A DNA stretch of 64,000 nucleotides from Fistulifera solaris. Its lineage: Eukaryota. The stretch covers positions 1,240,001-1,304,000 of the forward strand of contig AP026130.1 in assembly GCA_030295235.1 (NCBI GenBank), in the 5' to 3' direction. The position numbers and the translations under genes were made by a program. This document shows positions 1 through 64,000 of the stretch, piece after piece. The number at the start of each line of letters is the position of its first letter. Position 1 is the first letter of the stretch. The notes beneath the pieces were generated by a model that worked only from the letters and a program-made list of their open reading frames with translations, was not told the DNA's origin and searched no databases.

Positions 1-327
1 TCCTGCGAGAATCTTATAATGCATCTCCAATTGCGAGTAAGCGTCCTTTCCGCGTCGCAAACTGATCTCGTCATCGGCACCGGAATCCAAATAATCAAAG
101 ACCATCTAAAAATGGGATGTATTGTAAGACGATTATAGATTCGACGATTCATTCGAAACAACTCTCTCCTTCTTTACCTTATGAGCCCGAGATTTAGCAA
201 TCAATCGAAGATCCGCAATGTTGACGGCCTTCTTCAGCCGGGCCTTGTAAGGCGCATCAAAGACAGCGCCCAAGGGGATCTTTTGAAGAAACTTGTGAAC
301 TCCGTACTTGTGGGGATTGAAAATCAT
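1..327 (-). CDS. FMN-dependent alpha-hydroxy acid dehydrogenase (L-lactate dehydrogenase/glycolate oxidase family), 5' part; runs off window start
   Basis: ATG at 327; exon 1 MIFNPHKY...AVNIADLRLIAKSRAHK; GT-AG intron 106-177; exon 2 MVFDYLDSGADDEISLRRGKDAY, the typical N-terminal motif of this family. Confidence 0.85.
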
Positions 328-764
328 GTTGGCAGCAACAAAAGTCAATCAATGTGAATGTACAAACTGAATAGGAATGGAACAAAGAACTATATTGTTC
401 TCTTTTATCGTCAACGACAAGGTGTTTTTTGTGTTGCTGTTTGTTGGCTTGCAAATCAAGGCGAAATTTTGTTGGAGTGCTTTTGCGACGAGGAAATGCA
501 ATGCTTACGTCATCGTACTTTTTGCGCGTATTTTCGGTCGCGTGGCTTGGCGATCTTCGTGTTCAATGACGTGGAAAAAACGATGACAGTAATGACGTCA
601 TGAACGGCACTTGTAACGCAAACGCTAGTGAAACTATGTTCGTAAGAGCTCGACTTAAATAATTTTTCACAATATTTGCATGCAATAAAAACCATTTGCA
701 TTATTATGCGATTATTATGAAAGCTACACAAATACAAAAACAAAACAAAATGAAGGACTGTCTT

Positions 765-2394
765 TCATCGCACGTAAACCGGCATGTCGGCCATGATCTC
801 GGAATAATCTTCACTCTCGGAGTACTCGGAGTCGTACTCGGAATCATCGTCACTGCCCGATGATTCTTCTTCGTCATTTTCGGTGGATGGATCCGTTACA
901 GCAGTGCCCATAGAAGAGCGCTTGGATAGCTTTGAAACGATGATGCGAGGAGACGTCTTGACAATGATGGGTTCCGATGGTGAAGGCTTGGCTTGACGTT
1001 GAGGAGACAAGGGCGGCATGGTCGCTAAACCAGCCAACAATTCGTTCATCTCATCGGCATCCATGATATCATCATCGGAACTGTAATCCGAATCAGAGTC
1101 GTAGTCACTGTCTGAATCTTCTTCGGAGCTTTCGCTTAGAAGCTCATGCATTCTGGCATGATTACTTTGACTCATTTTCGCCATGGGTACTTCTTGAATG
1201 GGCTCAATCTCTAACTCGTGCAGTGTTTCGAGCTCGGCCTTGGTGGGTCCTGCCAATGTGGCCAAAATGTCATCCATATCATTCATATCAAAGGAACGCT
1301 CGGTGAGATTCAGCATAGTGGCCGTAAACACGCGTTCGGAGATTTCGCGCTCCGTCTCTTCCACTTCTTCCAAGTTCTCGTGTCGCAGCAGTAGAGCTTC
1401 TTCGGGCTCCATTGTGCCGCACACCACCAATTGGGCGAGTTCCGGTGTCAGGGCATGTTTCGGATTGGCGATAGGACAGGAGTTGGCTGGGGATCGAACA
1501 AGTGCGGACTGGGGTCGCACACTGTTCGGCGATCGTTGTGGCCAAAAATGTCCTTCTTTTCTTCAAAGAAATCGATCCATTGTTTCCAGTGCTCTTTGCG
1601 AGCACAAGCGAGAGGAGGGTTCTGTCGGCTGTCATTCATGAACAGCATGTCAATGTCTTCTCGTAACAACAGTTCGACGGTGTCAAACGCTGGCTGGCTG
1701 GCCCAGAAGACGTCGTGGAGTAAAGTTCTACCCAACGTGTCAGCAACCTCAAATCGGCATCCATACTTCTTAAACAAGTTCAGTAATTCCGTGTCACCGC
1801 GTCGGGCAATCATGTGGATCAGCGATTCTCCTTGTTTGCTGCAAGGGTTCGCGCTGATTCCTGCTTTGAGCATGGCTTCAATCTCAGTCAAGCGGCGATT
1901 GCGCACCAAGTTGACCAGATTTACATCGTAGCTGGCAATCTGAAAGGGGGTGGGTTTGTTGAAATAGCCGCAGCTACTTGAATCGTGACGGTTTGTAGAA
2001 TAGCCACGGGAAGACAACAATCGATCGAGATACGTCTGTGGCGATTCAGTTTCGATAGTCTGCGCAGATGCGTCATGTAAGAACCTTCGCGAGTGTCGAT
2101 GAATGATGGCTATCGGAAAGGTATTCTTACCTGAACAGGAGGCTTCAGAACCGGGCTTTCTACTTCGTTCCTTTCCTCCTTCAGTGCATCTAAACGACCA
2201 GTCCTTCGAGTTGCTTTTACTGTTTTGTCGAGCGATAATCGCTCCGTCTTTCCTTCAGCATGACGGTTCTTGAACCACTTAGTGAAAAAGTTTTTATTGC
2301 TTCCTTTTCTCATTACTTCGTTCGACGGAAGTTGCAAAGCAGATTCCAGTGTCTCCGGAATCTCTGGCGGAAGAGTTTCAATGGTAAGAGGGTT
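765..2394 (-). CDS. Ankyrin-repeat protein with acidic low-complexity C-terminus
   Basis: Three ORF pieces joined by an intron (~2060-2130) and a 1-nt loss in an A5 run at ~1544-1548 (restoring DIFWPQ, as in the paralog's NVFWPQ); ankyrin motifs GESLIHMIARRG and GRTLLHDVFW. Confidence 0.8.
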
Positions 2395-3161
2395 CATTGT
2401 CAATGCAAAGCTTTCGTTGCTTTGCTTGTTGTCAAGAATGTAGTTTTTGCGTCGGTTCGAAAAGAATGGCGAGGCAAAGAAGAGGCAAATGACGATGATG
2501 GTCCACGAAATGTCAAGAGATCAAGACCAAGCAAAGGTGCAAGAATGCAAATCCTCCGCCGCAGAAACTCGTCATAATGCGCAATTGCCGTAATGTCCCA
2601 ATGGAGAAGATTTCGCACACGGCCAGTACTTCTTGCGACAGTCTGACGTGTACCACCTTGCCTTCCTACAAGTTCACACTGTTTGTGAAAAGTTTGTTCT
2701 TCACTCACAAAGTCTTATGATGAATGTGTAAGACAGTCATTTCTTTTCTCGAGTATACAATATTGTGTCGTCATTCCTTCGTTCTTTGCCGATGAAACGC
2801 CTTCGTCGAGATTAGGTACTGTAGCTTTAAAATGTACGATGACGAACAGGTCTTGCGCTTCTCGCGAAAAACCGGTTGACGTGGCGCAAATACGATCACA
2901 TCTTTCCGCCGTCCTTCGTTTCTCCGTCCATCTTTTCCACCTAGGTTGACGGCTCCTTCTCTTTAGTCTAGTTTCCCTTGATTCAATAGAGCACATAAGA
3001 ATGGTTGTTCGAGTGTATCTCGATTCTCGATGTCAACCCTAGTGAATAGTCAGGCGTAGAGCTTTGGACGAGTCAAGAAAGCTATGTGCTTCAAAAAACG
3101 GGTCGCAATAAAAAAATTATTGAAAATTGTAACGACCAGCTGTGTTGCCCGATAACACCCT

Positions 3162-4657
3162 TCATCTGGTCGAACGTACGTGATTTGAAAGCTGAAGTAG
3201 AAGGTTTTCCATCTCATTCATGTCAAAAGTATCGGTTGTGCAGCAAGTATCATCACGGTTCTCATTGTCCGAGGCAAAGCTTTTCGTATCATCGTCGGTA
3301 CTTCGCTCGTCATCGATCGTTTCCTCGCTATCGGATTCATCGGAATCTTCATTGTCGTCCTGAAATGAAACGCATCTACTTTTTGGGAGAGATCTAGCAT
3401 TTTCTGGGGCAATTTGTCCAGCAGCCACCATAGCTGCTTGCTTCGGAGACAGAGCGCCTAAAGGATCCAAAAGTGGACGAGAATCTGGTTCCAGACGAGT
3501 CAGGTCTGGACGTGTAAGCGGTACATCGCCCTGAGGCCAAAATACGTTCTTCTTTGCTTTCAAAAACGCAATCCACTGCTTCCAATAATCTTTGCGGACG
3601 TAAGAAAGGGGCGCTGCTCCGAGGCCATCCACAATATTGAGTAAATTGGCATCTGCCATCAGGATAAGTTCGATGGTGTCAAAACATGGAACTGCCCAGC
3701 ACTAACGGAATGTTAGAAAGAGAAATGAGACAATCATTCTTGAGGATATCGCATATAGATCCATTCATTGTAAACTTACCACTTCGTGTAAAGGCGTGCG
3801 ACCCAAAGAGTCTGCGACCTGGAAACTTGCCCCATATTCGAGAAAAAGCCTGAGCATTTTGCTGTCTCCTCGTCTGCAGAGAAGATGAATCAATGAATCA
3901 CCGGCACTGCTGCAGGGATTGGGAGATATTCCTGCTTGAAGCATCTTTTCGACTGCTTGGAAATCTCCATTCTTGACACGCTCCACCAAAAACGGGTCGT
4001 AGCTGCTAATTTGGAGAGGAGTAGGCCGGTTGCTATAACCCGTCTGTAGAGCTTTGAAACGCTCGGTTGAAAGTCCCCGTGAACGCAGAAAGACATCGAG
4101 ATACCCTTGTGGTGACAGCCAGTTTGTCTAGAAAGGTTAACACAAATTGTTAGGCCAGGTTTGGCTTACAACGTCGAAACAAGTTGCGCTTACCTCTTTG
4201 TCCGAGCTCGTCCCCGATGCAGTCGAGTCGAAACTACGGATCGATTTAGTTGAACAAAGACTGTGATTCGAAGTTGATAAGCTGCTGATTCGACTGTCCT
4301 GGCGACGCATCTTCACATTGATAGTATATTCTTTGGGGGTAATGATACAGTCTCTGGGAGTGATCGTGTATTCTTGTGGAGTTTCTACGCTCTCCTTGCT
4401 GAGAGTGCTTGGTGAATGCACCGTTACAGAATCCGATGAACTTTTCGCGGGAAAAGCTATCTCCGGCTGCAAAACCTTCTGCTTTTGTTTTCCATTTCCA
4501 CGACGCTGAAAGAGCCAGTTTCCAAAGAATACCTTGCTTGCGGATTTATCAGGGGCGGTTGATGAACATCATTTCCTCGATTGGACGCTAAGAAGACAGC
4601 TTGCAAACCAAGAGGAATGCGGCTGCTCTTTTGCTTCATTGAAGTTTCCTCTGTCAT
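3162..4657 (-). CDS. Ankyrin-repeat protein, tandem paralog of 765-2394
   Basis: Introns 4128-4193 and 3702-3779; shares SPQxYLD..L.SRG, PTP.QI.SYD, GISxNPCS..G.SLIH, HWKQWI.F motifs with the upstream gene; probable 1-nt homopolymer indel near 4553 in the N-terminus, so the start is uncertain. Confidence 0.78.
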
Positions 4658-6359
4658 GATGTTTTGGTTTTTGATATCATCAAAGGCTTTGATCTGGTTT
4701 ATGAGGAGCGAGGAGAGAAAATGAGCCGATCCACTCCTTCAACTATCCCGAGAGGATTTCGTTGACATATTTGACATCCCCGCCATTCTTTCTGTCTTGT
4801 CGTCTCGTTTCTTATTGCCCGAGCTGGCTTTAGGCTTCAGTCATTCTGTAGTCATCAAAAACGAACCGTAATCTGCCATCCTTACATTAGTGTATATTAA
4901 AAGCTTGTTATGCCTTTTCCTATTGGAACATTTCTATTATTGCTCTAACTATGACTGTATATTTTAAAAGTACGGTTTGAAAAAATTGATACATTTAGCA
5001 TTCGGACGCTATGAAGGCCCAAAGCGATTGCTGCTTAGAAACTGACTTGCAGTATTAGTTTTTAGGCTCCAGTTTAGAGTTTAGACTCCTTTAGAGACTC
5101 TAGACTTTAGACCACAGACTCTCTCTAGCTTCTAGCTAGAGATTCGCATACGACTCCTCACCTCCTCGTCGGCTATCCGCAATATTTGATTACTTGGAGT
5201 ATGGGCTGCATTTAGAGTTTAGAGATTAGAGGGATTAGATTAAAAAAGAAGTTATGGGACATGGGACTTTGACGCTTCCCTACTCCCCTGCGGATCAATT
5301 GAAAGCGACACCGGATCCCCGAGCCCGAGACCTTAACTTGGTAATTGAATGATCACTTGTTGTAGCACGGGATAATTTGTTCAACGCCTGAAGAACAAAG
5401 AACGTAAAAGTCTTGAGGAGTTTGGAGAAATAGCAATTCATAATGCAGTTTATGAATACGTGATCGACAATTTCTACAGATTAAGAAACATAAAAAATAT
5501 ACAAGACAAAGCCGCACAGACCACACAGCGCTTGTCTCTAGTTCGAGCCATGACAATAGTTTTCCCGTTGTTCCTCGTTCCGCGTTCAGTGGCGATCTTG
5601 GTTCGTGATCCGTATCTAAAGTTCGACCCTTTTTAGGATCGAGTTCGACTCCCACATCATACTTTAACAACAGTCCATGCAACTGCAACAATGCACTACC
5701 ATGCAATTATAGCAGACACGCCAAATACTAATTATGATTACAATCAATAAGAAGATCATTGGCTCAGCACAAGATATCGACCGCGTTTACATTAAACAAA
5801 GAAACTAACAACTAAGCGACAGGGAGCTCCAATGATCCAACATCCAACATCGTCAAACAGCTATTTCTCCTTCTCTATGGAGTAGCTAGAGACTTTATGA
5901 CGAATAGATGTACCAAATTGTCTATATTTTAGTTCGGCCCCTCTACATCGACAAGGTCGTTTACGGCTTTACAAGAAAAAAAGTACCGGGACTGAAATTT
6001 CATTGAGTCACAATTTTTGTTCAGGAAGGCTTATGAGGAAACTAACGCACTTCATTCCAAAACAGAAATACTAGCAACATTCATTTTGGTTTTTGGTCTC
6101 CTAGTATTCTTCTTCTTGGATTCACGATTTGGTGTCTAGCTAAGCCACGGCTCAAATTTATGAATATTTTTGTTGCATACAGTACGTTTTAGACTAGTGC
6201 TAGGGGCAAAGTTAGAACGGCAGTACGTCACGATTTTTTCCACTTTTCGTCATTCGAGCAAAAACTCGTCCTCGGCGTTTGTTTCTATGACTTGGCAATG
6301 GCAAATCCAATCTGATTTGCCTCACTGATAGTTACTTCCTATATTTGATACCAGATAAA

Positions 6360-7121
6360 ATGAAGTCGTTTCACGCCTTTCTCTTCTTCGCATCCCTTGC
6401 GCATTCCGATGCCTTTTCTGCGTCTCAACCTACGAGAATATCGGTACGGTCAAATATTTGTGAACAGACAGTGAGAATTTCAACTGCAACATGGGCTTTT
6501 CTAAACATTGGTTGTACAATTCAATCACTACAGACTTCTCTTTCAGCTTTCCCCACAGAAGTCATCGCAGTGAGTCCTTGTGGTTGTGTCGAAGCCATAA
6601 CAACATTCATCCGTGAGCTCATCAACTTGTTTCTCTTGGTCGATTTTACTCTTGCAGGCTCTTTCTTCACCCGAAGTCCCCGTTGACGTTTTAGCGGTAA
6701 GTATCCTTACGTGGTCTGGCACGATATATCAACTTCAAGGTCCTTATTCTCACTGCTGCCAAAGAGCTCGGGCGTCCAAGCAAAAGTTGTCGCCACTGGA
6801 GCTGGCGTTGCCGCTGCTTTGGCCGGATTCTTTGGATTCCGAAAGAGTGACAGCACGCCTTCTCCTAGCCCAGCCCCTCCGGTGGCCAAGCCAGAACCCA
6901 TTGACGTTTCTATTCCCTACGATGCCGCTGCGCGTCTCGATTTTACAGCGTGGTTGGCCACCCATCCGGAGGCTGTGAACGACGATACTACCTTTGCGAA
7001 ATTCAAACCCCTTTACGAAGCAAAAGCCGTCGCTGACGTGATTGTCAAGAAACAAATGCGGGATCTCCAGTTGGCGCAAGATGCCGCCGCTGCGGCAGCG
7101 AAAGCGTTGGACGAGCTTTGA
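6360..7121 (+). CDS. Probable plastid-targeted small membrane protein with two micro-exons
   Basis: Signal peptide ending SDA-F (ASAFAP-like); GT-AG introns at ~6444-6533, ~6571-6657, ~6697-6764 leave ~36-39-nt exons that stay in frame; then a hydrophobic VVATGAGVAAALAGFFGF, a Pro-rich linker and an IDVSIPYDAAARL motif. Confidence 0.7.
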
Positions 7122-7245
7122 GATGATCGAGACGACAACCACTTTTACGTTGAGATATACCGATGCCATCGATACCTTATAAACTAGCGGTTACATGTTT
7201 GTGTATGTTAAATCTTGCAGCTTATGCTGATTCACTAATTAGTTC

Positions 7246-8177
7246 TTAGCGATAGTTGGCATACAAATCTTGGAAGTTGCCCTGGTTGGCTTTTCCCGCC
7301 ATGGAGTTATAGGCCTGTGCCTTTTGACTGTCACCGCTTCCGTACATTTGTTCTTTCTCAGCCTTTTGCGCCTGCAAAGCCATTTGTTGGGCGTATTCCT
7401 GGAAGGATACATAACCATCACCTGGAATGTAAATTGTTAGTGCGTTAATTACAATAGTATCGAGGGCATCGGCATTTCACATCACGTCACGTACCATCAT
7501 GATCAAAGTCCTCAAATTTCGGGTAGTCTTTCTCTTGCAGTCCAGGATAGTTTGATAAGTAATCACGCACATACATATTGAATTCAGCCCGACTGATGCG
7601 ATCGTCTCCGTCGATATCGGGCTGCTTGAATTCGTCATAATCTCTCTGCAAAGCTTCTAATTCGTGTTTCTCCTCCACTTGTAACAGAGCTTGTTGAAGC
7701 TGCTGCACCGCCGATTGCAGTTCTTGATTCTGTTCAGTGAGTTTGTAAACGTCATTGTAGTACTGAGAATAAAGCTCTTTTGTTCCTTTTGAAACTTGGT
7801 TTTCACTTTTTTGACGGCGCGGCTCGAATGATACTTTGCACCCATGAACCATGATGCTCCACAGCCAACGAGAAACTTTCCCCATCCCATTCCGCTATAA
7901 TGACAAAGAGTATGGGGTAAATGCCGACAATGTGAGACGCTTTGAATGTGTTTTACAAGTAAATCAACCGACTCGACGATTTTTCTTACCCTCCTCCACC
8001 GGCAGCTTTGACTTGCTGCCGTTGCGCGTAGTCAGCATATAAATTATCTTGCTGTCCGTAGTCATCTGCGTACTCCTGGTAATCTTGATAGTCGCCATAA
8101 TCAGCATAATCCCCACTTTGCCCTTCAATTAACGAAGTAGAAGCGAGTAGAACGAGAAGTGATGCAAGTAATTTCAT
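7246..8177 (-). CDS. Signal peptide + Tyr/Asp/Gln-rich ectodomain + TM + coiled coil + two EF-hands
   Basis: Introns 7895-7989 and ~7422-7494; 1-nt loss in an A-run near 7779; EF loops DIDGDDRISRAE and DHDGDGYVSFQE; TAA at 7246. Confidence 0.75.
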
Positions 8178-8568
8178 TTTGGAAGTGCAGTTTGATGGTT
8201 TGCTCGACTCGGACGCTCTAGTTACAACCAGAGAAAGGTGAGTGTAGATTGTTTATAATAATAACAACAAAGGAAAAGCTTACAAGTGCATCAACCGATG
8301 TTTGATGGTTGAATTGGCGACCTGTTGAAATTGATATGTCGCGTCTTTTGAGTTTTCACGGCGGCAAAACACGTGGAAGGTGAATCCGTCAACCGTTAGT
8401 TTCCTTTTACTATGGGCATTTGTGTTAGTTTACGTCCCTCCGTCGTCCGCCGCGATCTCGCGATCTATTATTTTCGCATCGGCGGCACAGACGCAATAAA
8501 TACACGTTGCAATTCAAAGACACTTTTGTTTCTCAAAGGACGTCGATACAATAATATTTCGTCTTACC

Positions 8569-9190
8569 ATGTTATCGCGATTCTGTAATCTCTTTTGCTG
8601 CGTTGTACTCCTCCTGTCGGGCAGAAACGTCCTCGCGCAGAGCTCTTATCAAGATTATGATTACGATCAAGGCTACGACCAAGGATACGAACAGCAGCAA
8701 AGCTACGAGCAAGACACCCTTTACAGTGATTACGCGGCAAGACAGCAAGAAAAGGAGGTTGCCGGGTGAGTCTTTGACGCGTGGAAGCGTAATCTGTATT
8801 TAAAATTAGCTCGGCCTCACATTATGCTCATTATCTTTCCGTTACCGCTTCGTGACCTTATGGCTATTATCTTAAAATTGCCGCGACTTTTGCTTTTCGC
8901 CATGCTATCCGTTTTGTCGCAAACACGCAATTTCATTTTTGTTTTCTTTGTTTCCTTCAATAAAATAGAGCTGCTGGCATGGGATGGGGCAAGATTGCCA
9001 TGGGCGGCGCTTTGGGTTGGGTTCTGGGCGGAAAGTTTCATTCACGACGCGTGACCAAAAACTCAATGCCAAACACAAAGAAGAACAAAAGGCCGTCTAT
9101 CAGCAATACTACAATGATGTGTACGCGCTGCAACAACAAAATGCTGAACTCATCAGTGCACTGGAAAAGTTTGGTGCTCGTGTTCGGTAA
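8569..9190 (+). CDS. Divergently transcribed paralog of 7246-8177 lacking the EF hands
   Basis: Signal peptide, YDYDQGYDQGYEQ tract, intron 8766-8968 at the same codon position as in the paralog, GMGWGK...QYYNDVY; 1-nt loss in an A-run near 9057. Confidence 0.75.
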
Positions 9191-9463
9191 ACATTCTATC
9201 GACATCCTAATTGGAGATAAAGAATTGTTTGCTTTTACCGTCAACTATTATTACAACTCACTGCACTATCGAGAGTTCTATACTGTCTTTTCTAGATGCT
9301 GTTGTAGCTCGTAAAAATGGAAATGCAATATGATGGTTACGTAGAAGTAGTTACACTGCTCGTTACAAGTCTAGTTGACCGAATCACCAAAGATTTCGGC
9401 AAAGAACATTATGCAATATCTTTACACACAACAGGAGACAGACACAATCAAGAAAGATCCTCA

Positions 9464-9946
9464 TCAGTAGTCGATAGCAGAATGGACCCGCCAGTCGACG
9501 GGATTGTCGTCGCGCGAACTCGTCATTTTCGGGGGACTAACAATGTAGTGACTATCGTCAATCTCCTTCTCTCCGCGTTTACGCTTTCCACCAATTTGCT
9601 TGACCTTTTCGTTGATCTTCTTGTGTAGAGGCTTCTTCTTGGTCCCTGCGGACGCCTTCGATGGTTTCTTTGAAGCAAGTTTCGATTTTGCCGGAAATGC
9701 GTCGTCGTCACTCAATCCTTCCTCGCTTTCGTCTTCCGAGGGCAAAGACGAGGCTTTCGTGTCAACAGTGGCGTCATCTTCATCCTTCTCAGCTTTTACA
9801 AACTTGGTGGGGCGCTTTTTCTCTTCGAAATCACTGTCACTGTCCTCACGATAGGTCGCGGCAGATCGACGAGCAGCGTTGCGACGAGGACGACTGTCAG
9901 CACCTTTGCCAGTCTCTTGCCACACTTTTTTCGTCTTAGGAGCCAT
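9464..9946 (-). CDS. Lys/acidic-rich hypothetical protein, probably nuclear
   Basis: 160-aa ATG ORF in good context with basic clusters (KRKR) and acidic tracts. Confidence 0.6.
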   Translation of the reverse strand: MAPKTKKVWQETGKGADSRPRRNAARRSAATYREDSDSDFEEKKRPTKFVKAEKDEDDATVDTKASSLPSEDESEEGLSDDDAFPAKSKLASKKPSKASAGTKKKPLHKKINEKVKQIGGKRKRGEKEIDDSHYIVSPPKMTSSRDDNPVDWRVHSAIDY

Positions 9947-11081
9947 GGTGAAAGGAAGAAGGAGAAAGAATGAAGTTGTAATTACAAAGATGCAAATGAA
10001 TGAGTGCTTGCCCTTTTGCTGTGAAGATTATGCTGGCAATCGATGAGCATTGCTTCTTGCTCGAACGCGCGCTTGTTATTTTTCACGTCGTTTTTGTTCC
10101 TTCACGTTTCGCGCGCTTCAGCATGAGTTCTATTTCTATCGACAATCAACACCTCTTTCCATCTTACCGGTACCGCATGGTTGCCTTTATTTATGCGCAA
10201 ACCGTCACTCGGAGATAATAGAAAAGTAGATAGTATTATAAAGTAGCTAAGGAGTATATCCTTATAGTGTAGGAACGTGTACCGGACCCAGTTGGAGGGA
10301 GTTTTTTCTGATCGATATGTAACGAATCACAAGTCACGAGCCGTCACTCGTCACTCGTCACACAGCCATGAAGATGAAGTGGGGAACAGAAAATGTCCGT
10401 CTCTCAAACAGAACCGAAATTCGGAACATCTTCGAACAAAGATGCCGTTTCTCACTTCTCCGCTTGCCGGCATTGACGAAGATTACTTAGATCTTAGATA
10501 GGTACAAAGTACAAAGCCTTTAGGACAAAAAGACCTCCATTATTTGATGGTAAAAGGACTTGGCTCCAAACGTGATCGATTGCGGATTGCGGCGAACATC
10601 GGACAACCAACTCCTCACTCCTTATTCCTGATTCCTAACGTAATGCTGTTCTTGTTTCCTAAGCCCGTCAATAACATGGTACGTATTGTACTTTAACATG
10701 TAAGTACCGCACGTGAACCAGGCGGGGGAGTCCATAAGGATAAATTTGTCGTGGACATTTTCGACCTCGTCAAGAACATGTTAGCTACATACTGAAGGGA
10801 TAAGATGCTGTTCATACTCAATTGTACCTTAGCGACTCCTCACAATCTGACTGGACCTTTACATACAAGGGACCAAGAAGTAGACTTTTGAAACGACTTT
10901 ATCGAAACCATGACCGAAATTCTCATCAGGAAAGAAAAAATGGGATACTTTCTCCTTCTCGCTTGAAGCCACGCCGCCGTGGATGACGAGGAAATATGCA
11001 AAAACGCATCGACTTCTCCATAATTCTTGACACCGCTCGCAAACGCACAAGAACAACATCAATCGAAAAGAAAACAAAAGA

Positions 11082-11744
11082 ATGGAACTCCCTTACTTAG
11101 CTTCCGCTATTGAAATGAACAACATGGCCATTTCATTAACCGAGCGACATCATTATTCGGAAGCCTTCAAGACATTCAAACTCGCGTTGCAAGTTCTTCA
11201 AGGGAATTTGACGGTGTCGGAAGTCGAACATAAACTCTATCGGGCTCAGTTGTACATGCAAACTGAAAGCGATGAGGAGCTATCTTTCGAGCAAGAGCAG
11301 GACGGAAGACGAGAATGCCTCGTCAGAATTCGCACTTTTCACGGGCACGATCTTCTTTTTCGACCAACAGAGATGGCAGATGAATCATCAGCGTTTACCT
11401 GTACATTGATCTATCTCCAGGAATCCGATCTTCCTAAATGCGGCAATTCGGTGGAAATTTATGCTGCTCTGTTGTCCTGTATATTGCAAAACCAAGCGCA
11501 AGTCTGTCGGAAAATCTCCCAAGATGAAGAAGATGGAAAAAAGTCCACTGCGTTGCGACACAAATGGATTCAGTTAAACACGTTGGCTGAAGCCTTTTCC
11601 GATAAGCACGGCAAAATTTTTTCTGACGGGTTTTGGAAGTCGGCAACCAAATCACTTCCTGAGATGCCCCGCAAGAGCACTCCACCACGACGACCCTTGC
11701 GTAGGGCTGACTCAGCTCTTTCCCCTCGAGCGAAACACAAATAA
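11082..11744 (+). CDS. Hypothetical protein (helical N-terminus, C-terminal PPRRPLRRADS)
   Basis: 220-aa ATG ORF. Confidence 0.65.
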   Translation: MELPYLASAIEMNNMAISLTERHHYSEAFKTFKLALQVLQGNLTVSEVEHKLYRAQLYMQTESDEELSFEQEQDGRRECLVRIRTFHGHDLLFRPTEMADESSAFTCTLIYLQESDLPKCGNSVEIYAALLSCILQNQAQVCRKISQDEEDGKKSTALRHKWIQLNTLAEAFSDKHGKIFSDGFWKSATKSLPEMPRKSTPPRRPLRRADSALSPRAKHK

Positions 11745-12486
11745 GACGTTTAAGAAGCCCTTGATCAGCAGTCGGCAGATACGAAATGCGAACAAAGCTG
11801 TTTCCACTTTTTACAGATAAAATTAGATTTCCATACTCAAAATCATATCATCATCTTGAGTTTTATGCGTACTCTTGTGTTAGGAACGTATAATGCTAGT
11901 TGGTTTGGTGGTGTACATGGAGCGATGAGATACGTATTTCGCCGTGCGTATTTATGACCACAGAAACGCTCTTCGACGGTTGCTTTTTCAGAAAAGCTTT
12001 GCATCCGTACTGGTAGCTGGTAGACGACCGGCGACGACTCTCTCTACAGCATCGCCCGCTATTCGACAAGAACTTGTCCAGGATGCCATCTTCGTTCTAA
12101 GAAAAGTGTTTGTGATGAATAGCTATTTGTTGTGAAATTTGAGAGCAGCGCGTTCATTTTTGTTAACCTTGCAAAAGAAAGTCAGTACCGCTGAGATAGA
12201 GACAGGTTTTTAATAGTAATTCGTGACTCAGTTGTTTCTTGACTCGACGACTTACCGCCATACTAAAATTTCCACCGCGTTGATTTCAATTGAAGACGAA
12301 GACAATGGCAAGGGAAACCTGATTGCTATTGACGCGCAGTAATCGGTAAGTTGTTTTTGACTTTCAAGTAAATTTTGCTTTAGATAATAATCGAGAAAAA
12401 GCTGGTCATTTGTGCGTTGTTTCATTTGGAGGTAAAAATCTTACGTTGTCGTCCCTGTGTCCTGGTGACCCTCAGAACAATACACA

Positions 12487-12867
12487 ATGTACACAAGCTT
12501 AGCAGATCTTTCAGACTCCCAAAAGGAGGAAATGGTTGCCTCTCTGGCGTGCCTGTTGGTTGGTCAGAACGGTAGCGAGGAGGGCATCACTGCTGATTCG
12601 CTGAAAGCCGTTGCCGATGCCTCTGGCAACTCGCTTTCACCAGCGATCGCCACTCTTTATAGCTCAGTCGCCTCCCAAGTCCCCAACGGCGTAAAATCGT
12701 ACATGCTTGCCCCTGGAGGTGGCGGCGGCGGAGGAGGCGGCGGTGCTGCCAGTGGTGGAGCTCCTGCTGCTGCAGCTGCCGCTGCGGCTGAGCCCGAGGA
12801 AGAAGAGGCTGAGGCACCAGCTGTTGATATGTTCGGTGGCGGTGGTGGCGGCGGAGGTGATTACTAA
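12487..12867 (+). CDS. RPLP1: 60S acidic ribosomal stalk protein P1
   Basis: P1-type N-terminal helices, Gly/Ala hinge, acidic tail; probable 5'UTR intron (GTAAG ~12346 to CAG ~12475). Confidence 0.8.
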   Translation: MYTSLADLSDSQKEEMVASLACLLVGQNGSEEGITADSLKAVADASGNSLSPAIATLYSSVASQVPNGVKSYMLAPGGGGGGGGGGAASGGAPAAAAAAAAEPEEEEAEAPAVDMFGGGGGGGGDY

Positions 12868-13026
12868 GCCAGCTCTCATTTAACACTTAAATCACTTTTT
12901 TATTTGGATTATCCGGCATAAGTTGAAGTCACGGAGGCGAACGACAAACGAATGAACTGGAGAGAATCACAATGATGAACAATTGACTATGTTAATTTTT
13001 CAAGCTGTTGTCGCCTGTCGCCGCTT

Positions 13027-14040
13027 CTACAGTACATTCATCAGAATAGCAGGTTTATTGACACATAGCTCATCCACTCCCGTATCTAGTACGGCTTCGT
13101 AGCATCGAATGTCTTCGTCACCTATATCCAGATAGCGTGTTCTTATATCCTCAGCCATACCTACAGGACCACGAAACCACGCCATACTGCGCAAACCAGC
13201 TTGACGAATAGCATCAATTCTTTCGACTGTGCACGTGTCATACTGAAGATGGATCTCTGTTGCACCGCAATCCTTGGCTATTTCGATGAAATTGTTGGGA
13301 AGATTTCTGTCAAAAAGCGCTCCGGTGGGATACATATCGCGATCAGGTCTTAATCGTCGCAACTGTCGTATTTTCTCATGATCGAAGCAGCTATAAGCGC
13401 ATTGATTCTCCATTTTCAGGCGTTGGCTCAACTGTCCCCGGACCTTTGAGTTCGATCTTCACTTGCAAACCTGTGCCTTGTAAATCCAATAGGACTTCTT
13501 CGAGGCTGGGGATGCGGGCTTTTTCAATAAAATGTCTTTCACAGGCAAATTCGGGGTGATTGGGATTGAATGCAAGTTTCTGTGATTGCTGGTAGGACAA
13601 ATCAAGGATACTGACTCCTTCTTGACCCAAGCAGTAGTCCGACAAATCGCCAGGAATCTGATCCGAACCGCCGCCGTGGAATACAACTACAACAGGATCA
13701 TCCGACTCTTCGTCACGAAGAGCAAAGACATCCAGTTCAACTGCGTCGCACCCAAGATCAATGCATCTCAAAAATGCCTCACGAGTGTTCTCCAACGCAT
13801 CGTACAGCGCCCCACGGTGACCAACAACTTTTTGTTCATTTCTTCTCGAAATAACGTTTTCTTGAACCTGTAACGCGTGTCGCAAGCTATATTTCTCTGG
13901 AAATGTCGGCGTCGCCGTAACGTGAGCTGTGACATCTCGTGAGCTTTCTGTCGTATCATCGTTGATAGTGACTGACGGGTCGCTCGCCGTGACGCTGGTC
14001 GCATTCTTTACATCCGAACGTTGCGGGAGCTGTTCTGCAT
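13027..14040 (-). CDS. Glycerophosphodiester phosphodiesterase (GDPD)
   Basis: VGHRG, ENT..AF, AVELDV, IELKG, GVDELCVNKP motifs; frame break near 13425 looks like a small deletion; start uncertain. Confidence 0.8.
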
Positions 14041-14479
14041 GTAAGTGGATAGTATGGCTGTAGGCTCGTCTAGTCAGAAGAAAGCAAGGTGATGGGATGA
14101 CGCATTGAAAACAGATCAGAATACGAAAAATTGACCAAAAGAACGGAAGACAAAGATGTCTTGTCTAGTTCCATTCATAGGACGACGCATCGTAGCTGTA
14201 GAGTTCCTTTGATTTGGGGCAATGCAGAGTTTTCGTACGTTCTAAGTCTTCTTTCATCAACCGCTTCACAAGATCTGCTTCCTCCATCTTTCGACGAAAT
14301 TCTTTTTCATCCTTCCATTTTTAGGTTGGCTGACGCCCGCAGGAGGCAGCAGGCGGAGAGGTGCAGAGATTTAATGCCATTGTGACGTTATGTGCTTCAG
14401 TACTATTGGACTGATTACTTTGTATAACTCTAGAGAGGTGACATTGGCACGTGTTCGTACGATTAAAACCACTTCCATA

Positions 14480-14940
14480 GATGATTGCAAACGCCGATTC
14501 ATTCCAGAATTTGATCGCGAACACTGGTTCCAGAATTTCTGGAAATGCCACAGAAACTCTGTACCGGTAAGTGGTATGATCGCAAAAACCAATTCCAGAA
14601 TTTCTGGAACATCGCAAACAGCGGATCTTCTAAATTTCTGGAACTGCCACAGAAATTCTATATGATCGCAAATACCGATACCACAATTTATGTGGAACCG
14701 TCGCAAAAATTATGCATGATTGCGAACGCAGATTCCAGAATTTCTGGAACGACCATAGAGTCTCAGTATGATCGCAACTACCCATTCCAGAATTTCTGGA
14801 AATGCCACAGAAAGTCTGTCTGATCGCCAACACTGATTCCAGAATCGCTGGAAATGCCACAGAAATTCTGTATGACTGCAAAAACCCATTTAAGAATTTC
14901 TGGAACGACCACAGCATCGCCAACACCGATTCCAGTTTCC
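14480..14940. repeat. Degenerate 52-bp tandem minisatellite containing palindromes
   Basis: TGATCGC-like unit starts at ~14663, 14717, 14769, 14821, 14873; unit approximately TGATCGCAAAnACCGATTCCAGAATTTCTGGAAATGCCACAGAAATTCTGTA. Confidence 0.85.
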
Positions 14941-15613
14941 GATCGATTGCTGGGTGGAATTCGATATTATTTATCCTGGTAAAGCATCCTTTCTATTGGA
15001 TATCCGGGAATGGAACTTTGTAAGTCCCATCCCACTATACATTGATGATGCTACGTGTTTACATAATGTTATATCTGCTGTTAATTAATAACCAGAATGT
15101 CTTATGCCAAAATCTTGTTGTGCGTTGGCGCGTTGGTAAGAAATAAGATTCAAACCTGAATCTTCGTGTGGTGTCAGTACCTGAAACTTGATTTAAGCCA
15201 GGGTTCCATTTCCGAACTTCAGCTGACAGATTTCCGTGCCAGTCGTGCATCGAATTTCTCCGGTACAGTTTGAGAGACACTGTCCTTTTACTCTACGGTG
15301 AAAGAAAAGGGAGAACATAGAACATAGAGAACATCCAGTCAATGAAGAATAAAGAATATGCATCGATGTTCATTGTCGAATGTAGACTAGATGATGATAT
15401 TCAATTTTCAACTACAAGTAACGCTATGTTTTGGTTTTGGTATTCGCGGTTCGCAGGGTGTCATGTGGCATCTCCGCTCTCCGCTCTCCGCTCTCCGGTC
15501 TCCGGTTTGTTCATTTTCTTTTGGCTTGAAATAATGAAAGCCCAACACATTGCAAACTCCGCTTAATTCGATAATCATTCTTTCCCGATCAAATAAGATA
15601 GCTTTCATCATTC

Positions 15614-15976
15614 ATGCAAGCAACTGACAGCTTCACTATGAGAGGATTCTGCCGTTCGCCACTCGATAATAATGACAGTCTCATTCGCGCGTTGATGTAT
15701 CGCCCAATGTCTTCAAGAAGGTCTGAAGAAGATGTGCCTTCAGAATCGAATGCAGCGCCTCCTTCCGCATTGGAGTCCTTACCTGCTTCACAGGACACAG
15801 ATTTCTCTTCTACAGAACTGGATGACCTCATACGAGAATCGTTGGTCGACGCTCTTGCTTTGCATGCCAGGACAAGAATCATCGCGGCCCATGCTGAGGT
15901 AGCCGTTCAAGGGCAGAATGTGCTTACGAGGCAATACATTGATCTATGTGGAGACAAGGGATCAAAACTACAGTAA
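15614..15976 (+). CDS. Possible small hypothetical protein
   Basis: 120-aa ATG ORF with protein-like composition and no recognisable domain. Confidence 0.3.
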   Translation: MQATDSFTMRGFCRSPLDNNDSLIRALMYRPMSSRRSEEDVPSESNAAPPSALESLPASQDTDFSSTELDDLIRESLVDALALHARTRIIAAHAEVAVQGQNVLTRQYIDLCGDKGSKLQ

Positions 15977-16418
15977 ATGGCTCGTTGCTGCGTGCCAGGT
16001 CATGAAATACTACCGTCCCCTCTTGTATGAATTTGCAGCTGTGTGCTACGTTGTTAGCAAGCTAAAGCTTTCTCACACATAGATTTATTCGTTTTCCGAT
16101 TCACTGCATTAGTAGCTAGCTTGTGGAAGATGTAAATGCCAGAACCAACGTCTCGCCATGCAAAAAACCATTGCAAGGATTGTTGATGAAACAATAACTT
16201 TATCAAAAAATAATGGCAAATTGGATAGGGACTGATTTTCAGTCGTGGGGGCATAGAAATACACTTTGACGACGCGATAAACAAACATTTTTCAAATGCA
16301 ATTTGTGAAATCAAATTAGAATTTAAAATCCAAGATAAAGCACTTATTCGAGCTTTTGTCGTCATAATGATCGCACCATTTCGAAATAACAACTTCTTGT
16401 TCAAAGTAATCGGCTATC

Positions 16419-17198
16419 ATGAGCACCATGTCAAAGGATTTGGCGACTGACCTTTCCAAGTTCTACGAGCGTTCTCTTCACGACGAGTTCCGTACTCCCG
16501 AGCCGGGGCATTTGAACCAGCGCACCAAGCTTGTGCATGGGACTGTCTACTCCGAAAAGCTTAATTCGTCCACTCATTTCTCCTTTGCCCTTCAGCCGAA
16601 ACAGGAGAACGGCAAGGACGCCAAGAAGCCTGTCGTAGTTCTCACGGCGACGAAAGACAACAAGTCGAAAAGTCCTTTTATCATCAAGAACACGGAAACG
16701 AAAAAGGAAGTCGGACGTGTCATGTTACAGTTCAAGACGATGAAATACATTTCTTATGCTGTCTTCCGCGGGGATGTTCAGGTGGCATCTATCGTCTATC
16801 ATGTGCCGACGATTCGAAACTTTTTGAGTCTAGATCCTCCCCGTGCGGCTCAGGTCGCGATCCCCGATCCTATCGAGAAAAATCCGACTTGGTTGGCCGA
16901 TGTCTGTAAAGAGAGTATTCTCAACAAAGGTTCTCTCAAAGCCGCTGCCGATGAATCTCCCGGTCTAGTCTTGCTTCAGAACGCTGTCCCGTACAAGAAA
17001 CCGGATGGTAGCTTGGGTTTGAACTTTTACGGTCGTGGGCAGCAAGCTTCGTGCCGCAACATGCAACTCATTGATACTAGTGAAACGGTCGTTTGTCAAG
17101 TTGCGAAATGGGATACATGTGTTCACAACGTTGACTTTGCGTCTCCATTCTCGAGCTTTCTCGCTTTTGCGTTTGCGCTAGCTCAGCTTGACCTCTAA
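16419..17198 (+). CDS. Tubby C-terminal domain protein
   Basis: LNFYGRGQQASCRNMQL and FASPFSSFLAFAFALAQLD match the tubby C-terminal consensus (LNF.GR...S.KNFQL; .P.S...AF...L..FD). Confidence 0.8.
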   Translation: MSTMSKDLATDLSKFYERSLHDEFRTPEPGHLNQRTKLVHGTVYSEKLNSSTHFSFALQPKQENGKDAKKPVVVLTATKDNKSKSPFIIKNTETKKEVGRVMLQFKTMKYISYAVFRGDVQVASIVYHVPTIRNFLSLDPPRAAQVAIPDPIEKNPTWLADVCKESILNKGSLKAAADESPGLVLLQNAVPYKKPDGSLGLNFYGRGQQASCRNMQLIDTSETVVCQVAKWDTCVHNVDFASPFSSFLAFAFALAQLDL

Positions 17199-17411
17199 CT
17201 GGATATCGTGCCAAGCTCAAAAAGCAACGAATCATAGACAATAATTTTTTTCTATAGAATCGATGACTGCTGTTCAACACTACGCTATAAGTTTACTTAG
17301 AATAGAAACCCACTTCATCGCCACTTGTTACCTGACGCATTTCGAGTGAGAATACAACAACGAAATGATTAAAGCTGATTCGATTTCCTTTTTAGATCCT
17401 TAATTTAACCT

Positions 17412-18461
17412 CTAGACTGATTCATTAATCGCTTCTACTGACTGTATTCCTACCATGGAAAAGAGTCCTTTGTTGCGAACGATGGCATCCAACACGTCGC
17501 GACCTTCGACTACTTTTCCAAAACAAATGTCACCTTCAACTACTTCCCGTTCTTCTCCTCCCATATTAATGTAAAACATGGGACCGCGACTCGAGAAAGC
17601 AACTAGAGTTTCAGTGAGCAAAGAGCCATACATGTGTATGTGCAACTAAAAGAACAACCACTTACCGGAGTACTTCTCATTCTTGTAGTGCTCTGGGCGT
17701 TCCACAAATGCCACTTTCGTCAAATTCGCTTTCTTGAATTTGTCATTGTCGGTTGTGCCTATCATAGTCGCGTAGATATCACCAGACCCAGAGTTGCCGT
17801 GTACCAGCGATAGTCCATCATAGAGTTTCGCTTCCGCGATCCGCACGAAATGACTTGCCGCATGCGGTGCTACCTCCACTGGTGCCAATTGAATGACAAA
17901 GTAATTTCCAGAGGTCAACGTCACTTTCACTTTGACTGTGATCTTTGGATGGTAGAGCTGTAAATGGCGATACGATGCTGTCTGAATCGCTTCTTCTAAC
18001 TCTTTCACGCGCGTCAGATATTTGTTCTCCATCTCTTCCGCTTCTGCGTAAGCCTGGGAAGCGAAATCAAGGTTATCACCTTGACGACGTAAATCAGCCA
18101 ATATCTCTTTCTTTGTGGCCTCGATCTTTTCTGTATCAGCCGTGATTATTTTTAAAGTGGCCTTGGCGTCTTCCAACTCTCGGGCTAGCGATTGCTGCTC
18201 TCTGTGTAAGGAAGCCACTTTCTGGCGAGTTTGTGTCACTTTTGCGTATAGTTTGATCTGGTACGCCCACGGAGCAAGTGCAACTAGTATTACGATGGCC
18301 AGAGTACGATAAGAGAATGCGGATTGTTGTTTTTCCCATGATTGATGCGAAGGACGACGATACGTGGAAGAAAACGAAGGCTTGTCGGCTTCTGTTTTCT
18401 TCAAAGGAAGCGTCTCCGGGAGAGACGCGCCTAGGTTTCGATGTCGCAATGTGGTGGACAT
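17412..18461 (-). CDS. Membrane-anchored coiled-coil protein with divergent cyclophilin-like domain
   Basis: TM helix, coiled coil, then APHAASHF...LYDG, FYIN, CFGKVVEG.DVL; intron 17603-17665. Confidence 0.7.
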
Positions 18462-18948
18462 GGTGACTTTGATGGAAGCATCAAATGAATACAAAGTGAC
18501 AAACAATCTTTATTGTTTCATTTCTGTGTCAACTAATAACGCGATGAAACAGTTTCGGTGCGCGGCCCGGCTCGCGTACGTGAGGTTCATAACACGTTCG
18601 CTACTAGGGGGGAAGGAGCCATCAACGCATGCACGCTCTCTTCGTACGTAGTAATTTCTGTTGAAGGTTCACCGGTACGACAAGCTCTTTGTATTTTCGT
18701 TCGTTCGCCGATCGTTCATCTACGTCCTTCCTTCAGTCCGTCTACCGTTTACCCCCATTACTAAACCAAAAGTGCCTCCGAACCGAACGCCTTTGCCGAT
18801 CGCAAGGAAAATTGTTGCCATCGCTCTTCAAAAGAGGTTCTTAGTTCTTTCTACTTCCTACTTTCCAAACTTTCGGTTAAATCGTTGGACTGTTTTAACA
18901 CCCTTCGCCCGAAGTTTTTATTATCGATTTTTATTCATTTACTGAAAC

Positions 18949-19917
18949 ATGCCTCTCTCTACCGAACGCAAAGCCGAGTACTTCACCAAACTAAAGGGCC
19001 TTTTGAGCGAATTCAACAAGGCTTTCGTTGTCGAAGTTGATAATGTCGGATCCAACCAGTTGCAGGTTGTGCGTCAGGCACTCCGTGGTCGCGCTGAAGT
19101 TCTCATGGGTAAAAACACCATGATGCGCAAGTGCATCCGTGAATTCATGGAGGAGAACCCTGATAGCCCTATCGGACAACTCGAGGAAGTTTGCCGTGGA
19201 AACATTGGTTTCGTTTTCACCAACGGTGATCTTGGTGCCGTCCGCGAGGTCTTGGAATCGCAAGTTCGTCCTGCCCCGGCCCGTGTTGGTTCCGTCGCGC
19301 CTAGCAAGGTCGTTGTCCCCAAAGGTCCTACCGGATGTGATCCTGGTCAAACTGCTTTCTTCCAGACCTTGCAGATTGCCACCAAGATTACCAAGGGTCA
19401 GATTGAGATGGTGAACGATACTGACCTCATTGAGGCCGGTGAGAAGGTTACTGCTTCGCAAGCTGCTTTGTTGCAGAAGCTCGGCATTGAGCCTTTCACT
19501 TATGGTTTGGTCTTGAAGAAGGTCTACGATTCCGGTAGTTTGTTTGATGCCAAGGTGTTGGACATTACCGACGATGTATTGAAGGCCAAGTTCGCCGAGG
19601 CTTTGGCCAAGATCGCTTCCATTTCGTTGGCGATCGGATACCCCACCAAGGCTTCGGTTCCCCACACTATCGTCAACGCCTACAAGGCCATGCTCGCCAT
19701 CACCTTGCAGTTGGAGAACTACACCTTCGATAAGGCCGATATGGTCAAGGAATACCTCAAGGATCCTTCGAAGTTCGCTGGCTCTGGTGGCGGTGGTGGC
19801 GGCGGCGCTGCTCCGGCTGCTGCTGCAGCTGCCGCGGCTGAGCCCGAGGAAGAAGAGGCCGAGGCTCCCGCTGTCGACATGTTCGGCGGCGGTGGCGGCG
19901 GTGGTGGAGACTACTAA
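18949..19917 (+). CDS. RPLP0: 60S acidic ribosomal protein P0 (uL10)
   Basis: DNVGSNQ, MGKNTMMRK, GNIGFVFT, GQTAFFQTLQIATKITKGQIE; strongly biased codon usage. Confidence 0.97.
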   Translation: MPLSTERKAEYFTKLKGLLSEFNKAFVVEVDNVGSNQLQVVRQALRGRAEVLMGKNTMMRKCIREFMEENPDSPIGQLEEVCRGNIGFVFTNGDLGAVREVLESQVRPAPARVGSVAPSKVVVPKGPTGCDPGQTAFFQTLQIATKITKGQIEMVNDTDLIEAGEKVTASQAALLQKLGIEPFTYGLVLKKVYDSGSLFDAKVLDITDDVLKAKFAEALAKIASISLAIGYPTKASVPHTIVNAYKAMLAITLQLENYTFDKADMVKEYLKDPSKFAGSGGGGGGGAAPAAAAAAAAEPEEEEAEAPAVDMFGGGGGGGGDY

Positions 19918-20089
19918 ACATGTAATGCATTTACTAATGTAGTATTTTTTACTATCACTCTTAATTACACTGCGTACGTAGACAGTCTAGTTGCTTATAC
20001 TTTACGTGTCGTCACTGCCGTGATAGAGGCTAGAATTGATGAGGTCGACAATACTCCGGAATGGTCTATGGTTCTATTGTAAAATATTA

Positions 20090-22481
20090 TTATTCTTTAA
20101 GTGCTCGTAACTGCTTTGCCTTGGTCCGAGCAGCTCTTTCACGTGCACCAGAGTCAAGAAGCTTTTTGCGCAGGCGTACACTGACGGGTGTCACCTCGAT
20201 CATCTCATCAGGGCTCATATAAGCAATGAGCTCCTCGACTGACATTCTTTTGGGATTTGAAAGCTGGATTTTCTCGTCCTTCGCCTGCGTCCGCATGTTT
20301 GTCTTTTCCTTAGCTTTGATCGGATTCACTTCCAAGTCACCGGGTCGAGAGTTCTCTCCAATCACCATGCCCGAGTAAACTTCTTCACCGGGGCCGACGA
20401 ACAAGACCCCGCGAGCTTCCAAAGTGGACAAAGCAAAAGCAGAAGCCTTTCCCGATGCGTTGCTCACAAGTTTCCCTTTTTCGTGAAGACTTGACTCGGA
20501 CCCTGTTCGTTCGCGATCCCCGATGAAAATGTGATGGACGATTGCGCTTCCTCGAGTTGCTGTAGCAAGCTCGGATCGAAAACTCACCAAGCATTCCTCG
20601 ACTTGGCATTTCAAACACCAACTGAGTCTTGCCCTCTTCTTGGTTTGACATGTTCTGCAACACTGCTTGGCGCTCTTGACCGGTTAGCAAGTTGATCACC
20701 GCTCCAGCATATTCCGAATCAACGTCTACCACCAGCTCTTCGTACGGTTCGAGTGTTTTCCCAGTGTCAGGGCATGTCTTGGTGAGGATACGAGGTGGCG
20801 AAATCAGGAGCTCGAACCCTTCCCGACGCATCTGTTCCACGAGAATACCAAGCTGCAATTCACCGCGTGCGTAGACGACCGTTTTATCAACATCGCTCTC
20901 GTTTTCGGTTATTTTTAGAGTTACATTGTTGTCAGCTTCTGACATGAGGCGGTCTCTGATTTGTGATGATGCAATTTTTGATCCTTCTTGGCCAGCCAAG
21001 GGCCCATCATTGGCACCAAAGTCCATCGCTAACGTCGGAGGCGCTAGGGGTGGCGTATCGAGCGGCTCGAGTACGGCATTGACAACCCCCGTCAATGTGT
21101 CTCCCACGCATATCGAGTCTGGAACACCTGTCAAAGTAACGTAGTCCCCTGCGCACGCTACATCTTCTAAAGGGACCCTTCGAATACCTTCGTGTACGAA
21201 AATTCCAGATATTGTTGACGGAGGACCTGCACTATCCTGTTGACCATTTCGCGGTAGTACAACGACATTGTCATTCTTTTGAATAGAACCAGACATGATC
21301 CTTCCACTGCAGGTACGACCCAAGAATGAATCGTAGCCCACCGAAACAGCTGCAAGGCTAAACTTATCATTCATCAATGCATCGGGTCTCAATGACGTTG
21401 TTTCGTTCTTTTCGGATGCTGCCTCGTGGATAAAAATTGTAGGCTCCGGAATTTTTTCAAGTATAAGGTCCAACAAAGCGCCCATACTTTGTTTATCCGA
21501 AAGATCGTCATTCCTGCTTACCCACCCCTCTCTGGCAGATGCATAGACCGTAGTATACTCGAGCTGCTCTTCTGTCGCACCAAGCACGTCAAATAAATCC
21601 AGTATCTGTGTCTCAGTTTCATCGAGACGAGAAGTTGATCGATCGCATTTATTAAGAACCACAATCGGCTTCAGCCCTAATGCCAGAGCCCGAGTTAACA
21701 CATACTTTGTTTGACTCTTGGGTCCTTCCGTCGCATCAACTACAAGAACAAATCCATCCGCAACACCTAATATTCGATCGACTTCCGCACTAAAATCGGA
21801 GTGCCCTGGACTGCATGTGTAGAGTGAGTATCTTTGAATACGAGCGAAGAGTAACGCGGTCGAATCGATCGAGGGAAACACAAACGAACGAACTCACGTA
21901 TCCGCCATGTTGATAATCACGTCGCCATACTGAAGGCGTGTCACCTTGCTGGTAATGGTGATTCCACGCTCTTTTCCAGGTCTCCGGAATCCATCTGCAA
22001 GAGCAACAAGAAATGAGAGTGAGTGCAACCGAAACCATCCACCGAAAAATTTCACAGGTTTCAACTTACCAACCGATCGACTGCGTCGGGATTATCGGCA
22101 GCCACCAGCAACTTATCGACTAAACTTGTCTTTCCATGATCAACGTGGGCGATAACTAGAGATTATGTTACCATTAGTAGGTTGGAACACATGATGTCGA
22201 CGAGAGATGATGGGCACACGTGTGCACTTACCTGCGATATTCCGCATTCCCTGTCGTCGAGCTGTTGTATATGGTGCAGACGATGATGCAAACCTCCTTA
22301 ATGACTTGTTCCAAGTCGTTTTGAGAAAGTGACACCGCTCATCTAATGGTTGGGTCTGTGGAAGTCGAGGAACGAATCTTCGTAGTGGTTGTTGACGAAC
22401 GGAAAGTGTAATTTGGCGAATATTGCTCGGTTTTCGAGCCGATGTCGCCCACCGGGGAGACAAAATGAGATTGCGCATCAT
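20090..22481 (-). CDS. typA: TypA/BipA translational GTPase with N-terminal organellar (probably mitochondrial) presequence
   Basis: RNIA/IIAHVDHGKTSLVD, ERGITITSK, PGHSDF, NKCD, RGELQLGIL.E.MRREG, EVYSGMVIGEN, IEVTP..VRLRK; three 5' introns; frame break at ~20585. Confidence 0.92.
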
Positions 22482-22786
22482 CTCCCTCTACAATTATTGC
22501 CAAGTTTGTGAAGAATGTCTGTCGGCGTTATGTGTTGATGAAAAAAAAAAGCAAAATGTTTTTGACGTGGAAAGGAGAAAAAAACAAATGAGGGGCCGAT
22601 ACGGAAAGAAAAAAGCACGCAAGGAGTGACAGACGCCAACAACTAGGTGCAATATTTTGTACATTTGTAGATTGAAATATTAGTCGAAACCTTTCTCAAG
22701 GCTGACTTCAAACAGAAGGAGCCCATCTTATTTGCGCTGTTCAGCAGATAGCACTCTACTCCGTACTCTAAAACCTCAAACAGGCA

Positions 22787-25700
22787 TCATACGAGAAACT
22801 CGTCGCCATCGAAGCCACCATTATCATCGAGTCGAATGTCGCTGCTTACGTCGGTGTTATCAGGGATGCTGATAGCCACAAAATCAGGAACATCAGACTG
22901 ATGGAGAATTGGCATGGACGGTGATTGCCGCAGAGTTGGGTTGGCATTCCCTTGTGCTGACGGTAGATTGCCTTGTTCTAAATCAATCCCACCAAACTTT
23001 TCAGCCATACGATCCACACTAACAATACGCCTCACGCCCAGTCGGTTAAAGAAATTTCTTCCCGAAGACGTGCGCTCAGGCGGTTTCCTGCCACGTCGGC
23101 GTTCATCCTCTGAGTCAACACGGCCAGTGTGATCCTGCACGTCGCTTGACGAACGGAGATGGGAAAAGGGCTGTTTACCGGAAGAAGCGGTCCGCAACGG
23201 TGGTTTCGTCCCACGAGAAGGTTGTCCTCTATTTCGGGGCGTCCCCGACGTAGTGTTCGACGCACCCGCTGCCGATGCAGATTGTCCGCGGTCATCCCTG
23301 TGATCTGGAGGATTCAGAAGGTTAACAAAACTTTTACCAATAGCACTTTTTATGGCATCGCCGCTGCGGTTCGACGGTCTTGACGAGTAGGTACCATCTG
23401 AATCAAGCTGACTGCTTGAAAGGGTGCGCTTGCCAAAAGACTTGAAACGATCTGTTGGACCCCGTAAATTGTTATCTCTCGGATCCTCGTCCTTTCTGAA
23501 AGATTTGTTGTCGCTTGATGTGCCTTGCGATCTGCGCAAAACTTCACCTTCGACATTCTTTTGCATGCGCATGACTTCATTTTCCAATTCCATTTGTAGG
23601 TCTCGCAGTCGTTCTTCCTTTCGCTTTCGTTTCACACCGAGCCTTCGCTCTCGTTCTCGATTTCTCTGCTCCTCGATCTCCAATGCTTCTTGCCATTGTT
23701 CCCACATTACTTCGCCCAAGTATTCACGAGGGCTCAAGGCTAGCGACTTTAACAGTCTGCGGAAATGAAAGGCGACTTGCAATGGTGTTGCGTGCAAAGA
23801 AAACCGCAGCGCAGCAAAAACACCCCACTCAGCATCAAGTAAGTTCTTTATAGAGAGAGACCATTCTTGTGTGAAAAATTCCAATAAAGATGCAAACATG
23901 TTGTTGCTTCGCTTGTTTGGCTTGACCAGTGACACAAGCTTTGAGGAAAAATCAGTTTTTTCGTTCTTATCATTATCATCGCTCGCAGTCGTAATTACGA
24001 GACCTACGTTCGGTTCGTTCAGCTTTGCGGCCAACAGTAAACAAGCCGCAAAAGACAGTCTGCGGTTGGACTTGTCCACACGACAATCTAAACAGAGTCG
24101 CTCAAAATACACACACGCTAAAGCCACCGTTCCAATTTCCAGGTTTGACATTACAGCAGCTTTCAACGCCTGCTCCTTCACAGACCGGATTTTCGACAAT
24201 GTCAGAGATGGTGGAATTCGGAGTGTAGGTATTTCCTTCAAGCCAGTCGTACTTTCTCCTACCGATTCTGCCGATGTGACGGATGACTGTCGCCTGCGAT
24301 TGGGCTTTGCATCAGACGAAATGTCCTCACTGGTATGATTACTTCCTACGGTCATGTCTACGACCACCGACGTTTCGGCTTCAGCAGGATCCTTCAGCAA
24401 ATACTTTCCTTCTTGTACATTCACATATGCTCCTATAAACTTTCTTGCTGCTTTGGGCGGTTCCCATCCGTCAAATTGCTCTCGAAATTGTTTATTTAGC
24501 TCAGCTTTCAATAACTCTGGCTTCACAAATTGTATCGTCGATGTCACCATAGGACCGATTACATGATCACCAATCATCACATTGCGATGACGTCCCAAAA
24601 CCATTTCCGGGTCGTCCAAAACACCAGGCACATACGGCTCCACCGAATCATCGTCTTCTGAGAAGGGAATCGTCGTCGCCCAACGACTTCTCATCGTCAT
24701 TATTGGTGTCGTACCCACTGTGGCTGCCGTTTTCTTTCCAATCTCTTACCGAGTGTTGCGACAAAAACCGATTGAATGCCTTATCACGATACTTTTGGTT
24801 CAACATTGTATGTCTTGACCGCCGCATCGGCAACAGAGCCCGATACGATATACCCCTCCAATCTCGTGTCGGCATGACAAACTGCGAACCTCCACCACCC
24901 AAACTTTCTAGTTTCTTTCGCATAAAAGCAGCATGTTCACGACGAGGTTCATAGCGAATGACCGAAAATACAGATACAGGATAGCTGCTATCAGCTGAAA
25001 AAAAGAGTCGGCCATCGAGCATGGGTGCGTGACACAAACCATGTGCAGTAGCTCGTTCCCACTCTCGAATAGTAGCTTGTCGCGCCACGGCTTTTTGCTT
25101 AGTCTGAATGAGCAGATTATTTTTGACGGGTATTTGGACACGAACAGCAATATCACCATCCAATCGCCTTCCCGGCGTGTACGCCGGCTGCATTACCGTT
25201 CCCGCCGTTGCTTTGTTCGCTGATTTCGCAGCCTTGCCGTGTTCTTGTTCCTGTTGTGTAAACTCCACATGATTGGGTCGCTCTAATTCATCGTCATCAT
25301 CTTGATCGTTTATCATATTGTGAGAGTTGTTGTTGTTTTGTTTCACGGCAGCACTAGCTTCGTTGCTTTCGGTCCCCCGGATATACTTTTCCCACCAAGT
25401 TCCGTGCGCCGCATGTGCAATCGTTTTCGTATCATTGCCATAGTGCTGTTGTTGTTCCTCTTGTTCTTTTCGTTGTTGCAATGCCCATCCATCCGTCACT
25501 AATTGCGGTTCGGCAGCCAAGGGTATGCCCAGCAAGAAATCCAGAGCTGCAATGTCTCGTGTCACAAATCGATTATCGCTGCCGCGATAAACACGTTTGT
25601 TTGATTCTTTTGATGCCATGCTGTTGTTGTTGTTTGCTGTAGATGTCGATATTGCGCTGTTTTGATTCCGCAAAAGACCCTGAGATGTGCTGGATATAGA

Positions 25701-25958
25701 TCCTTTGCTGCTGTTGTGACGCGGTGACACGGGGCGTGTGTAACTACCCAAGGAGAACTGACGTCGTTTCGGCGAACCGTCATTATCACTGTTGCTATTC
25801 AATGTATCATGTCGTTGTTTCTGATGCAGACTGGAGGATATACCGTGCTTGATGTACTCGTCATGAGAATTTAATCTTCGTCGGGCTGGTTTCGAAACGA
25901 GATCGTCGTTCGAAGGTTCTTTCTCTGCGGAGAGCGTCCAGTCGCTGCTGTTGCTCAT
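22787..25958 (-). CDS. CABLES-like cyclin-box protein
   Basis: Y.PG.LDDPE...GRHR.V, LNKQFREQF, LTLSKIRSVK, TVALACVYFERL, ACLLLAAK motifs; two ORFs joined by a 1-nt indel near 24665. Confidence 0.78.
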
Positions 25959-26326
25959 ACTGCTGCTTCCTCTCTTTTGTGATGATCTAGAATGGCATTA
26001 CTTATATTAGCGCTTTTGATTGTTATGAAATGAAATAGACGAATGATTAATTATTTATGCTGCATTTCGTTTTGTCGTTTGATCTTTTTCTATTTCAATC
26101 TGATGTCGCATCGAGTACCGCACACGATTATTCATTCGTCCTTCCGTTTGCCCGCCGCGCAACCCGCTCGCCGCGACCGCCGCGACGATGAAAAACTTTT
26201 CATTCATTTTCATTCATTCATTCTTTGCTTTGTTGTTGCTGTCGTTGTTACGATTGATATCCCTTCAAACTTCCTCTATCTTAAGTTTCTTAGTCTCTGC
26301 TTCATTATTGCTGCACTTTTTCCGTC

Positions 26327-26753
26327 ATGGCAAAACATCATCCTGATTTGGTCATGTGTCGAAAGCAACCGGGCGTTGCCATAGGTCGCTTGTGTGAAAA
26401 ATGTAGGTCGTTGCAACACGAAATCTCGCCACGCCTTTCATTGGTTTTCTTACTCACGCATTGCCGCGTATGGCTCTTCATGTTCGGCTCAAACAGGCGA
26501 TGGTCTTTGTTGCATTTGTAATTCATTCGTCAATCCTCATACGCTCGTACATGTCTGCGAGGAATGCAATTACGGAAGTTTGCAGGGACGGTGTGTTATT
26601 TGTGGAAACCCGGGAGTATGTGACGCGTATTATTGTCGAGAATGTGTGCAGCAAGAAAAGGATCGGGATGGTTGTCCTAAAATTGTGAATCTTGGTTCGA
26701 CCAAGACGGATTTGTTTTATGAGCGAAAGAAATACGGATTCAAGAAGCGGTGA
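26327..26753 (+). CDS. PHF5A: PHF5A/Rds3 SF3b spliceosome subunit
   Basis: [26 protein letters not shown]...[31 protein letters not shown]; intron 26403-26496. Confidence 0.97.
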
Positions 26754-28298
26754 CGAATAACGGAGCAGCGATGCTTTCGGTCTTGGGGAAGTAACTTGAT
26801 TAATGTCTTGACATTACGTTGGAAACGGCAGTAGCATTTGCTTTTGAACAATCAACAGGTTTCTAAACAATTGATTGGATGCAAAAGAGGATATGCACAT
26901 TCCAAACAAACACTTTCTTAAATTTAGTTACCGCTATCGATTGACATCTTCGTTTCTGCCATTTCACTTCCCGCCTGTGGTGCGGGTTCTTTTGAGTGCA
27001 AGACGCGGGTTGTAGACGGAAAAGTGAGAGCAGCTGGAAATATGCGGACCGATCAATAAATTCGTTTTTAGTCGCCCAAGCAACGGTCAGCTAACCAGTG
27101 CTCTTTTCCGAGACCCTGATACAAATCCTAGTTCGCTGTTTTGCTCCGTCAGTTATACAGTCCAAGGCCATTGTTCATTTCCTCTACTTCGAAGGCCATC
27201 ACAAGTCGACCGGTCTCCTTTCGTCCATGTTTCGCCGTGAGCATTGAGCATTGATGGATGAATTCGGCATCTTAAATATTACAATGACTCTTGATTCTCG
27301 AGTATTATTTGGAGTCTGAATATTGAGCTCCTAAGCTCGTAACCTGCAACCCAATACCCTCTATGATTTGGGTCAATATTCAATATCTTGTTGTCGTTGT
27401 CCTTCCATCACCTACTTATCTCATCTTTTATCGCCTAGCAAGAAAGACAGAGCTTAAAGCCTCTAGGCCTATTTGCTTCCTTTAGCTCTCAGAATCAAGC
27501 TCATGGGGTGAGGAGAGTTCGCATTGCAGCGGCTAGAAAAAATACGGCTACGCCCAGCGGTGCCGAGTTAATCCGTAAATCTGTTGATATCTCCTGAGAA
27601 TTCCCTACAATAATCTATACGGATCATCAATACTGTATTCGAATTGCATCAAGCCCCGAAGAACAAAGAAAACGATGTCATTCACTTGAAAATACCATCA
27701 ATCAAGACCAAGCTATAAGCTACCCACAAATGACCCACAAGAGACATGTGATAGGAGACATCAACTATGACGCACTGACGCATTGCAGGCAAGAGGCAAG
27801 AGCAAGAGGCAACAAATGACGAATTTTGGACAAATGACCGGACAAGGCAAACGAGGATTCTGTGAAGAGCGAATCGTCAGATTGTCAAGAGTCAAGACCC
27901 ATCATTGAGACTAAAATCGATACTTATTGCCATGAAGATCATCCGTGACAGGACAAGACAACGTTAAATGATGTGTAAGATTACTTTATTATTTGTTTGG
28001 CTTCCTATTTCAAGATGTAATTATTGATCTAAAGCGGTTCCGAAATCACTTTTAGTATAGACAGATGACAAAATGATAGGAAAATCTAGAGGCAACAGAA
28101 TAGCAGAAGAACAATTGCGGAGTGCGGCGAGCCCGGATGTCTACACCTCCGCAACAATGGATCTCGGTTTTCCGCTTGAAATCTAAAGCTCTCACACTCT
28201 CTCCAAAGTCTCACCTTCCTCTCAATTTCACAGCATCATTTATCCTCCACTAGCCGGCATTGTTGAAAGTAGCTTCTTAGCAATTTGTCAAGGGAGTC

Positions 28299-28535
28299 AT
28301 GTCATCATCGCCGTTACACACCCCTCCCTCAAAAAAGGTCCGAATGAATTTGGGCCTAAATCGAACGCTATACTTCTCCGCGCCAGATGTAATCGCACAT
28401 TCAAATAGACTGCACGCTTTCACAATTGGAAAGCGGAAAGTAAAATCACTCGACTGCAGGTGGTCTGAATCTGACTGTTCGGCTCAATCTGAATACCATC
28501 TTCCAAGCAAGCCTGTTCGTCGGATGAGCAACTAA
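28299..28535 (+). CDS. 78-aa microprotein (KKVRMNL...CRWSES...P.RPVRR.S family)
   Basis: Clear paralogy with 31506-31727. Confidence 0.7.
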   Translation: MSSSPLHTPPSKKVRMNLGLNRTLYFSAPDVIAHSNRLHAFTIGKRKVKSLDCRWSESDCSAQSEYHLPSKPVRRMSN

Positions 28536-30651
28536 GCGTATGATGATACTGCCTTGCATTGAGTCAGATAATCAAGCAACTTTTTAGATCAGCATCATAA
28601 ATAAAAAGCAACGCTTTTAAGTTACTTCATAATGCCAGCCGATTCATACCACTTAGTCCATGCTCAAGAACAAGCAGTCTGGCTTTTAGGGAGACCTCCT
28701 CCATACAGTGCTGTCCTCAGTTTGAGAAGTGCTCTCTGCTTTGTAAAGGTGCAAGGCAAGGATTATAGACCACCTATCAAATGAGCGTCTTCAAAGGCGG
28801 CGCGTTCCGACGGCCAATATAAAACATTCCATTTTTAAACGCCTTTGTTATGCGAAGCAAAAACGATGACATTGGCGCGCTGCCTTAAAGCAGCTGTACG
28901 CGATCCGTCAAAGTTATTCCTTCGAACAATTGCAATCGTACCGACAGCTTCGGAAAATACGTTTAACATCAAACAAGACCAGCGTCGTTACGGCTGCCTC
29001 AAGATACGCGGGTGTTTCTTCTCGCAGAAAATAATAGAGGGGAACCAAGCGACAAAAGACGAGCCATTGAATACCGCATTCTGTTCTTATCACAGCGGAA
29101 TTTAAACAAGAATAGTTGCATTCACCAGCTACTGTAATCGGATCTCTTCGTTCACAATCTGTTGCCTTTGATTTCCAGAACACATGCTTTTTCATCAAGC
29201 TTGTCAGGTGTTTGTACCGGCCGGTGAGATCACATAGATAACTTTTATCGAAGCAACGGCAATACAAGTCAATCTTTCAAATTAGCCTTTGGTTTCACTT
29301 TCACTTCGCGTGTATCTCAGCTTTCAATAACGTATGCATCACTTCATAGTTATACCTGTTACAGCAGTTTCTCATAACTGCAATATCTCTAGAATGGATA
29401 GCGCTCGGTTCATGATGGTCTTTTCTGCCTCGTCCGTCGACGCAATCTCAATGAGTCGTCATGTCGCATGTCGCATGATGGTGCTTTCGCAATCTCCCAA
29501 TCTTTGACTATGCAGCAACGCCGATTTTTGCTCCTCATACATGGCCACTTGATTTGACTCTTCATCGTATGTGTCTTCATTTGAAGTCAATGTACTTTTA
29601 AAAATAAAGCAAACCACCGCTTCAACACTCCATTGTTGTCAATGTCGTCGTTGGTCGTTGCCGAGTGTCTTAGAAAACCCAAACCTTATCACATCGATTG
29701 ACTATAAGACATAAGAATAAGACTTGGAATACATGAAGGTTTACCGTTTAGATTCATGTGGAATAAGACAGTCTCGCGTGGCTCTTTTTCCGTGAATGAT
29801 TTTGTGTCACGAGTCAATCTTTTTTCGCTGTCAACTGTCAAGAGACGAAACCCTTTTCGAGAGAGACTTCAAGCGAGATTTCAAATAATAGTGAACTGCT
29901 GGACACGAAGTAGACTATCTAGCCTGTTCTTGGCAACGAGTACGAGTAACACTATAAACTTGTGCAGTCAGCTGTAGAAAAGCGGAAAATGGATAACGGA
30001 AAATGTCTAACATGTTTCTTGTCAAGTTATAGGAACTTTATCGTTTGCGCACATTCCACCTCGCACTCGTGATTTTCCGTTTCTGCTTGCCGCGTCAAGT
30101 GCTCTAGACTCTAGACTCTAAACATGCAGCATGCCGCACACAGTAAGATTAACTCTAACATCCTCTTTGTTCTCTCACACATGATGTAGACTAATCTCTT
30201 AACGTAAAACCCTTGACCCTCGACCACCAAAGACTCGCAAATCGCATGCTGCTAGCTGTTCAGTCGTCGTCTTGCTGTCTCCAAAAAGAAAGCAAGGAAC
30301 AGGGAAGAAGTTAGGAGAAAGAGCAAAGAACAAAGGCCAAAGACGTTGTGAGCTGTGAGTTTACAGCTTACAATTCACAGTACTTGTCGCGCCAAGCGCC
30401 AAGACAACTAACTCATAACTCACGATCAAGATGCGTAGAATGACAGAATGAAGAACATAGGACATAGGCAGTAGGCGGAAGTATGGCGTATGGCGTCCAC
30501 GTTGAGAGTTGAGAGTTGAGAGTTAACATGACCGATGACCGCGGTGACCGATGATCGATTGCCGATGACCGATGACAGATGACCAGGACGATGACCGCGC
30601 TGTTGCTTGGTCCATTTGTACTAATGCTTGATGATTGATGCTTGATGCTAG

Positions 30652-30969
30652 TAGGGATCCATTTCATACCGGTACGGTATGAAATATCGTACCGGCGGGT
30701 CGATTTTTCGCCATACCGGATATCGTACCGGCCACAATGACGATACCGGTATAAAACGATATTGAAGAATCAATATCTTAGCGGTATCCAATGAGTGATT
30801 TGATATGAGATGAGGGTTAAGATTAAGTTCTCCCACGTGCTTTCTGTAGGCAGATCACGTCTGCAGCTCATACCGCCAAATACCGGTATTTCATACCGGG
30901 CGGGCCTAAAAACCGGTAAAATATCGGAATACCGTACCGCCCCAAAAATCCCGGCGAAATGGAACCCTA
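30652..30969. mobile_element. Non-autonomous hAT-type MITE (318 bp)
   Basis: 14-bp TIR TAGGGATCCATTTC / GAAATGGAACCCTA (1 mismatch); 8-bp TSD GATGCTAG at 30644-30651 and 30970-30977; many subterminal TACCGG motifs. Confidence 0.92.
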
Positions 30970-31505
30970 GATGCTAGAGAGAACGCCGCACGCCGCACTT
31001 TACCAGCGACCCAGGATTCACAGTGACAGTGGGCAGTGGGTTTTGCGGATTGCGGATTGCGGAGAGCGGTGGACATAGCGGACAAAATCCTTGAGTGTCA
31101 ATGGTCGATGGCAAGTCACCGGTCACCGGTCACCGCTTTCGACTTTCGACCGCTTTCCGCTTTCCGCCTTTGCCCTTTGCCCTTTGCCTTCGCATTTCGC
31201 GCTTAATTTCTGACTTCTGCTACTTATCAAAACACGTCACTATGGATGTAACTGTGTGGACGACAACTTACAGTACTGGCGTTCGGGATTTCCGATTTCC
31301 GACAGCTTCCTGCGGACTGCGGAGTGCGGAGTACTGGGAGAATTAGAAGCGGCTATTATTGCGCACCGTTCCGCAATCTTTTCCGCATCTCCGCACACAC
31401 GTCTCGAACTTCCCCTTTGCACCTCTCTGGCTCGACAAGACACCATCTTATTATAAAATCTCCAACGACAATTTCCGAAGCATACCAAGTATTCATAACT
31501 TCACC

Positions 31506-31727
31506 ATGGCAGTCCCCCGTCGCAATCCTAGCGCAAAGAAAGTTCGAATGAACTTGAATTTGAATCAAGTGGTTTACTTCTGTGCAGCAGAGCTCCCTTC
31601 TTATTCTTCCAAATCAGGCGAACGACTTCAAGTTCAATCATACAGCTGCAGATGGTCCGAATCCAGTTGTGAGCTCAATTCAAGATGCAGTGTTCCCTGC
31701 AGACCCGTTCGCCGAACGAGTGATTAA
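31506..31727 (+). CDS. 73-aa microprotein, paralog of 28299-28535
   Basis: Strong-context ACCATGG; KKVRMNLNLN..YF, CRWSES.C, P.RPVRRTS conserved. Confidence 0.72.
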   Translation: MAVPRRNPSAKKVRMNLNLNQVVYFCAAELPSYSSKSGERLQVQSYSCRWSESSCELNSRCSVPCRPVRRTSD

Positions 31728-33080
31728 GCAGGATCATCGGATCACTGAAGCTCTGGCAGTGAGCATGTCGGTGTTGAATCGACAACTGCCGCAATTTTGA
31801 CCCTCAATGCTGTTATCATTCATAAGTTTCATAACATATGCTATCATAGAAATCATATTTCATAACCTAAAGTCTCGTCTTGGTGTATTCATTATCGTAA
31901 TACTCGAGTTAAGAGCGGATTCAAAGGAAGATAACTGCAACTGCTCGTTCAGGCGGACGACTGAGAGCTTTGTCCTAATACGTCTGATGCAATCCTTAGA
32001 AATTTGACAATTCGTGCGGTGACAAACATCCTTTGCGTTGTATCGCCAAATTGCGGCGTACCTGTTTGGGTCTTCCGAATTTACAGAATCGACAACGAAA
32101 TGGCCACCGCCGAGTTATAGCGTTAAAACCAAGTAAGCATTGAACTGCTTGACGACAGAGTCAGATTTCGACTAAATGTATGTACTCAAACACCTCAAAT
32201 TTCAAGTGAAAATCGCTTAGTGTCTGCTGGCCTCAACAAAAGTCCGATGAATGCCCATTTAGCAAGCCCAAAACCGCAAATAATATGATCACTGTGAATG
32301 CGCAAAGGAACCACGTCGTTTGCCATCGATATGGCTAAAAATAAAGACTTTAAATTCAATACACGAAACTCATTAAAGAATGCTTTGCAATTGAGCTTGT
32401 ACCGAGTGGCCTTGCAGAATTGACGACGTCAACGACACCTTGTAAAGTTTGGAAGAAAGATCTCATCAAGCCTAACAGTCTCGCGTCACCTCGTAATTCT
32501 TCTCTTTTCTCTTGAAACATAAGCTGAGCAGAGCATCATTTGTCGAAATGGATCGATATCGACACTTTCATTGCGTGGATATCCTTCAACCAGCAACCGC
32601 GCAGATGACTTTCCGACAGAAGGCAGATACGCGCCTTCGGTGCTTATGTGAGTCCACCTGGCGCTTGATCCGCTATCTGGTTTAGTTTATCGCTCATATC
32701 ATCTTGCTTAGCACAATGGAAGCAAAGATAAAAGCTTGGAAAATGCTTTCTATCATGGTCTTTTTCATGTTTCGATGATGAATACTTTTTTTATTTTGCA
32801 CCTCTTTTTCGCACTCAGCACCGCGTGTCGTATTCAAGGGAAGGACACTATTCCATAGTGTATGACTGAGTACCGTTCATCCCTATGTCCAAATTATGCG
32901 TGACGACTGACAGACGACAGAATGAACTTGCGGCTGTCGTGGACCGCCGCACCATTATTTCTCATGGCTTTTCGCACAGCTATCGCATCCATGCTGCGCA
33001 ACACAACATGAATGTCATCCTTTCTATGCTAAAGCACTTATAAGAAAGAGCCACTCATTCATTGATAAAAGAACGCAACA

Positions 33081-34569
33081 ATGACAATCGCTACGAATGA
33101 TCAATCACAGCTCGCTGTGCAGGACGCATCGACCGTAGATCCTAGTAAATTGACGGCCTTGTCTCCGGAAGTTGTACGTTGCTTCTGTACTTCTTTACAT
33201 GAGATGTTTCGCTTTTCTACCGATAATTGGTGCTAATAAATGTTACTCTTCTATTCTCTTTCAGATTTCACGACAGGCTACCATCAATGTGGGAACTATC
33301 GGGCACGTCGCTCACGGAAAATCAACTGTCGTCAAAGCGCTCAGCGGAGTTCAAACGGTGCGCTTTAAAACAGAATTAGAGCGAAACATCACCATCAAAT
33401 TAGGTTACGCGAATGCTAAAGTCTATCAAGGGAAAGCACTTGACGATGTCGATGCAACAGGACCTGTCTATACATCTCGTGGCTCCAGTCATCCCGATGT
33501 TTTCACGGAACAGGGTCGCGAGTATCATCTCCGCCGCCATTTCTCCTTTGTAGACTGCCCCGGTCACGATATTCTCATGGCTACCATGTTAAACGGTGCA
33601 GCCGTCATGGACGCTGCCTTGTTACTCATTGCGGGAAATGAAACCTGTCCTCAACCGCAAACATCGGAGCACTTGGCCGCCGTGGAAATTATGCGCCTGC
33701 AGCATATCCTCATTCTGCAAAACAAGGTCGATCTCGTCAAACCCGATGCGGCTCAAGCACAACAGGAACAAATTAAAAAGTTTGTTGCCGGTACCGTCGC
33801 TGATCAAGCTCCCATTCTTCCCATCTCGGCCGTTTTGAAATACAATATGGACATTCTCTGCGAATATCTCGTACGAAAGATTCCTTTGCCGCTTCGCGAC
33901 TTTACCAGTCAGCCTCGTCTTATTGTGATTCGATCGTTTGATGTTAATCGTCCCGGTCAAGATGTGAGTGAATTGCAAGGTGGTGTCGCCGGTGGATCCA
34001 TTCTGCAGGGTGTACTCCGTGTCGGTGATGTCATTGAAGTCTTGCCCGGCATTGTGCAAAAGAATGCCGAAACTGGTGCCATGGTGTGCACGCCCATTTA
34101 CAGTCAGATTGTGACGCTTTATGCGGAAAAGAATGATCTGCAGTTTGCGGTACCTGGTGGATTGATTGGTGTGGGAACGAAAATTGATCCGACCTTGACG
34201 CGTGCGGACCGATTGGTAGGTCAAGTTTTGGGCAAGAAAGGCGAGTTGCCCGCGGTTTACTCTGAAATTGAAATCTCCTATTATTTGCTGAGACGGCTGC
34301 TCGGTTTAAAGACCAGTGACGGCGGAAAGCAAGCCAAGGTACAAAAATTAACCAAGGGTGAAATTCTTATGGTCAACATTGGCTCAACGGCGACTGGTGG
34401 TCGCGTCAATGCCGTCAAGGGCGATTTGGCCAAAATTGCTTTGACGCAGCCGGTTTGTACGACCGAAGGTGAGAAGATTGCCCTTTCACGTCGTGTCGAC
34501 AAACACTTTCGGTTGATTGGCTGGGGTCAAATTCGCAAGGGTGTGCAAGTTGAAGTCAATGCCAGCTAA
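33081..34569 (+). CDS. EIF2S3: Translation initiation factor eIF2 gamma
   Basis: [48 protein letters not shown]; intron 33174-33264. Confidence 0.97.
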
Positions 34570-34804
34570 ATCTAATTAAACAACTCGTTATTCGAATAAT
34601 TCAATTTTTAAAGTGTTCCAAGGTTGCGTGACACAGACAATTTGCGCACGTTCCAGAACTTCTGCAATTATTGTTTTGATTTTTACAGAAATTCTGGAAA
34701 TCAGTAGTTCGGGACGAACAAAACTTAATGCTAGTTCCAAAAACTCTGGAATCCGTTATAATATTTCCTCAACAGGGTACTGTGTTATTTTCAGATATTC
34801 AAAT

Positions 34805-35790
34805 GACGGACTGTGGTTTTCATCAAACTGCGTTTCTGTGCGGATTCCAGAAAATCTGGAAAAGGGATCACGTCATACAGAAATTCTGTGTGACTGGTCC
34901 AGAAATTCTGGACCAAAAAATGTTTTCGTCTCAAAGAGGGTTGGTTCTGTGCTCGTCGTTCTAGAACATCTGAAAACAGTGTAACGAATCTAACAGAAAT
35001 GCTGTATTGCTTCAAGAATGTCAGGAGACGGCGTTTTTCATCAAAAAGCGTTTCGGTGCGAATTCCAAAAAATCTGGAAATAGGGATCACGTCATACAGA
35101 AATTCTGTGTGACTGGCCCAGAAATTCTGGACCAAAAAATGTTTTCGTCTCAAAGAGGGTTAGTTCTGTGCTCGTCGTTCTGGAAAATCTGAAAACAGTG
35201 TAACGAATCTAACAGAAATGCTGTATTGCTTCAAGAATGTCAGGAGACGGCGTTTTTCATCAAAAAGCGTTTCGGTGCGAATTCCAAAAAATCTGGAAAT
35301 AGGGATCACGTCATACAGAAATTCTGTGTGACTGGCCCAGAAATTCTGGACCAAAAATGTTTTCGTCTCAAAGAGGGTTAGTTCTGTGCTCGTCGTTCTG
35401 GAAAATCTGAAAACAGTGTAACGAATCTAACAGAAATGCTGTATTGCTTCAAGAATGTCAGGAGACGGCGTTTTTCATCAAACAGCGTTTCCGTGCGGAT
35501 TCCAGAAAATCTGGAAAAGGGATCACGTCATACAGAAATTCTGTGTGACTGGTCCAGAAATTCTGGACCAAAAAATGTTTTCGTCTCAAAGAGGGTTGGT
35601 TCTGTGCTCGTCGTTCTAGAACATCTGAAAACAGTGTAACGAATCTAACAGAAATGCTGTATTGCTTCAAGAATGTCAGGAGACGGCGTTTTTCATCAAA
35701 AAAGCGTTTCGGTGCGAATTCCAGAAAATCTGGAAAAAGGGATCACGCCATACAGAAATTCTGTGTGACTGGTCCAGAAATTCTGGACCA
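34805..35790. repeat. ~219-bp tandem satellite, about 4.5 copies, with nested palindromes
   Basis: GGGATCACG(T/C)CATACAG anchors at 34864, 35083, 35302, 35519, 35739. Confidence 0.95.
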
Positions 35791-35894
35791 AATGTTCGCG
35801 TTCGCCTTTTTCCATTGTCGTCATCGTAACGCGCACGATAAAATAGATCAATAACGCTGATTTCCTTTCTTTATATTAACACGAAACATCTTAC

Positions 35895-36858
35895 ATGTCT
35901 GCAACAATCCCCAAGATTCGCTATCTTACGGCTTGGTTTTGTCCTTACGCACATCGTGCGACGTTGGCTCTAGAACATCATCGGGGGCGTGTAGAATAGT
36001 AAGTAAACTTACGTACTTGTGAACGCCTGACGATGAAGATCCGTTATGCTGGTTGTCAAAGTAGTATTCGTTTCATTGATCTGTTTTCTGTTACAGTGAA
36101 TCAGTCGAAGCTTTAGGATGGCAGAAAAGCAACGAGGATGAATGGTATTATCACTGGAAATCGGATGAACTGAAACAAATGAATCCATCGGCGCTCGTCC
36201 CTACGTTTGTTTTGGAGGGAAACCGTTCTGTCTACGAATCACTGGTGTGTATGGATTACGTAGATGCCATTAGTCATGCCACGGGGACGTCTCGCTTGGT
36301 GCCGGAAGATCCCTATTGGGCTGCTCAATGTCGGATTTGGGCCGATAAAGTCAACCGCGAATGCTGTTCTCCATATTAGTAAGTATGTTCTTGCCGAGGC
36401 AATCTTGTTGCTCAATTTGTTTAACTAATTTGGAAAATAGCGGTGTTTTGGTTCGACAGGACGATAAGGAGAGACGTGAACACTTCGAAAATCTGTTAAG
36501 CGGCTTGCGGCGGTTCTCGAAGCAATTGGCACAAACGGACGGTCCAGTATTTCTTCCCGGAGAGCAACTCTCGGTCGTCGATTTGACTCTCGTTCCATGG
36601 GCGTTTCGCTTCTACGTACTGGAGCATTACCGTGGTCCCGAATTCGTCATTCCGTCCGAACCCGAACTAGAGCCATACCGCCAGTGGTATGATCACGTCA
36701 TGAACCTAGACAGTGTGAAACGCACCTTGCCCGACAAAGATCGCTATCTTGAACATATTTGCAAGTATGCCGACGGAAGCGCACGTAGTAAGGTTGCCAA
36801 TGCGGTGCGTCGGGGAGTAGCCGCCCATGACCTTGATGACGAGAAAGATGAATTCTAG
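35895..36858 (+). CDS. Glutathione S-transferase, omega-like (active-site Cys)
   Basis: WFCPYAHR, NP..LVP, YESLV..DYVD, LSVVD..LVPW; introns 35999-36096 and 36379-36440. Confidence 0.88.
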
Positions 36859-37019
36859 GTGACACTTTTTATTAATTTGAAGAAACAATAAAACAATTCA
36901 CGCATTTTATTAAGTTTAGCAGCTCAATTGCTTCATAAGCACAAGACAGGAAAATGTTCTACTCCGTAAATGTTTCACGATAATAGTCTTTTGGTGACAT
37001 CAATGTGGCTCGGATGGAC

Positions 37020-37475
37020 TCATGACTGAATTGCAGTCGTGGTCTCCTTGAACCAACAGTTTGGGCTCATAGAAAATCACGAAGACAATGTTTCGCAAGG
37101 CTCTTTGACGTAAAATATAACAATTCGCACTGTAAACGCTGCTAAGGATTATTGCATTGCAGCAACGACAAAGGGAGCTCAAGAATTATTTTGGCAAACG
37201 AACGAATTGCCGCTCGCAAGAATTTTGATTGACAGAAATGCAGTCGTGGCGAAATACGGACAACACACTGATCAATAGGAAAATACTGAAAAAACGTTTT
37301 GCAAAGCTTTTCGACGTACAATATAAATGGGATGTAATTTAAACGCAACTAAAAACTATTGCATTTGCACCAACAACAAATAATGAAGCTCAAGATATTT
37401 TGCTGAACGAACGAATTGTAGGCAGCGTTGTCGCTCGAAAGACATTTACCTCACGACTGAATTGCAGTCGTGGAT
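37020..37475. repeat. Degenerate ~210-bp direct repeats each ending in ...TGCAGTCGTGG
   Basis: Matching blocks 37087/37292 and 37149/37355; motif ends at 37042, 37249, 37473. Confidence 0.7.
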
Positions 37476-37751
37476 AAGTTGACATAGACTATCGTACATG
37501 CATTGTCATGAATGCTAAATCCGTACCGTGTTCGTTGCCGTCTTACTTGATATTCCACAGTGAACAGATTCCACGTGACATTTTCTTCTCGTGCTTTTCT
37601 CGAGCGGCTTCGAAGTTTATTCGAACAGCGGCGACGACGACGCGAAAGAAAGGCATGAGACCCTGCTCGGATTGACTCTTTCAGCTAACAAACTTGAAAA
37701 AGTTCGGGGTTATATTCGTTTAGACACGTTTACAACTATACATTTGAAAGA

Positions 37752-39005
37752 ATGAGAAATCAAAGACGACGATACAATCCCGTTGCTTCGCACGAAGAAG
37801 GTGCGAATGAAGAGACGGAGTCGGAAGTGATTGCAGAAGAGACGGAAGAAAGCAGTCGTACGGAAGGCTCACTTGCGGAAGAGGATGTTTCCGTAGCATC
37901 CATTCCAGCACCACGAGATGATTTTGAGGTGACTATTCTTGATTTTGCGCAAACTAAATTTTCCGTCCCGGCGTCACCGCAATGGACGATCGCGCAATTG
38001 ATGCAAGCCGGAACAGTCGTGCATAAAGTCAGTCCGTCTCGTCAGCGTTTAATTTTCCGAGGAAAGTTGTTAGCGGACGGAGAGAAGACGCTGCAGGATT
38101 ACGGAATCAATGAGACAGGAATGATCGTGCACCTCTTCCCGAAACCGCGTGTTGTCATCACGAATCAGAACAATAATGAAACAAACGAACCGGCTGTTGC
38201 TTGCGAAGAGACAAACAATGAGGAAAACGGAGCTCATATACCGACAATTGTCATGGATGCCTCTGAAGCGGAACGTCGCGCCGAAATACTGGTGTTAGGT
38301 TCACCCGACTTTATTGAGGCTCAGAATAACGTCAAGCTATTTTCCTTCATGTTGTTACTCATCAGTTCGATCGAGTTACTCAATCTCATGGGTGTCGCGA
38401 TGGGTGTACCGCAAACTGAACAGCTTCCCGACGGCGGGGAACCTGGTAACTATCTAGACGACTTCTTTCCTCAAGAACCAGTCAATGTTACTGTATCGAA
38501 TCAATCGATGGAAGAAGACGCAGCGGCTAATTTGTACAACCATTGGGGGTGGCCGCAAACGGTCGACACGTTCGTCTCTTGCTTGGGAATTTACGTTGCA
38601 CTGATTGGCTTACGTGCATCCACCGAAAATACAGTTCGTTTAGCGCGGCAGTATATGTTGGGTCTCTTTGCCGCTGGTGGTGCGTGGCTTATGTTTAACT
38701 TCTTCTTTATGGCAACTGTGGAGGAGCAAGTCGAAGAACAGCGAGAGCAAGAACACTCCAAGGACAAAGACTTTACTCCCATGTCTGACAGTGATATATA
38801 CAGTCAGTCACTTCAAGTCATGGTGCTTCCGGGTATTGTTTGGTTCATGTGCTGGATGAGGGCTTGGCATTTTCACCATCTATTGCGTGAAGCCGATGAA
38901 GAAGCGAATGAGCGGCTGAGGTCGCAAACACGAGATTATGACGAAGCGAATGTGAATCACGATGAAGAATTAGCACTGAGCAGTGGCCAGGCAGTTTTAA
39001 CTTAA
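37752..39005 (+). CDS. Ubiquitin-like domain multi-pass membrane protein
   Basis: RQRLIFRGKLL.D..KTLQDYGI...IVHL plus about four hydrophobic segments. Confidence 0.82.
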   Translation: MRNQRRRYNPVASHEEGANEETESEVIAEETEESSRTEGSLAEEDVSVASIPAPRDDFEVTILDFAQTKFSVPASPQWTIAQLMQAGTVVHKVSPSRQRLIFRGKLLADGEKTLQDYGINETGMIVHLFPKPRVVITNQNNNETNEPAVACEETNNEENGAHIPTIVMDASEAERRAEILVLGSPDFIEAQNNVKLFSFMLLLISSIELLNLMGVAMGVPQTEQLPDGGEPGNYLDDFFPQEPVNVTVSNQSMEEDAAANLYNHWGWPQTVDTFVSCLGIYVALIGLRASTENTVRLARQYMLGLFAAGGAWLMFNFFFMATVEEQVEEQREQEHSKDKDFTPMSDSDIYSQSLQVMVLPGIVWFMCWMRAWHFHHLLREADEEANERLRSQTRDYDEANVNHDEELALSSGQAVLT

Positions 39006-39057
39006 AAGCAGGCTAACGGTAAAAATTTATCTTATTAATTAATCATCTACATAAGTC

Positions 39058-40420
39058 TCATATTTTTGGCATCCTGCAGCGAATGACATCGCCGTCGTTG
39101 TCTTTTAGCACACCATTCTCGCCATCAAACAGCTGCGAACCAACGCCACCGCCACTTTTCCTTTTCCGGGGACTTTTGCCCATAGTCAAAGTAAAGGTTT
39201 GCGACTCAAACTCTGGGTCCCACATTTCATAATTCACCCAATACAGATAGAATCGACAGGTTTTGTTATAACGACGCCGATAGACACGTACTTTGCTATA
39301 GACCCCACAGTTTGTTGCTTCTTCCGCTTCCAGATTCTCTACACTGACTTGTTCGAAAAAGGAAGCGGCGTACCATTCGATGAGTTCGGACTCGTTCTTG
39401 CAGCCACGAAGCTCTTTCAGAAACAGCCGCAAAATTCTGTGCTCCACGGTGGGGTTGGTAAGATGGTTCGCAAGAGCCGGGTAAGATCGACGTGCGTCAG
39501 CAATCTTTCGAAACAAGAAACAGCGATCCTCGAACGTCAGCTGCGACCAGAGGTATTCTCCCAGGGTAACGACCATGGTAGCACATATGGTGGGAGCAAA
39601 ATACTGCGTATCCGCATGGTATGGTGCAGAATAGTCTCGGGGAGAGGCAGAGAAAAAGAGTACAGCGCGGAATTTCTCACAGGCCGGTCCTGCATGAATC
39701 ACACTTCCCGGAATAGAACAAAGTGTTCCGCATGATAATAATCCCGGATAATAGCATCGCAGGTCGGGACAAAGGACATTTCCGTACTCGTTTAACAGTA
39801 ACTGGGCCCTCGACTGCATAAGTGTGCTTACCGCCTGTGGTGCATCTTTCCATAGATGCTTTTTCACATCTTCCATGTTTCTTATTTGATTAACAGGCTC
39901 ATAGACGGTTGTCCCGGGTGAATCGGCCGTGATAATGAGGCCAAACTGGAAGTTTGGCTCAACCATGTCCAAATGTGGCAGCTGGGCCTTGACAGGGTCA
40001 AAATTAACAAGCAGCGAAAAGTTGTCAAAAACGAAGTCTTTGGACGCTATACGAGGATCCTTCCGCGCTTGGGATACAGCAAAGCTCAAAATATGCGATC
40101 GTATATTGTCAATTTGATGTTCTTTACTCATGGTTTTCTCAATCCAATCGAATGCTTTGCAACATTTTCCCGATACGCTGAGATAAATTTCGAAGCGACC
40201 GCCTTGAATCATTCGAACACCCTCGCGTTCAGACGCATTTAGGCGCCACTTTTCCAGTTGAGCACGAGTTTGCGACTGATGTAAGAAATCGGAGAGAGCT
40301 GGCAAATAGTTTTCGAGCAAAGGCGACGACGATGTGTTGTCGGGCGGAATGATGAGCAGAGGACCGCATTCTCTCACGCCGGAGCTGTTCTCCATTGACC
40401 TCGGTCGCATTCCGGGCATC
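39058..40420 (-). CDS. Hypothetical protein with possible 2OG/Fe(II)-oxygenase-like HxD...H motif
   Basis: Long ORF; QLPHLD and VIHAGP; start probably MPGMRP. Confidence 0.6.
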
Positions 40421-40787
40421 GAACAGTCTTGTGTGTGACTTCTTGTAGCAATACGAAGACAAGGTAATGAAGGTTGTTGTTTTCTTGTCACCCTCAAAAC
40501 AAAAAAGATCATACGGAAAAGAAAATACGGAGTAAATGAAGGTGCGAAATATAAATCCAAAACAACTTCAAATTTCACCGGTACTGATCGTTGATGCCGT
40601 AAACTAACACTTTAACCTACACTAAAACGAAATGCAACAATTCGACGCCAAAACACCATAGTTTTTCCTGCTAACCTTAAATGCTTCTGAAGAAAATTAA
40701 AATGCATTAAAGTTCTAATGTATCTAGTCTATCAAGCTAGGAAAAGGAGCGAAAGTTAGGTATAGTAGTATGGTGCGAAAAATAGTC

Positions 40788-41308
40788 TTGATGTTTCGTG
40801 ACTCATGACTCATGACTGAATGCAGTGATGAATGATGAAAAAAGTAATCTACACTTTGTCCTATATTTTATGGAGTTTCTGTGTGTGATGCGTGCTTATT
40901 TGTACAACGGGAACCTAGTTTGAAAAAATGCCTGACTGTAGAACAATATGTGGGGAGAGGGGGAGTTTTCATTCCCCAGTTCAAACGATCTTCAAGGTCG
41001 TCGGCGGCGCATTTATTGAAAAGGTGCAGAAAGGACAAGCCCCACATTGATGTTTCGTGACTCATGACTCATGACTGAATGCAGTGATGAATGATGAAAA
41101 AAGTAATATACACTTTGTCCTATATTTTATGGAGTTTCTGTGTGTGATGCGTGCTTATTTGTACAACGGGAACCTAGTTTGAAAAAATGCCTGACTGTAG
41201 AACAATATGTGGGGAGAGGGGGAGTTTTCATTCCCCAGTTCAAACGATCTTCAAGGTCGTCGGCGGCGCATTTATTGAAAAGGTGCAGAAAGGACAAGCC
41301 CCACATTG
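40788..41308. repeat. 259-bp near-perfect tandem duplication
   Basis: Copies start at 40788 and 41047; one visible substitution (atctacac vs atatacac); TTG junction microhomology. Confidence 0.95.
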
Positions 41309-41605
41309 CAAGTGTGATAATTAGAAGCCAATCATTTCGAGAAAATCCCACTTCAGTGTTGATAATGATCGCAAGAAAGGTGCAGATTCGCACGTCTCGA
41401 CGACGACGAAAAAATGATGCCACTAATAATTTTGCACGTCGTGCTCGTCAACACGCGTCACACTTCATCGGATCTCAAATATTTCATTCCATCGCATTAC
41501 ACAGCAACGTATTTTCATACTACTGTTGCGCTTTCCTACAAATCGCATTCTTAGTGGCTACAACTTTCAAGGTATATCTGTTTATCCCTTGATCGATCTT
41601 ACAAA

Positions 41606-43215
41606 ATGATGCTCGTCAAGGTCTTGTCTCTCGTGGGGATGTTATTCGCGCCACATGTCGAAGCGCACGGTGGTCTAATTTCCCCCCGAAGCCGTAATCG
41701 TGTTGCCCGAGAAGACGGCTCCGAGCGTCCGGGGAAGGGTGTGCCGACGCCCGAGTACTGCTGGCACTGCTTGAATGATAACAACGGATTGTGCGGCAAA
41801 GTCGGCGCGAACGACTATGACAAATGGGTCGATTCGATGGGAATCCCAATGCCTTGGTCGTCGCAAGTTACTTGGAAACCGGGACAAGTCGTTCAAATCG
41901 AATTCGAAATCACGGCGCATCACTGGGGTCATGTCGAGTTGCATGCTTGTCCTCGAGGTCGTCAGTCGACACAGCGATGCTTAGATCAGTACCCGTTGGA
42001 GTTTGTTGCGGATGTTAGTCATGGAATGCCCAAAGATACTTCCTTTCCCGAGCGTGGTTACCTTACGGGAGGGAAGTTTAAATATACTATGCAGTTCCGT
42101 TTGCCGAATGACTTGGAGGGTTCGCAAGTGTTGTTGCAGGTACGTGGAGTGTTACGAGAAAAACGCAGGTGTGATTGTTTGTTGTAACTCACATGTTGTT
42201 CGTTCTCTATTTCGCGATCAGTGGAAGTACATTACTGCCAACTCGTAAGTAAAAGAAAGTCTCTTGCAGGTCGACTTCGGCTTGGATAAGGAACGCTAAC
42301 AACTTGTCCCTCTCAGTTGCAATCCCCCCTGGCTACAAGGAGTATTTCAGCGGCATTACGAACCCGAGCAAATCTTTTAATAGTATACTTCGTACTTGCA
42401 CTCTCCCTTATCCTACGAAAGGCAACCAAGCACCTCCGGAGCAGTTTTGGAATTGCGCCGAAGGTACGTGACGACTTGTTCTTGTTCCTCACTCATCGCT
42501 TTCGATAACTCATTTACTTGCTACACATTCAAAAGTCTCTATTGTCGGTGCAGCGCCTGCTTCACCGCCGGCGATTACCTCTGCTCCGGTGACTCTTCCC
42601 ACTCTCATTAGCATTCCTGTCGCTGTACCTGTTGTGGCACCGATTCCTGTCCCCGTTGGTGCTCCTACGGTGGCGCCCGTCATTGCACCAGTTCACGTCC
42701 CGGTGCGTGCGCCTGTGATCGCTCCGGTGCGTACTACTCCGATTGAGGTACCTGTTTCGTATCCAGAGGTCGAACCCGTTCCGGTGAATCTACCGTCTTC
42801 GACAGATAGTGGATGTTGCTCGTTTAACTTCAAGACGTGCATTACCAATCGATTCTGGTGCGGGACGACCGAGCAAGACTGTCTTTCGTGCGAATCTGTG
42901 GCGAATTGGCTACCCAGCGGGAGTTTGGAGAATGTCAATTGCTTGCCTCGTTTCTCAAATTGCAACAACGGGACGTGCTGTCCGGGTCTGGTGTGCTACG
43001 AACGGAGTGTTTGGTATTCGCAGTGTCTCCCTCCCCAAGACATTCCGTTGACGGCAACCGATGTAACGACCGTGACCGAATTGAAGGTAGATGTTGACGA
43101 AAGTTGCTTGGCGAGTACCCAGAGGTGCAATGTTGGGGTCTGCTGCTCTGGCTTGATTTGCAAAAAGAAAAAATTCTGGCATCGCAATCCGCAGTGCGTT
43201 GTTTCTGACAAATGA
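41606..43215 (+). CDS. Secreted lytic polysaccharide monooxygenase (AA15/AA10-like) + Pro/Val linker + Cys-rich CBM1-like modules
   Basis: Signal peptide ...VEA|HGGLISPRSRN (His1), TAHHWGH, LLQ/WKYITANS/CNPPGY, PEQFWNCAE/V; introns 42140-42221, 42245-42316, 42464-42535; CCPGLVC...WYSQC. Confidence 0.85.
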
Positions 43216-43872
43216 GAGATACCATCAGACTTGAAACAAAGCAGTTCTTTGGTGGATGTTTCCGTATGTACCAAGTCACGGGCAAGAATATCTAAAAACT
43301 ACTAGACACCATCGACATCTGACGTTCTCGCTATACTCCGCGGACAAAAAAACTAGCGGCTTGTGAACGAACAAATCTTTGCTATGCCGCATAGCAATGT
43401 TTATTGTCAAAGATTCATGCAAAAGCCGTTCTGCACGCTTAGCGGGCTTATGCGCCTCGTTTCAGATGATTCTAAAAGAGGTTGTTAATCGCTTTCATCC
43501 ATAATTCCTTTTTCTAGACGATGTCAATTGTAGAACAAACTAGAAAGCGACTGAATTTCACTCGTGAATCGCAATTCGAATAATATGATACCGTGTTCAC
43601 CATCTTCCAATCGCTCTGCACGCGTAGTGAGCTCAAAGCGCCTATATTAGGACATATTTACCTTCCACGGCTTTGAGATTCAACGCCTTGGTTTCTTGAC
43701 ATCGAGAAGCAGTTACACATGGGGCTTCTCCACACCAACTATAGTTCAAAGTCATGTGGCCTCAAATTTGACGTGACTGCGTTTCAGTCATGAATCATTG
43801 CGAAACGCAGCAAAAACGCAAGCAAACATAAATCATCTGCATTGAATGCTATGTTGACGAATCTTTATCAAA

Positions 43873-45617
43873 ATGATACGTTTTTCACTTCTATTCCTTT
43901 CACTGAGCTTTCAAGATGTCTTCAGTTTTACTGCTACTAGTAGAAAGGGAGGATTTCCGCTTTTGCGATCGCAAGTAGATGATCATACAACGACGACAAA
44001 AAGACAACGACAATCAACGAAAATGAAGGCGGTCGTTACGATAAACTGCTGAAAGAACTCAATCTAGACCTTCCTGCGCTTGCGAAACTGCCAAAGAAGC
44101 ATACGATCACCCCCTTTGATGTCTTTTGCAACCGCGAGTTGAAATTAGAAGGCATTCAGGCGATTGGGTTTGACATGGATTACACGTTAGCACAATACAA
44201 CGAAACAACATTCGCTGAACTCGCTTTCGATGGTGCAAAACGAAAGCTTGTCGAAAGTCTCGGTTATCCCGAAGAAGTGTTGGATTTTACGTACGATCCG
44301 GCACACTGGGTGCGGGGGTTGATCATTGATACACAGCGCGGTAACTTTCTAAAAATCGATCGTCACAAGTACGTGCGAGTGGCTCGCCACGGCTTTGAAG
44401 TCATTTCCAGTACAACACGAAAGCATCTTTACTCGCGGCAATTTAACAAGGTCATGAGTTTTACGGAAAAACAGTTTGTGAACATGGATACTTTGTTTCA
44501 ATTTGTCGACGCGCACCTCTTTGCGAGTCTCATTGAGATGAAAGACAAGGGCGATTACGAAGAACTGGACTACAAAACATACGAAGAAATCTACCGTCAA
44601 GTACGAGAATGTGTCGATTTATGCCATCGCGATGGAGTCATTAAAGATCAAGTCCATTTGAATCCAGAGCCGTACGTCATTTTCGACAAGGGCATGGTCC
44701 CTATGTTACGGCGGTTCCGCCAGGAAGGAATTAAGCTGTTTTTGTTGACAAACTCCTTGTGGGAATATACTTCAACTGTAATGAACTTTCTGTATCATGG
44801 AGAGCGTGTCTCGGACGAACGTCAGAAGGAAAACGAGTGGATGGAATTATTTGATTTGGTCATTACAGGTGCGTGCAAGCCGGCGTATATGGTCGACTCG
44901 CACCTCAATCTATTTCGCGTCGATCCTTCGACTGGTACACTGAGAAACACCGATGGTGTGTACGAGATTGAAGCGCTTGGTCCAAATGGGGCTACAAAGT
45001 TTCTACAAAAGGGCAAGACTTTCCAGGGCGGTAATTGGTTGCACCTGCAGGCTATGTTGGAAATTGAAGCCGGAGAGGAGATTTTGTATGTTGGGGATCA
45101 CTTGTATTCCGATGTACTCCGTAGCAAGCGAACTTTGGGATGGCGCTCTGCTTTCATTATGCCAGAGCTCGAAGACGAAATGAAAACATTTGCGGCGAAT
45201 GCACCCTTGGCTAGGCAAATCATTGAATTGCGCAAGCTTCGTGAGGAACTTGGAGTATTGGGTGAAGCCCTGCGTCGTCAAGCAGACAACCCACAGAAGG
45301 AGCAGGAATTGAATCATTTAATTGATCAAGACAATGTTTTAAAGGAAAAACTGATTGAGATGACGAGCCGCTGGCACGCCGCATTCCATCCTATTTGGGG
45401 TGCTATGTTTCATGCGGGATACCAAGATTCGCGATTTGCGTTTTACGTACAAAACTATGCGTGTGTGTACACAAGTCGCGCAAGCAATTTGGGTTTATGG
45501 TCGAAGCAGCGTTCCTTCCGAACTTCTATGGAGATGTTGTCGCACGATCGCCTTTTGTTCGCTACAGATCATACAGATTTTTCTGAAGTTGATCCTTGGG
45601 CAGATATTGCAGAATAA
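43873..45617 (+). CDS. HAD-superfamily 5'-nucleotidase (NT5C2/NT5DC type), probably plastid-targeted
   Basis: VFCNREL, GFDMDYTLAQY, LLTNS, GDHLYSD; N-terminal signal-like MIRFSLLFL...VFSF separated by a 1-nt loss in an A-run at ~44000. Confidence 0.9.
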
Positions 45618-46505
45618 AGTAAATAACTTTAAAGACAATCCATAAACCGTTTCTTTGCGCATCATAAGTTTTTGGCGTTCAGCTATAACGAGACTATTTG
45701 ATGGTTTCTCTTTTAAAGTTCGGTACCTCGCACCCCCATAACAGTGTAGCTACTCGATTGACCCGCAAGGACGATCATTGCTGAATATAGTCTTTGGAAG
45801 GATCACTACGATGGACGTCAAATCCTCCTAGGTAGTTTACTTAGCTTTACTATGGGCCACAGTATTGTTCGTTTTTGTCAATGACTGGATTTTCAGTCAT
45901 GAGTCATTTCCGTTCGCGAACACGGCGTGAAGAATGAACAATGACTCTCCTGCCCGTTCTCTCTGTTCTTTATGACCATACTTGGATAGTTTGTGTACAT
46001 GACGTTGGATGACACTTAGCAAAGAATAGACGAGACTACTCGTTCCTTGACTCGTTAGACTATAGTAATGTGGTTTTCTGTAACAGTGCGACCTAGATCA
46101 ATGGCCCCATTTCAGAGGTCGTATTTTACACTTAGGCTGTCCGAAAGGTGTGTGGTTTTCGACTTTCGATTTCTGGCGCTTGATTTCGGCTGAGTGCCGC
46201 TTGTTGTACTTTCTTGTGTACATAAGTGCATTATTTTTTGTCGTTCGTCATCGAACATCGGCTGGCGTGCCACTCCCTCCCTCCACCTCCTTCCACTCCA
46301 CCAAAAAAGAGCAACAACCACCTCCATCGTCCGCCACAGCAATCTTGAAATTTTCATCACCTCAATCGTCACAACGAAACGACCCGAATACTTTCCAGAG
46401 AGCGAGCGCCAATTTGCCTCCTTTCAGGTCTTTTCTTCTTTCTTCCCTTCTCGCTGTTCAGGTCTTCTTCCCTAGCAGCGCAGTATTAGTGAAGGAGCAT
46501 TGTGA

Positions 46506-46668
46506 ATGCTTGTAAGTAGCGCGCAAATGCATTTACTAAAGTTGATAGTTGCTAATTAGTCAACGGCTCGCTCACCTTTGTGTTCTATATTAGCCCGTAC
46601 CAATTGTGGTTTTCTTCGTTCCTTTCCTCTTGGCAGTTCCCGGTCCTGCCAAGGCTTACCCTAGCTAG
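46506..46668 (+). promoter_or_regulatory. Spliced upstream ORF (26 aa, MLPVPIVVFFVPFLLAVPGPAKAYPS*) in the AdoMetDC leader
   Basis: ATG CTT at 46506-46511, GTAAGT donor 46512, CTCAC branch-like site, TAG acceptor 46593, CCT AGC TAG at 46660-46668. Confidence 0.6.
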
Positions 46669-46683
46669 CAGCGCTTAATTAAG

Positions 46684-47999
46684 ATGGCTTTTACCGAAGA
46701 AACGCACTCGACCTCTTCGAGTGATAACGAAGTCCCAGCGACTGTGGGGGCACTGCTACTCATTTTCATCCTGCTGTTCCGGAAGATGATAACGATTCGG
46801 GTCAAGAACGTGATTACACGGGCATGTTTGAAGGCCCGGAAAAGACTCTCGAAGTTGTCTTTCGTCGCGTCAGTGATGAATACACGGATGCGAGTACGGG
46901 TGATTTGACTCCGATGCAGACGCCTCCTAACACCAAGCTAGGTCTTCGCAACTTGACGCGTGAGCAACTCGATCGCATCTGTGCTCGAGCTCGTTGCACG
47001 ATCCTCTCTTGCATCTCCAATCAGTATTTGGATGCCTATGTCTTGAGTGAGTCGTCGCTCTTTGTGTATCCCTACATGCTGGTCCTCAAGACGTGCGGAA
47101 CTACGACTTTGTTGCGATGCATCGCCACTCTCATTGACTTGGGACGTACTTTGGGATTGGAGATTGATTGGGTTGGTTACAGTCGCAAGAACTTTAACTT
47201 TCCTGGAGATCAGTCCTTTCCTCATCAGTCCTTTCATCAGGAGTTGGACTATCTCTACTCGCATCGCAATCTCTGTGAGCGCTTGGACGGATCTGGCTAC
47301 ACGCTGGGTCCTGTTACAGGAGATCATTGGTTTGTCTTTGTGGCAGATCAGACGCTTCGCTCGAAAGCGCTGGACTGTGACACCGACCGCGTCTTGAACA
47401 TCATGATGTTCGATATCGATGAACAGGTTGCAGAGCTCTTTTACTACAACCGTTACCAAGAGTCGGATGATGAGCCCATTGCTGAGAATGACATGAAGCG
47501 CATTGCTGCCGCGCAGACGAAGGCTGCGGGTATTGACAGTCTTTGCCCTGGTGCACTCATCGACAGTGCGGCCTTTGAGCCTTGCGGATACTCGATGAAC
47601 GCTGTTCTATTCCGTTCCTACAGCACGATGCATATCACTCCTGAGACTGGATCGTCTTACGCGTCCTTTGAAACGAACCAAAAGGTCAGTTCGTACAAGA
47701 GTCTTATCAGTAATGTGATTCGTACCTTCCGTCCGAAGCGTTTTGTAATGACGCTCATGGCGGATGAAGGTGGATTGCAGCAGATTACAGAGAATCCTTT
47801 GACCGATAACGCTTCGGCGGCAAAGATTGTAGTGCCCTTTGAGAAGAGTGGTATGAAGTGCAGCTACAAGCGTGCGAGCACGGCGTCGATTAAGGTCGAG
47901 GAAGACTGTTGCTGCTTGATGGGAAATTGGGTTCTTGAGGAGCCTTCCAAGCAATCCTATTCGGCGACTCAGCGAGCTCGTGGTATTTCGATTTCGTGA
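46684..47999 (+). CDS. AMD1: S-adenosylmethionine decarboxylase proenzyme (eukaryotic type)
   Basis: FEGPEK.LEV, YVLSESSLF (pyruvoyl cleavage site), LKTCGTT, FEPCGYSMN, HITPE; start either 46824 or 46684 with a frame correction near 46730. Confidence 0.95.
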
Positions 48000-48389
48000 A
48001 AGGAAATGTGTTTGTCAACTGAATGCGAGATAAAGAGAAACACGTCCAGGTATTGAGTTTCTGCATTCTGGAAAAATTAACATTAGTAAAAAAGTTGTGT
48101 CATGTGACTGACTCCTGTCAGACTAGCTATGCAATTATTTGTTTCCTTTACACTGCAAGTCTTCTTCTGCATTCAAGCCTTGAAGTTTACAAATGCATCG
48201 CTGTTGCAATGCGAACGGGCCTTAAAGAAACTGACATCGGAAGGGACTGACACCGGTCGTGTATCAATAAAGAATGCCACTGTTTGCAAGAGGGTTCGCA
48301 AAAATGCGAACTTGTCAAATAAATTGCAGTCGCAATTCTCCACGAAAAAAGTTGGGCATAGCTCATAAAACATCAAAAGAAATGATAAA

Positions 48390-50831
48390 ATGATCCGCTT
48401 ACTAATTTTTATAATCCTTCTGCCAACTATAACAATTGCAGGAGACCATCCTAAAACCTGTGCTGCCCAACTTGATACGTACCGGAACTGCCTCACCGCA
48501 AATGCCAATCATTGCTCTCCGTTGTGTGCCGGAGTTCACGTGGTTCTCAATCCACAAGTTTTAGCAACGATGACGGAGGCTGGTCAAACCGTCGCTTGTG
48601 ATGCTATGAAACTGATGAGCTGTTCGTATCAAAGCTGGTGCTGCGAGAATCGAGAGGGACAGAAAACAGCCTGCGTCACCGAGGAGCAATCGTATTGGCA
48701 GTGCATAGAACAAGAAGCTGGATGTGGCCCCATTGATTGCGAAGCCGTGCTTGAACCTTCGGAACCTCAAGAACCCGAGGAGACCGAGGAAACAGAGCCA
48801 CCAGTTATTCCACCCGATACAGACCCTGAAGAGGACGACGAAGAAGAGACAAAACCACCTCGCCCTTCCAACGATACTCCTCGAACCTGTGCTGCTGAAC
48901 TCAAAACGTATCAGAAATGCGTCGTCTCCAATCCGTCCAAGTGCCGCGCCGCGTGCAGAGACGTCGATGTCATTCTTAACCCAAACCTATTGGCGACTAT
49001 GGAGAATCCTGCTAGGGCATGCTATGCATTGAACCTGAAGAGTTGTAAATTCCAGGAGTGGTGCTGCAAGAGCCCTGAAGGTGTTGCAACAGCCTGCGAA
49101 AATGAACAAAATGCTTACTGGCAGTGCATAGAACAAGAAGCTGGTTGCGGTGCGTTTACATGCGAAATTGAGATCCCACCTCCTGACGATGATGGTACTG
49201 CTCCACCGATCGAGCCGGAACCCGAACCTACTCAGCCCGTGGATGAAAACGATGGAGAAGATCCCCTGACGCCTCAAGACGATGAAGAAGACGAAGAAAC
49301 GAACAATCCCAACAACAGGCCCAGAACATGCGCTGCGCAACTTGATACGTACCGGAACTGCCTCACCGCAAATGCCAATCATTGCTCTCCGTTGTGTGCC
49401 GGAGTTCACGTGGTTCTCAATCCACAAGTTTTAGCAACGATGACGGAGGCTGGTCAAACCGTCGCTTGTGATGCTATGAAACTGATGAGCTGTTCGTATC
49501 AAAGCTGGTGCTGCGAGAATCGAGAGGGACAGAAAACAGCCTGCGTCACCGAGGAGCAATCGTATTGGCAGTGCATAGAACAAGAAGCTGGATGTGGCCC
49601 CATTGATTGCGAAGCCGTGCTTGAACCTTCGGAACCTCAAGAACCCGAGGAGACCGAGGAAACAGAGCCACCAGTTATTCCACCCGATACAGACCCTGAA
49701 GAGGACGACGAAGAAGAGACAAAACCACCTCGCCCTTCCAACGATACTCCTCGAACCTGTGCTGCTGAACTCAAAACGTATCAGAAATGCGTCGTCTCCA
49801 ATCCGTCCAAGTGCCGCGCCGCGTGCAGAGACGTCGATGTCATTCTTAACCCAAACCTATTGGCGACTATGGAGAATCCTGCTAGGGCATGCTATGCATT
49901 GAACCTGAAGAGTTGTAAATTCCAGGAGTGGTGCTGCAAGAGCCCTGAAGGTGTTGCAACAGCCTGCGAAAATGAACAAAACGCATACTGGCAGTGCATA
50001 GAACAAGAAGCTGGTTGCGGTGCACTGACTTGCGAGACTGCTTCTGGCTCAACTTCCGAGGTTGCAACCTCGACGAGCGTCACTGCAAGAGCCACCAAAC
50101 GGCCCAGAACATGCCCTACGCAGCTACAGGCATACCAGCAATGCGTCTTTGCAAATCCGAAATATTGTTTTCCTTCGTGTGCTAAGGTGGACGTGATTAT
50201 CAACCCGCGCATGTTAGCTGAAATGTTAAGCCCGACGAGAGCTTGCGCCGCCATGAAAACTATGAGCTGCGGATATCAATTATCGGCTTGTTGCAAGAAT
50301 CATAAAGGCGTGGAAGTGGCTTGTGGCGCTCAAAAACGTGCTTACTGGCGCTGCATTGAACAAAAGGCCGGCTGTGGTGCTATTGATTGTAAGAAACTGA
50401 ATTTGCCTCGTATTAGCACGAGCTCGACGCCAATGGCCACAATGATTGAGAAGACGAAGCTGCGAAAGAAGTCTGCACGCGTTCCACAGAAAGAAACTTG
50501 CAAAGCCGAACTTGAAACTATGCAGGAATGCGAAGTGGCCAAAAACTGCAGTCGGGACTGTGGCGAGACAGTGGTGGAAGATAACTCCTATGAACCAATC
50601 CTAAACCTTTGTTGGATGCAAGGTTGCTGCGAAAGATGCGAAACCGAGCAAACAGGTTACCTTCAATGTCTTGAACGTCAAACAGAATGTTCTCTTGATT
50701 GCAGAATGAATCTGGACGAGCTCGAAGAAAGCGAAGAATACGAAGCGGCTGGCGACGCTGCTCCTTCTTTGGCACGGAGCTTCCAGGGAGTATTTACTTT
50801 GTGCTTGGCTGCATTTGTATTGCTTCAATGA
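48390..50831 (+). CDS. Secreted, probably GPI-anchored Cys-rich repeat protein (five 12-Cys domains plus one degenerate, Pro/Glu/Asp linkers)
   Basis: Signal peptide, repeated TCAA.L.TY..C...CC...C..E...YWQC.EQEAGCG...C, hydrophobic C-terminus. Confidence 0.88.
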   Translation: MIRLLIFIILLPTITIAGDHPKTCAAQLDTYRNCLTANANHCSPLCAGVHVVLNPQVLATMTEAGQTVACDAMKLMSCSYQSWCCENREGQKTACVTEEQSYWQCIEQEAGCGPIDCEAVLEPSEPQEPEETEETEPPVIPPDTDPEEDDEEETKPPRPSNDTPRTCAAELKTYQKCVVSNPSKCRAACRDVDVILNPNLLATMENPARACYALNLKSCKFQEWCCKSPEGVATACENEQNAYWQCIEQEAGCGAFTCEIEIPPPDDDGTAPPIEPEPEPTQPVDENDGEDPLTPQDDEEDEETNNPNNRPRTCAAQLDTYRNCLTANANHCSPLCAGVHVVLNPQVLATMTEAGQTVACDAMKLMSCSYQSWCCENREGQKTACVTEEQSYWQCIEQEAGCGPIDCEAVLEPSEPQEPEETEETEPPVIPPDTDPEEDDEEETKPPRPSNDTPRTCAAELKTYQKCVVSNPSKCRAACRDVDVILNPNLLATMENPARACYALNLKSCKFQEWCCKSPEGVATACENEQNAYWQCIEQEAGCGALTCETASGSTSEVATSTSVTARATKRPRTCPTQLQAYQQCVFANPKYCFPSCAKVDVIINPRMLAEMLSPTRACAAMKTMSCGYQLSACCKNHKGVEVACGAQKRAYWRCIEQKAGCGAIDCKKLNLPRISTSSTPMATMIEKTKLRKKSARVPQKETCKAELETMQECEVAKNCSRDCGETVVEDNSYEPILNLCWMQGCCERCETEQTGYLQCLERQTECSLDCRMNLDELEESEEYEAAGDAAPSLARSFQGVFTLCLAAFVLLQ
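48468..50023 (+). repeat. Intragenic ~690-bp near-identical duplication (offset 870 bp)
   Basis: 48468-49153 vs 49338-50023; only two synonymous differences seen near the 3' end. Confidence 0.92.
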
Positions 50832-51724
50832 GACATGCATGTCATTTGTATGAACGTAAGATAAACGTAAAGTCCTAATGACTCACATTTGTTGTTAGAG
50901 CGCGTTGCCTGAATTCATAACATACATTGTATCATTAGGTCGAAGCTTCATGTCGTGACGCGTTGTGCTGAAAAGCAGCAGTACCTTTTCAATGAATGTT
51001 TTCTTCTTGTTTGTAGTACCGGTAACATCAAAGGTAGCGCGGAGAATTTAGAATTGATGAACAAATGCGATCATCCTTGAAAGCAAACACGTAACTCAAA
51101 ATCATTTGTGTCCCTCTAATGACGCTGTACTTTTGAAGCCCGATACAGTGAGGACCCTCTTCTTCACTTGTGAATAGGCTTTGATGATTACACGTTTTCT
51201 AAGCAAACACAGTAAAGGGACGAATGATGCGCAATAAAGATACGGTGGAATGCGGACGAATGAAAATAACGTTATTGTTTCATCCGAAACACCGCTATGA
51301 TGACTGGTAAGGTTAAGGTTTACAGCCGATCAATGTTTACTATAGTTCAAAAGTGTTGTCGCATTTCCGCACGACTGGATTGAGTCATGAATGTGAACTA
51401 GACCTATTACGTTTCCTTCCTTCTTTATTATCGTCAACGATTTCTCTTCTCTCAGAGGACCACTCTCATCCTTCATTCATTGTATATTGACCTCACTTAT
51501 TCAGGCGATCGCCTCAACAAAGTGAAGACAGCAGTTCTGTTAACTCGCTATATGTTACGGAAGCACAGAGCTGTCTTCACGCGCTATCATTAGTCCATTC
51601 TCCTTCAATTTTCAAAGGAAGGTCAGAAACATGGAAACGTTGTAGCTGCTATATTTTATGCATTATAAAAAGAATTATGAGCACGAGTGGTTGGCTTTAG
51701 CAAGCGGAAAGGTCTTGGAGGTGT

Positions 51725-52303
51725 TTAGGCGACCCCCTTTGTGATTATGCGAATACTTCGTCGCATGAAACTGGGACTCTTGATCAACTTTTCACGGAAA
51801 CTACCACGGAGACTATTCGGTGATTTCGATAGCTCTCGAGGCGAAGTGGTGGGTGTTGTGGGTTCTTTCATAATTGCTTTGATGTATATCTTTGTCTTCT
51901 TCGGGGCGACTGGGACTGGAACGGTATATTCCACGCCTTTTTCAAACATTGGCTTTAGTTCATCAAGGAACTTCATTGCCTTTTCATGAACTGTGCTCGA
52001 CACGCCATTTCCTGTAAGAACACCTTCAAGATGATGCACCATCTTGTTGAAATGAACAATGTCCAAGCCTTTCTCTTGAAAAAGATATTCGTGCTGTTTG
52101 AAAATACGCTCCAAGTCTTCTTCCGAAGGTGATCCAGCGTAAGCGGCTTTTAAAATACTGAGTGAATGGATCTTGAGAAATGAGAGACGAGTGTTCGAGA
52201 AGAACGGATACAGATCTTCATCATTCATGAAGCGTCGAAATAAATCTTCCACTACAGATCGAACAACATCTGTTCCAAGATCGTGTACTGATTTTGTGCT
52301 CAT
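51725..52303 (-). CDS. Truncated (group I-like) haemoglobin with Ser/Pro/Arg-rich tail
   Basis: LG...VRSVVEDLF.RF..DEDLYPFF, H..L, HFNKMV.HL..VL...GV. Confidence 0.75.
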   Translation of the reverse strand: MSTKSVHDLGTDVVRSVVEDLFRRFMNDEDLYPFFSNTRLSFLKIHSLSILKAAYAGSPSEEDLERIFKQHEYLFQEKGLDIVHFNKMVHHLEGVLTGNGVSSTVHEKAMKFLDELKPMFEKGVEYTVPVPVAPKKTKIYIKAIMKEPTTPTTSPRELSKSPNSLRGSFREKLIKSPSFMRRSIRIITKGVA

Positions 52304-53306
52304 GTTTAGATCGCTTTGAATTTTATGAAAAGGTATTGAATGTAAGATGGCAAATACTTTGGTAGTTAGACTTTGTGGTGGTTTCATTTAGAGAGAATAG
52401 TGAAAAAAGGTCGCCAAGTCATAATAAACGGGGAAAGTTTGGCACAATGACAACGCAAGACAACGCAGGAGGATCCAAGATTTATTAGGGCCTTTTGTAT
52501 CCAATCAAAATGCAGATGTTGTCGAAGGTTTCTGATCAATAACAAGTGACATTACTCAATTATCCTGTTTTACATAATCATCTATTGTGGTGTAAAACGG
52601 TGCTCTTGTTTCTTCATGTTGTCCAATGTTCTGTATTGCTGACATAAAGAAAGTACTCCGGAATTCACTTCAATCGTGGCCTTGTCTGATATAGCATAAA
52701 ATGTAGGGAAGGTGTCTTGGGGTCTTTCTTGTATGAGAAGCGAAAAGCTCAAGCCTCAACGCAAAAAACCCAACAAAACCCAACAACCGAACAGCTCACA
52801 AAGCTACTACCACCAATGAGCATCGTCCATTGACTACCACAAGCCCCAATCCAAGCTGCTAAGAACGATCAACGATCAGTATTGCGAGAATGGAGCTTTG
52901 GCAACGAGACAGTTGTTATCTCGTTTGAAAGCTATCGCAGTTTGATTGATGGCGATACTGTCATCAATTCTCCGAGACGCTTTGCCTCTACATGAGGAGT
53001 GAAATTGATGCCGCGCCGTTTACACAATTTTACTTTACATCTTGTGTAGCTAAGCAAAGGGGATGCGCTTCATGGGCAATGAGGAATGAATCTTTCAGAT
53101 TTCTACCAGCATCATAGAGTCCGTTGCTGCCGAGCGGCTCCAAGGACTTCTCGATTACTCCGTTGTTGCAATCCATCAACATCAACGACATTATTTATTG
53201 AAGCGACGTCAGCTTTTAAGAACTGTTAAGCCTACAAACTATAGAATGAAGTGCCCAAAATGCATGTAAATGGTAAACTCGCAGCTTCTACATTAGTACG
53301 TGTGAA

Positions 53307-54560
53307 CTATTTGGTCTTGTCCCACGTCTCTTCGAGACCACTGTCTGCGCTATCAGTCTGTTGGAACGATTTTGTTTGCGGAATCACTTTGCTTAAGCAG
53401 CCGAGGAACTTTGTCATCAGGTCATTATCCTTGAAACGGAAAAGATACAAGACAGGTTTGGTGCCTTCGTCGGAGAACTCCACGCTGCTGACACGAACAA
53501 CTTTGTCGGTATGCGGATCAGCCGTCGACTCGCGACCAATCAGTAGATTAATAAGAACCTTTGTTGGTTTACCTCCTTCTTCCGCTTGTCGTCGTTGCGT
53601 GAGACGAGCAAATCGATCGGTCGCATTGGGGATCTGTAAAATTCGGACTGGTCCTACACCCTGTTCGACCCACGTATGCTGCTCTTTGCTGCTAGTAGCA
53701 CCTTCACCCTCATGCTTATTCGCAGCATTGTCAGCGATGTCTTTGGCGGTTTCCTTCTCGGTGTTTGATTTAGTAAATAATTCGGTGGAGGGCACCGACG
53801 GAGCTGACGTTTCTTGTTGTGTTTCCGTTACAGGAGCTTTCTTCATCCATCGGTACGATTTGCAGCGAAGTTCTAGCTCCAGTTTGTACTCTTCTTCTCC
53901 TGATTCGAGTACATAATCATCCGGTAAATTCACAACTGGAATCGATGGAGTATTGTTGACGGATGCATCTAGCGTCGGAATATTGTCATCATTATCTTCT
54001 TCGGCAGGAAGCGAGTTAGCAGGTGCCGTTGCATCGTTGCCTTTACTGGTTCCGAATGTAAATGAGCTGGAGGGTGTTGAAGAGCTCAGAGAAGCGAAAC
54101 CACCAAAGGTAGACGGCGCAGTTGTGGCACTACCAAATCCATTCGCCGAAGCGACCGAACCAAACCCTTGAAATCCCGAAGAGGCACCGAAGATAGAGTG
54201 ACCGGAGGCGTCGTTATCGTTATTCGAAAGGGAGCCAAAACCGCGGAAACCAGTGGAAGCACCAAAGACAGATGTCGAAGATCCTCCGGTAGATGTTAGT
54301 TGAATTGAAGCGAAAGGGTTGCTAGATTTTGATTCATTTTCCGCATCGTCTTTTTCTGCAGTTTTTGATTCATTAGCGCCATTTTCTTGAACCGAGGGAG
54401 CAGGTCGCCTTACGCGAACGATACGTCGAGCGTTGAGTTGTTCTGTAGATGCTTTAGTGATGCCAAAAGTGACCTCCTGGTCGGAATTGTCGTCATTGCT
54501 GTTGTCTTGCTCATTGTCATCTTTCGTAAGCTGTCGATCGGCTACTCGTTTGGAAGACAT
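53307..54560 (-). CDS. Nup50/Nup2-like nucleoporin
   Basis: KRVADRQLTKD...ARRIVRVRR N-terminus, NPF and FG/FxFG repeats, C-terminal Ran-binding domain (SGEEE, WVEQGVG.VRI). Confidence 0.82.
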   Translation of the reverse strand: MSSKRVADRQLTKDDNEQDNSNDDNSDQEVTFGITKASTEQLNARRIVRVRRPAPSVQENGANESKTAEKDDAENESKSSNPFASIQLTSTGGSSTSVFGASTGFRGFGSLSNNDNDASGHSIFGASSGFQGFGSVASANGFGSATTAPSTFGGFASLSSSTPSSSFTFGTSKGNDATAPANSLPAEEDNDDNIPTLDASVNNTPSIPVVNLPDDYVLESGEEEYKLELELRCKSYRWMKKAPVTETQQETSAPSVPSTELFTKSNTEKETAKDIADNAANKHEGEGATSSKEQHTWVEQGVGPVRILQIPNATDRFARLTQRRQAEEGGKPTKVLINLLIGRESTADPHTDKVVRVSSVEFSDEGTKPVLYLFRFKDNDLMTKFLGCLSKVIPQTKSFQQTDSADSGLEETWDKTK

Positions 54561-55106
54561 CGTACTCAATTAAATGAAAGTGGCTAGCAGAGGAATGAAA
54601 GAAGATCGAGTTGACAAAATGCGCAATGATAGAAGGTAGAATCTGCAATTGAAAGAGTCTAAAAATAGATGATTGCGTTGCAACAAAAACAATAACAAGA
54701 CGACCGCTGTACAGACTGTAGTCGCTTAGGGACTCGATTATCTGGTGGGAAGTGTAGATTACTTTTATTAACGATTGAATGGCCATCAGTCACGAATTGC
54801 TATAGAGTGAGTCCATGATACACCGTCTCTACAGTACTCACCCCACCAAAAACAAAGCGAAGCAGTTGCCTCCATCGTACATGATCGGAATAATGATTCA
54901 TTTGATAGTTTGCTGAGCATGACGAGTGGTTGAAATGAATAACATCGGTGACAGAAAACAGCTGAACTGCATTTGAATTACGAAATCGTGTAGGCGGTAG
55001 TGAGCAAAAAGATAAAAAAATATCGTTTAGCAAGCTGAATGAATCTAGGTCTAAACTAACTAGAGTCTATCTTTAAAAACCGTTCACCCCCTATCGCGAC
55101 TTGGAG

Positions 55107-57458
55107 TTAAGCACGAGAGTTGACACCATTGCTTACGACCGAGGCCACTCTGCTAGCATCGAACCCAAATTTTCGCGCTATTTCTTCAAACTGATTTTCC
55201 CAGTTCCAGTCCAATGTATCAACTGCTAAATCGGAACAAACCCCTGTATCGCTGTCTGTTTCTTCTGGTAAACAGCAGTGGCAACAAGAGCATGATAAAT
55301 TCTTATTCGCCTCGCCGCAATTGGCGACAACGACCCACTCATTCGCTTCGCGCTCCTCCAACGACATTGATTGAAACACTGGCAATGAACAGATAGACTC
55401 TAAGTCGCCACTAATTTTCGTTCCGTCCAAAAAGGCCGTTACTAACTCGGTAGCTTCCGCGAATGACGGAACCGTCCCGTTCAAGTTGGGATTGCGACTC
55501 AACACCAAGTACTGTAAGCTTGGGGCACTTCCGTAGTGATCAGGAATTGCACCGTGAAAATGATTGTTGTCGAGGGATAAATAGGTCAAGTTACGCAAAG
55601 CGGATATGTCAGGAAGAGTTCCAATACGATTGGTAAATTTCAATGATAGCTCGGTTAAACCAGTCATGTTGCTCAAATCGCTGGGCACTGTTCCCCGATC
55701 CAGATCTGGGTTCGCCGACATAAAGAGACGCTTCAAAGATGGCATTTGAAACAATTCTGACGGCATGGTGCCATTGAAGTAGTTGTACGACAAGTCCAGA
55801 TGTTCAAGCGATTTCAAGTTGCTGATTCGCTGAGGTATTTGCCACATTAGATGATTGTCGTACACGGCGAAGAACTTCATGACATCGTTCAACGCGATGT
55901 TATCGGGGATAGAACCTTTCAATTCGTTTTGGCTCATATCAATTAGTTGCAAATTAGAGTATTTGAATAAATGTGAAGGAAAGACCTCGGACGTAAATTT
56001 ATTGCCGCTTACGTCGAGCGCCTGTAATTTCGTCGCTTGACGGACAAAGGTGTGATCCAGTGCTCCCTCGAACTGATTTTGATCCAAAAAAAGAAATTCC
56101 AGCTGTTTCATGTGATTAATAGTAGACAGGGGATTATCCCACAGACCGTTCTGATCCAAGAATAGTTCCGTCAAAGACGATGCATGGGCCAGCGAACTTG
56201 GTAAGGTACCTTCCAAGTTATTGCTAGACAGAGCAAACGACTCTAAATGAAAATGTGGTTCCGTTTCAGTTCCCCAACAATCTGGAATTTCTCCCACGAG
56301 CAAATTTCGATGCAAGTCTAGCATTTTCAAATTCGACAGTTCACACAATTGCGTGGGAATGTTGCCCGTCAATTCATTTTGCCCTAGCAGCAAGTGCTGC
56401 AGTTTGTGCATTCGACCCATGCATGTCGGCAACTTCCCATGCAGTCCGTTACTGCGCATTCCCAGGCTAACCAACTGATGCAAATTACAAATTTCGGTGG
56501 GGATCGTCCCTTTGAAGGTCTGACCATTAAATTCGAGATCCAAAAATTGCAACGTAGTGAGTAAACCTAACTCGGTAGGGATGTGTGTCGCCATCAACGA
56601 ATTAAATTCTGTAGAAGATAGCGTTTCAGACATGTGGTGTTAGCTTAATGTCATCAAAGTCAAGTCATATGCAAAGCAAGAGCACACAAGACACGCACCT
56701 AAATCAAGTTTGATGGGAAGACCACTGACCGGGTCGCACGTCACTCCTCCGGGTTCGATCATTGTAGGATTATCGAAGGAGATGGTAATCGCACTCCATT
56801 CACAGACATCCAACGACGACATGAAAGCGTGTTGTGCCTTCCAGTGCATCCCTTTCCACGACGTATACAACAGCACCATAACGTATCGCACCGTATACAT
56901 GTACACATCGGTCGCATAATGCTCGTTGGAGTCAGCTACCGGCAGAGGGACTTTACGCGGATCAATGTCGGCTAAAAATTGTGCAGCAATAAATTGCATG
57001 GAGTTTGGATCATTCAGTTTCTCTGCACTTGATACATTGTGATCGACAAGAAACGAAATGACTTGCTGTTGTGTCGGTCGAGGACCCGCCGACGATGATG
57101 ATGACGACTCATTTGTGGGACGAACCGCTAGCCCAATAGCAAAGATAATCGAAAGAGTCACCAACAAACAAGCGGTAGCCGCAAAACAGCGAAAAACGAA
57201 TCGTTTGCGTGTTGAAGAGACCGCAACGGGGCTCGCTGGCAATTCATCCGGGTTCGGCAGACTCGCTCCTTCGAACTGCACCGCTTGCTCCGGATCTTCC
57301 AGCGATATTTGTTGCATTCCTACAGTATCCATATTGTCCTCTTCATCACCGCCGCTGTTTGCAGAAGCTCGTCCTGTGACGACGGGCAAATCCACTAACG
57401 AAAGACTTCCTGCTGCTTCTGCACTCAAAATAGGGAATTCCCGCATTTCATTCGTCAT
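55107..57458 (-). CDS. Type-II membrane leucine-rich repeat protein (plant-specific-like LRRs)
   Basis: N-terminal TM, many LxxLxLxxNxLxGxIP repeats, C-terminal CSCCHCC cap; intron 56609-56698. Confidence 0.9.
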
Positions 57459-57895
57459 GTTGCTATGAATTTAGCTGATGCAGAGCGAAGGAAAGTGTAT
57501 TATTAATGCTTTTTCTCGTGTGCAACAACAAGGATTCCTTTTTCGCTCGAAAAAATAAAGGAGAGGACGAATAAACGTGGCTTTATGTTCGTCGCAATAA
57601 CTTCACGGACGAAGAAAAAGAAGATCGCGGGGAGAAAGCTGTCCGTTGCGGGTATGCCGGCGTGAGTATTTTAAGAGTGAAAACTGCTTAAAAAAGTAGT
57701 ATACTAAAAGTATGATACACTCACATCTTATGTGATGTAAGAAGTAGGAAAGGAGTCGTCACACGAGCCCGAAGCAAAATATCATCGTTTTTTATCATCC
57801 GCGCTCTTCCGTCGCGACGATCATCGTCATCACCAGTATTATTTTTTGGAACGCTCAAAGCTTCTCCTTATTTTCAACCATTGTTCTCATCAACA

Positions 57896-59700
57896 ATGTC
57901 GAAATTCAATATCTTTGCCTTTCATTGAAGATCTTGTAGCGAAGGCGTCGCCGATCTTGCTCAATTTCTACTCGACAAAGCATGGAAAACATTGAAGAAA
58001 TTACAGCCGTCCTCGAGAATCTTGAAATTTGAGACAACGAGACAGACTTCTATGAGCAGGAAAGAGCTCATCCCGAGAATGTAGAATACGCGGATGAGCC
58101 GAACGGAGCGGGCGCGCAGTATGCTTCTGATGGCGGGAACTTACAGCAGCTGGGTGAGAACGGAAAGTACGAAGTGCAGCAAACGTAAGGCCACAGTCGG
58201 CGGAAGAGCACTTTACCGAACAGCAGCAAGACAAGCAGCCGCCTGAGTACTTCAAAGAGAATTTTCAGCAAGAGGAACATCTTCAATCTTATTTGGAAGA
58301 GTACATGGGGCCGATGTACTGGTACAAAAGCTTTAAGCCCATCACATTGGAAGAAATTTCCGAGCTTGCGAATGGTATTCCTATTCTGCTATTGAATGGC
58401 ACCGTGACGCATGTGGATCCGGAGCCACGTGTAATCAGATACTGTCGCAACGTGGATGGGCTGTTTATGGATGTGCTGGCGACAAGGTCTTGATCTATAC
58501 ATTTTTGAAGAGGATAACGCTACAGTTGCAGAAACGGTCGCATATTTTTTGACTTTGAACAGACCGACATCTGTCCATTTGGTATGTTCCCCCCTTAAAA
58601 GAGGGTGCTCCCCCGGCCACAATAAAATCTCCGATTTCAGTGCAGCTGGCCCTCAATTCATGACGCACATGTATGAATTTAACCTTTCAGACTGCCGTTT
58701 GCAGTTTCATAGACTCACGTTTTGTGCCAAGCAGTCCATGGCATTGGTAGAATACTACCCTTCAATTCACCTGACTTTGTCGAGCTGTGTATTCGAAGAT
58801 GGGGGCGTCTCATTTGTTGAGGCGCTTGAAAGTCAAGCATCGCCCATTGTATCACTATTTCTTCAAGGGAATATACCATTCAATCGAGACACTTTAACGC
58901 GCTTTCTAGAAACCGGGATGATCCAACATCTATCATATCCTTTCCTGTATGACGAGCATGACTCTTTTCTTTTGACAGCCAGAGTGGAATCTCTCAGTCA
59001 TGACTTCTATCCCTCGTCAACTTTGACAGCTGACTTCTTGCATGATATCAACATTGCGACCAAGAAACTCCGACGACTCATCATTGACGGTTTCAATGAC
59101 GATCAAATGTTAGCGGAAAATGCCATGCTTTCTTTTTGGCAGCGAGTGGCGGAGTTAGGTTATTTTGAGCAGCTGGACGTCGAGATTCATGGATATTATA
59201 GAGTTCCATCAGATGGCGCTGTACAAGCACTTATCCGTGCCGTGAAAGCCAACACTGGTCTAAAGGTCAAAGAGCTCTTTGCTGAAGGTTCTCTGTTTGG
59301 GGGAGCGGGCGGATTGGCGACCTCATTTAGAGGTGCTCTTTGATGGTTTGAAAGATCACAAAGCGCTCCGTGTTTTAAGTTTGGGGCTCTACATAGAAGA
59401 AGACAAAAACTGTAATTAGTTCGGCCCCGGCTTTGTCCGTCTTCGAAAGTTTCTTTCTCATAAGAAAGCCATTACCGTGACGGATGTCTATGAAGATTAT
59501 TATTCCGACGGGTCGATTGTGGATGAGCTTTATCACTACAACAGATTCTTTATCGGCTCGAAAGACCTCTTGGTAGACCCACAACTGAATTGATCATCTC
59601 TGGTGGAAGTCATTTTGACAGAAAGCGCGTTAAAGAATTTTCGACGATGTGCTCTCTAGTTCTCTGATAACACCGATGTGTTGTGTGAACTCACTTAATC
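57896..59700 (+). pseudogene. Decayed member of a multi-copy hypothetical (degenerate LRR-like) gene family
   Basis: Several overlapping fragments in different frames plus in-frame nonsense codons in the C-terminal block (LN*SSLVEVILTESALKNFRRCAL*FSDNTDVLCEL). Confidence 0.65.
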
Positions 59701-59727
59701 TGCTGCAAGAACCTGGTAGAAAATGAA

Positions 59728-59962
59728 GACTCTAGTCGTCCTGTGCTACAAAAAGTTTACCATATCATTGACACAACTAATCGACGACGACTCTAGTCGT
59801 CTTGTGCTACAAAATGTTTACCATATTATTGACACAACTAATCGATAAAGACTCTAGGCGTCTTGTGATACAAAAATTTTACCATATCATTGACACAACT
59901 AATCGATAAAGACTCTAGTCGTCTTGTGCTACAAAAAGAATACCATATCATTGACAGAACTA
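59728..59962. repeat. 61-bp tandem repeat, about 3.8 copies
   Basis: GACTCTAG starts at 59728, 59789, 59850, 59911. Confidence 0.95.
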
Positions 59963-59994
59963 TTCCATAAACTCTAAATATGATTACATGACAA

Positions 59995-61149
59995 TTAATT
60001 GCTATTGCAGTTTCTCTTCTGAAATGAAGCCGTGTCCAAAGTCTGACATTGCCGCGAATGTTCTGGCGAAGAAAGAATCATGTCAAGCATATCTTTGGAG
60101 ATAGGAACTTCGATGGCATCACCCAAGCCATCGCTTTTCCTACGGTTAGAGCGGCTTTCTCCGCGCTCTACAATGTCGTTGCCAAGATCATTTGGAAAGG
60201 CATCTTGTTCAAGACTTTCATTATCGAGAATGGGTTCGTCAGGACGGGCAATGCGCTCCATTCCTGGAAAATAATTTCGCGTCTTGAACAAGACAATGAT
60301 TGCCGCCACAAAGAAGCAAATCAGTGAAGCTACGGAAAATCCGTACGTTCTTCCGATCGCACAAGAGTATGTTTGACAAAATCCCGTCGTGACGATAAAC
60401 AAAGAAGTGATCTGCAAAGGACACAACACTGCCAGATTCGCAAAGCACCAAAGATACCGCAGCCGCTGCGTGTGCGATAGACAGCAGTACGTGCCGACCC
60501 AGACGCATAAAATGAACGCCAAGGTTTGCGCTCCACTTTGTACCCTTCGCAACGAGTACCAAGCTGGACCCAAAAAGTCCATGTAACTGTTAATCCAGAT
60601 AAACCCAGCGTCTCCAGTTTGTGTTGCATTAACATCCTCCTCCAAGACGCAAGACCTTCCGTCAACCAGATCTTGAAAGAAGAAGAATCCCAGGCCCGCT
60701 TTGGTTCGATTTGACGGTAAAGGCGGAGGTACTTTGTAAAGGGACGCCAAGAAAGGATCCACGTCGGTCGCATTGACGAATACCAGCTGACAATCCAAGA
60801 GTGTCGCCCAAGAAAGTCCCATACCGACAAGCATGAGAAATTGCGCCACAAACAGCAACGCCATTGCCGAATACTGATTCTTCTTTAAATTCGGATAAGG
60901 ACGCGACATGCTGCACGCACATGCATCGTAATAGTTTCCCGTTCCGAACGAAAATAGACGACAGAGACAACATAGCCAGGATTGATTGTATTTGGGTAAG
61001 ATGTTGCTACTGCGCAGAGAATCATCATCTTCTTTGTGTTGATTATCAGAATTTGTAGCAGGACGTCTTGTTATTCGTTCATCTGTTTGAACATGGCGTA
61101 GTTGAGGAGATGACGAGGATGTTGGTGAAGAGCGGAGAAGTCTCAACAT
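59995..61149 (-). CDS. Four-TM (claudin-like topology) membrane protein
   Basis: 384-aa ORF with four hydrophobic segments and a Cys-containing large first loop (GLGFF...C). Confidence 0.75.
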   Translation of the reverse strand: MLRLLRSSPTSSSSPQLRHVQTDERITRRPATNSDNQHKEDDDSLRSSNILPKYNQSWLCCLCRLFSFGTGNYYDACACSMSRPYPNLKKNQYSAMALLFVAQFLMLVGMGLSWATLLDCQLVFVNATDVDPFLASLYKVPPPLPSNRTKAGLGFFFFQDLVDGRSCVLEEDVNATQTGDAGFIWINSYMDFLGPAWYSLRRVQSGAQTLAFILCVWVGTYCCLSHTQRLRYLWCFANLAVLCPLQITSLFIVTTGFCQTYSCAIGRTYGFSVASLICFFVAAIIVLFKTRNYFPGMERIARPDEPILDNESLEQDAFPNDLGNDIVERGESRSNRRKSDGLGDAIEVPISKDMLDMILSSPEHSRQCQTLDTASFQKRNCNSN

Positions 61150-61448
61150 TTTGTTGTGCGAGGAATCTTTTGCGCTGGAAATTCGGGTAACAACCCATGC
61201 AAATCACTCAAATGCTCGCTTTCTCATCCATGACTTAATGGGGTGAAGAAGTTCAATGCAACAAGCAAGATTTATTGTTTTATAAAAAAAAGGACAATAA
61301 TAATGATTGTGTTGATCGCTTTTACATGACTGTATTTCAGTCATGAATCGATTTTGGGATATAATGACTCCCTCCTCCCTCCCTACCATCTACCATCCGT
61401 TCGGCATGCTTTATAGCGAAGAGCGTCTGCATTACGATGCACTTATAC

Positions 61449-61722
61449 TATAGTTCGACACCCTCTCAAATAACAAATAACGAATATCGATATTCGCGTT
61501 ATAATAGCGTATTATATCAGGGCCATTTTTGCCAATATCGATATTTATCGATATTCGTACGTCTGACAGACGGATATGAGGCTTTTCACGTCAGAATATG
61601 TCAGAATGGCTGTAATTTACGGACAAAAACAGACGGTTTCGAGTATTAATAACGGTTATTATATCGTATTATACGATATTGATATTCGTAAAAATCCAAA
61701 TATCGATATTTGTCGAACTATA
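61449..61722. mobile_element. Non-autonomous hAT-type MITE (274 bp)
   Basis: Perfect 12-bp TIR TATAGTTCGACA / TGTCGAACTATA; 8-bp TSD ACTTATAC at 61441-61448 and 61723-61730; subterminal ATATCG/CGATAT motifs. Confidence 0.93.
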
Positions 61723-62043
61723 ACTTATACCATTCGCAGTATTTGCAATTCTCGCCTCGGATTCTCTACAACATAGAAAAGCGATTGCAAATCATAAGTA
61801 CTATCGCTCAAAGTGTAGCTTCAATCAACGTTGACGTGACTGCATTTTCAGTCATGAACACCTTTTATATGCGGAACGCGCCGACTTTTGACCATGAGAT
61901 AATAAAACCATGAACGCGCAGCGCAAGTTCCGCAATGATCTATTAATGAAATGGACCGAATCAATCTCATACTTGTGCTTCCTATTACAATTGGTGAGTC
62001 CGCAAACTCGGTGTAGCCTTGAAAGATTGGAATTATTTCTCAT

Positions 62044-62952
62044 GTGTCTTCGACGTTTCTTTTATTTGTTCTCTTCGCAGCGGTCAGCGTATCGATAATA
62101 TGGAGCAACTCGGCTCATTTCTTCCGAGATTCTTTAGTGTCTTCTCAACAAGACAATCACGCATCGCCGTCATCAGGATCTTCTTCAGCAGTTATTGGTA
62201 ATAGTAAACAGCGAAGTTGTACGCAAAAGGTGGGCAACGGCAGCTGCATCGACACCGAAAAAAATCGGTATAATTACTGTTTCAGCCAAGCGAACAGGCA
62301 TTCCTTGGAAGCATGTCAATCCATTGCCGCGATTAACAAGGATATTTCCGGGATACAATATGTCAGAAACGAGCATGATGCATATTGTCTTTTGCTCCTC
62401 GACGAGTCCACTTTGTCCGGCAAGCCTGGTACCCCTGGTATCGATGCCTCTTGCCCCGATCAGTTTACCTTTCATCGAGAGTCCGAGTCGAGTGGGGGCC
62501 ACGGGTCCGTTGCAGGCATTGATAGTGTCGGCGAATGTTATAGCTGCACTGATGGTTATTGCACGGATCGGGTCGGGCCCGGCGAATGCGTAGATGTCAA
62601 TCACAACCGTTTCAATTACTGCTTCGCTACCGCGTATGCGCTGCAACAATGTCAGCAGATTGCTTCAAAGAACAAACAACAATTTATTGGTATTGAGTAT
62701 GGATCGTTTCAAGGTACATCGTATTGTTTCCTTCTCATGGGTGCGCTCACCACAGAGGGAGTCGATGTCGGTCGTTTGTGTCCGCCCGACTTCATGACCG
62801 ATGAATCGTCTGGTTCCAATCGAGGGACGGGTTTGATTCACGATGCAGTCGCTATGAAAGGCTATGAATGCTACGCCTGTTGGGTCGATAGTGGCGCCGT
62901 TGTGAGAGATACGACAGCAGTCAACAATAATCAAGACGTTCTGAGTGAGTGA
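62044..62952 (+). CDS. Membrane-anchored or secreted protein with two tandem Cys-rich domains
   Basis: Hydrophobic N-terminus; two copies of CT..VG.G.C.D...NR(Y/F)NYCF...CQ.IA...GI.Y...YC.LL...CP..F...G.G...ECY.C; true start unresolved. Confidence 0.75.
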   Translation: MSSTFLLFVLFAAVSVSIIWSNSAHFFRDSLVSSQQDNHASPSSGSSSAVIGNSKQRSCTQKVGNGSCIDTEKNRYNYCFSQANRHSLEACQSIAAINKDISGIQYVRNEHDAYCLLLLDESTLSGKPGTPGIDASCPDQFTFHRESESSGGHGSVAGIDSVGECYSCTDGYCTDRVGPGECVDVNHNRFNYCFATAYALQQCQQIASKNKQQFIGIEYGSFQGTSYCFLLMGALTTEGVDVGRLCPPDFMTDESSGSNRGTGLIHDAVAMKGYECYACWVDSGAVVRDTTAVNNNQDVLSE

Positions 62953-63445
62953 AGTATACGTTGATCGCTGACAGTATTCTTGAAATAGTCTTCGATAGAA
63001 ATGCAATGACTCAACGCTACGCTTACTGTTCTTTGAATGAAGGTAGTCGCCTGTGAGAAAACGACTAACGTGATATTTACTCCAAGCCGGTATATCCTCA
63101 CATCCATTAGCGCCCTTTTGCCAGAACGCGAAAGTTTCCATTGAACTAAGCAACAAAGCCCTAAAATCGTGCTTCTCTTACTGTAGTCATCCTTTTAAAA
63201 TAGCAATGAAGTAGTCAAGATGTGTCATATGAGCGGCATTTAATTTTCAAAATATTAGCTTTCTTGCGAAAAGGACAAACAAGTTTCCCGCACGTAGGTC
63301 TAGATAAGCTTCACCGCATTCGTTAGCTAAAAATTTGTGTCAAGTTCACATCACAACTATTTATAATGATTTTTTAAGCGTTGCACCTTCTTTCGCCTTT
63401 CACGTCAAATAAGCGCAGCCTATTACACATACAGCGAACTGTGCT

Positions 63446-64000
63446 TTAGAGCAGTCCGTAACCGACAAACATGACGGCACCCGTCCATAACGTCGTGGTG
63501 GACACGGTAAAGCTAGCAGAGGATCCTCCGCCAGCGCCTGTGTCGGTGCCCGTGCCTCCGTTGTCACTTCCGTCGTCAACGGCTCCGCCGTCGCTGCCAC
63601 CATCTACCGCTCCACTGTCGTTGCCATCATCCACCGTGCCTTCATTGTCGTTTCCATCATCAACCGCACCACCATTGTCATCGCAAACGAAAGAACAAGT
63701 TCCATCCTCGGTCGTCTGCGATGCAACACAACTCAAAGTACGCATTCGCTTCGGCTTGACAAGCATTACAGCATTGCTGGATCGCGCAAAAGATCTCATT
63801 GAACCAATTGCACAAAAAGTTTGGATCCTCCAGCATGTTCAAGATTTGCTCCTCCGTCCATTCCGGATTTTGATCGACACCTTGGCACTCCGATTCGCAG
63901 ATATTCTGCTTGCTGAGGGCACACGCCTCGTACGCAGCGAGTTCATTGGGGCAAGAATCATCGTTCACAGTGCCATCGCCCCGGACGACCGTATTGACGG
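63446..64000 (-). CDS. Cys-rich, probably GPI-anchored protein related to 48390-50831 (5' end outside window)
   Basis: CPNELAAYEAC...C...C...C...C...CC..CQAEANAYFEC domain, 1-nt indel near 63730, Asp/Gly (VDDG) repeats, hydrophobic tail. Confidence 0.72.

Follow-up and report, generated by a model that had tools for sequence, protein, structure and literature searches.

The AdoMetDC gene of the diatom Fistulifera solaris raises the question of whether its mRNA carries a short upstream open reading frame (uORF) whose start codon is split off by an intron, and whether this uORF may work as a polyamine-sensing translational switch. AdoMetDC commits S-adenosylmethionine to polyamine synthesis, and diatoms, which are major primary producers, build long-chain polyamines for their silica walls. 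The uORF of Arabidopsis AdoMetDC1 reportedly shows polyamine-responsive arrest at its stop. An initial annotation, made from the letters of the sequence, had proposed such a uORF with a Pro-Ser-stop ending in a 64,000-nucleotide stretch of the F. solaris contig AP026130.1. This whole stretch is called the window, and all positions are given in it.

The host gene is a eukaryote-type AdoMetDC of F. solaris. The ORF opened by the ATG at 46824 matched Pfam PF01536 (SAM_decarbox, 2.4e-93), and the best database relative was P0001, a F. solaris protein of 438 aa with 99% identity. In the window as given, the ATG at 46684 opens just 74 codons, out of frame with the enzyme domain (from about 46824). 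All contigs that cover the G run at 46746-46750 (sequencing runs X1, X2 and X3) have one extra base at 46745-46748, which is G in X2 and T in X1 and X3, and P0001 starts at the methionine of 46684 and reads straight into the enzyme. The frame-restoring contigs together with P0001 therefore identify 46684 as the true start and reveal a one-base deficit of the window, due to an assembly error or to an allele. The initial annotation was right in taking 46684 as the main start, but it overlooked that, in the window's own letters, this start does not share the frame of the enzyme. Other diatom AdoMetDCs contain a comparable acidic or serine-rich N-terminal extension, which ends in a conserved Tyr-Thr/Ser-Gly before Phe-Glu-Gly-Pro-Glu-Lys.

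By frame reading, the spliced uORF has 26 codons, with Met-Leu encoded in exon 1 and the other 24 codons in exon 2 (Table 1). The core of the peptide is hydrophobic and its last residues are Ala-Lys-Ala-Tyr-Pro-Ser; Tyr-Pro-Ser and a TAG (46666-46668) close the frame 15 nt before the main ATG (AAGATGG). The intron starts with GTAAGT and ends with TATTAG. Without splicing, the ATG of exon 1 opens an unrelated 17-codon frame, and use of an alternative acceptor AG ending at 46636 leads to a 15-codon product. Re-reading of the sequence returned the same values as the initial annotation for the ATGCTT of exon 1, the intron length, the Pro-Ser-TAG ending and the distance to AAGATGG, and also for the alternative acceptor and its product. 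As the uORF is spliced, it is hidden from ORF finders, and the main ORF is broken by the one-base deficit, so annotation pipelines will mis-call both.

Table 1. Features of the AdoMetDC locus of Fistulifera solaris, in window coordinates.
Feature	Position	Strand	Evidence
Upstream stretch (5' leader or promoter), AUG-free	46104..46505	+	Transcript contigs reach at least 46428
uORF exon 1: ATG and one codon (Met-Leu), weak context TGAATGC	46506..46511	+	Sequence; context conserved
Intron, GT..AG, 82 nt, after uORF codon 2	46512..46593	+	Joint 46511 to 46594, runs X2 and X5
uORF exon 2: 24 codons and TAG	46594..46668	+	Profile E=1.5e-10; pN/pS 0.32
Candidate hairpin within uORF	46628..46654	+	MFE fold; pair counts; synonymous-recoding z
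Post-stop context CAG-CGC-TTA, C right after stop	46669..46677	+	Family consensus CAG-CCC-TTA
AdoMetDC main ORF, 438 codons counting the missing base	46684..47999	+	PF01536; P0001; contigs
Poly(A) addition site of AdoMetDC mRNA	48107..48107	+	Loose ends of 24 A and 17 A, X2 and X3

Logan contigs of four runs (X1, X2, X3 and X5) were compared with the region 45700-48300. The joint from 46511 to 46594, which has GT..AG ends and skips 82 nt, was found in contig 9 of X2 (46444-46511 joined to 46594-46789) and in contig 23 of X5 (46428-46511 joined to 46594-46731). These two runs belong to two studies, and the junction proposed by the initial annotation is thus present in RNA from both. Poly(A) loose ends (24 and 17 A) were found behind 48107 in X2 and X3, which indicates that the contigs derive from transcripts. 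It follows from the spliced contigs of X2 and X5 that the uORF is part of the mature mRNA in its spliced form and that transcription starts upstream of the uATG, not downstream of it; the contigs reach 46444 and 46428, and the true 5' end of the transcript is something that contigs cannot reveal. The uORF is present in the mature AdoMetDC mRNA, real and expressed. No joint to the alternative acceptor (46637) was listed in the contigs of the four runs, from which rare isoforms are dropped.

Two alleles or homeologues of F. solaris are expressed, the homeologous copy being seen through the run contigs, and their sole difference in the uORF is a synonymous GGT/GGA at 46644. One X3 contig of a divergent allele joins 46470 to 46575 with CT..AC ends, a joint that would remove the uATG.

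For comparison with other diatoms, 80 metagenome and metatranscriptome loci were retrieved with an alignment of 14 diatom AdoMetDCs. Many of them are mRNA-like contigs of 1.5-2.5 kb, hence with leaders already spliced. Listing the uORFs upstream of the predicted main ATGs revealed a recurrent peptide of 25-31 codons. A first profile, composed of 17 peptides selected through a pattern of residue classes and without the window, matched the exon-2 segment of the window at E=1.5e-10 and found 36 loci at E<0.01, while the reverse strand of the same leaders gave nothing below 0.049. The iterated profile matched 41 of the 79 loci examined (one of the retrieved loci, L072, has no N-terminus), and its best reverse-strand match had E=0.13. 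All matches are located upstream of AdoMetDC, with a gap between uORF stop and main AUG of 15-338 nt (15 nt in F. solaris and 21-338 nt in the relatives).

The other 38 of the 79 loci had no match. About 14 of these have a leader shorter than 150 nt, and some have long upstream sequence, e.g. L013, L037 and L053; a search of the full upstream sequence of all 38 found no further copies. Three loci (L012, L020 and L032) contain uORFs of like size and position that scored below the threshold (E=0.72 for L012) and look like divergent relatives. The five most distant loci (L070, L071, L075, L078 and L079, 45-52% identity) showed no uORF match and are probably not diatoms. As the peptide is conserved across diatoms, the uORF is more than a chance frame: it is a conserved-peptide uORF (CPuORF), member of a family spread over diatoms. 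The homologous uORF that had been anticipated in the AdoMetDC leaders of other diatoms was thus found in 41 of the 80 retrieved loci, with no match on the reverse strand.

Purifying selection acts on the peptide. In the last 21 codons of 34 distinct sequences, the information at codon positions 1, 2 and 3 was 0.51, 0.94 and 0.32 bits, and the mean falls to 0.14 bits at 16-40 nt past the stop. The pooled pN/pS of 11 non-overlapping pairs was 0.32 in frame versus 1.92 and 1.33 in the shifted frames, which bears out the synonymous-biased change predicted for diatom leaders. The proline codon varies synonymously (CCT 17, CCC 5, CCA 4). The last serine codon is AGC in the window and TCC or TCT in 32 other sequences, so the serine residue is kept and its bases are not; TCC occurs in 29/34. 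The nucleotide-level conservation of this TCC, of the stop context and of a hairpin shows that part of the constraint lies on the RNA rather than on the peptide.

The same intron position, in which ATG-CNN is followed by GT[AG][AC]GT and an in-frame acceptor restores 25-31 codons, was found in 12 other distinct loci. Direct proof of splicing came from L008, a spliced contig that equals the genomic contig L009 minus exactly 481 nt after ATG-CCT. Six long contigs (L026, L027, L045, L058, L060 and L080) contain the uORF uninterrupted, and we therefore consider the intron to be old and lost in some lineages. It showed no sign of a function of its own.

The peptide ends in Pro-Ser in 26 of the 34 distinct cores, and the final serine is found in 33 of them. 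The endings were placed on a quick tree of the enzymes, constructed with the window, L072 and eleven rows with ORFs <250 aa left out. Pro-Ser endings occur in every major branch of the tree, deep branches included: in the raphid-pennate group (Fistulifera, Amphora, Epithemia), in the Attheya-linked group and in the Trieres/Minutocellus group. The Nitzschia-like clade ends in Phe-(Val/Phe/Ile)-Ser and the Seminavis-like clade in Ser-Ile-Ser, Phe-Val-Ser or Ser-Val-Ile. In one decayed lineage, L050 ends in TYQ and its relative L052 gave no match. With Pro-Ser in every major branch and two clades deviating, Pro-Ser-stop looks ancestral and replaced twice; these replacements and the decayed lineage also indicate that the proline is not strictly required. 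The expectation that the Pro-Ser-stop ending is conserved therefore holds in so far as it is the commonest and phylogenetically widest ending, but it is not universal.

The stop signal is also constrained. The uORF stop is TGA in 24 and TAG in ten of the 34 distinct sequences, and TAA in none. The base right after the stop (+4) is C in 34/34, and the consensus of +4 to +9 is CAG-CCC-TT(A), with 2.0, 1.4, 0.2, 0.95, 0.9 and 0.7 bits at the successive positions versus the low mean given above for +16 to +40. A pyrimidine, above all C, after the stop is the weakest termination context in eukaryotes.

At the other end of the uORF, the start context is weak. The base at -3 of the uATG, which is T in the window, is T in 27, C in five, G in two and A in none of the 34 distinct sequences, so that the weak context noted in the initial annotation is a family trait, and C stands at +4 in 33/34. 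At the main start codons of these loci, -3 is A in 27/34. No other ATG was found in 16 of 17 mRNA-like leaders, where about 0.015 per nt is predicted from composition. In the window, no ATG was found on the plus strand between 46101 and 46506; the only other ATG near the uORF start, at 46527, is intronic, and the mature leader is without a second uAUG. Such a single leaky uORF in an otherwise AUG-free leader is the pattern that would be expected of a scanning-dependent switch.

Within the uORF, a candidate hairpin was found, with a stem of 8-9 bp (CUUGGCAG / CUGCCAAG) and a 9-nt loop; in the MFE fold of the window, 46629-36 pairs with 46646-53, and 12-13 nt separate the end of the 3' arm from the stop codon. 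The pairing codons are Leu-Ala, usually CUUGGC, and Ala-Lys, 4-5 codons further on and usually GCCAAG. In the 34-sequence alignment 74% of cells pair, compared with 67% in column shuffles (none of 500 was as high) and no more than 47% with the 3' partner slid, and both-sided changes were found in 6/8 hairpin pairs, counts in which a structure derived from the same sequences is favoured. In an independent comparison, synonymous codons sampled from the usage of the main ORFs replaced those of each uORF segment. The real uORF folded better than its synonymous recodings in 36/37 distinct loci (mean z -1.64), and the mean z of 106 main-ORF control segments was -0.26. The 3' end of the stem is located 10-15 nt before the stop in 21/37 loci. 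By footprint geometry, this is roughly where the rear of a ribosome would lie when the stop occupies its A site.

RNAalifold returned no consensus structure for the 34-sequence alignment, and the hairpin claim therefore rests on the pair counts and the synonymous-recoding z-scores. The fold of exon 2 and the start region in the window was unexceptional (z -0.46). An Rfam scan of 46100-46900 found no known RNA family, with a chance-level snR100 match only (15 bits versus a gathering threshold of 80, E=0.42). We tentatively regard the hairpin, which is more stable than coding for the peptide would demand, as an extra layer inside the uORF.

The idea of a diatom AdoMetDC uORF is already in print since 2010. 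The available text of Ivanov, Atkins and Michael (2010, Nucleic Acids Res 38:353; PMC2811004) names diatoms among the organisms whose AdoMetDC mRNAs have uORFs and ascribes a penultimate proline to all these uORFs apart from those of vertebrates and sea squirts. The AdoMetDC 5' leader, the diatom hosts and the penultimate proline are common to those uORFs and ours, and as far as that text goes the F. solaris uORF almost certainly represents this element in a further species. The diatom uORFs occupy one sentence in the available part of PMC2811004, and the splicing, stop context, uAUG and hairpin are detailed here. We found no other treatment of diatom AdoMetDC uORFs in the full-text literature searched. 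What is apparently new is that an intron splits the uORF close to its start, that the stop is never UAA and is always followed by C, that the uAUG is kept weak, that the uORF holds a candidate hairpin and that some clades lost the proline.

Compared with the class of penultimate-proline AdoMetDC uORFs, the diatom uORF has the same leader position, the presence in mature mRNA, the penultimate proline and the conserved peptide. The small uORF of plant AdoMetDC is described in the available text of PMC2811004 as sequence-dependent, inhibitory, conserved to its stop, polyamine-responsive and with a penultimate proline. The diatom uORF resembles this plant leader family (PF08132) in its position in the AdoMetDC leader, in the penultimate proline and in conservation up to the stop. 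It differs in length, 25-31 codons (26 here) against 48-55 in plants, and in arrangement: the plant small uORF is overlapped by a tiny uORF of 2-3 codons, whereas the diatom leader, having no other AUG, has none. The plant model is thus a choice between two uAUGs, while bypass in diatoms would likely occur by leaky scanning past one weak uAUG. A Pfam search at E<=10 with the exon-2 peptide of the window and seven relatives gave no match, PF08132 (AdoMetDC_leader) included. As sequence similarity to the plant leader family is absent, the analogy rests on position and ending only.

In yeast, the polyamine-pathway mRNA of HOL1 is repressed through the Pro-Ser-stop of its uORF, where polyamines interfere with termination that depends on eIF5A, as summarised in the available text of PMC10855120 (citing Vindu 2021). 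The diatom uORF shares this ending in the majority of cores, but the HOL1 uORF has six codons and precedes a transporter, whereas the diatom uORF of 26 codons precedes AdoMetDC. The conservation of the diatom peptide over about 20 residues implies tunnel contacts beyond the last two residues, unlike HOL1. The mammalian AMD1 uORF is the site of a termination-linked, peptide-dependent and polyamine-modulated stall in the AdoMetDC leader (PMC2811004, available text). It encodes a hexapeptide that ends in Ile-Ser-stop, contains no proline and lies 14 nt from the cap; its sequence has no relation to the diatom peptide. The proline-less diatom clades resemble it in ending with hydrophobic-Ser-stop, including Ile-Ser-stop. 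The F. solaris uORF is different from a MAGDIS-type hexapeptide near the cap, having 26 codons and at least 78 nt of transcript upstream of the uATG. By analogy, we infer that the diatom uORF works like the plant, mammalian and HOL1 uORFs but outside their sequence families.

Considering these features, we propose that the uORF is a cis-acting CPuORF which would lower AdoMetDC translation by a polyamine-enhanced stall of the ribosome at its stop, a reading to which we assign a probability of about 0.65. Some 43S complexes would initiate at the sole uAUG in its weak context, and the rest would leak to the AdoMetDC AUG. A ribosome translating the uORF would reach Pro-Ser-stop in an inefficient context (UAG or UGA followed by C, never UAA) and terminate slowly, with the nascent peptide of about 25-30 residues filling the exit tunnel and Pro-Ser in the E and P positions. 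If the analogy to yeast HOL1 and to the AdoMetDC uORFs of plants and mammals holds, high polyamines may slow termination further, through the peptide and through inhibited eIF5A-assisted termination. The parked ribosome, here 15 nt from the main AUG, would block scanning, and AdoMetDC synthesis would fall. Once the ribosome sits on the stop codon, the hairpin may re-form just behind it and make the stall more stable or shield it. A literature search found no ribosome-profiling, reporter or polyamine data on uORFs in any diatom.

The same features could belong to a constitutive damper or an mRNA-decay trigger that acts at a fixed rate and senses no metabolite. The weak uAUG, the single uORF and the slow stop context fit a fixed attenuator equally well, yet a fixed damper needs no conserved peptide, and about 20 codons up to the stop are under purifying selection. 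Every characterised AdoMetDC uORF is moreover polyamine-responsive in the available text of PMC2811004, and we consider this explanation unlikely.

Alternatively, the same stall device could respond to another ligand, such as SAM, decarboxylated SAM, thermospermine or long-chain polyamines, and not to spermidine or spermine. Diatoms make unusual polyamines, and their peptide shows no relation to its plant, fungal and animal counterparts. The available text of PMC13582744 refers to thermospermine synthase activity of the ACL5 type in Thalassiosira. However, the sequence indicates no particular ligand, and Pro-Ser-stop is linked elsewhere to polyamine/eIF5A control (PMC10855120, available text), which makes a different ligand quite unlikely.

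The locus could also be primarily an RNA element, in which the hairpin and the stop surroundings form a scanning barrier or a protein-binding site and the reading frame is secondary. The advantage of the hairpin over synonymous recodings, set beside the near-zero control mean, agrees with this, as do the preferred TCC serine codon and the conserved +4 to +9 positions. Against it stand the low pN/pS in frame with values above 1 in the other frames, the synonymous variation of the proline codon, the AGC of the window that keeps serine but not the bases, and the retention of start codon and frame across the intron in the 12 other loci. Together with the RNAalifold result and the modest z of the window leader fold, these points make a primary RNA element very unlikely.

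A trans-acting hydrophobic micropeptide, or an N-terminal extension of AdoMetDC made by read-through, is the least probable of all: the peptide core is hydrophobic, the bases behind the stop are reminiscent of read-through contexts and the window uORF is in frame with the main ATG (46666 and 46684 are 18 nt apart, with one TAG and five codons between), but the gap is a multiple of 3 in just 7/37 distinct cases, below the chance third, and the uORF accompanies AdoMetDC in every case, keeps its conservation to the very stop in the manner of arrest peptides, and has two to three prolines in a stretch too short for a membrane helix. The fusion to AdoMetDC by read-through was rejected, as this frame relation is not conserved.

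Returning to the polyamine-enhanced stall, we might further speculate that the uORF is a composite arrest module, with a Pro-Ser peptide of about 25-30 residues, a weak stop signal, a trailing-edge hairpin and a weak uAUG set apart by an old intron, and that it could be an independently evolved sensor of its own. The parts are each conserved, UGA/UAG-C with +4 to +9 and the 3' arm of the hairpin about 11-15 nt before the stop, and we hold this extension to be possible, on balance doubtful. No polyamine-sensing uORF is known to unite a peptide, a stop context and a trailing-edge hairpin in this way.

A uORF of probable arrest type, deeply conserved on the AdoMetDC mRNA, provides a testable handle on the control of polyamine flux in diatoms. 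It also provides an independent natural experiment on how nascent peptide, stop context and eIF5A/polyamines cooperate at termination, and its natural variants may serve as ready mutants: Pro-Ser versus hydrophobic-Ser endings, AGC versus TCC serine codons, and intron-containing versus intron-less genes. If the composite module is true, it would be diatoms' own sensor, in organisms that are heavy users of decarboxylated SAM.

The AdoMetDC gene is broken in two in the window as given: one frame of 74 codons starts at 46684, and a second of 391 codons starts at 46824. The G run at 46746-46750 counts five G in the window, one base fewer than in all covering transcript or DNA contigs from the sequencing runs X1, X2 and X3, and the F. 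solaris protein at NCBI likewise implies one more base at this run. The missing base is probably a homopolymer assembly error; a frameshift allele is the possible alternative.

The F. solaris uORF and the main ORF share one frame, with the TAG and five codons between them (46666-46686), so that read-through of the stop would fuse both. This shared frame is not conserved, being found in 7 of 37 relatives. There is also a short direct repeat: the leader copy CCCTAGCAGCGC (46470-46481) reappears as CCCTAGCTAGCAGCGC (46659-46674), spanning the Pro-Ser-stop of the uORF and the post-stop context, and the extra CTAG of the second copy contains the unusual AGC serine codon of the window.

One X3 contig (aligned to 46416-46575, with 29 unmatched letters before 46416) represents a divergent allele with 16 differences, and joins 46470 straight to 46575. 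The 104 nt skipped have CT..AC ends. Such a form would be without the uATG, yet retain the final 19 nt of the intron; the joint may be an isoform, a homeologue indel or an assembly artefact.

The upstream neighbouring gene has 480 codons and no introns. The downstream protein is made up of long, nearly exact internal repeats, and its sole Pfam signal is a weak, sub-threshold match to CX9C (E 4e-5, 23.8 bits vs a cut-off of 26.4).

Genes neighbouring AdoMetDC in the window
Feature	Position	Strand	Product
Upstream neighbour	44175-45617	+	Member of the cytosolic 5'-nucleotidase family (PF05761, E 1e-136)
Downstream neighbour	48390-50831	+	813-codon, cysteine-rich, secreted-looking protein

Among the AdoMetDC loci retrieved from metagenomes and metatranscriptomes, the uORF of L050 (141-233) retains the core and ends in Thr-Tyr-Gln-TAG, and no uORF copy was detectable in the 183 nt of leader of its close relative L052; the uORF looks decayed in this lineage. 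The Pro-Ser-stop is replaced by hydrophobic-Ser-stop in the Nitzschia-like clade (L005, L007, L021) and likewise in the Seminavis-like clade (L008-L011, L015, L019), except for L015, which has Ser-Val-Ile-stop. Both clades retain the remaining peptide, the TCC-TGA-C ending and the leader position, and their endings provide natural variants for asking whether the proline is required.
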